Shown in pieces: positions 1-40,529 of a stretch of 40,529 nucleotides of DNA. The translations under genes and the position numbers were made by a program. The notes beneath the pieces are model-generated. The model worked only from the letters and a program-made list of their open reading frames with translations. It ran no database searches and had not been told where the DNA came from. Source of the DNA: Candidatus Thorarchaeota archaeon (lineage in GTDB: Archaea; Asgardarchaeota; Thorarchaeia; Thorarchaeales; Thorarchaeaceae); assembly GCA_046482545.1 (NCBI GenBank), contig JAWOEX010000036.1, positions 1-40,529 on the forward strand. Reading direction: 5' to 3'. Position 1 is the stretch's first letter. Each line of letters begins with the position of its first letter.

Positions 1-39
1 AACCTGTATTGTCGCTTAGGAATCCGTCCTCATCACAAG

Positions 40-720
40 TTAAAGGATGTCTTTTATCAGTCTGGCTTCCTGCGTTTCTTCGTCATATTCAATGAGATTA
101 GCATTTGCTAAGTCATGAATAGCTTTCAGGACCTGTGCAGGCTGGATTCCGGTACTATCCGCTAAGTGTTTTCTGTTGATTGCAGTCTGTATATCGTGGA
201 GTGTATACAATATTCGAGCATGGGGTTTGCCATAAAAAACGGTTTCCAAAAGTAACACGTACACACCAAGCAAGTCGCTTACATCAACCTTTTCCTGTAC
301 CGCTTCCTTTTCAACTGACGTTTCACGATATAGCTCCGATACTCTTTCGAGCTTCTGTGTTATCTGCTCCATTTCGGCTTGGAGTTTATCACGCTCGGCT
401 CTTAGAATCTCCAGCTCTTGGTCTCTTGTTTCTTCTCTACTCTCCAGCTGGCTTTTGAGCTCATCAAGTTTCTCTGTCTCTTCGGATAATTCCTGTTCCA
501 GGTTGGTCTTTTCCGTTTTGAGTTGCTCAACCTTTTCCTGCAGAGCCTCGGCCTTTTCCTCTACAGCCCAAGCTTTCTCTTGAGCTTCTCTGCGTGCACT
601 CCGTAATTCTTCGTTCTTTTCTTCGAGTGCGTCACGGTCATCAATCACTTTTACAACTTCGTGCTTAAATTCGTCGAATAATTCAAGCAATTCTTCCCTC
701 TTCTCGGACATCACAGCCAT
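40..720 (-). CDS. Coiled-coil protein with C-terminal winged-helix (wHTH) domain, function unknown
   Basis: About 145 aa of E/K/L-rich heptads, then an HTH/wing pattern (INRKHLADSTGIQPAQVLKAIHDLANANLIEYD); starts 27 bp after the top6A stop on the same strand. Confidence 0.75.
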   Translation of the reverse strand: MAVMSEKREELLELFDEFKHEVVKVIDDRDALEEKNEELRSARREAQEKAWAVEEKAEALQEKVEQLKTEKTNLEQELSEETEKLDELKSQLESREETRDQELEILRAERDKLQAEMEQITQKLERVSELYRETSVEKEAVQEKVDVSDLLGVYVLLLETVFYGKPHARILYTLHDIQTAINRKHLADSTGIQPAQVLKAIHDLANANLIEYDEETQEARLIKDIL

Positions 721-747
721 CCTCGCTATAGTTGAGGGCAGACTGCT

Positions 748-1896
748 TTATATGAGTTTCACATCATCTTCTCTTGCTTTCTCTTGGATATACTGGATGT
801 AGAACTCTTTGAGCTCGGAAAGGGGCATTCCAAATGCTTTGAACGCTTCCAGTTCTCCTTTCCGACGTTTTTTGATTAACACATCGTTTTCGTGGCTAAG
901 CAGGTCATTTTCTTTGATTGCAGGTATCCCCTTATTCTGACGTGCACAACGCAAATCGGATTTAGACATTGGTTCAAGCGTGTGCTCGATTGATGCGAGA
1001 AGGCCGTCATCGCTCCAGAAATCACTAGTTGTCAAGCCAATGAGTCTGGCATCTGGAGCTGCTAGACCTTGAATATTCGCCAGTTCTATACTATTGCTCT
1101 GAATCGTTGAGAATATTCGGAGAGACCACGGAGACATATCTACAAGAACCAATATCGGAATTTCTTCTTGTGAGAGCTTACGTATCCAGGCTCGCATATT
1201 ACGTCCTGGCTGTCCGAAAAGTGCGCCTACCCCAATCCCAATCTCTTCGGGAATGCCTAGCTCTATAATGTTTCGGGCCATTGCTTCCTTTTCCACAAAA
1301 ACGGCGGCTTGGATATTCATGTCATAGATTTGAACTTCTGAAGGTCGTGAAGATATGAACCAGCCATATTCACCAGCAGCATCGCACTTGATCTTCTTAC
1401 CAGACAGGTCAGAGAGAGTAACATCACCATAGAAGGTGCCTTTGGGTGAACTTACGACACCAAATTCTTCACGGGGAACAGAGTGACCATTCCTTCGTAG
1501 AATTCTCTCACAGAGCTTGATTATACGATTGGTCTCGTTTTGACTTCCGATTTTCAGGACCTGCTTCACTTCTTTGACTTTGTGCATGTAATAGAAGTCT
1601 CGCAAGCTCATTGACATGCCCTGTTCAAGATGTTCCTTAAATCTGGAAAGGCCGTACGTTAGGCCTGCAATCATCTTGGCGCTTTTCACTTTTCGACCGT
1701 CCATATATGAAGGCGAGTCATCTACGTGTTTATACCCAGACCCAGGGTCGTATGCTACGTTCGACTTGGAAGAGGCATAGTAACCAATCTCTGGAAAGAA
1801 ACCATCATTTAGGGTCTCGGATATTGTTTTGAGCACATGGTCGATAAGTGGAACCACATCATCGGGGTTCCGTATTTCCGTTGTGGACTGAGTCAC
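748..1896 (-). CDS. top6A: DNA topoisomerase VI subunit A (Spo11 family)
   Basis: SLRDFYY catalytic-Tyr motif, Toprim FVEKEA, GQP.RNMR, C-terminal KGELEA; 4-bp overlap with top6B. Confidence 0.9.
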   Translation of the reverse strand: MTQSTTEIRNPDDVVPLIDHVLKTISETLNDGFFPEIGYYASSKSNVAYDPGSGYKHVDDSPSYMDGRKVKSAKMIAGLTYGLSRFKEHLEQGMSMSLRDFYYMHKVKEVKQVLKIGSQNETNRIIKLCERILRRNGHSVPREEFGVVSSPKGTFYGDVTLSDLSGKKIKCDAAGEYGWFISSRPSEVQIYDMNIQAAVFVEKEAMARNIIELGIPEEIGIGVGALFGQPGRNMRAWIRKLSQEEIPILVLVDMSPWSLRIFSTIQSNSIELANIQGLAAPDARLIGLTTSDFWSDDGLLASIEHTLEPMSKSDLRCARQNKGIPAIKENDLLSHENDVLIKKRRKGELEAFKAFGMPLSELKEFYIQYIQEKAREDDVKLI

Positions 1897-3431
1897 TGCA
1901 TCTCCCTCCCATCAGGAAAGAGAGCATCAATTGCTACATTCTGTCCTGTAGATTCTGTCAGTGTTTTCGATATGAATCTATAGTACTGCTTCAATTTGCT
2001 TTTTCTACGGCGCTTCTTCCGCGCTCTATGTTTCTTTCTGACTTTGGTTGCTATTTCTCGAAGACACTGCTTGAATCCAAGGTCAATCTCACGCCTGATA
2101 CTATCCACATTACCGATGTATTCCTTGCCAACTGTCTTGTATGGAATCCGCGTCGAACATATGTGCGTGAAGAATGCAAGTTTGTCTTGGTCATCTAGAT
2201 CATAGTTTCCAAGGTTTAGGTCTCGCATCACCTTGTTCGATACGTCGGAACCCTCATCATACAGAAGGGGTATTCGGTTTGCAAAGCGGTATAGCGTTAG
2301 CCCTTCTTCTATCTCCCCTCCGTAAGCAACACCAATTTCGACTATGAAGGGATGTCCTTCGTAGACACTAGGTTTTCGCTGACAAACTGCAAAGAACTGC
2401 GGTGAGAGTCTCTGAATCCCTGAAGAGAGAACATCTTCACCAGCCGGAGAGAGAGCCGAAGCTGAAGGGGGGAGAAAACCCTCAAAGGAATCTATCCCTC
2501 GCATGAGACGTTTGAGTTCAATAGTTGTTAGATTCGATGGTTTCCTTTCAGCATCCAGACCACAGTGATTGAGAAGATTCTCTGATGTGATTTTTCCTAC
2601 TCGATGAAACGCACTTCTCATGAACCCTGCTAGTGTTCTGTTTTCCGCTTTATCGAGCATCTTTTTGAGCATTTCAAGGTCGATACCCTCCGGATGCGGT
2701 TTCATTTCTGAAGGGACCGTTGGCAATGAACTGGTTACCCGTTTGAATACTAATTGCTCTTGGTCGGGGTTGTAGAATGTTAATGAGGCATAGGGAGCAA
2801 TAATGCTAGTCTGTTTGAAATAATCGATAATTCTCCTTTTACTTCTCAACCAGTCACCTTTGAGATGATATGAAATTGTGGTGCCGTGCCGTGCCTGTTT
2901 CTTTTCGTAATCAGTTTCTTCAAGAATTATAGGTTCATTCGCTTCGATATCAAGCTGCAATACAAGCTTATGCCCCATAGCTTCTCCATGCTGCTCTGTC
3001 TTGACTTCTATGGGGTTCTGTGTGGTGATTTGTCCGTAGAGGAGAGCTAGGGCTCCCCCGAGACCAAATGTTCCCCGGCTTTGTCTTTGTGTATATTTTG
3101 TACCCGTTAGCATCTTCCCAAGCAACTTAGGTGCGTTCTCAGGACAAATTCCCGTTCCATTATCTTGAACGGTTAGGCAATAAAGCTGAGGTCCGGCTGC
3201 GAAAAGATCTTCGTCATCGTCTAGCGAGCTTTCTCTCCGAAGTGATACTGATATATCTGGAAGCACTCTGGCCTCTTCGCACGCATCAAGAGCGTTCTCA
3301 ACGAGCTCTCTGACTGAAACATAGAGCGACCGTGCGGGATTATCGAACCCGGCGATTGTGCGGTTGCGATAGAACCAAGCGGAGACTGATAACTCCTCTA
3401 AGCTCGAGTCTGTGCTGCCAGTGGATAGCAT
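1893..3431 (-). CDS. top6B: DNA topoisomerase VI subunit B
   Basis: GHKL motifs ELVENALDA, DNGTGI and QSRGTFGLG; KPHPEG, H2TH segment, transducer RFANRIPLLYD and KTVGKE. Confidence 0.96.
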   Translation of the reverse strand: MLSTGSTDSSLEELSVSAWFYRNRTIAGFDNPARSLYVSVRELVENALDACEEARVLPDISVSLRRESSLDDDEDLFAAGPQLYCLTVQDNGTGICPENAPKLLGKMLTGTKYTQRQSRGTFGLGGALALLYGQITTQNPIEVKTEQHGEAMGHKLVLQLDIEANEPIILEETDYEKKQARHGTTISYHLKGDWLRSKRRIIDYFKQTSIIAPYASLTFYNPDQEQLVFKRVTSSLPTVPSEMKPHPEGIDLEMLKKMLDKAENRTLAGFMRSAFHRVGKITSENLLNHCGLDAERKPSNLTTIELKRLMRGIDSFEGFLPPSASALSPAGEDVLSSGIQRLSPQFFAVCQRKPSVYEGHPFIVEIGVAYGGEIEEGLTLYRFANRIPLLYDEGSDVSNKVMRDLNLGNYDLDDQDKLAFFTHICSTRIPYKTVGKEYIGNVDSIRREIDLGFKQCLREIATKVRKKHRARKKRRRKSKLKQYYRFISKTLTESTGQNVAIDALFPDGREMQ

Positions 3432-3502
3432 AGTGTTCTTTCACCTAGCTTACAGCTCCTGTGAGGTGTCGATTACCTATGAAGCGTGGTATTATCCCCA
3501 CA

Positions 3503-4378
3503 TCATAATAATGGCAAGCCGAAGTATAGGAATACTAAGAGTGCAGCTAATCCTACCACCTGAAGCCCCCACACTTTCTTGTTCCAGCGCAGGACAGTTC
3601 CACCATCGAATGGTTGAACCGGTATCATATTGAATAGTCCCAGTACGGCATTAAGCATTAATCCAAATCTAATGATTTGATTTATTGGATAGACGAAAAA
3701 ACCCAAAACCGATGAAAGGGCTGCTACACCGACGATAATCAAACCCATAATAAAATTGGATAATGGCCCAGCTAAGTTAGCCTTCCCATGTTCTTCGAGT
3801 GTCGCCCTTCCTCTGGTCATCACCGCCCCTGTGCCAAATACTGGAAATCGAAACAGTATAGCCATAGCAGAGAGTAAGTATCCATATGTGGTCATCCTGA
3901 ATTCGCTCCACATTCCAAAACTCTGAGCGGTGAATTTGTGTGCCAACTCGTGTACCATGAATGCAGTAAGAAACAAAACGATAGTTGCCACTGGATACCA
4001 CCAGTAGGGTGAGAACAGCATAGCTATTCCTCCGATTATGGGAGTAGATCCGGTTAGTGACAAACCCACAAGAACAACCAAAGCCGAAGCAATGAGTAAG
4101 TCTCTGATTTCTCTTTTAGAAAAGCGACCTGTCTTTCTCTTTGGTAGTTTTGAGGTGAGCTTTGGAAGAAGTGAAATCGATAGTTGTTCGCTTTGGTTGG
4201 ACTTTGCCTCTTTCGGCGCTTGTGGCCTGATCCGTTTTTCTCGAGCACGTTCGTGTACCTCTTGCATTGCAGGGCAATTATGATTCTCTGGTAATCTATG
4301 GTCTGCACAGAATGGCTTGTTACAATAGGGACAAGTGAAACAGAGATCTTCTTTGCCGCAGAGAGAGCAACGAGTCAT
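3503..4378 (-). CDS. AN1-type zinc finger fused to M50 (site-2 protease family) intramembrane metalloprotease
   Basis: N-terminal CSLCGK..CPYCNKPFCADHRLPENHNC (AN1); HELAH, AGPLSN and NMIPVQPFDG motifs; several TM helices. Confidence 0.9.
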   Translation of the reverse strand: MTRCSLCGKEDLCFTCPYCNKPFCADHRLPENHNCPAMQEVHERAREKRIRPQAPKEAKSNQSEQLSISLLPKLTSKLPKRKTGRFSKREIRDLLIASALVVLVGLSLTGSTPIIGGIAMLFSPYWWYPVATIVLFLTAFMVHELAHKFTAQSFGMWSEFRMTTYGYLLSAMAILFRFPVFGTGAVMTRGRATLEEHGKANLAGPLSNFIMGLIIVGVAALSSVLGFFVYPINQIIRFGLMLNAVLGLFNMIPVQPFDGGTVLRWNKKVWGLQVVGLAALLVFLYFGLPLL

Positions 4379-4475
4379 GATAGGATCCAGAGGTGGAAAG
4401 ATTGAATCTTCATATTTACATATGCATTGTGGCGATATACTTCTTTCTGAATAACATGTTTCTTACAGTTGAGTG

Positions 4476-4876
4476 AGTGAACCCAACTGAGGAACTCCTG
4501 TGTTCCACCCCTCGCCTGCCCAGCGTCACCACCATAGGGGCGCTATACCCGGCCAAGCAAGGGCTTTGACCGCCATCATCAGGAAACGGTCCCTCCTTCG
4601 GCTTCTGTATCCTGTCCGGTTCCAAGCACATCACGCCCGGGGGCAGCAAGGTTTTCCACAGCTTTTGCCACGGCGGGGTTATTATCGCTCGGTCCAGTCT
4701 CGTCGCCGAAGCTGGACAGGTCCAATTAAACAAAGCGAACAGCCGCGGACTCTCCAGAGCTCGATAAAGTTCCTTGTTTGGAGAGTGAGGACTTCTGCTT
4801 AGTGGAAAAAGTCCACCTCACAGCTTTCGGCCGCGTGCGTCACGCTACAGCGCTAGCCCACTTGCCTAGTCCTACT
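4476..4876 (-). ncRNA. Large structured non-coding RNA (~400 nt), family unresolved (SRP-Alu-like 5' end, loosely RNase P-like 3' half)
   Basis: GC-rich island with at least 10 helices found by hand; most G-U pairs work on the minus strand; 5' and 3' ends can pair (4868-4876 with 4476-4483); TATA-like TTTATTAG about 25 nt upstream. Confidence 0.7.
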
Positions 4877-4898
4877 AGACTGCATTCTCGCACTAGAC

Positions 4899-4914
4899 CT
4901 AATAAACCGTCCTT
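4899..4914 (-). promoter_or_regulatory. Putative BRE/TATA promoter of the structured RNA
   Basis: Minus strand reads aaggacgg-TTTATTAG, about 25 bp upstream of the predicted RNA 5' end. Confidence 0.45.
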
Positions 4915-5090
4915 ATCTGTGGCCAAGAGAGAGTTGCAGGAATTCTTACAGAAATTTTACACTTCTATGCGCCGATTTATTTAGGATTCTGTAAGATTTC
5001 TAATACTCTGGATGCTTTAAGGAAAGGCTTAAGTTTATGCCCTGCCGCGCTCAGTTCGGTTGTTGACTAACCTTACTGGAGTCAATCGAA

Positions 5091-6488
5091 GTGGACTTTG
5101 ATGTCGCTATTGTAGGAAGCGGCCCCGCCGGTATATTCTGTGCTTTGGAGCTACTAAGAAACAGACCAGAGCTTAAGGTCAAGATACTGGAACGTGGAAA
5201 ACCAATCGAGGAAAGACAATGTCCAAATTCTACTGCTGCACGAGGTTGTAAGAAATGTCAGCCCTGCCAGATTCTCGCAGGGTGGGGTGGGGCAGGAGCA
5301 TTCTCCGACGGAAAGCTTACGATATCACCCAGAGTAGGAGGCTGGCTTGATGAGATAGTTGGCGTGGATCGCTTGAATAGTCTCATCAATTATGTGGAGG
5401 ATATATATCTCGAGCATGGTGCTCCGGAAGAAACCTATGGCAGCAACCATGACAAGATAGAGGAATATTCCAGAAAAGCAGCTTTGGCAGGAATGGAACT
5501 GATTCCGCAGCAAATACGACATATGGGTCGAGAAGGCTGCATCGATGTTATGAGCAGTATGTATCACGAGATTTTAGACAACGCCGAAATCAGTTTCAGG
5601 ACTGAAGCTAAGGAGTTGTTGGTTGAGGATTCTCGGGTTGTAGGAATTGAAGCTGATGATGGTAACGAACTTGTGCGGGCGAGGTACGTAGTCGCCGCAC
5701 CTGGAAGGGTTGGCAACGAATGGCTTTCAAATCAGGCTGATAGATTTCCTTCCCTCCATACAGATAGCAACTACGTGGATATCGGCCTACGGGTAGAAAT
5801 CCCAGCTCCTGTAATGGAAGATATTGCCGAGGCGCTCTATGAGCCCAAATTAATATACTACAGCAAACAGTTTGATGACAAGGTCAGGCTTTTCTGCTTT
5901 AATCCGCGTGGCTATGTCACCACAGAATACTATGATGAAATCCTTACCGTAAACGGTCAATCATTTGCAAACAAGAAGACCAGCAGCTCAAATTTTGCTC
6001 TCCTTGTCTCAACCAAGTTCACAGCACCATTCAATGAACCAATCGAGTATGGTAGGTCTATAGCTAGGCTCGCCAACATGCTTGGAGACGGAGTCCTTGT
6101 ACAGCGTCTTTCTGACCTCCGACGTGGAAAACGGAGTACACAAGAGAGGCTCTCCCGGACACCTGTCAACCCTACGCTTCCCAGTGCTTGCCCTGGTGAC
6201 CTAAGCTTTGCGCTGCCCTACCGGCATCTAAGCTCCATAATGGAGATGTTGGATGCGTTGGATGAACTATGTCCTGGTGTTGCCCGAGACGGTACCCTGT
6301 TATATGGCGTGGAAGTGAAATTCTATTCTTCGCGTATAGGTGTCGATGAATCACTGGAGACAAAAGTTGAGAATCTGTACGCCATCGGGGACGGAGCAGG
6401 CATAACAAGAGGTTTGATGCAATCCTCAGTATCCGGCGTTATTGCAGCAAGGGATATTCTTGCCAAAGAAGGGATAAATGCTGGTTGA
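5091..6488 (+). CDS. FAD-dependent oxidoreductase (COG2509-like)
   Basis: VAIVGSGPAG Rossmann motif, Cys cluster C..CKKCQPC, GWGGAGAFSDGKL, C-terminal YAIGDGAGITRG. Confidence 0.9.
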   Translation: MDFDVAIVGSGPAGIFCALELLRNRPELKVKILERGKPIEERQCPNSTAARGCKKCQPCQILAGWGGAGAFSDGKLTISPRVGGWLDEIVGVDRLNSLINYVEDIYLEHGAPEETYGSNHDKIEEYSRKAALAGMELIPQQIRHMGREGCIDVMSSMYHEILDNAEISFRTEAKELLVEDSRVVGIEADDGNELVRARYVVAAPGRVGNEWLSNQADRFPSLHTDSNYVDIGLRVEIPAPVMEDIAEALYEPKLIYYSKQFDDKVRLFCFNPRGYVTTEYYDEILTVNGQSFANKKTSSSNFALLVSTKFTAPFNEPIEYGRSIARLANMLGDGVLVQRLSDLRRGKRSTQERLSRTPVNPTLPSACPGDLSFALPYRHLSSIMEMLDALDELCPGVARDGTLLYGVEVKFYSSRIGVDESLETKVENLYAIGDGAGITRGLMQSSVSGVIAARDILAKEGINAG

Positions 6489-6580
6489 TAGATGATTCAA
6501 TGTAAGCAGCTTTCTATTCTAAATGGCCGATCAGAATTCGAAGCCATTACTCTTACAAAATAAGGTTACACATCCTAATC

Positions 6581-6629
6581 TTTATATATCTAGGGACTAG
6601 TTGGTACTATAGTAATAATTGGTCCCTAG
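6581..6629 (+). promoter_or_regulatory. TATA box followed by an inverted repeat (candidate operator) upstream of hsp20-cdc48
   Basis: TTTATATA at 6581-6588; CTAGGGACTAGTT (6590-6602) and AATTGGTCCCTAG (6617-6629) form an 11/13 inverted repeat. Confidence 0.5.
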
Positions 6630-6727
6630 TTGACCAAATTGCAAACATACAGAAAACGAAGTCCCATTGGTGACTCTTAGGGCGGCACAATGCCGCCCGG
6701 GACTTCACTAGATGGGAGGAATGTATT

Positions 6728-7171
6728 ATGACAAATATTGATGATGATTTCGATGCGCTAGTCCGCGAGATGCTTCGGAGGTTCTTCTCCGGTTCATCGG
6801 CGTTCGGACCCATGATGGGCGAAATACACCGCATACGTCCTGAATCAGGCGAAGGTGAGGTTCCTGGCGTGAAGGAACCTAGTGATGAAGAACAGCATGT
6901 GGAGCGCATTGACCTTGATGATAGAATTATTATTGTAATAGATGGATGTAGAGATAGCGATAATCCTGAAGCTCGTATTGAAGGGAGAGAAGTTGAAGTC
7001 GCTTTGAATGAGACTGCTTCGGATATCCACGATTTCGAAGCACCCTTCGCTGTTGATATAGATAAATCAACTATGACATTTCGAAATGGGATTGTTGAGA
7101 TTACTCTGGTCAAATCAGGGAGTGAAGATACCTCCTCTGACTTCAACGAGGGGCTCCTCAGACCAGAATAG
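6728..7171 (+). CDS. hsp20: Small heat-shock protein (Hsp20/alpha-crystallin-like)
   Basis: N-terminal DDFD..REM.RRFF and C-terminal STMTFRNGIVEITLVK; sits directly upstream of cdc48, a common archaeal arrangement. Confidence 0.75.
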   Translation: MTNIDDDFDALVREMLRRFFSGSSAFGPMMGEIHRIRPESGEGEVPGVKEPSDEEQHVERIDLDDRIIIVIDGCRDSDNPEARIEGREVEVALNETASDIHDFEAPFAVDIDKSTMTFRNGIVEITLVKSGSEDTSSDFNEGLLRPE

Positions 7172-7189
7172 AGGGAGATGTGAGAAATA

Positions 7190-9379
7190 ATGTCAGAAGA
7201 TGATAAAGTTAAGCTAAAAGTAGCAGCTGCTATGCCGAAAGACCAAGGACGTGGCATAGTCAGATTGAATTCAACGATAAGACGGGATTTGGGTCTTCGT
7301 TCAGGAGACTATGTTCTTATCAAAGGGGACAAGGAAACCGTTGCCGTAGTTTGGCCTGCTCTGCAAGAAGATGAAGTACTTGAGATGATACGCATGGACG
7401 GTCTCATACGCAAGAATGCTGGAGCTAAGCTGGGTGAGGTTATTGAGCTCCAGAAAATCGATCCTCCTGATGCGACCCGAGTCGTATTAGCTCCAAGCCA
7501 GCCAATCCGTTTCCGCGGTGGTTTTGAGACGTATCTCAAAAAGCAGATTCTCAACAAACCGCTTACCCGTGGAGATGTGCTCATGGTTGCTTCCATAGGT
7601 TCTGGTTTGAACTTCCATGTAACGGCGGTATCACCGAGTAAGCATGTCAAAGTTCAGCGACAGACGAAAGTCGAAATAAGAACTAAGCCTGTCAAGCCAG
7701 AGGATACACAGGTTCCTCAAGTAACATACGAGGATATCGGCGGCCTGTCAAAGGAACTGCAGAAGATTAGAGAAATGGTAGAGCTTCCAATGAAGTCGCC
7801 TGACCTATTCAAAAGGCTAGGAATTGAACCACCCAAAGGGGTATTTCTCAGAGGCCCGCCTGGAACGGGAAAAACTCTCATTGCGAAGGCTGTTGCAAAT
7901 GAATCCGGCGCGAATTTCCAGGCTATTAACGGGCCAGAGATCATGTCGAAGTTCTACGGTGAATCTGAGCAGAAGCTTCGTGAGGTATTTGAGGAAGCAG
8001 AGAAAAACGCTCCGAGCATTATATTCATTGATGAGATTGACAGCATCGCGCCCAAGAGAGCTGAAGTCACGGGTGAAGTTGAGAGGCGAGTAGTTGCCCA
8101 ACTCCTGTCTCTGATGGATGGTCTGGAAGGTCGCGGTCAAGTGATTGTCATTGGAGCCACTAACCGCCCTGATGATGTAGATGAAGCACTCAGAAGGCCA
8201 GGTCGATTCGATCGCGAAATCCACATTGGTATCCCAGATAAACAGGGTAGATTGGAGATTCTTCAGATTCACACACGGGGTATGCCTCTCGAAGAGAAGC
8301 TTGAGTTAGAAAGATTTGCAAATGCTACCCATGGATTTGTCGGCGCTGATTTGGAATCCTTAGCTAGAGAAGCTGCAATGCATGCTCTAAGGCGGGTTCT
8401 CCCACATGTAGACCCGGAGACAGGTGACATTCCTGCAGACATTTTGAACGACCTATATGTTACACAAGAGGATTTCGAAATGGCTATGTCTGAGGTTTCG
8501 CCATCTGCGCTACGTGAAGTCATGGTTGAATCACCGAACGTGCGATGGGATGATATCGGTGGTCTAGAGCATGTCAAGAGCAGGCTAAGAGAAGCAGTTG
8601 AGGCACCTCTGAACCATCCTGACGTATTTGAAGAAATGGGTATTCGTACACCTAAAGGTGTGCTTCTGTTTGGCCCTCCTGGAACTGGTAAGACCCTTCT
8701 TGCGAAGGCGGTTGCCACTGAAAGCGAGGCTAATTTCATTTCAATCAAAGGCCCAGAGATTTTCAACAAGTATGTTGGAGAGTCCGAGAAAGCAGTACGT
8801 GAGATCTTCAAGAAAGCCCGACAAACTGCACCGTGTGTGCTTTTCTTTGATGAAATTGATGCTGTGATGGGCCACAGGAGTATGCGGGATGAAACAGGTG
8901 TTAGCAAACGGATTGTTAACCAGTTCCTTGCAGAGCTCGATGGTATGCAGTCACTTCAGAATGTCTTGGTTGTTGGCGCAACAAACCGAGCAGATATCCT
9001 CGATCCAGCAGTATTGAGACCTGGAAGATTCGATTCGGTGGTATTTGTTCCACCTCCTGATGAGGACGCTCGTGTTGAGATATTCGAGGTTCACACCAGG
9101 GATATGCCGTTGGCTGAAGATATTGACCTCCGCCAGCTTGCGAAGGACACAGAAGGTTTCTCCGGTGCAGATATCGAAGGTCTATGCAGAGAAGCGGCTA
9201 TGACTGCCGTCAGAGAAGACTGGAAGGCTAAGCCTGTAAAAATGGAGCATTTCAAGAGTGCCATGGATGAGGTTAAGCCAAGCATCTCTGTAGAAGACAA
9301 GGAAAGGTACAAGTCTCAGGCAGAGCGTGTGCTCCGAAGAGCACCGAAGCGCGAAGAAAAATTGTCGGGCTATGTATAA
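7190..9379 (+). CDS. cdc48: Cdc48/p97/VAT family AAA+ ATPase
   Basis: N domain plus two AAA modules (GPPGTGKT twice; FIDEID and FFDEID; RPGRFD twice); C-terminus ends in YV. Confidence 0.98.
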
Positions 9380-9394
9380 TATCTGCTTGCAAAT

Positions 9395-9430
9395 GGGACG
9401 AATTGGTTCGTCCCTACTCTTCTTTTTTCT
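9395..9430 (+). terminator. Hairpin plus U-tract terminator after cdc48
   Basis: GGGACGAA-ttgg-TTCGTCCC perfect 8-bp stem, then tactcttcttttttct. Confidence 0.7.
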
Positions 9431-9796
9431 TCATTGTACTATCAACTCGTAGCTAGATTTGGGTTCTTCTGTTACTGGTTGAAACATACCCTGCTTGCTG
9501 ATACTATCCAGAAGCTATCGTGATTAAATGTCGAATCTTCTGGTATCTATGACAACTACAAGTTGATATTCCTTAGGGAACTCACCGATATTGATATGAC
9601 CGACTTCTACGATGAGATTGTTGGAAGTGTCAGTTTCAATAGCAAAGAAGCCTCATTCTTCATGTGGACTCGCACGCGATAATGGCCCCGCGAATAAGAT
9701 TTGAGCGGCAGAAGGGAGCTACCTATCTGTTGGCGATACCCTTTTCTTGCTGTCTGTGAAGGAGTGGGTGAATGAATCTTGGTGAGCTGATGAGAA

Positions 9797-10648
9797 ATGT
9801 CTGACTTCTATCCTATCTCGCCCTTGGTTGGCATTCCAAACAGTTCTTATGGAGGCCAGATGGGAGTTCTTGGCGACTACTGGGGAGTAAGGGTAGTTCG
9901 AGGAAAAAAGATCCTCGCTGAGAAAGAGATCCGCGAACTGATGTTGGAAAACGTAGTTGGAGTCATCTATGGACATATTCGACTTGAGGGGCTGAGTCGA
10001 CATACTGTTGCCAGAGCTGCTGGGAGATTGATGCAGTTTGCTCGGCGATATCAACAGTCAGGATTGAGTCCCGATTATGAAATTCCCGATTTAGTTTACG
10101 AAGATGGCTCACATACCGGTGCTTCTCAGAGGCAGGAAGAGGAAGTTGTAGAAGAACCTGTTCTTGAGGGGGTTAGCATTGAATCTCTTCCAATAATCAC
10201 TGAGAAGAAAGCAGAAAAGGAATTCAAAGCCATGATGGAAAGCCATGCTTTCATGCTTTCCGAAATGGCCGCATACGGCAATTCATTACCGGAGGGGCAT
10301 TTGAATCTCATGTTCAGGCAAGCTTCTTTGGGAATAGTACGCGCCTGGAAAAATAAGGGCAACCCAACTTCGGCCATCACTAGACTCTCCCATCTTTTCT
10401 TGGGGTGTTCTGACCAGAGCGAAGTTCAAGAATCAGACGAAGATAACTTGAAAATAGGTGTGGAGAATTGTTCTCTATTGGAGGAATCAAACAAGTATCA
10501 GGCGATTGAAGGAGATTTCCCAGCTAGATATCCTTGTATCTTTCACAAGCTCTTGGCACAGCATGTTGCTGATGTAACTGCTTGTAAGATTGAAATTGAA
10601 CTCCATAATGGTGGATGTCACCTGTCAGCATTAAAAGAGGAATCATGA
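9797..10648 (+). CDS. Hypothetical protein with a C-terminal V4R/TRAPP-Bet3-like domain
   Basis: 283 aa; spacing of VENCSL...YPCIFH...GGCHL resembles V4R-superfamily C-termini; N-terminal domain not recognised. Confidence 0.55.
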   Translation: MSDFYPISPLVGIPNSSYGGQMGVLGDYWGVRVVRGKKILAEKEIRELMLENVVGVIYGHIRLEGLSRHTVARAAGRLMQFARRYQQSGLSPDYEIPDLVYEDGSHTGASQRQEEEVVEEPVLEGVSIESLPIITEKKAEKEFKAMMESHAFMLSEMAAYGNSLPEGHLNLMFRQASLGIVRAWKNKGNPTSAITRLSHLFLGCSDQSEVQESDEDNLKIGVENCSLLEESNKYQAIEGDFPARYPCIFHKLLAQHVADVTACKIEIELHNGGCHLSALKEES

Positions 10649-10733
10649 ATAGCTCAGATAATCTTAAAACGAGAAGATATGAGCATTGATTCAGAGAATA
10701 ACCCTCCGGTTATTATGAAGGGAGATTATAAAC

Positions 10734-11009
10734 ATGAGTTATCTCACAATTAGAGAATACGTACGCTCAGGCCCCGTCTGCTTTGGTGCCCTGCTCGTTA
10801 TCGCGGGATCAATTATCGCGCTGATGCCATCACTTGGGTACGAACTGGTTGAAGGCTATACTATGCTTATTGGTGCAGTTATAGCTGTTGTTGGCCTTTT
10901 GTTGATAGTTGCTGGTTTCTTCCTAACAAGCAAGAAGAGGGATTCAGTTCTAAGACCTATAGACACTGACCAAGGAGACACCCCTCCGGCACCTCCACCA
11001 CCTGATTGA
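10734..11009 (+). CDS. Small two-TM membrane protein with a polyproline C-terminus
   Basis: Two hydrophobic segments; tail DTPPAPPPPD; GGGAG SD-like element upstream and a terminator downstream. Confidence 0.75.
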   Translation: MSYLTIREYVRSGPVCFGALLVIAGSIIALMPSLGYELVEGYTMLIGAVIAVVGLLLIVAGFFLTSKKRDSVLRPIDTDQGDTPPAPPPPD

Positions 11010-11046
11010 GCAAGGACGCATCGAGCGCTAAACTGTACTAATCACT

Positions 11047-11087
11047 TTGGGGGCCATCTGTATTGTCCCCCAATGTTCTTCTTTTTT
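11047..11087 (+). terminator. Hairpin plus U-tract terminator
   Basis: TTGGGGG (11047-11053) pairs with CCCCCAA (11067-11073), followed by ttcttctttttt. Confidence 0.6.
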
Positions 11088-11184
11088 CAAAATTATATTG
11101 CCTACTTGTGGGCTCTATCGCGATAACCCTAATATGCAAGAATGACAAACACAGATTCATCAACTATTAGAAGGGTGCTACACA

Positions 11185-11475
11185 ATGACAACTCTTGAGT
11201 ATCGAGATAGCAGATTTCATGAATGTACTGGTGAAGCGACTGCTCCAATTACACTGGAGGTAGATGATCGGCAGAAGAAACTGATTCTGTCCATACCGAC
11301 GGGTGCAAGTATGATTAAACGACGTGCCGCTGAACGAAATGCTCGGTCAATTCAGAAATCTGGATTTCAAACCAGTGGTCGTGGACGAATCGGCCAAGGA
11401 TATGAACTGGAAATCCAAGGTCATGGTGGTGGGTTACCTGACCGCCTTAAACGCTCACCCCGTGAAGTCTATTAG
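11185..11475 (+). CDS. Probable single-domain gelsolin/cofilin-like protein (ProGel-like)
   Basis: ITLEVDDRQKKLILSIPTGASMIKRRAAERNARSI fits the strand-strand-long-helix core of a gelsolin repeat; C-terminal LKRS resembles the WH2 LKKT motif. Confidence 0.6.
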   Translation: MTTLEYRDSRFHECTGEATAPITLEVDDRQKKLILSIPTGASMIKRRAAERNARSIQKSGFQTSGRGRIGQGYELEIQGHGGGLPDRLKRSPREVY

Positions 11476-11573
11476 GCAGGGTTTCAAGGAAATCTATGAA
11501 TCCAAAGAACACTAAACAATACTTTGGCATACCCGGATAGGGGTATCAGATGGCACTTGCGAGGTAAAGTCGG

Positions 11574-13343
11574 ATGTCTGAGGACAAGAAATCGAGGATA
11601 ATTGAGCAATCAAAGAAAGATGCTAATCGGCAATCTGCAGGAAGCAATCTTCTTCGTCAGGCGCGGGAGCTTGAATCCAGTGGAGACAACTCCAAGGCAA
11701 AGGAGCTTTTTGTTCAAGCAGCAAGAGCCTATGTTGAGTCTGCAACAGAGTATCGCAGTTCAAAAGGCTACAAGAATGCTGCGCGAAACTCTTCGGAAGC
11801 TGGTGATGTTTATTCTCATCTTGCAGATGCGAGTGAAGCTATGAGTGCCTATGAGGGTGCTGCAGATGATTTGTATTCGGCTGCTTCTGAGCATCTGATG
11901 TGGGATGAAGCCTCGGAAACAAAGAATGGTACAGCCTTAGCCATGACATCCTGTTTGATGTACTTGATGATAGGGAAAGAGGATAAGGCGTTCAAGAAAT
12001 CGAGTGAATTCCAGAATCAATACGGTTCTAAGCTAAATTTTCCTGCTGTACAGAGACTATCCGGTCTTATTGGTAAATTGCAGCGATCGATTGCCAACGT
12101 CAATATTGAAGCTTTTTCCGAAGCTGAAACAATGGCGATATCAGAACTTAAACCAGCCTTGTCCAGTGCAAAGGCGTCATATTTCACAAAGTATGTAGAC
12201 AAAGGGCTGGAGATGGTTCGTGAGATTCTTCGGGGAAAATTGCAGACTCCGAAGCTGACTGGTCGCCTTCAACTACCCATAGACATGACGTTCTCAGAGG
12301 AGTTGGAATTACTCGCTTTGGTGAGTAATGTTGGGGAGGGCACTGCTCGAAATGTGAACGTGCAATGGTATTTGGATGATAATCTTGAACTTGTCTCTGG
12401 TGAGAGCAGAAAGCAATTTCCAACTATTGATGCTGGTGATTCAGTCGAGCTTCGCGTTATTGTTATGGCAGATGAAGAACTAATGGGAGAGCGTGATTAT
12501 GAGATTCTCCTAAGAGGGTCTTATTCTGATCGATTGAAGACGGAGTATTCCTTACAAATAGGACCGGGCATACTTACGCTGAAAGACTACAAGGAAAGCG
12601 AAAAGATCGCACAGGATTTGGATATTACCGAAGGCAGAATAGGGCTCCTTACTGCTTCTCTTGAACAATTCCCTTTCGCTAGAGAGCCTCTCGATGAGAT
12701 AGTTCAGCAATTGAAGACTTCACTTAGAAAAGCGAAGGAAAAACTAGAGTCAGGTAATCTGGAGACTGCGAAGGCTCGCGTAAAAGTTGTAAACGAACTG
12801 ATTAATCACATGGATAATCTGTTTGCAGATGAAGATTTGAAGACCTTACTACGGAGAAAACGCCGGGAGGAGCAACGAAAGGCTGTATCCTCCGCCATTA
12901 CCTCTTTGAAGGGCCAAGTGCTAGACATCGTTGAGAAGCACATCTCAGATATAGACACCAAGCTGGTTCCCGCTGTCAATCGTATGAAAGACCTCGCCTC
13001 TTCAAGTGGTACCGGACAGGTTCTTGATTCTATGACACGGCAAATCCAAAGTTTATCCACGAAGCTGAGGGAAACCCTGCCTGTAGTACGAGCACTTCCT
13101 CAAAAGGATCCTGCCAAGCTTCGCGAAGGTTCGAATGCTGCTATCGACAAAATTGACGCTGTTCTATCTGAGATTGAGGTTGTCAAGACCCAGCTGGACA
13201 AGGTTTTGGAAAGTCAGAAGGAAGCTACTGAAGAAACACGGAGTAATGCAGATACGATCGAGCGGCGACTGGCTGAAATCCGATCGATGAAGACCGAAAT
13301 TCTCAACGCTTTTGAACAAGACTTAGATTTGTTATCGGATTAG
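11574..13343 (+). CDS. Multidomain protein: alpha-SNAP/TPR-like repeats, Ig-like (CARDB-type) domain, long coiled coil
   Basis: Ala-rich repeats (AKELFVQAARAY, AARNSSEAGDVY, AMSAYEGAAD); LVSNVGEGTARNVNV Ig motif; about 250 aa helical C-terminus. Confidence 0.6.
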   Translation: MSEDKKSRIIEQSKKDANRQSAGSNLLRQARELESSGDNSKAKELFVQAARAYVESATEYRSSKGYKNAARNSSEAGDVYSHLADASEAMSAYEGAADDLYSAASEHLMWDEASETKNGTALAMTSCLMYLMIGKEDKAFKKSSEFQNQYGSKLNFPAVQRLSGLIGKLQRSIANVNIEAFSEAETMAISELKPALSSAKASYFTKYVDKGLEMVREILRGKLQTPKLTGRLQLPIDMTFSEELELLALVSNVGEGTARNVNVQWYLDDNLELVSGESRKQFPTIDAGDSVELRVIVMADEELMGERDYEILLRGSYSDRLKTEYSLQIGPGILTLKDYKESEKIAQDLDITEGRIGLLTASLEQFPFAREPLDEIVQQLKTSLRKAKEKLESGNLETAKARVKVVNELINHMDNLFADEDLKTLLRRKRREEQRKAVSSAITSLKGQVLDIVEKHISDIDTKLVPAVNRMKDLASSSGTGQVLDSMTRQIQSLSTKLRETLPVVRALPQKDPAKLREGSNAAIDKIDAVLSEIEVVKTQLDKVLESQKEATEETRSNADTIERRLAEIRSMKTEILNAFEQDLDLLSD

Positions 13344-13357
13344 AGTATTGGAAATGG

Positions 13358-14557
13358 TCAATGTCTGTCCATGAAGGTCTCCAGCCTGTTCATCGCTTCA
13401 TCGATTATGTCCAATGGTGGCAAGAACACACTTCTGAAGTGACTAGCACCGTATTTCGGACAGAAACCCGAACCAGGCACAAATACCACACCCGTTTCAT
13501 TGAGGATATCCAAAACGAATTCCTTGTCATTCTTCCATCTACCGTCGAGCTCAACTTTGGGCATGATGTAGAAAGCTGCTTGCGGTAATGTAGTGGAAAT
13601 GGAATCGATAGAATTGAGTCTCTTATGGATGAAGTCTCTTCTCTTCCTCAGTCGTTTCATCACACCTTCCAAATGACTATCGTCTCCGTTCAATGCAGCA
13701 ACAGCACCATGTTGTGCAGGTGCGTTCGTGCAGATTCTTATTCGTGCTTGTCGCACCATAGCATCTCTCAGTGGTCCCAATTCCTCGCCATTGTCATGGA
13801 AATAAACATACCCAATTCGCCAGCCTGGTGCTAGATAGACCTTGCTGATGCCATTGAACCCAACAACAGGAACATCTCCTGCTGCTTTTACCATCGGTGT
13901 TTGTTTCTTGTCAAAAGTCAGCTGGTCATAGATTTCATCACTGATTAAGGGTAGTTCGTGTTCACCCGCGATGTTGGCGATTTCTTCAAGAGCTCGTCTA
14001 TCATAGACTGCTCCGGTGGGATTATTCGGATTGATAACTAGGATTCCCGCAGTTTTTTCATTGATCTTTTGACGCAAATCATCGATGTCTGGATTCCAGT
14101 CATCCTCTTCATCTGTCCTATAGGTCACGGGCTTTCCACCGAAATAGCTTATGAATGAAATGTATGGCGGATAAGCTGGTCCTGGGACAAGAAACTCTGA
14201 ACCCTTTTCTACTAGTGCTCCCGCAAGAAACTGTATAGCCTCTGAAACCCCTGTGGTGACGATGACCCTCTCGGGTGCTACCTCTATGTCATTCACTCTC
14301 TTTTCTTTGTTTGCTGCGGCTTGTTTGACTACGTCTTCACCTTCTGATGGTGCATATCCATTATGTCCATCTTCGGCCGCTGAGCATAGAGCTTCTACCA
14401 TGGTTTTCGGGGTTTCCCAATCATACTTGAGTGGGTCTCCTATATTGAGGTAGAGTGGGGTTTGATTCTCTCGCTTCTCGTAGGCCCTTGCCGCCACTAC
14501 TATATCTCGAATTGCGTATTCCAGATTTGCAGCTCGGGAAGTTATCTTCATCTTCAT
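13358..14557 (-). CDS. PLP-dependent class I/II aminotransferase (alanine aminotransferase, AlaA-type)
   Basis: YAIRD, LNIGDP, INPNNPTG, SDEIYD and GISKVYLAPGWRIG (PLP lysine). Confidence 0.92.
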   Translation of the reverse strand: MKMKITSRAANLEYAIRDIVVAARAYEKRENQTPLYLNIGDPLKYDWETPKTMVEALCSAAEDGHNGYAPSEGEDVVKQAAANKEKRVNDIEVAPERVIVTTGVSEAIQFLAGALVEKGSEFLVPGPAYPPYISFISYFGGKPVTYRTDEEDDWNPDIDDLRQKINEKTAGILVINPNNPTGAVYDRRALEEIANIAGEHELPLISDEIYDQLTFDKKQTPMVKAAGDVPVVGFNGISKVYLAPGWRIGYVYFHDNGEELGPLRDAMVRQARIRICTNAPAQHGAVAALNGDDSHLEGVMKRLRKRRDFIHKRLNSIDSISTTLPQAAFYIMPKVELDGRWKNDKEFVLDILNETGVVFVPGSGFCPKYGASHFRSVFLPPLDIIDEAMNRLETFMDRH

Positions 14558-14692
14558 GATTAACCCGACGTTGGGTTAGGCCGATATCTTCTATAAGTCA
14601 GTTTTGGAATGCTATCCTCTATCAGATGGAATTTTCAAAATTGATTCTAGAGTTGACTTAGAATAAGTGGCCAACGCATATTTTCTGATTGT

Positions 14693-15115
14693 CTATTTTC
14701 TTAGAAGCCGGCCTATTTCTTTCGCGTACTTCCGCATCTGGGTTACTGCGAGCCCCATCGATGTTATGTCCTTCGCGGAACCCATTATGAGGAAATCTCC
14801 TGCGTGTGACAGGACCACAAAGCCATCTTCTCCTCTTACAATGACTTCATAGAGCTCGTTGAGGTTGAGCTTATCCGTGGCCATTTCTCCCTGCACGAGA
14901 AGAGCTGCGCTCACTGCTGCCATAAGATCTGGGTCGGCATCTGATTCTTCTGTTGCGAAGTATGCGAGTTTGACGCCTTGCTTGCTCACTACGGCTATAG
15001 CGTCCATATCTGCATATGAGGTTAGGCCCATGAGTAATTCAACCAATTCTTCTTCCTTTTCTGGCTCTAATTGAGACGACGTTTTATTCTCCTCCAAAAT
15101 CCTTTCGAAACTCAC
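14693..15115 (-). CDS. Roadblock/LC7 domain protein
   Basis: AIAVVSKQG, DLMAAVSAALL, ELYEVIVRGEDGFVVL pattern; 4-bp overlap with the upstream gelsolin gene. Confidence 0.9.
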   Translation of the reverse strand: MSFERILEENKTSSQLEPEKEEELVELLMGLTSYADMDAIAVVSKQGVKLAYFATEESDADPDLMAAVSAALLVQGEMATDKLNLNELYEVIVRGEDGFVVLSHAGDFLIMGSAKDITSMGLAVTQMRKYAKEIGRLLRK

Positions 15116-16047
15116 TTAGCAACGAGTTTCTTTTTGCCTTTGTTGTTCTTTCCCTTTTTATTCTTGGCTGTTTCTTGCTCCACTTCTTCTTGGAAGAACG
15201 TGATGAGATCACCAAGCCTCTCCTTCATCTCTACTTTTATTGGGCTCAGAATCGCATCCGGAGTGCCCTTGAGAAGCTCGATTCCTAATACACTACCGTC
15301 TTTAACAATCACTCTAGGAATGAATCCTTCTGCCATGAATGTTCCTTCCGGTGGATCCTTCACTTTCTCTATTCTGTGCTCAACCTTCTCCTTTCCAAAT
15401 ATGGATGTCTTATGTTCTGCTACAGTGTAGAGCTCGTTGTAAACGATGACCAATTCGCGCTCGTACCCATCTGGGGGATTCTGGCCTTCGAGTTGTTCAA
15501 TCATTGTCTGGATTTCATCATCTGGTGGTTTTGTAGCTGTCTTGGCAACTGGAGCAGGCTTCTCAGGTTTGGAGCTTGTTTTGGCTGTACTTGGTTTACT
15601 GCTAGTTGGAGAGGGGGTTGGTGGTTTCTCATGGGTTCTCCTATCAGGAACCTTCTTTGGAGGCGGAGCTGGTTTTGAAGAGGGAACTTCCGGCTTTGCC
15701 TTTGGCCCCTTCTTTGGTTTCTTTTTTGGTTTTGGAGGTGCTTTAGCTCCCGGTTTGGTAACCCTCTTAGCCCCCTCACCTTCTAAAGCGACAAAGAATG
15801 GGGGAGGTTCTTCACCTTCGTCAAGCGGTCTGACACTGAACTGAAAACCATATTCACTTCTTAGATTTGTAGCTACTCTTGCGCCAATGAATTTTCTTCT
15901 AATTCCTGCTTGGCTTCCTTTCCAGAGGAAGATGCTCTTGGTCTCGCCGTCAACGACACAGAAGACTTCACCCGAATCCAATGAGTCTTTTGTTATTTCT
16001 TGTTCCTGTAGTGTTCCGTCTTCTGACACTTTGTAACCAGTTACCAT
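15112..16047 (-). CDS. Asgard gelsolin-domain protein with Pro/Lys-rich linker and C-terminal domain (1DGelX-like)
   Basis: SLDSGEVFCVVD..KSIFLWKG...DEGEEPPPF gelsolin repeat; ATG at 16047 preferred over 16128 because the fold begins there and a purine-rich element precedes it. Confidence 0.85.
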   Translation of the reverse strand: MVTGYKVSEDGTLQEQEITKDSLDSGEVFCVVDGETKSIFLWKGSQAGIRRKFIGARVATNLRSEYGFQFSVRPLDEGEEPPPFFVALEGEGAKRVTKPGAKAPPKPKKKPKKGPKAKPEVPSSKPAPPPKKVPDRRTHEKPPTPSPTSSKPSTAKTSSKPEKPAPVAKTATKPPDDEIQTMIEQLEGQNPPDGYERELVIVYNELYTVAEHKTSIFGKEKVEHRIEKVKDPPEGTFMAEGFIPRVIVKDGSVLGIELLKGTPDAILSPIKVEMKERLGDLITFFQEEVEQETAKNKKGKNNKGKKKLVAK

Positions 16048-16182
16048 GGAGTCCCACTCTCTTCGGTAATTAATGATGGGTAAGACCCATCTTATGGGTT
16101 CGACAATTGGCTTATCAGGGATTGTCATATAATAGGGTTTTGTGTGCTAAATACCCTTACCAGTACGAATCACTTCCCACTC

Positions 16183-17247
16183 CTACTTCTCTGCTGATAA
16201 GACTACTGCGTCTTTAGGGTTGAAATAGAATCTCACTTCTTCCCCTCGCTTCTCTCTGAGCTTCGCAGCAATATCTGATTCTGTCACAAGAGCCACTAAG
16301 GGTTCTCGGACAAACTCCATCGTGACCTTGTAGGCTCCTATCTGTGGTGTTATCGAGCGAACTGTGGCTATTGACCCGCGAGCGTTGATATTTGGAAAGC
16401 TTATAGCCGCCGGCTTTACCGTAAAGATAACGGTCGATCCAATATCATATGACCCCTCTACCTTGAAGAGGCTATTTCCGACTCTAACCCGCGAAATTTT
16501 GTCTCCTTCTTCTTCCACAATCCCTGAGAAGATGTTTCCACTTCCCACAAATCTTGCTACGAATCTACTCTTAGGCTCATTGTATAGCTCGTCTGCTGTA
16601 CCTGTCTGAGCTATTGTACCGTCCTGTAGAACAGCAACTCTATCTGATACTGCAAACGCTTCTGTTTGACTGTGCGTTACGTAGATGGTGGTGATTCCCA
16701 ACTCGGTTTGGATTTTCCTAATCTCAACCTGAAGTCTTTCCTTGAGTATTGGGTCGAGATCCGAAAGGGGTTCATCTAGGAGGAGAAGTCGGGGGGATTT
16801 GGCTACAGCACGTGCAAGTGCTACTCGCTGTGCTTCACCTCCACTAACCTCATCAATATTCCTACCGAGAAGGTTCTGTATTCCAAACACCTCGCCAAGC
16901 TCCTCCACCCGAGCTATAATCTTTTCTCTGTTCCATCCTTCCATTTCGAGTCCAAATGCGATGTTATGAAACACATCCATATTGGGGAATAGGGCTATAG
17001 ATTGAAATACCATACCGATTCGCCGCTTAGTGGGATTTAGAAATGTGACATCTTCTCCGTCAAAGAGTAGTCTTCCACTATCAGGCTTAATGAATCCGGC
17101 AACCATTCTGAGAGTAGTTGTCTTTCCAGCCCCACTGGGGCCCAGTAGCGCCATCAATTCTCCATCTCTTATTGTCAGATTGATAGGACCAACTGTTGTA
17201 CCATCTCGGAATTCCCTTCTCATTCCAGCAATCTCAACTTTCACCAT
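16183..17247 (-). CDS. thiQ: ABC transporter ATP-binding subunit (thiamine, ThiQ-like)
   Basis: GPSGAGKT, VSGGEAQR, LLLDEP; C-terminal TOBE-like region; substrate inferred from context. Confidence 0.85.
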   Translation of the reverse strand: MVKVEIAGMRREFRDGTTVGPINLTIRDGELMALLGPSGAGKTTTLRMVAGFIKPDSGRLLFDGEDVTFLNPTKRRIGMVFQSIALFPNMDVFHNIAFGLEMEGWNREKIIARVEELGEVFGIQNLLGRNIDEVSGGEAQRVALARAVAKSPRLLLLDEPLSDLDPILKERLQVEIRKIQTELGITTIYVTHSQTEAFAVSDRVAVLQDGTIAQTGTADELYNEPKSRFVARFVGSGNIFSGIVEEEGDKISRVRVGNSLFKVEGSYDIGSTVIFTVKPAAISFPNINARGSIATVRSITPQIGAYKVTMEFVREPLVALVTESDIAAKLREKRGEEVRFYFNPKDAVVLSAEK

Positions 17248-18894
17248 CTAAAGCGCACCTCCGGCAGTCCTATCCGATAAACGCTCTATCGATAGGAAGG
17301 CTGCGGAACAACAGAGGGTAAGCACCAATGCAGCTGCCCCTGCTTCAACAAATTTCCGAACACCAAGATATTGGTAAATGGCCACGGCCAACGTAGTATT
17401 TTGTGGAAGCGCTATGAACAATGTGGCAGACATCTCACCGATTGCCATAGCGAAAGAAAACGTTGCGCCTACCAATATCCCCGGTGCAATCAATGGGAGT
17501 TCAAGAAAGAACAGTCTCTCTAATCTTGAAGCACCAAGCAAATCTGCTTGTTCAAGCAACGAACGGTCCATATCTTTTACTGCAATCTCGATGGATCTTA
17601 CAGTGAATGGCAGACCAATGATTGTCTGAGCGATTACAATGAGTGGCCACGGATTTGTGCTCAACCCGAGGGGTACTGCAACTGCTCTCATCAATCCATA
17701 TGCGAGGGTGATGGATGATATGCCTAAGGGCAAAAATGTCATAGCCGATGTGATGGTGGCAACTCTGGAATGATCAAATCGTTGCCGATACGCCAGTGGT
17801 ATGGCAATTAGAACCGCAAAAAACGTTGACAGTGTAGCGTAGAACAAAGAGTTCAGCAGGGGTTGGAGCCCTTTTCCTGTACCCAACTGGGCTAGATTCG
17901 TGAAGCCCCGAATAGTAAATTCCTCTGTAATCGGACTGTAAAACGCGGCTCCGAAGACAGACACTACCGGTCCTACAATCAAGATTGATACGAATGCGGT
18001 ATATAGTACGGTAAAAATCTGGGTATTCCTGCTAAGGTTCTGAAACGAAACCGTCTTCACGGCTCTTGTTTGTCCAGTTGCATCGCCGCCTGACCTGCCA
18101 ATATTGACATACCAATATGCGAGAATCATGGTGATTACTAGCTGTATCAGCGCTAAGGAGCTGGCTTCTCCGTAATCAGCCAAACGAAATGCATTCCAGA
18201 TTCGTACTTCCATTGTTGCATAGCGTCCTTGCCCAAGAGCAAGCACAATAGGAAATGACATGAAACAGAACAAGAAAGTAAGAAGGGCTGCCGCAACAAT
18301 TGACTGCATGATATGAGGCATGATGATGCGCTTGAATTTCTGTATTGAGTTTGCTCCAAGGATATCGGCGCTTTCCTCGATCTCCGGGCTTAGTCTTTCG
18401 AGCGAAGCTGAAACGATGAGGGCAACTAATGGTATGTTGTAGAAGACATGGGCAAGTACTATTCCAGTAAAGCCGGATGCTAGATTCAACACTGATGAAT
18501 CAGCCATGAACACTGTCACGAGAATCGAATCAATGAATCCGCCTTGACCGAACATTCGTAAAAAGCCAACAACAACGACAATAGGCGGCAAGACAAAAGG
18601 AATGAGCATAGCAGCTTGAACAAATCCTTTCCCACGAAATTCTAGCTTGGCAAGTATGATACCCGCAGGCAGCCCAAGCAGTACCGTAACGATTGTACTA
18701 ACTAGTGCTTGGATGACTGTAAATCCAAAAACGCGATGCGTAACTGATGATACCCAAACCTCAAGGAATGACGATCCCGGCCCAGTAACGAGCCCCCTGA
18801 CAAGCACTGATGATACAGGGTAGATGAGGAAGATGAGGAGCAGTAAGATGGGAATCCCAATGATGGCATACCGAGTGACAGACTGCGTATCCAT
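17248..18894 (-). CDS. thiP: ABC transporter permease (ThiP/FbpB type, duplicated domain)
   Basis: Two EAA loops (EESADILGA, EQADLLGA); many TM helices; LAHVFYNIPL. Confidence 0.87.
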   Translation of the reverse strand: MDTQSVTRYAIIGIPILLLLIFLIYPVSSVLVRGLVTGPGSSFLEVWVSSVTHRVFGFTVIQALVSTIVTVLLGLPAGIILAKLEFRGKGFVQAAMLIPFVLPPIVVVVGFLRMFGQGGFIDSILVTVFMADSSVLNLASGFTGIVLAHVFYNIPLVALIVSASLERLSPEIEESADILGANSIQKFKRIIMPHIMQSIVAAALLTFLFCFMSFPIVLALGQGRYATMEVRIWNAFRLADYGEASSLALIQLVITMILAYWYVNIGRSGGDATGQTRAVKTVSFQNLSRNTQIFTVLYTAFVSILIVGPVVSVFGAAFYSPITEEFTIRGFTNLAQLGTGKGLQPLLNSLFYATLSTFFAVLIAIPLAYRQRFDHSRVATITSAMTFLPLGISSITLAYGLMRAVAVPLGLSTNPWPLIVIAQTIIGLPFTVRSIEIAVKDMDRSLLEQADLLGASRLERLFFLELPLIAPGILVGATFSFAMAIGEMSATLFIALPQNTTLAVAIYQYLGVRKFVEAGAAALVLTLCCSAAFLSIERLSDRTAGGAL

Positions 18895-18909
18895 TATAGT
18901 ACTCCTCTA

Positions 18910-20040
18910 CTACGCAGTCATAATACTTTCCCACGTATCAAGCCAAGACGCAAGATTCGTTGCAATCTCATTTCTGGTAAGAAGGGTATTGAGCATGTTT
19001 ATTTCGTCTGGGTGAAGAGCATATTCGAATGCAGGATCCAACTCGACAGATCCGTTCACTGGATACATCCATTGATTGAGCGCAATATGTGATTGGACGT
19101 TTGCGCTAAGGCAGTATTGAATGAATGCCTTTGCTATTTCGGGATGCGGTCCTCCTTTGACGAGGCCCATACCTTCGATTTGTACCCATGCATAGTCCTG
19201 ATTATTGTGAACGAATGGTGCAACCCCTGTGGTTGGTTCTTCACCTGTCATATAGGCATCATAGGCCGGGTCTGTTCCGTAGCTGACAAGTAGACTCCTT
19301 GACTCGTCACTATCCCACTTGCTCCATGCTTCCGACCATCCTTCTTGAACATCGATGTTATCCTTAACTTCACTCCACCAGTCGGTCCAGTCTTCTTCTT
19401 CGAGTTTCTCTTGCACTGCAATTTCAGTCAGAAGGAAGCTCAAGCCAGGGCTACTCATCTGTGGATTCTCAGTAACCAGACTTGATGCCATCTCAGCAAG
19501 GCCAGCAAAGGTGAGATTGGCTAATTGGGGATGGCTTGTAACATTCATGTCTGCCATGGAGTAGATTAGGGTAACTAAACCGTAGTCAAAAGGTACAACG
19601 TAATGGTCAGGGTCAAGTGCACTCACCAAATCCAATGACGTGTTTGACAGAGCCTCCTCCAAATTGGGTGGAACATAAGACTCCAATACAGTTTTCGCGT
19701 CTTCCCGGAGTATTAGGATATTATCAATCCCAATGACAACATCTGCCACCGGATTCTCTTGTTCTGCAACTAGTCGTGAAAGAATTCCACTGGCGTCTGT
19801 TTGAAGCCGTTCAATTTCAACCTCAATCCCGTACTCCTTTTCAAAAGCAGCAAAGAGCTCTTCATCAATGCCTTCTGGGTCGGGTCCCCAGACCATGAAG
19901 CTGTCATAGGTATAGACCCTGAACTTCGGCCGAGGCCAATTGAGAACACCATACACAGATACTCCTATGACAACGATAACCAATATTACCGCAACTACTC
20001 GCTTTGGGTCCCGCCTTGGACTGTATTCACTTTCTGACAT
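18910..20040 (-). CDS. thiB: Thiamine ABC transporter substrate-binding protein
   Basis: N-terminal membrane anchor; VYTYDSF..WGP, ADVVIGIDN, PFDYG, SSPG, VSYGTDPAY and QWMYPV (TbpA signatures). Confidence 0.9.
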   Translation of the reverse strand: MSESEYSPRRDPKRVVAVILVIVVIGVSVYGVLNWPRPKFRVYTYDSFMVWGPDPEGIDEELFAAFEKEYGIEVEIERLQTDASGILSRLVAEQENPVADVVIGIDNILILREDAKTVLESYVPPNLEEALSNTSLDLVSALDPDHYVVPFDYGLVTLIYSMADMNVTSHPQLANLTFAGLAEMASSLVTENPQMSSPGLSFLLTEIAVQEKLEEEDWTDWWSEVKDNIDVQEGWSEAWSKWDSDESRSLLVSYGTDPAYDAYMTGEEPTTGVAPFVHNNQDYAWVQIEGMGLVKGGPHPEIAKAFIQYCLSANVQSHIALNQWMYPVNGSVELDPAFEYALHPDEINMLNTLLTRNEIATNLASWLDTWESIMTA

Positions 20041-20070
20041 ACTGAACTACCACCTTTATATGTCTGTTAT

Positions 20071-20083
20071 ACAACTAAGTTAT
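20071..20083. promoter_or_regulatory. Candidate ThiR operator
   Basis: Palindrome AACT-A-AGTT (20073-20081) between divergent TATA-like boxes (20054-20061 on +, 20096-20103 on -). Confidence 0.4.
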
Positions 20084-20125
20084 GAGTGTGTACTAGTTAA
20101 ATAGTTTCTGTTGGTGATACAAACA

Positions 20126-21043
20126 ATGCGTCCTCCATGTGAAATAGTGATTAAGGAGATCTTGCCAAGAATCAGGGCCGGTGTGGCACAACGCCTAAGC
20201 GACCAAGATATGTCTCAAAATGAAATTGGGGAGAGTCTGGGTATTACACAAGCCGCTGTCAGCAAATATCTTGGCGATGCTCCTGAACCAGACGAGAATC
20301 TGGAGACATTGATAGACGACCTCTCTATGATGATACTCACTGGGTCTAATCGTCCCGACAGAATGGTGAAGGCCATTTGCAAAACATGCATGTACTTGCG
20401 AATAGGGTCTTCTACATGTCGTAGACATAGAGAACTGATTCCCGTTCTCGAAGAAGTAGATTGCAGGACATGTTCGGAATTGCTTGGTGACCAAGAGAAG
20501 GAATTTTCGAACCGCGCTGAGCTCTTACAGAACATGGAAGAAGCTGTGCGAATCATCGAAGATACTCCGGATTTCGGCAAGCTAATTCCGCAAGTCCGAG
20601 CAAATCTTGCAGCATGCGAATCGTCACCCGAGTCTATCCAAGATGTTGTTAGCATACCCGGCAGGATAACCCTGTTGAAGAATCATGCTCATGCTGTAGG
20701 GGCTCCTGAATTCGGGTCATCGAGGCATACAGCCAAGATTCTGCTTTGGGGACACGAAGTTCATGATAGGATACGCTCGTGTTTTTGCCTAAGTGGACGA
20801 ACCGAGGTTAGGGATGCTGCCGAAAATGTAGGTTTCCAGATCACTATATTGGAGAAAGCTGCTCGAACATCTGGGGACATAATTAAACAATCACGGATCC
20901 TTGTGGCTTCTAGGGGTTTTGATTCGGAGTATGCAGCCGTATATGTTCCTCGGGGGCATGGAATAGAGCCTATTCTGTACCTCTTTGGTCCTGGGCCTGT
21001 ACCACTAGCAAATAAATGTAGGAAGATGGCAGACTCATTATAA
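20126..21043 (+). CDS. thiR: ThiR-type regulator (HTH plus ThiN-like thiamine-phosphate-binding domain)
   Basis: MRPPCE start, SQNEIGESLGITQAAVSKYL HTH, LIPQVRANL..SIPGRIT..PEFGSSRHTA..GHGIEPILY; divergent from thiBPQ. Confidence 0.85.
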   Translation: MRPPCEIVIKEILPRIRAGVAQRLSDQDMSQNEIGESLGITQAAVSKYLGDAPEPDENLETLIDDLSMMILTGSNRPDRMVKAICKTCMYLRIGSSTCRRHRELIPVLEEVDCRTCSELLGDQEKEFSNRAELLQNMEEAVRIIEDTPDFGKLIPQVRANLAACESSPESIQDVVSIPGRITLLKNHAHAVGAPEFGSSRHTAKILLWGHEVHDRIRSCFCLSGRTEVRDAAENVGFQITILEKAARTSGDIIKQSRILVASRGFDSEYAAVYVPRGHGIEPILYLFGPGPVPLANKCRKMADSL

Positions 21044-21115
21044 CTGTACACATCATACTTACCCTAAAATTGAGGCATTAGCTCTCCTCATTACAGTTAC
21101 TTGAGATGTTACAAA

Positions 21116-21958
21116 ATGATTATCCGCAAAGGCAAGATGTGGGACAGCAACGACCTGCTGACTGTTTACCAAACCACAAGATGGTCAGAAGAGTACACCT
21201 CTGAAGAGGTTAAAGAAGAACACCGTCTTGTAGGATTGGAACGCTGGGGATGGCTTGTTGCTGAGAAAGGCGACCAGGTTATTGGAGAAATCATATTCAG
21301 GGCAGAGCCAACGCCACAAAAAGGACTTGTGGGCGTAATCAGAAGCATTGATGTGGATATTCGTTTCCAGAAGCAGGGTGTAGGCTGCGAGTTGGTTGCA
21401 GAAGCAGAACGTATTCTGAAAGATAAAAGTGTCCAAAGAATAATGGTTCGTTCCCCTCCTTCTGCCTATAATTTTTGGATGAAACTTGGCTATTTTGCTA
21501 GAGGTTCACTCACATGGATTGAGGATGAAATAGATAATATCCCAATAATGCGAACATCTAGCATTTCAACACATCGACTGAAAGATTTTGACGGATTGCC
21601 GGACACAATTGCATTCTCAAATCTAGCCCTTGCCGACTCCTTAGCAAAAACGGTAAGTGACGTTGTTGATAAAGGAAAGGTTGGTCGGGTATTTGAATTT
21701 CGAAAAGAGAAGGAACCAATTGGGTCTGGCGTGATTGTCAAGAGAGATGCAAAAAGGGCAGAATTTGTTGCGGATGTACTGCCGAGAGCAACAGATTTCT
21801 TCCCTGTAATTATCAGTAGAACTGCCAGAGCGGCAAGTGGCTGGACCACTGAGACCGCTTTTAGTGTTGTACCTGAGGATTCGCTGGGATCATTTATCAA
21901 ATCTGGCACATGGGATATTCAGGAAGCACACGATATCCCGGTAACGAAGCTTCTGTAA
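21116..21958 (+). CDS. GNAT family N-acetyltransferase with C-terminal extension
   Basis: IDVDIRFQKQGVG acetyl-CoA motif A and NFWMKLGY; start could be 21101 or 21116. Confidence 0.8.
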   Translation: MIIRKGKMWDSNDLLTVYQTTRWSEEYTSEEVKEEHRLVGLERWGWLVAEKGDQVIGEIIFRAEPTPQKGLVGVIRSIDVDIRFQKQGVGCELVAEAERILKDKSVQRIMVRSPPSAYNFWMKLGYFARGSLTWIEDEIDNIPIMRTSSISTHRLKDFDGLPDTIAFSNLALADSLAKTVSDVVDKGKVGRVFEFRKEKEPIGSGVIVKRDAKRAEFVADVLPRATDFFPVIISRTARAASGWTTETAFSVVPEDSLGSFIKSGTWDIQEAHDIPVTKLL

Positions 21959-21961
21959 TCG

Positions 21962-23545
21962 CTATTCGTTCTCAGAGATTCCCATGACTAATGGGACCAC
22001 CCAGTTCGTGAATACGAGAGTTGACCCTATGGCCCATATGCTGCCGAGATTGAAGTGCCATATCAGGAGTGGGATGGTGTTAATACCCAAGACAACAAAC
22101 AGTCCCAGAAAAGCTGCGAAGAAGATCACATCAACCACCATCACCGGTCTAAGCGGTTGCCCCTTTCTCTTTCTCCATAGGGGAATCAAAATTGCTGCTC
22201 CAAACAAACCTATTGCACTTACTAACTCCTCCATCTTGAAGCTTGCAAATCCAAATATCTCCGTTGTTTCAGCAGTTTCACCCTCAGGGGTGGTCACAAT
22301 GACCTTCACATCATGTTCCCATTTGCTGTAGTTATTCGTGTCGATGTAGAACGTATACTGTCCTGTGGGTACGGTCTTGTTTGTTAGGCCTGAAACGGGA
22401 CTATCATCGACATAGACGGTTATATTGACGGTATCCCATTTCGTTTCGATGTTTATGGTAAACTCCGCCATACCAGCGACAATATCAGTGGTCGGTGATT
22501 CGAAGGATATCTTAGGAACACCAAAATTGTCGATAACCAGAATCATGCTGGATACCCATTTGTGACCATATGCGTCATATGCTTTGAAAGTAAAGCTGGT
22601 TTCACCCTCTGAGTAGGGTGTCGTATTGAGCGTAAAGGAACTACGCCCCTGTGGAAGCGTAATATTGTTAACATCTGGCGCAATTACGCCCTCAACATAG
22701 GCTGAGAATGTCACGTTATCATAAGGTGTGAATACTTTTACGGATATTTCATGATTCCCAGAAATTTTGCTGTACATGGCAAGACCAGAAATGGCAAATC
22801 TGACGTGGTCTAGAAACTCGAGTTGAAGATTGGCTGAATCAGTAAGGCCCTCCTCGGTATAGACTGTCATTTCTATCTGGTGTATTCCATTTTGAAAATC
22901 GCTACCGTTAATCATTACACTATAATTTCCGCCTGTAACGGGCACGGATGCTGGGCTATAATTGGTTAGGAGTTTTCCACCGACGCTTACGTTGAGAAAC
23001 ACCGAGTCATAATCTGAAGTAATGTTTACGGTTACAGAATCCAAGCCAGTGAAGGTGGAATTTTCCGCAGGTGCTAAGACTTCAATCATGGGTGGACCAT
23101 GATTATTTACTAGAAATGAAAGCGAAAAGCTCTCTTTTTCGGGGCTTTCTAAATCCTGATTTACGAACAGAAAAGTGAAATTGCCGTTTCCTTCAGACAA
23201 AGTGGTTGTATCTACTGTAACGTTTTGTTCGCCCGTGTCAATCGGAGTGTTGTTGTAATCAGGATATACTTCTCCGTTCGTGTACAGTGTTACGTTGAGC
23301 GAACCTGCCAAGCTTGTGATGTTCAGAGTGATGTTTGTAAGTCCCGACACTTCAGTGTTGTTAGCTGGGGCGATAAGGGTGATAGTGATATTCTCAGAAT
23401 CGAATCCGGTTGTTACGTGCGAATCGGAGATGGAAACCGGGAACGTACTCTCTGGTGCTGTCTGGAAACTGCTTTGAGGTTGGATTGCTCCAAGAAGAAC
23501 CATTGACACTACGAGGGCTATCACGAATATCTTCCTGTTTCTCAT
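21962..23545 (-). CDS. Cell-surface glycoprotein with four Ig-like repeats and C-terminal TM helices
   Basis: Signal peptide; four ~95-aa beta-rich repeats; many N-x-S/T sequons; hydrophobic C-terminus. Confidence 0.8.
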   Translation of the reverse strand: MRNRKIFVIALVVSMVLLGAIQPQSSFQTAPESTFPVSISDSHVTTGFDSENITITLIAPANNTEVSGLTNITLNITSLAGSLNVTLYTNGEVYPDYNNTPIDTGEQNVTVDTTTLSEGNGNFTFLFVNQDLESPEKESFSLSFLVNNHGPPMIEVLAPAENSTFTGLDSVTVNITSDYDSVFLNVSVGGKLLTNYSPASVPVTGGNYSVMINGSDFQNGIHQIEMTVYTEEGLTDSANLQLEFLDHVRFAISGLAMYSKISGNHEISVKVFTPYDNVTFSAYVEGVIAPDVNNITLPQGRSSFTLNTTPYSEGETSFTFKAYDAYGHKWVSSMILVIDNFGVPKISFESPTTDIVAGMAEFTINIETKWDTVNITVYVDDSPVSGLTNKTVPTGQYTFYIDTNNYSKWEHDVKVIVTTPEGETAETTEIFGFASFKMEELVSAIGLFGAAILIPLWRKRKGQPLRPVMVVDVIFFAAFLGLFVVLGINTIPLLIWHFNLGSIWAIGSTLVFTNWVVPLVMGISENE

Positions 23546-23709
23546 AAAGTATCCTTCCTGATACTAACGAAGCGAAGCTTGGCGCTTGTGGGTGAGTTCG
23601 AGGTGAGTTTTTAAAGATAGCGCCAGTTTCATTCCTGTACGATGCTCCGTGAAATTTACTAGAGGTAATCGCTTATCTACTAACAGATAGCTTCTACCCA
23701 TATAGAAAT

Positions 23710-24678
23710 GTGGTCAACAAAGGAGCACTTGATTTGAAAGGCATAATAACCAAAATAGAGAGATGCTCAACTGAGGATGGTCCTGGGATACGGACAACAC
23801 TCTTTCTAAAGGGATGCCCAATGAGCTGTCTCTGGTGTCACAATGTAGAAGCCATTGATGATGAATTGCAACTTGTATGGCACAAATCCAAGTGTATTGG
23901 TGATCGAGCGTGTATTCAAGCTTGCCACCACGATGCCCTAGATTTAACTGGGCATGGTATGAATATCGATTATGAAAAATGTGTCCTATGTGGGGCATGT
24001 GAGGCAGCATGTCCATCAGGGGCATTAGAAATCATCGGTACAGAGTGGTCGGCAAAGAAGCTGGTTGAAGAGCTCGCTCGTGATGCTGTGTTTTTCGAGA
24101 AATCAGGTGGCGGTGTTACTTTCTCAGGGGGAGAACCTACACACCAACTAGATTTCGTGGAAGATGTTGCCAAAGGCCTTCATGAAATGGGGATACACGT
24201 TGCTCTCGATACTTGTGGATACTGTTCAGAAAAGGAAATGCTGCGAGTAGTCAATAATGTGGACTTGGTTCTATATGATCTAAAAGTCTTAGACCCACAG
24301 AAACACAGGCAATACACCGGGGTTTCTCTTGATATCGTAGTTTCTAACGCTCGCCTAATCGCAGACCGCGGCATTCCTGCTTGGGTGCGCACGCCAGTAG
24401 TCCCGGGCTATACTGACTCTGACCAGAATATCATAAGCATTGCCCGGTTTATTCGGGAAAATATGCCTAATGTGCGGCGATACGACCTTTTAGCCTTTAA
24501 TCGTATGTGCACTGAGAAATACCATTTGATTGGGCGAGAGTTCCCCCTATCAAACGCTCCCTTGATGACCAAAGACCGCATGGACGAGCTGGCTGATTTA
24601 GCTCGGGCTCAGGGGCTCAAAATAGTAGAATGGTCAGGCATGATTCGAAGAAAAGAAGGACGGGATGCTATATCGTGA
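23710..24678 (+). CDS. Glycyl-radical enzyme activating protein (radical SAM with ferredoxin insert)
   Basis: EDGPGIRTTLFLKGCPMSCLWCHN, CVLCGACEAACP, GGVTFSGGEP, DTCG. Confidence 0.92.
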   Translation: MVNKGALDLKGIITKIERCSTEDGPGIRTTLFLKGCPMSCLWCHNVEAIDDELQLVWHKSKCIGDRACIQACHHDALDLTGHGMNIDYEKCVLCGACEAACPSGALEIIGTEWSAKKLVEELARDAVFFEKSGGGVTFSGGEPTHQLDFVEDVAKGLHEMGIHVALDTCGYCSEKEMLRVVNNVDLVLYDLKVLDPQKHRQYTGVSLDIVVSNARLIADRGIPAWVRTPVVPGYTDSDQNIISIARFIRENMPNVRRYDLLAFNRMCTEKYHLIGREFPLSNAPLMTKDRMDELADLARAQGLKIVEWSGMIRRKEGRDAIS

Positions 24679-25205
24679 AGACATGGACGTTCGATTGCAA
24701 GGATGACCGCTCTGTATTCATTCGACATGCAAAGGTATCCGATGGGAGGAGCATGTATGAGGGATTTGCAGAGGTAGTTGAAGAGCAGAAGTGGTTGCCT
24801 ATCTTAGAGACTAGTTCTAGTCTCAACCAATGGCTGGAATGGATTGATAGAAGCAGAAGCACACGGGACATAATCCTTGTTGCCTTCATAGATGAAACTT
24901 ACGTTGGCCACTTGACATTGAGACCTGAGCAATGGGCGGCTTCAGAGCATGTATGCAGACTTGGCATCATTGTTCGAAAGGCCTTTCGAAATACGGGTGT
25001 TGGCAGAGCATTGATGACCACTGCTGAAGAAGCTGCTGTTCTTGAAGAATATGAGAAGATTGTGTTGAGCACCTTGGCTGATAATGCAACAGCCTTGGCT
25101 TTGTATCGCTCGCTGAACTACCGCACAATTGGCATTCGAAAGGACCAATTCAAGATGCCCAGCGGATATGTGGATCAAGTACTTTTCGAGAAAAAATTGG
25201 TATAG
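24675..25205 (+). CDS. GNAT family N-acetyltransferase
   Basis: GIIVRKAFRNTGVG, NATALALYRSLNY; GTG start overlaps the activase stop (GTGA). Confidence 0.85.
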   Translation: MKTWTFDCKDDRSVFIRHAKVSDGRSMYEGFAEVVEEQKWLPILETSSSLNQWLEWIDRSRSTRDIILVAFIDETYVGHLTLRPEQWAASEHVCRLGIIVRKAFRNTGVGRALMTTAEEAAVLEEYEKIVLSTLADNATALALYRSLNYRTIGIRKDQFKMPSGYVDQVLFEKKLV

Positions 25206-25336
25206 CTCCTGTAACAACCAAATACGAAAGCAACATATATCTGGATGGCTACGTCTACTCGACTCTATCTGAAAATCTAAGCTCGTACTTGCATTGGAAA
25301 CCACACTGAAAATATCTATGGGTTTGAGGTGCGATT

Positions 25337-25846
25337 ATGTGGAAGAAAATACGTGAGAAATTTGAAGACTATCCTCAGCGGTTAGTCGTTGCACAGGAGA
25401 TAGTCCGTCACGGGCTCCGGATTATGGGACCAGGTGTTGTAAAATGCGGTGATATCGGGATTTCGTTGACGGCTATCGGTGATGCGGTCGGTGTTGATAG
25501 GCGTACTGTGAGGTCAATGACAGAAGATGTCTGTGCTGATGACGAGCTGTGCAAATTCTTTTCACGTTTGAAACCTGCTGGTCCATCTTTGGAGAACGTG
25601 TGCGAGGTTTTTGGGTACGGATTTGTCAAGATTTACGTAGAATCGCCAGAGAACCCCGGAATCCTGTCAGATGTAACTGCAACCATTGCAGGTCGTGGTG
25701 TGGCGATTCGCCAAGTATTAGCAGAAGATGTAGCCATCTATAGAGAACCCTGTCTAAAGGTAATCACTCAGAAACCTTTGCGCGGAGCGATTATCGAAAC
25801 GCTGTCACGCATAGAGGGAGTGACTCGAGTCATTATCGAAAACTGA
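25337..25846 (+). CDS. ACT-domain regulator of amino-acid metabolism (COG2150-like)
   Basis: IGDAVGVDRRTV HTH-like motif and PGILSDVTATIA..GVAIRQV ACT domain. Confidence 0.85.
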   Translation: MWKKIREKFEDYPQRLVVAQEIVRHGLRIMGPGVVKCGDIGISLTAIGDAVGVDRRTVRSMTEDVCADDELCKFFSRLKPAGPSLENVCEVFGYGFVKIYVESPENPGILSDVTATIAGRGVAIRQVLAEDVAIYREPCLKVITQKPLRGAIIETLSRIEGVTRVIIEN

Positions 25847-26351
25847 AGTCCTTTTCCTTAAGACTGAACTCTGAGGATTGATGGGAGCTTTATCGTGCTT
25901 CTTGGGTGACACCGCTCAAGACAACGGAATCTATATCGGAGTATGAACCATCTACCATACCTCGGAGTGGCGCTCTGCGACAAGTCTTGGTGACTACAAT
26001 CTCGCTTTGCATGTTTCAAATTGGTTTCGGAATCGTCAAACCTGCTCTCCGTACTGAATTTCTGTTGTTGGAATCTGTATAACAGAATTGCGTGTTGGTG
26101 GTGCGTACTTTTCGTACTCAAGAATAACATTTGTAGATTCGCTTGGTAGTCTTTCGGATAGTAGAAGTTGCTGGTCAGTTATGCTTGCTACTCTGTTAGG
26201 CTTTCCTTGACGAGTGTTATGTACATGTTTGTGGCCCATCTGGGTTATGGATTCAACAAGAATGATTTAAAAAAATGTTTCAGCCGCCCCTTATCCAGCA
26301 GGAATCGCACAGGTTTCTGATGCGATGTTTTAGCATAATCGTGAAACGGGG

Positions 26352-26459
26352 ATGAGCTATCTGAGTACTGGCAACATGGTGGGCTTAGCTATTGGTCTTA
26401 TTGCAGGTGCTGTATCTCTGGTTGGGAAGATACGACTTCTCTTCGCCTTGGAGATATAA
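26352..26459 (+). CDS. Possible 35-aa single-TM microprotein
   Basis: MSYLSTGNMVGLAIGLIAGAVSLVGKIRLLFALEI*; shorter than any ORF in the supplied track. Confidence 0.25.
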   Translation: MSYLSTGNMVGLAIGLIAGAVSLVGKIRLLFALEI

Positions 26460-26520
26460 CTGCTGACCACAGCCCAACTGTCCATAATGTAGATAGAACG
26501 CAATCTGTTCGTGAGTAGAT

Positions 26521-27360
26521 TCAAAGGATTTCAGCCGCAACGTAAGCAACAACACTTTCCTTATCGCCGGTGACATCGCCAGAATTGGAATATTGAAGGA
26601 GCCTGAACTCTTCTGCTCCTTGTTTGTTTGCATAGACAACTGCGGATGCTATGGGGCCTGCACCACAAATGCTAATCCTATGTTTACGAACGAAGTCGAT
26701 GAATCCCTCCGCATCCAAGAATTCCAGATACTCCATCGCTTGATTGTCTTTCCTTTTTGCTGTTTCTGCTGGCTCAAAATGGGTGAAATCCGAGCTAGCT
26801 ATGATGAGAATATCCATTTCATTACCCAGAGTAGCGAATGTCTCTCCAAGTGACCTGCAAATTTCATATGATTGAGTCTTCAGGCAAATGGGGACAAAAG
26901 CAGGGGGGTCATCGAATATGTACTGCAAGAAAGGTAGCTGAACTTCTATTGAGTGTTCACGAGCATGTGCGACACAATCACTCTGGGCAAATTCATTTTC
27001 TTCAAGAATCGCGCTCCCCAGTTCAGTATCAAACTTAACTACACCCAGAGGTGTTTCCCAGTCCTCTTCACAAACAGCAACCGGCGCTCCATGACCTGAG
27101 TGATTGGGCCCCATTATGACGATGTGATCTGGTCTTCCGTCTTCAAAAATCCCCATGTATGAATGAGCGGCAGTCATACCGGAGTAGACATATCCTGCAT
27201 GCGGGGCAATTACCGCTTTGAGATTTCTCTTTTCCCCTGGTGAACTCTCAGGAATTCTCCCTGGACCCATCTTCTTAGAAAAGCAATCCTCAAGCCTCTG
27301 TTCAAGAAGGGTTTCTTCTCCTTCGTAAAATTTACCTGCCACTACAGGAAGACGTGTCAT
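26521..27360 (-). CDS. amrB: MEMO1 family protein (AmmeMemoRadiSam system protein B)
   Basis: R.PVVAG.FY, PHAGYVYSG, GPNH, EHSIEVQLPFLQ, SSDFTH, SICGAGP. Confidence 0.95.
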   Translation of the reverse strand: MTRLPVVAGKFYEGEETLLEQRLEDCFSKKMGPGRIPESSPGEKRNLKAVIAPHAGYVYSGMTAAHSYMGIFEDGRPDHIVIMGPNHSGHGAPVAVCEEDWETPLGVVKFDTELGSAILEENEFAQSDCVAHAREHSIEVQLPFLQYIFDDPPAFVPICLKTQSYEICRSLGETFATLGNEMDILIIASSDFTHFEPAETAKRKDNQAMEYLEFLDAEGFIDFVRKHRISICGAGPIASAVVYANKQGAEEFRLLQYSNSGDVTGDKESVVAYVAAEIL

Positions 27361-27429
27361 ATCTATCCCTAGCCAAGGTATACTGGTTTGTTGAGAAAAG
27401 GCTTTCCCTACAGACTCTGTTATTCTTCA

Positions 27430-28755
27430 TCAGACTTCTTTTTTATGTTTGAGTTTGTTTCGCACATATTCAACAATATCTTCCTTTGGTACCTGTGTGG
27501 TCTTCTTAGTCTCCATGTCCCTGATACTGAGCTCATCTTCGCTCAGATCCCTTTCTCCAACAATGACGGTTAGGGCAGCACCTTCGTCATCAGCCTGTTC
27601 CAGCAATCTGCCCAACGGCCTGTTCATCAAATCGACCCCACAAGCAAAACCAGCTCTAATCATTTTTTTCTGTACACTCATTGCGTATTTGTGCATGTCT
27701 TTCGAGACCGGTGCTACAAATACATCCAGCTTGGGTTTGAGTTTCTCGGCTACTCCTGTCTCCATCAGTATGTCTATGATTCTGTCAACACCAAGGGATA
27801 TACCTGTTGCACCGATTGACGGACCACCGAATTTCTCAATGAGATTATCATATCTTCCTCCACCAGCAATAGATCCTACATCTGGTTTTCCTAGATACCT
27901 TCCTTCAAAAACTGGGCCTGTGTAGTAATCTAATCCTCGGGCCAGAGAAAGGTCGAATTCGACAAAATCACTCACTTCTGCTTCGCTAAAGATTTCCGCC
28001 ATCATTTCAAGCTCGTCAACCCCTTCCAAGCCGATATCTGAACCAGACAGAATTTCGCGAAATTCATTCAAAGTCGATAAGGTTTGCTCTTCACCAAATA
28101 CATTGTCCCATAGGAATGAAATTTGTTCGCCCTTCATTCCCCGCTCCCTAAGCTCCTCGGTCACACCATCGGCGCCAATCTTATCTAGTTTATCTATGGC
28201 TCTGAAGCATTCATGTGCTAGTTCTCTGGGTATACCTGCTTTCTCTGTGAGACCTCGCAGTACCTTCCTATTGTTGATTTTGATAAGATAGGGCTCATCG
28301 TCAAATATGGAATTCATGAATTCAAGAGCAACCATCACTACCTCGGCATCTGCTGCTGGGCTGGTGTTACCAATAATATCCACATCTGCTTGAGTGAATT
28401 CTCTATACCTGCCTGCTTGTGGTCTATCATATCTCCATGCCTTACCTACAGCATATCTCTTGAAGGGTTTTGGCAGGGTTGGATTAGATGAGATTATCCT
28501 TGCTAGGGGTACGGTGAGGTCAAATCTAAGCCCGACCTCTCGGTCGCCTTTGTCTTTGAATCTGAACGTATCTGATTCAATCTCTTCTCCGCCTTTGGCA
28601 GAGAGGGTCTCCCATAACTCAATAACCGGAGAGTCTAGCGGTTCATATCCGAAGAGCTTGAAAACATCAACGGCTGTCTGAATAAGATAATCACGTATAT
28701 ACATCTCCGGTCCCATTAAATCTCGCATACCGCGGACTGTCCTCATTTCAGTCAT
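27430..28755 (-). CDS. hisS: Histidyl-tRNA synthetase
   Basis: RGMRD, LRFDLTVP, WRYDRPQAGRYREF, LARGLDYYTG, GGGRYD; ATG at 28755 preceded by GGAGG. Confidence 0.97.
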   Translation of the reverse strand: MTEMRTVRGMRDLMGPEMYIRDYLIQTAVDVFKLFGYEPLDSPVIELWETLSAKGGEEIESDTFRFKDKGDREVGLRFDLTVPLARIISSNPTLPKPFKRYAVGKAWRYDRPQAGRYREFTQADVDIIGNTSPAADAEVVMVALEFMNSIFDDEPYLIKINNRKVLRGLTEKAGIPRELAHECFRAIDKLDKIGADGVTEELRERGMKGEQISFLWDNVFGEEQTLSTLNEFREILSGSDIGLEGVDELEMMAEIFSEAEVSDFVEFDLSLARGLDYYTGPVFEGRYLGKPDVGSIAGGGRYDNLIEKFGGPSIGATGISLGVDRIIDILMETGVAEKLKPKLDVFVAPVSKDMHKYAMSVQKKMIRAGFACGVDLMNRPLGRLLEQADDEGAALTVIVGERDLSEDELSIRDMETKKTTQVPKEDIVEYVRNKLKHKKEV

Positions 28756-28915
28756 AGAAAACCTCCGAAACAAGAAGAACCGAGCGAGTCAAGTATGCCC
28801 CAATCAGGAGATTATCTTTCCCCTGACCTGTGAACGGAGCCACCAACGCTCAAATGCTTCACCATGTAAGCGGTACATCATGAGTATTTTAAGGGTTATG
28901 TTGGGTTAGATTCCT

Positions 28916-30244
28916 TTAGAATCCAGGAAAAATGCCCCAGGCTAGGAGAAGCAAGTAGACGAGGACTCCAGTAGCCATGAGAAGCGAATCTCTGCCCACC
29001 TTCTTGGTCAATTCTGGCTTTTGATCTGTTGAGTAGACATAGATTATTTTGTTTAATACGGCGATGGTGGTTGCTATGATGACCGAATAGACAGCTGACT
29101 CAATGGCTATGTTTCCTGCCACATACCCTGTGGTTACAGTTGATACCAGTGCCGCAGCCGAAACAAACCCGCCAAATACAGCGGCTATCAGGATTCCAAA
29201 ATCACTGAAAGTATCTTGCAGGAACAAAGAAATGACGGTTACAGCGGTGAATACGGATGCGAACTTCAGTGCAGCTGATAACTCGAACGGTGAAACAAAC
29301 CGAGTGTCTAGTTTTTCTTCATCTGTTTTCTGGATGACTGTTCTCTCATAGAACAATCGTACAAGTCCACCGACTGTTAGAATCCCGAGAGGAATGATGT
29401 AGAATCTAAAGATGCTGAGCGTTGGGTCAATGAGTATAACAAGCACTCCGTTTCTCAAAACCATTGCGATGTTTGCGAAAATAACGGATAGAGATATTCT
29501 GCCGGTAAATTTTCTATTTGTACGAACATGGAAATCAGCCAAACTCGATACCGTTGCCTCGCTGTTTGCGAAACCTCCGAAAAATCCGAAGAAATAGGTT
29601 CCTCGTGTTCGATATTGCTTGACCAAAATATAGTTCACGAAACTAATACCAAGTAGTAAAACAACCAGCAGATATGTTTGATGAACCGGCAGAGTAATGG
29701 GTCCTATATCCCAAGTGGCAGGTAACAGAGGCCATAGGAAGAATATCAGGACACCAAGCTGAACTGCGCTAATCATTTCTTCCTTCGTAACCACACCTAC
29801 TGCACTTGCAACTTCCTCCTTGAATCCAAGTACAAGGTATATGAAGAATGACATAGTCATAGCTAGAACCTGAAGTGGACCAACCAATTGCCCTTCAAGT
29901 GGAGCTTCGTCTAGTCCCACCAATGCCCCAAGAACGAAGGAAATACCAAAGACGATAGATGTGGTGGTTCCCTTCCGCATGGTCCTGAATATCTTGTATA
30001 CAATCTGTGTTGCAATTAGGATAGCGGAAATCGCGGTGGCATAGATAAACAGGGTAGGGTTCTTAGATACATTGAATGAGTAAGCGGCGAGAGTTGCCAT
30101 CAGGCTGTGGAGACCAAATGATCTCACACCTGCTGTAAGGTCTTCCCTCATTCTTTTCTGTCTTTCCAGACCAATAAGGGCGCCGACCGAAAATCCAATT
30201 ATGCAGCGGATTACGAGCGTTGCGTCAAGTAAAATCTCCTGCAT
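28916..30244 (-). CDS. MgtC/SapB plus DUF4010 membrane protein
   Basis: GALIGLERQ...AGVRSF MgtC motif; GFFGGFANS and FGGFVSA repeats; many TM helices. Confidence 0.85.
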   Translation of the reverse strand: MQEILLDATLVIRCIIGFSVGALIGLERQKRMREDLTAGVRSFGLHSLMATLAAYSFNVSKNPTLFIYATAISAILIATQIVYKIFRTMRKGTTTSIVFGISFVLGALVGLDEAPLEGQLVGPLQVLAMTMSFFIYLVLGFKEEVASAVGVVTKEEMISAVQLGVLIFFLWPLLPATWDIGPITLPVHQTYLLVVLLLGISFVNYILVKQYRTRGTYFFGFFGGFANSEATVSSLADFHVRTNRKFTGRISLSVIFANIAMVLRNGVLVILIDPTLSIFRFYIIPLGILTVGGLVRLFYERTVIQKTDEEKLDTRFVSPFELSAALKFASVFTAVTVISLFLQDTFSDFGILIAAVFGGFVSAAALVSTVTTGYVAGNIAIESAVYSVIIATTIAVLNKIIYVYSTDQKPELTKKVGRDSLLMATGVLVYLLLLAWGIFPGF

Positions 30245-30312
30245 CTACTATCATCACCGGGAAAAAAGTAAAGGAATATCTCCATTATTAAGCTGTACTG
30301 TTTTGATAAGGC

Positions 30313-30380
30313 AAAAAAGAAGAGACTGAAAAAGACAGAAACTGAAAATAAAATCGGAAGGATAGGAATTGGTCCTATCC
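30313..30380 (-). terminator. Hairpin plus long U-rich tract after ths-rpo6
   Basis: GGATAGGA/TCCTATCC 8-bp stem (30360-30380); minus strand continues as a T-rich run to about 30313. Confidence 0.65.
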
Positions 30381-30404
30381 AAGAGACTACGATTGACTAA
30401 GAAA

Positions 30405-31136
30405 TCAATCTAGCCTTGTGTGTTCTAGTAGCAGAGAAAGCGGAATATCCTGATGCTCCCCTGTAGGTAATTTGCGCCTGACAGTCATTGGCAGCATACC
30501 CGATTTCAACTCTGCTTCTGCTAATGCAAAGAGGTTGCCGTCGACGTTTTCAGGATTGATGAGAAGAGGAGCCCCCATCGAGAGCTGGAGTGATCTTGCC
30601 CCGATGATTCGTGCTTTCTCAAACTTTGTCAACCATTTCGGCCCTATGGGTATACCCATATCCTCTTTCTCTTCTTCCAAGCCTGTAGTCAGATCCGTTC
30701 TCTCTGGTGGTGGTTCGAATGCCTTTGTTCCGGGTAACTCATGGGAATCTGTTGGTTCTTCGGGTTCTGGTCTCTTCCGCTTACGGAGCTTCTTCTCACT
30801 GAGATCAATCTCACCAGATTTAATGGCCTTTCGGATTTCACTTGCAGCCTCGATTACATTTTTGGCCTTTCTGACACTCAGCCCGTTGATGCTTACTGCA
30901 ATGACTGCCGAGTTGGCGTTTTCCAGCTTTTCCAAATCACCGTATCCTTCTCTGTATAGCTTCTCTGCTGTTCGGGGACCTACGCCCGATATTTCTGCAA
31001 GAGCGAGGAGCTGCCGTTCTTTCTCGGTGTGCTTGTCATCTTCGTCTTCGCTGTCTTCTTCCTTCTTCTCTTCGTCCTGTTTTTTCTCAGGTTCTTCTTC
31101 CTCGGAACTGTTGTTGTCTTTTGAATCATCTGACAT
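30405..31136 (-). CDS. rpo6: RNA polymerase subunit Rpo6 (RpoK/RPB6) with N-terminal acidic tail and HhH domain
   Basis: C-terminal [22 protein letters not shown]...[10 protein letters not shown]; upstream [12 protein letters not shown] and INGLSVRKA HhH pair; ATG at 31136 after AGGTG. Confidence 0.9.
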
Positions 31137-31173
31137 AAGCCACACCTATCTAGTCCGCGTTAGATACGCTTTA

Positions 31174-32802
31174 TTAATCTAGGTCTTCGTCTGCGCCGGG
31201 TGCGCCGCCTGCCCCCATGTCACCGCCCTTGCTACTGATGACATCATCAATCTTCAAGAGCATCTGTGCTGCTTCGGCAGCAGACATAACAATTTGCCTG
31301 TTGACTGCAGCAGATTCGATAACGCGAGCCTTCTTCATGTCATCAATTTTGCCAGTGGTGATATTGACACCATAGTGCTTTTTGCCCTCTGAGTGTGCTG
31401 AACGGAGATCAACAAGCATATCGATTGGGTCAAGACCTGCATTCTCGGACAGGGTAGTGGGTACAATTTCCAAAGCATCGGCGAAAGCGTTGACGGCATA
31501 TTGTTCTCTACCTTCGAATTTAGATGCTTCTTTCCGAAGACTCTGAGCGATTTCTGAAGCAAGTGCTCCACCGCCATAGGTGACCTTGGGTTCCATGATG
31601 ACATCTCGTACAACGTATAGGGCATCATTGAGAGCTCGATCTACCTCATCAACTATGTGGTCTGTACCGCCTCTCACCATTATCGTGACTGCTGAGGTCT
31701 TGGGTGTTCCTTCAACGAAAAGCATCTTGTCGTCAGCGATCTTTCGCTGTTCAACGAGGTCTGCTTCACCAAGGTCCTCTTTGGTGAGATTGTTTATCTG
31801 TGAAACAATGGTTGCACCAGTTGCTTTGTGTAGGCGCTCAATGTCTGATTTCTTTATTCTCCTCACCGCAAGGATACCATTCTTCGACAAGAAGTGCTGT
31901 GCGAGATCATCGATACCTTTCTGGCAAATAACAACGTTTGCCCCGGATTCCACTATCCTGTTTACCATTGACTTCAACATGTTTTGCTCTTCGTCAAGGA
32001 ATGACTGCATGGACGTTGGGTCAGAAATGGAAATCTTGGTATCAAATTCGGTCTTAGAGACTTCCAGTGGTGCCTCAAGCAGAGCTATCTTAGCTTTCTC
32101 CACCTTCTTGGGCATACCGGCATGCACGATTTCCTTGTCAAGAACCAATCCATTAATCAGTTCACTTCGGTCGACCTGAAGACCTTCTTGTTTCTGTCTT
32201 GGTATATCCTTGATTGAGATGTTCTCACCTGCTTCCTTGTCCTTGCTGATTGCTAGGACAGCATCGACAACGATCTCTGCTAATGCGTCCTTGGAAGTGG
32301 AAACAAACTTGCTCGACATTGCCGTCTTTGCCACATCGATTAGAATGTCCCGATAGTTTTCATCCTCTGGATCAATTTCATCAGCAAACTCTTCAATCAT
32401 GTCTATTGTATGCTGTGAGGCCTTTCTATATCCGCTGATTATTGTGGTTGGATGGATTTTCTGATCCAGCAAGTCTTCTGCCTGTTTGAGAAGCTCACCT
32501 GTAAGAACTGCAGCAGTGGTAGTACCATCGCCCACTTCATCATCTACAGTGCGGGCAACTTCGATAACCATTTTAGCAGCTGGATGTGATACATCCATCT
32601 CCTTCAAGATGGTTGCTCCGTCATTGCTGACAGTGATGTCTCCGAAACCATCCACAAGCATTTTATCCATACCTTTAGGACCTAGGGCAGATCGAACCGA
32701 CTCGGCAATCACTTTCGCCGCCATGATGTTGTTTCTCTGGGCATCACGGCCCCTACGTCTCTCGCTATCTTCTCTGAGTACGATTACTGGTTGTTGACTC
32801 AT
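31174..32802 (-). CDS. ths: Thermosome (group II chaperonin) subunit
   Basis: [31 protein letters not shown]. Confidence 0.98.
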
Positions 32803-32967
32803 TTTGTATTTCCTCCACTTAATTCAGGTAATTTGTACCGAATAAAACTGTACATGCGCTTCGAAGATTCCCATTTAAGGATTACTTTGTACACACAATC
32901 GAGCTCCCACCGAAACCTCATAAAAAGTCTTCTCTCAAGCAGAAGTTCGTTGGATATCTGTTAGGTT

Positions 32968-33876
32968 CTAGCCTCGCCTAAGAACAACATTTTGTCCCTT
33001 GGCAACGCCTAGTACGCCTGCAATATGAGGGCATTTTGCGCGAGACACGTAATAGCTTTCTACATTAAGATCTCGCTGGATTTCTGGAAAAGTCTCAATG
33101 TTGGCCTGCCCTTTTGAGATGACTACATCCGCATTGGACACAGTATCAAGAAACTGCTGACTTACCCATTTTTGGGGGACACCAAATGCCCACGCTCCGG
33201 ACGTAATAACCTCAGCGATCTTTTGTATTCCCGTTTCTTCGATATCTCCGACGACTACGTCATTCATCATCGGCCTATCCTTGACTACATACGTAACAGT
33301 CCAACCATGATCTTTCGCTATCTCGATAAGCGGCAAGTCGAAGTAGGTTTCTCCTGCGTTATCCGCCAGAAACACCATATTGCCTTTCTTTGAAGTCAAC
33401 CGATTCCAAAGACTCTGAGAATCGTCAAGTGCAAAGCCCTCCCTCTTAATTGCAGTAAAAGCTTCTCCGAGTTTGGTCAAATCGGGGTCGTGCCCTGCTG
33501 TGTTGAAGTCTATCATATTGCCCGCGATTGCAGCAGCCAAAGCAGCTCGTAGCTTCTCGTATCCTTTGAGAGCATTGATTCGTTTATTTATTCCATTCAT
33601 GCATTTCTTGGCGACTTGGTTGCTCATCGCTTTGATTTCATGATACGGATCCTGGGCGTCCTCGAGGGAATACAATTCCCTGTAAAGTTGAATTGACAAG
33701 GTTGCAGGGTCTTTTTTTTCATCGAAACCCTTGGCTAATATGCTGAAAGCGGTGGAGAATAATTCAAATTGTCTTTGTTTGTCCTTGGTAAGAAGTGGAA
33801 CAAGTGTCTTAAGTGAGTTGACCATACATGCCGAGCAATCGGGGATAAGTGGAACTACTAGGGTGTTTGTTGGCAT
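32968..33876 (-). CDS. ARMT1/DUF89 damage-control phosphatase
   Basis: C..C N-terminus, AGNMIDF, DNAGE..FD, ND, SKGQAN.E, KC. Confidence 0.9.
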   Translation of the reverse strand: MPTNTLVVPLIPDCSACMVNSLKTLVPLLTKDKQRQFELFSTAFSILAKGFDEKKDPATLSIQLYRELYSLEDAQDPYHEIKAMSNQVAKKCMNGINKRINALKGYEKLRAALAAAIAGNMIDFNTAGHDPDLTKLGEAFTAIKREGFALDDSQSLWNRLTSKKGNMVFLADNAGETYFDLPLIEIAKDHGWTVTYVVKDRPMMNDVVVGDIEETGIQKIAEVITSGAWAFGVPQKWVSQQFLDTVSNADVVISKGQANIETFPEIQRDLNVESYYVSRAKCPHIAGVLGVAKGQNVVLRRG

Positions 33877-33882
33877 CTTGTT

Positions 33883-34395
33883 CTATTCCTCTTCCTCCGA
33901 TTTCTTAACCATCAAGTAGGCATCCTCACCATCTCGGTAGTAGCCATTAAGTGTCTTCTTGATACTAAAGCCGAGACTTTGATAGACTGATACAGCTGCG
34001 TTGTTGGTTGTCCGAACCTCAAGGAAGAATTCATCAGCACCGTACGAAACCATCTGTATAAGTGCCGAACCAACAAGATTCCTCCCAATGCCTTTCCTTC
34101 GATAATCTGGTAGAACAGCCACAGAAACTATGTGACCTTTCTTTGTTGGTCGAATACCAAAATTCGATATACCTCGCTCTATTCGGCACATGATATAGCC
34201 GACCACATTCCCGTTCTCTGTGGCAATAAGAAATGCTTTTGGCGCATGGTTATGTAGACCTAAAAAGAAACGCTCTGGGTAGTTTTCGGGCAAACATTCC
34301 CGGTTGATACGCATCACTGATTCTAGGTCATCTTCAGTGAACTGACGGATTTGATATTCTGAATCCATCATTGTTTCAGCTTCCTTTGTTTGCAT
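33883..34395 (-). CDS. ard1: N-terminal protein acetyltransferase (Ard1/RimI family)
   Basis: INRECLPENY, GHIVSVAV...RRKGIG, LEVRTTN, YYRDGEDAY; true start may be the downstream Met pair. Confidence 0.9.
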   Translation of the reverse strand: MQTKEAETMMDSEYQIRQFTEDDLESVMRINRECLPENYPERFFLGLHNHAPKAFLIATENGNVVGYIMCRIERGISNFGIRPTKKGHIVSVAVLPDYRRKGIGRNLVGSALIQMVSYGADEFFLEVRTTNNAAVSVYQSLGFSIKKTLNGYYRDGEDAYLMVKKSEEEE

Positions 34396-34567
34396 GGAGC
34401 CAGACCCAATTTTGCGAGCGATGTTTAAGACTTATTATGGTTTTCATGCGATTACTTAGAGGAACAGTAACCTCACAGGAAGCCCCATTGATACTGGGTT
34501 ATAGCATTTTCCTGCTTAAGATGATATTCCCTTAAGCTAATATTCGGTCAGTCTCTAAGTTTCTATT

Positions 34568-35146
34568 ATGAAAGCAATTGTGATTGGCGGTAGTCCAGGA
34601 TGTGGAAAGACTACAGTTGCAGCTTTACTTGGACGCAGTTTGGACCGAGATGTCATCTCGCTTGGTGACCTTGCTGTCGAAAAAGGCTGCATATCCGAAA
34701 AGGATTTGAAAAGAGATACCCTTGTGATTGATGAGGATTGTATGGTACAGGCTATCAGGGCTGAAATTCAACAACATGATGATCCCGTCATTCTGGAAGG
34801 CCATTACGTGGATTTAGTACCCTTTAGGGCCGTGGAAAAAGTCATCATTCTTCGTCTGCATCCTGAGGCGCTGCGTTCCCGTCTTGTGAAACGAGACTAT
34901 CCAGAACTCAAGGTTACAGAGAATATTGAAGCCGAGGTGTTTGGTGTCTGCCAGCTGGACGCTATAAACTCCTTTGGCGAAGAGATGGTCTTCGAGGTAA
35001 ATGCCACAGGTCTTACTCCGGAAGAAACCCATGACCAAATAATTGAGATACTGCAAGCATCTGAGAAACCTACGAGAATTGACTGGATGCAGCGTCTTGA
35101 GACGGAAGGCGTCCTTGATGACTACATCAGCAGTCACTTCGAATGA
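34568..35146 (+). CDS. Adenylate kinase 6 / Fap7 (hCINAP) family ATPase
   Basis: GSPGCGKTT, ILEGH, RLVKRDY...KVTENIEAE. Confidence 0.9.
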   Translation: MKAIVIGGSPGCGKTTVAALLGRSLDRDVISLGDLAVEKGCISEKDLKRDTLVIDEDCMVQAIRAEIQQHDDPVILEGHYVDLVPFRAVEKVIILRLHPEALRSRLVKRDYPELKVTENIEAEVFGVCQLDAINSFGEEMVFEVNATGLTPEETHDQIIEILQASEKPTRIDWMQRLETEGVLDDYISSHFE

Positions 35147-35190
35147 CTGATGCAGAGTAACTCACTGAGGGAACGCTTTCCCTTGCGTTC

Positions 35191-35787
35191 TTACTCTTTC
35201 TCTCGGAGTGGAATTGACAGCAACGCAACTACTGCATATATTATCAAAGTAAGTGGAATGCCAGTTGCTGCGACATCAGCTTCCGGATCTACGCTTAATG
35301 CGAAAGATATCAGGAAGTAGATGGTTGTTGCTGACATAGCTAGCATCATGGCAGGAATGATTGAAAGATAGGTTGCTCGCGGTTCAGTGTACGCCCAGTA
35401 GCCGATAACCAAAAGCAAAATTCCTGCTATCATGGGAAATAAGAAGAAAATATTTCCGCGCATCAAATAGACCTGGAAGAAAGTGTCAAACCCGATATCT
35501 GGAGGATGAGTCATGACAGGTAAGAATTCAGCCCATATTGCCAAGAATCCAGTAATCATGAGAATCATGGCTGGCCACCGATATTTCATAAGGCCAAGTT
35601 CTTGCTTTCTTAGTTTCTTCCTGAGTTCCTTTGCCTTCCTTTTTCGTTCTATCTCTTTGGCTCGCTCAATTTCCTCCTCTGAATTGGTTAAAGCTTCTTC
35701 ATTGGGCCCGTCTTTTTGAACGGCTTTCTCTATATTGGAAGCCATTTCTTCAGAGTCCTTCTGTCCTTCCTTGTCTCTTGAGCCCAT
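35191..35787 (-). CDS. Hypothetical membrane protein (charged N-terminus, four TM helices)
   Basis: 198-aa ORF; hydropathy pattern only. Confidence 0.7.
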   Translation of the reverse strand: MGSRDKEGQKDSEEMASNIEKAVQKDGPNEEALTNSEEEIERAKEIERKRKAKELRKKLRKQELGLMKYRWPAMILMITGFLAIWAEFLPVMTHPPDIGFDTFFQVYLMRGNIFFLFPMIAGILLLVIGYWAYTEPRATYLSIIPAMMLAMSATTIYFLISFALSVDPEADVAATGIPLTLIIYAVVALLSIPLREKE

Positions 35788-35843
35788 GGTGAGTCTTACT
35801 CCCCTTCCTTTCTCTTTATTTAAGGCTCAGCTTCTCAGCGGAG

Positions 35844-37730
35844 TTAAGCTCGTCTTTGCATTCTGGGAGATTTTTCTATGCTGAGTACTTTCGGGTGTTT
35901 GAGCAGAGTTTTCAGGCCTTCATTAATCTCTTCTGAAGCCAGAGAATTGGCCACTTTAAGGCCATTAACTCCATTGTTCATGTGCTTCAATTCTGCATCT
36001 ACAAAATCAGCAAGAGGACTTAGGATTCTTAGATAGAGGCTATACACAAGCCCATCAGCTACCCTCTCAAGTCGTTCTGCGGCACTTCGGGCTTTCTGGG
36101 ACGGAGGATTCTTTGCATGGAGTTTCTGTAGAGATTCGAACAGTATTTTGTACGGCCTTTCCTTGCTAGGATAAATAACTGGAAGTTGTTCCATGATGCC
36201 TGTGTTTAGGCAAGTGGTTAGCTTCGAATAATTGGTGAGATATCGCACGCATAGATAGCGTATCATTCGAGAATTCAGGATAAGTCCAAGGACTTCAGGG
36301 GTGATCTTCCTATTGTGAATTCTAATCCTAACAACTCCTCCTCCGTGAATCATGCCCTTTGGTTTGAGAACACATCGAGGGTATGCCTTATTTTTCGTGG
36401 CTATGAGAAATTCACTGTTCTGGAGATGTGTCAGTTTCTGGTTTTCCAAATAGGCTTCACTGGCGTATGCAATGTACCGAGTATCAAATCCGTACCGCCT
36501 AATGCTTCTTCCCGATGAAGCGTAACGGATAGAGTAAGCTTCTGATTTGGATTCATGGACGTATTTTCGAGGAATATCCCTTCCTCTGGTCGCAGAAATA
36601 TGTCCTGTGTTGGCTTCGAGAATTATATCATCGAAAAGCGCATCATGATATAGAACTGCAATTTCACCGTCTTGGAAGATACTCCTTGGTATCACGTTGT
36701 CTGTTGTAACTTCGGGTCTTCTTGAGACCACATCTATTTCTCTTCTATTGGGTGTGCTTGGGGAACAGAATACGCTTACCATTTCCAGCGTAACATCTTC
36801 GAAGGGGTTTCCTTCATCCACCACTTTCCAAATACCCAACTCGTCTGCGAGAAACTTCCTGGTGTTACTGAATTGCTTGGTTCTCATGATGCTATTTGGG
36901 AGGATAAAACCAAGCTCTCCCTCTGGTTTGAGAAGGGAACCTGACATTGCGAGGAATTGAGCTGCTGAGTTCCAAGTTCCTTGCCTTCCTCCAAAGAGTT
37001 CTGCATCATAGGTAGAACGGATATACTCCTTCTCATAACTTGTTAGCAGATTGCCAAACGGAGGATTTCCTACTATGATATCAAAGCCCGGCTCTCTTTG
37101 ACCGAATGCTTCAGGAAACTCTTCCTTCCACAGGAACGGCATGCATTTGTCTCTATTAGCTGGACACACAGCGGAATTCTGTTGAATTAATTGATTCTGA
37201 GACATTTTTTCTGTTCTGTTGGGTTGACCTATACTTCCTACAAGGCTATTGCCCTGTCGTATTTGTTGTGCAACAAGATTATCTAGACGACTACCGGGTA
37301 TTGAGTCAGACCCCTGTCGTATCCACTCAATCAGGTTTCTTCTGCACTCCCGGACTGCATCTGATCGAACGTCTACACCAAAGAGATTAGTAGCCAATAT
37401 GGAAGCTCGCAGTTCACTGGTATCAATCTCATCGCCTAGTCCGCACCGAAGTTCAAGGAGATAGTCCGCGGCCGCAAGCAAAAAGACCCCATCACCTACA
37501 GCCGGATCTAGTATTCTCACTGAATTCAGCTTTGCAAGTACATCCTTTTTCTGATTATTTCTGTGATTCCTCATGTGCGATTCAGTGAAAATTTGCCTTT
37601 GTCTATCCAACCAAGATTCTATTGATTGATGGGTGATGTACTCGGCGATTTGTGCCGGTGTGTAGTATGCCCCTGTTTTTCTGGAGGTACTTCTTCCGCT
37701 CCGCTTGGGCATCTTGAAAAGTTCACCCAT
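35844..37730 (-). CDS. N6-adenine DNA methyltransferase, gamma class (Eco57I/TaqI-like) with C-terminal target-recognition region
   Basis: GAYYTP (motif X), ILDPAVGDGVFL (motif I), FDIIVGNPPF (motif IV), LGLILNS. Confidence 0.9.
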   Translation of the reverse strand: MGELFKMPKRSGRSTSRKTGAYYTPAQIAEYITHQSIESWLDRQRQIFTESHMRNHRNNQKKDVLAKLNSVRILDPAVGDGVFLLAAADYLLELRCGLGDEIDTSELRASILATNLFGVDVRSDAVRECRRNLIEWIRQGSDSIPGSRLDNLVAQQIRQGNSLVGSIGQPNRTEKMSQNQLIQQNSAVCPANRDKCMPFLWKEEFPEAFGQREPGFDIIVGNPPFGNLLTSYEKEYIRSTYDAELFGGRQGTWNSAAQFLAMSGSLLKPEGELGFILPNSIMRTKQFSNTRKFLADELGIWKVVDEGNPFEDVTLEMVSVFCSPSTPNRREIDVVSRRPEVTTDNVIPRSIFQDGEIAVLYHDALFDDIILEANTGHISATRGRDIPRKYVHESKSEAYSIRYASSGRSIRRYGFDTRYIAYASEAYLENQKLTHLQNSEFLIATKNKAYPRCVLKPKGMIHGGGVVRIRIHNRKITPEVLGLILNSRMIRYLCVRYLTNYSKLTTCLNTGIMEQLPVIYPSKERPYKILFESLQKLHAKNPPSQKARSAAERLERVADGLVYSLYLRILSPLADFVDAELKHMNNGVNGLKVANSLASEEINEGLKTLLKHPKVLSIEKSPRMQRRA

Positions 37731-37907
37731 TTGTGTCTGCTGCTACTATTGATTTGAATGTATGCCTAGCTTTTCTGCCAATTGGTCGATGAACAATTTT
37801 CAAATCATCACATTGCAATAGGATGGCCAGCTGAGAAAGTAAGAAAATGAATAAGAGGAAAGAGACCCGAGATGCTTTCACATCTTGGGAACTCTTTCAG
37901 TCATTCT

Positions 37908-38789
37908 TCAACCGATTTTCGTACCACAATTGGGGCAAAACTTAGCGCCTTTCAATTCCTGTCCACAATTCGGGCAGAATTTTGCACCAGCAGGAGCACC
38001 GGATTTTTCACTATCTTGATTCCCCTGCATCGATTTGCCCATTTGCCCCATCATGGCAGCTCCAGCACCGAAACCGGCACCTTCGCTTTTGCCAATCGAT
38101 TCGGCAGCTGATTTCATCGTCTCTGAACCCATAACCTGCTTACCGTCGACCTTGCCGGTCTTTAGCCAGAATAGTCTTTCTCGGTATTTCTCGGTGGTGT
38201 CTATACCCTCGAATTTCAGGTCAACAAGCTCCAGTCCAATTCGTTCGAATGACATCCTGACTTTCGTCTTAACCTTCATTGATGTCTCGTCGAGTTGTGT
38301 GAAAACTGCCTGAAGGTCGTAGTGTGCAAATTCGTCAATGATGCGCTCATTCAGGAAAGACCTGAGGTAATCGTTCACCTTCTTTGTTGTGAAGGCATTT
38401 TGATTGCCCACGATATCACTAACGAAGACCTTTGGTTCCTTTACGCGAAACCAGAAGTTGCCGTGAAACATGAGTGGAGCGAGATCACTTGTCTGTCCTC
38501 TACCACCGAACTTTCCTTGGAACTGAGACCGTGAGAGAAAAATGCATGTTGCTTGGAATACATCTCCCTTGACTTTCTCCTGCAACCAGCCTACGAGACT
38601 GGGCATCTTGCTCGTTGTCAGTTTATGTCGTCCTGCGAGGAAGGTATCAAGGGCCTTACCATCCCTGTAGAAAATTGCTGCCTGGTTCTCATGTACAATG
38701 AGTTGACTACCCCAGTCCAGTCGATTGTCTGGGTAGCGCCAGACGATTTGATCCGGACCAGCGTTTGTCCATTCTATAGCATCAGCCAT
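37908..38789 (-). CDS. SPFH/band-7 domain protein with C-terminal double zinc ribbon (YdjI-like)
   Basis: IVWRYP, GSQLIVHENQAAIF..DGK; two FCPNCG repeats; ATG at 38789 preferred. Confidence 0.85.
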   Translation of the reverse strand: MADAIEWTNAGPDQIVWRYPDNRLDWGSQLIVHENQAAIFYRDGKALDTFLAGRHKLTTSKMPSLVGWLQEKVKGDVFQATCIFLSRSQFQGKFGGRGQTSDLAPLMFHGNFWFRVKEPKVFVSDIVGNQNAFTTKKVNDYLRSFLNERIIDEFAHYDLQAVFTQLDETSMKVKTKVRMSFERIGLELVDLKFEGIDTTEKYRERLFWLKTGKVDGKQVMGSETMKSAAESIGKSEGAGFGAGAAMMGQMGKSMQGNQDSEKSGAPAGAKFCPNCGQELKGAKFCPNCGTKIG

Positions 38790-38921
38790 ATTGTATACTT
38801 CCCTATCTTGGATTCTGATTGCTCTTGTCAATTTGTGTCGATTTAAATATTGACATGCTATATCGGTCATCTGTATACTGCATTTATGCTTTGAGTTATT
38901 AGTCACAATTCGAAAAGATAG

Positions 38922-39395
38922 ATGGCTATTGCAATGTTGGCTGAAGAATCTGCTAACGAGGGTGATGAATCAAAAACTGACAGTAGCGCTCAACATACTC
39001 GGTCTTCTAGTCAATTCAATCCTATGAGTAACTACTTCGCGATAGTAGCTGGCATTGTGATAAGCTATATTCTTTTCTTTATTTTCGGTTATCCTGCGCT
39101 AATTATTGCTGTGCTATTCTTTGTTGTGCAGGTCGTGCGAGAAACCGTTGAGATACTTGATGAAAAAGCTGGAGGTTTTCTTAGGAAGGCAGCATACTTC
39201 AATGCTGGACTGACCCTTGTCTGTTTTGGAATCCTTGCTATCAATGGATATGCAATCTTCCGCGGCTCTACGCCTCCCATATTACCAGAGATAGCAAATT
39301 TGACTCTTCTCAGTCCACTACTAATCTTGACTGCTCTCTATGGCTCGAAGAACATCAAAGGCATGATTGATGCACAGAGTGATTCCAAGGAGTAA
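38922..39395 (+). CDS. Hypothetical membrane protein
   Basis: About four hydrophobic helices. Confidence 0.65.
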   Translation: MAIAMLAEESANEGDESKTDSSAQHTRSSSQFNPMSNYFAIVAGIVISYILFFIFGYPALIIAVLFFVVQVVRETVEILDEKAGGFLRKAAYFNAGLTLVCFGILAINGYAIFRGSTPPILPEIANLTLLSPLLILTALYGSKNIKGMIDAQSDSKE

Positions 39396-39429
39396 TCAAC
39401 ATCACAATTTTCAGCTTAGGTCAATTCAC

Positions 39430-40191
39430 CTAGAGGTCTATTTGGTGTAAGTCTTCACCCATGATGATCTCTGATAGGTTAGATTCACCAACGATTTCGA
39501 TAACAGAGTCTTTCTTTTCAACAACAGGTGGCGAGACATGAACCAGTACAACCTTGTCTGGTTTGGTCTCTGAGACAACCGCATTGAGTTCACGAGGGCT
39601 TGTATGAACCCCTTCTGGGTGGTCGCCATCGAGCCAGTTGCATTCGTGAATTAAGACATCAACGCCCTTTGCCATCTTGATTACTTCATCACAAACCGAT
39701 GTGTCACCTGTATAGACCAACGATGCGTGTTTGGTTGTTATCTTGAACGCTCTGCTGTCTTGATCGCTATGACATGTTGGGCAAGCCTCGACTTCCACAT
39801 CATCAAACTCTATTTGGTCGTGAGGCGCTAGTTCGGTGATGTTCGTAGAGATTCTATCAAGCAAGTACGGAAATGAAACCTCGTTGATTCCTCTCAACCA
39901 GTCATGAATGTCTGCTGATCCATAAACCTGCAACGTGTCATCATATTCTTGCATCCACAGTGTCTGATAGAGCGGAAGGAAGTCGGCACAGTGATCAATG
40001 TGAAAATGTGTGAAAAAAACTGCAGAGAGCTGGGTTAAATCTATCCCAGTCTGAGTGAGCCGATGAAGGGTTCCAGAACCAGTGTCAAAGACGAGTTTGA
40101 GTTCTCCGATTTCGACAAGCACTCCCGATTGAACTCTTTGAGGATCGGGATACGAAGTACCAGTACCGAGCAGCGTGACATGCATGTCCAT
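39430..40191 (-). CDS. Metallo-beta-lactamase fold hydrolase, RNase Z/ElaC-like
   Basis: LLGTG, FDTGSG, THFHIDH, YTGDT, LIHE, HTS, LVH. Confidence 0.85.
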   Translation of the reverse strand: MDMHVTLLGTGTSYPDPQRVQSGVLVEIGELKLVFDTGSGTLHRLTQTGIDLTQLSAVFFTHFHIDHCADFLPLYQTLWMQEYDDTLQVYGSADIHDWLRGINEVSFPYLLDRISTNITELAPHDQIEFDDVEVEACPTCHSDQDSRAFKITTKHASLVYTGDTSVCDEVIKMAKGVDVLIHECNWLDGDHPEGVHTSPRELNAVVSETKPDKVVLVHVSPPVVEKKDSVIEIVGESNLSEIIMGEDLHQIDL

Positions 40192-40269
40192 CAGGATGTG
40201 TGATACATATCTAATTAATCAGTCTTGTCTCCACTACAATTTGGCTTACAATGAAATCTCTCTTTTCAG

Positions 40270-40527
40270 CTAGGTTGGAAGAAGGGTTGGCTTCAGCACA
40301 TGGCGAACAGTGTTGACAAACAGCTTCAACTGACTGGCCAATTTCTCAGGTGGTTTTGTTGCAAGCTCACGAGGTGACAGAATTTCTCTGCACGTTGTTT
40401 GGCGCAATACTCGCAAGAGTGCGATTGATTCTACTCTACAATGACCTCGTCGAACTCCTCTCCAAAGCTGTTCGATGGCTTCAACAAGATGCTCGCCATA
40501 CTGGACGAGCTCGTTTCTGCTTACGTT
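40270..40527 (-). CDS. 3' part of a hypothetical protein running off the window edge
   Basis: Open frame NVSRNELVQYGEHL...VRHVLKPTLLPT* from the window end to TAG at 40270; not in the ORF track because it has no start codon here. Confidence 0.55.
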   Translation of the reverse strand, partial: NVSRNELVQYGEHLVEAIEQLWRGVRRGHCRVESIALLRVLRQTTCREILSPRELATKPPEKLASQLKLFVNTVRHVLKPTLLPT

Positions 40528-40529
40528 TC

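Follow-up and report, generated by a model that had tools for sequence, protein, structure and literature searches.

The window, by which we mean the whole 40,529-nt stretch of a Candidatus Thorarchaeota contig (JAWOEX010000036.1), carries ordinary genes at positions 748-9379: topoisomerase VI subunits A and B, an AN1 zinc finger/M50 peptidase fusion, an FAD oxidoreductase, and CDC48. The short divergent promoter region that separates the AN1/M50 peptidase and FAD oxidoreductase genes is occupied by a 557-bp repeat on the minus strand (4451-5007), which may affect the expression of both neighbors. Repeat copies, sharp alignment boundaries, and an empty orthologous site mark it as a whole nonautonomous, MITE-like element, and it is very probably a protein-free deletion derivative of a Thorarchaeota aCas1-TnpB mobile element that carries the entire omega-RNA.

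An initial DNA search recovered at least 10 copies here; 23 of the 36 genomes in the family had matches to the repeat, and no genome outside the family did. A profile search of this genome gave 105 matches, about half of them (some 50) near-complete and another 50 or so partial. Database homologues of its proteins carry the label Candidatus Thorarchaeota. In the alignments, conservation begins sharply at position 5007 and stops as sharply at 4451. Outside these limits lie the two copies of a 4-bp target duplication, CCAG on the left (5008-5011, minus strand) and, with one mismatch, TCAG on the right (4447-4450, minus strand), and a T-CNNG-A target site fits both junctions. Among 29 copies, the inner 4 nt were the same at both ends in 15, compared with a mean of 2.7 and a maximum of 8 in shuffles. 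Furthermore, the corresponding intergenic site is empty in two congeners, and deleting the element together with one 4-bp copy restores their spacing exactly. The left end (4940-5007, minus strand), which contains two TCTTACAG motifs inverted with respect to each other (4996-4989 and 4951-4944), is common to 8-kb aCas1-TnpB elements. A TTACA-type motif lies at a similar distance from either end of the mini-element, while reverse-complement local alignment for terminal inverted repeats did not exceed shuffles. The repeat is thus short, noncoding, and multicopy, has a target duplication, and shares its ends with a coding partner, as is expected of a MITE. The window copy is somewhat decayed, having a 7-nt deletion of one small helix, five of seven pairs in a pseudoknot described below, and the mismatched duplication. 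Elsewhere in this genome (C20:181318-182444 and C41:25041-25600), mini-elements stand back to back, one in or beside the left end of another, which suggests that element ends are preferred targets.

An earlier note on this DNA had read the minus strand from 4876 to 4476 as a multidomain structured RNA, perhaps a very divergent SRP or RNase P/MRP-like RNA or else an undescribed Asgard class. It was right that no known family is a clean fit: no Rfam model matched at its gathering score or at E values of up to 10. The housekeeping reading draws on 5′ hairpins that superficially resemble an Alu domain, and we give it practically no chance. Neither the SRP model (RF01857) nor the RNase P model with its P4 core (RF00373) matched, and the genome has canonical, single-copy genes for SRP RNA and RNase P RNA on contigs other than this one (C28:160542-160852, 103.5 bits, and C34:21067-21410, 156.5 bits, respectively), which removes both suggestions. 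Nor does the sequence behave like a single-copy gene at a conserved locus: it is present in about 100 dispersed copies, its site is empty in the two congeners, and it overlaps a tnpB frame. A broken, fossil frame of the TnpB C terminus runs over the RNA (4630-4873, minus strand), with 46% identity in tblastn to residues 422 to 541 of a full-length TnpB (P0001) and with stops. ARAGORN found nothing in the window. The sequence thus stems from the 3′ part of a tnpB gene and has become a dispersed repeat, and its RNA is the omega-RNA of a mobile element rather than a housekeeping RNA. The idea of an uncatalogued Asgard RNA survives in that form: a false SRP/RNase P candidate is removed, and an RNA family absent from Rfam is defined.

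Taken alone, the window sequence folds no more stably than chance would allow (z = −1.54, with 7 of 100 shuffles equally stable), and the evidence for a structured RNA comes from its homologues. RNAalifold on 59 sequences returned 88 pairs, 66 of them with compensatory changes. Homology between the mini-element and tnpB loci begins sharply at 4873. These data bear out a conserved multidomain RNA on the minus strand with a start near 4876, and the complementary segments listed in the earlier note do occur where it placed them. About half of the helices drawn there are kept in homologues, namely, the 4816/4802 hairpin (92% canonical) and the 4786/4749 (91%), 4738/4685 (99%), and 4717/4692 (92%) stems; of domain 5, the inner 6 bp are kept (96%), the full 10-bp helix being canonical in just 60%. 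The others gave way to better-conserved alternatives: the terminal helix (72%), the indel-rich hairpins of domain 1 (57 to 67%), the outer helix of domain 2 (65%), and the helices of domain 4 (52 to 71%). Four conserved helices draw on the bases of the rejected ones: 4873-4868/4793-4788 (95%), 4748-4742/4674-4668 (99%), 4661-4657/4502-4498 (100%), and 4650-4642/4616-4609 (96%). Domain 6 was excluded because it overlaps the 4661-4657/4502-4498 helix. The 5′ end of the RNA could pair with the GTTCACTCA loop near the 3′ end, but this pairing did not covary (603 of 5,000 swaps were as good), so that the terminal helix of the earlier note was not adopted.

The 3′ boundary had been placed 25 nt too early, within a 557-bp repeat that had gone unnoticed. 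Bases 4676-4682 (minus strand) form the 5′ strand of a terminal pseudoknot whose partner is the final 7 nt of the element, with five of seven pairs retained in the window copy. A locus's own partner did better than swapped tails in 1,000 of 1,000 shuffles, and compensatory variants, several of them independent looking, occur in L022, L023, L010, L013, L026, L027, and L050. Because this pseudoknot recruits the last seven bases, the scaffold extends over about 425 nt (4451-4876, minus strand; 77 of 86 consensus pairs in the window copy) and finishes at the element end, which places the guide in flanking DNA. TnpB omega-RNAs usually measure about 150 to 250 nt, and the RNA described here is two to three times that length. 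It shares with the omega-RNA/reRNA of IS200/IS605 and IS607 elements the overlap with the tnpB 3′ end, the scaffold conserved up to the element end, and a predicted guide drawn from the 3′ flank. Unlike those elements, which have a Y1 or serine transposase and leave no target duplication, the full elements here have neither transposase and show a 4-bp duplication.

The loci L035 and L036 are 8.2- to 8.3-kb elements with the ends of the mini-element and matching duplications, and a congener has a 7.6-kb counterpart (L041). In all, aCas1-TnpB loci are present in 4 copies in this genome and occur in 45 of 81 genomes of the family. The only open reading frames in the full elements are those for TnpB, a giant protein, and at most one unnamed protein of 206 to 247 residues. 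TnpB has 544 to 560 residues and belongs to Pfam PF07282, its nearest solved structures are TnpB and Cas12f, and the last ~110 codons of its gene overlap the omega-RNA, which overlaps or follows the tnpB 3′ end in all full loci (L035-L080). Among 121 homologues, the RuvC-I Asp is kept in 114 and the RuvC-III Asp in 120; at the RuvC-II position, glycine stands instead of glutamate, and an alternative glutamate preceding the zinc finger is invariant (121 of 121). Such a rearrangement is considered compatible with activity (Altae-Tran et al. 2023, PMC10691335).

The giant protein has 1,400 to 1,900 residues where complete, and in 32 of 46 loci its gene lies upstream of tnpB in divergent orientation. 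We searched a model of its N-terminal domain (pLDDT, 86.5) against 48,161 solved chains and found that the top 12 were all Cas1 or casposase structures (Z, 9.6 to 13.5, with 11.6 for casposase 6opm), the next scoring 5.9. Foldseek by itself gave a weak signal, with Cas1 among the top five matches yet at an E value of about 0.1; a profile search against PDB sequences found no match to the giant protein, and the Pfam Cas1 family (PF01867) had none anywhere in this genome. The domain has invariant residues of a catalytic type (E76, H205, and D212/D215). Judged by this fold search, the N-terminal domain would adopt a Cas1 fold and is a putative integrase. By eye, residues 430 to 490 and 655 to 800 of the giant protein P0002 contain a PD-(D/E)XK-like motif and a degenerate P-loop/Walker-B-like segment, neither of which Pfam names. 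The designation aCas1 reportedly goes back to Makarova et al. 2020.

Because aCas1 is the sole recognizable integrase between the ends, and because the DDE elements of this genome end differently, it is likely that the aCas1 of the 8-kb elements mobilizes the mini-element in trans. The candidate set aside was DDE_Tnp_1, with four elements in the genome whose ends are unlike those of the mini-element. The predicted domain resembles casposon integrases in its Cas1 fold and its Glu, His, and Asp residues, and one subgroup of elements sits at tRNA genes, as casposons do. The elements differ from casposons in that TnpB is carried, no family B DNA polymerase frame was found in the complete elements L035, L036, and L041, and the duplication is 4 bp rather than 14 to 27 bp. 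The modeled domain, moreover, lacks the N-terminal beta domain and is fused to the PD-(D/E)XK-like and P-loop-like segments. We know of no casposon with a 4-bp duplication and weak inverted repeats.

Several features of individual elements were noted in passing. L036 is chimeric at 7324-9250, where its own aCas1 gene is followed by the 206-residue frame and by the tail and left end of an L035-type aCas1 gene. L035 has short tandem repeats in its divergent control region (2860-3370) and, ahead of aCas1, a 224-residue frame without a Pfam family (3367-4041) that recurs in L043 and L044. At L039 (9402-10307), a Lrp/AsnC-like helix-turn-helix start is in frame with the C-terminal half of TnpB, and the RNA follows. 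In L038 (10229-10303), L069, L052, L078, L070, L072, and L021, the element directly abuts tRNA-Gly(TCC); three of these (L069, L052, and L078) have a partial, decayed copy of the 3′ half of the tRNA just beyond the aCas1 stop (33 bp exact in L069), resembling an attachment site duplication, and aCas1 is the sole recognized integrase gene between the repeats. In L046, L054, L055, L053, L068, and L073, the sequence past the RNA end resembles the 5′ end of a tRNA in antisense and recurs by the aCas1 stop, as a 13- to 15-bp inverted copy in L046, L054, and L068 and a 22-bp direct copy in L053.

Loci of this general type have been published: Altae-Tran et al. 2023 (PMC10691335) described aCas1-associated TnpB loci in Asgard archaea, Cas1H-Asgard-1 and -2, which have, as here, a TnpB beside a gene for a Cas1 fold, end repeats, and, downstream of tnpB, a conserved T, a hypervariable region, and the GTTCACTCA motif. 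The same succession is found in the window at 4494-4474. The main text of that account gives no RNA size or fold, protein-free copies, or leader unit, and it suggests that the hypervariable region is the guide. If so, the guide would precede GTTCACTCA and might even act like a bridge RNA against the element's own ends; in keeping with this, the commonest variant matches the TCTTACAG motif found at either end. We consider this reading highly improbable. The hypervariable stretch pairs with its own downstream arm (0 of 5,000 swaps as good), the pseudoknot carries the scaffold beyond it to the element end, and it pairs far better still with a unit of ~95 nt that is conserved in tnpB leaders and with which it covaries. 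Mean duplex energies were −24.7 kcal/mol with the cognate leader, −21.7 kcal/mol with swapped leaders (0 of 5,000), and −8 kcal/mol with the cis arm, in swap tests that, like those of the pseudoknot and of the leader repeat described below, do not remove relatedness among loci. Rare variants of the loop motif reappear in the cognate leader (L049, L077, and L078), and the window copy is predicted to form a duplex of −25 kcal/mol with the leaders of this genome.

Thus, the published hypervariable region and the GTTCACTCA motif (4482-4474) together appear to form a tracr-like anti-repeat (4473-4495, minus strand). It is followed in cis by a repeat-like arm running to the right end of the element (4451-4472, minus strand), the final 7 nt of which (4457-4451) supply the pseudoknot with its 3′ strand. 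The predicted guide in cis (4431-4450, minus strand; its length is assumed) comes next, in host DNA of the AN1-M50 promoter region, so that its first bases are also those of the right target duplication. The position published as a guess for the guide of Asgard Cas1-TnpB elements would be revised accordingly, from the hypervariable region to the sequence after the terminal pseudoknot.

The leader unit bears on the same question. Its end, like that of the element, is formed by the pseudoknot strand, and immediately after this strand comes a spacer of 11 to 17 nt that is, locus by locus, a copy of the TATA box region of tnpB about 95 nt upstream. It is here, and not in the hypervariable region, that a targeted spacer with an adjacent motif is found. 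The direct repeat was present in 34 of 39 loci, with an identity of 13.5/16 versus 9.4 when swapped (0 of 5,000) and a spacing of about 90 to 99 apart from one outlier at 125. TT(A/C)AT precedes the upstream copy, the counts at its successive positions being T29, T34, M34, A32, and T33 of 34. A blind search for the longest repeat in 20 further, more divergent loci found the same layout in 15, with the exact motif in 12 of these 15 and its last four bases in all 15. The four intact leader spacers of this genome (11 to 13 nt) each occur exactly twice in its 3 Mb. A solitary leader unit with no tnpB after it lies at C38:60479-60545; the genome contains one further 12-nt match to its spacer, and this match lacks the TT(A/C)AT motif.

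A repeat of this kind could have arisen by target duplication or could serve as a tandem site for protein binding, in which case the window RNA would be an ordinary stand-alone, single-guide omega-RNA. Both copies do have a TATA-like core, and 12 to 15 bp is the length of a casposase duplication. This explanation nevertheless seems improbable to us. The copies are identical at locus-specific positions where swapped identity is 0.2 to 0.5; identity is near 1.0 over the 11 nt next to the motif and falls off unevenly beyond them, as in a seed; the second copy begins exactly past the pseudoknot strand; and the unit between the copies covaries with an RNA 1.6 kb away.

The position of TT(A/C)AT suggests that it is the TAM of this TnpB, which is now testable. 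It resembles TnpB TAMs such as TTGAT. In known omega-RNA systems the TAM is the motif at the insertion site, and these elements depart from that rule: the insertion sites show T-CNNG-A, TT(A/C)AT was not found 5′ of them, and the empty allele lacks it at the adjacent position. A second departure from known TnpB omega-RNAs is that a separate crRNA-like partner would also be accepted. Because the insertion sites lack TT(A/C)AT, flank guides would rarely be productive on empty alleles, and the usual role of TnpB in cutting empty alleles or homing does not fit.

Taken together, these observations support an explanation that we hold to be probable as a whole. The mini-element would move in trans, by means of the giant Cas1-fold protein, into T-CNNG-A sites with a 4-bp duplication, and its omega-RNA would serve TnpB as a tracr-like scaffold, with a 3′ anti-repeat that has two possible partners. 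One is in cis, where the arm and the terminal pseudoknot strand of the omega-RNA itself would yield a single guide taken from the flanking DNA. The other is in trans, where the crRNA-like leader unit would supply the repeat, the same pseudoknot strand, and the spacer of 11 to 17 nt, which is identical to the TATA box region of the divergent tnpB/aCas1 promoter, beside TT(A/C)AT. With a match this short, binding without cutting should result, that is, RNA-guided autorepression, and on the sequence relationships described above we judge it quite probable that the leader guide represses the tnpB/aCas1 promoter in this way.

Autoregulatory guides are known from CRISPR systems, namely, CreR/crlRNA of Cas12a and tracr-L of Cas9 (bioRxiv 10.1101/2024.10.29.618823 and 10.1101/2024.01.11.575229), and CreR-type RNAs have been shown to make Cas12a bind without cutting. 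Repression by the short guides of Cas12a CreR/Cracr is relieved by nontargeting RNAs that sequester the effector (bioRxiv 10.1101/2024.10.29.618823). The leader unit resembles CreR and tracr-L in being a single repeat-like unit with a match of 10 to 17 nt to the promoter of the effector beside a PAM-like motif. It differs in that the effector is the TnpB of a transposon without a CRISPR array and in that the unit lies in the tnpB leader and would require the omega-RNA as a tracr-like scaffold. As in type V CRISPR-Cas, an anti-repeat in the scaffold would pair with a separate repeat-spacer RNA, a likeness that covariation indicates; unlike in type V, there is one repeat unit per tnpB, and neither this genome nor the retrieved loci contained CRISPR-like arrays of the leader repeat.

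The mini-copies have a candidate promoter. A predicted TATA box, TTTATTA, lies at 4900-4906 (minus strand), −34 to −28 from the conserved start of the RNA, and predicts a start near 4876. Across 33 copies, each of its positions is 79 to 94% conserved, and the adjacent spacer positions are variable. It belongs to the mini-elements only, as it was not found in the autonomous tnpB loci searched. A scan for sigma-70 promoters and terminators, whose models do not cover archaeal promoters, returned nothing. We infer that the TATA box was gained and is placed to transcribe the omega-RNA. The old tnpB frame has early stops in 30 of 35 mini-copies. Near-neighbor mini-copies differ by 44 substitutions in 171 paired columns, 33 of which keep pairing, and by 179 in 211 unpaired columns, so that paired columns are hit about threefold less, with no significant codon bias. 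Part of this apparent selection could be inherited from unsampled coding parents. Of 86 consensus pairs, mini-copies keep a mean of 77.7 and tnpB loci 81.6, the window copy having 77.

These figures bear on whether the mini-copies do anything. They might be inert relics, MITEs formed by internal deletion that inherited the fold from their parent and are neither transcribed nor used. The right end needed for mobility sits inside the RNA, so that part of the RNA must be kept in any case; about 50 copies are partial, mini-copies have fewer consensus pairs than tnpB loci do, and the adjacent motif is absent at flank guides. The dominant form, however, retains the RNA starting exactly at its 5′ boundary, preceded at a constant distance by a new TATA box, and substitutions avoid paired columns and mostly keep the pairing. 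We think inert relics unlikely, and from these sequence comparisons it seems rather likely that mini-copies are transcribed and bound by TnpB.

Stand-alone omega-RNA copies act in trans, according to Altae-Tran et al. 2023 (PMC10691335), who also give their role as unknown. With about 50 of them in one genome, we can offer a concrete hypothesis. Of 49 copies with an intact 3′ end, including two full elements, 35 have lost the leader-pairing loop and kept the cis hairpin, while the window copy is among the 14 that retain the loop. Transcripts of the mini-copies would load TnpB with guides mostly lacking the adjacent motif and would divert it from the repressing guide, which would raise expression of the integrase on which the mini-copies depend. 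That such titration of TnpB is the selected role of the mini-copies is the least certain part of the explanation, a tentative proposal argued by analogy. Their RNA may also be an ordinary stand-alone omega-RNA with occasional useful guides.

A TnpB that neighbors a Cas1 and whose RNA by nature takes up a separate repeat-spacer RNA would be the type of intermediate proposed between transposon nucleases and tracr-dependent Cas12. We raise as a speculative, rather doubtful idea that the elements are an array-less proto-type V system on a transposon, with a Cas1-fold integrase, an apparently active TnpB, and a 425-nt tracrRNA for interchangeable guides, in which a leader mini-guide represses the shared promoter and promoter-bearing, RNA-only mini-elements have evolved to titrate TnpB and so switch the integrase on. 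Stand-alone omega-RNAs and Asgard aCas1-TnpB loci as such were already published. The searchable literature yielded nothing on the size and fold of this omega-RNA, on the promoter-bearing mini-element, on the reading as an anti-repeat, or on the leader guide. It contained no paper linking TnpB with autorepression or linking Thorarchaeota with either TnpB or casposons, and it leaves most subscription papers outside its coverage.

More distant TnpB homologues, with 35 to 39% identity, occur in another Asgard family (L100-L119). No match to aCas1 was found within about 3 kb of them, and they lack the leader repeat; we therefore do not extend the split guide to them. They occur alone and in multiple copies, with apparent terminal inverted repeats, and by eye their RNA terminates in a motif complementary to an upstream AUGAGU, an analogous terminal pairing.
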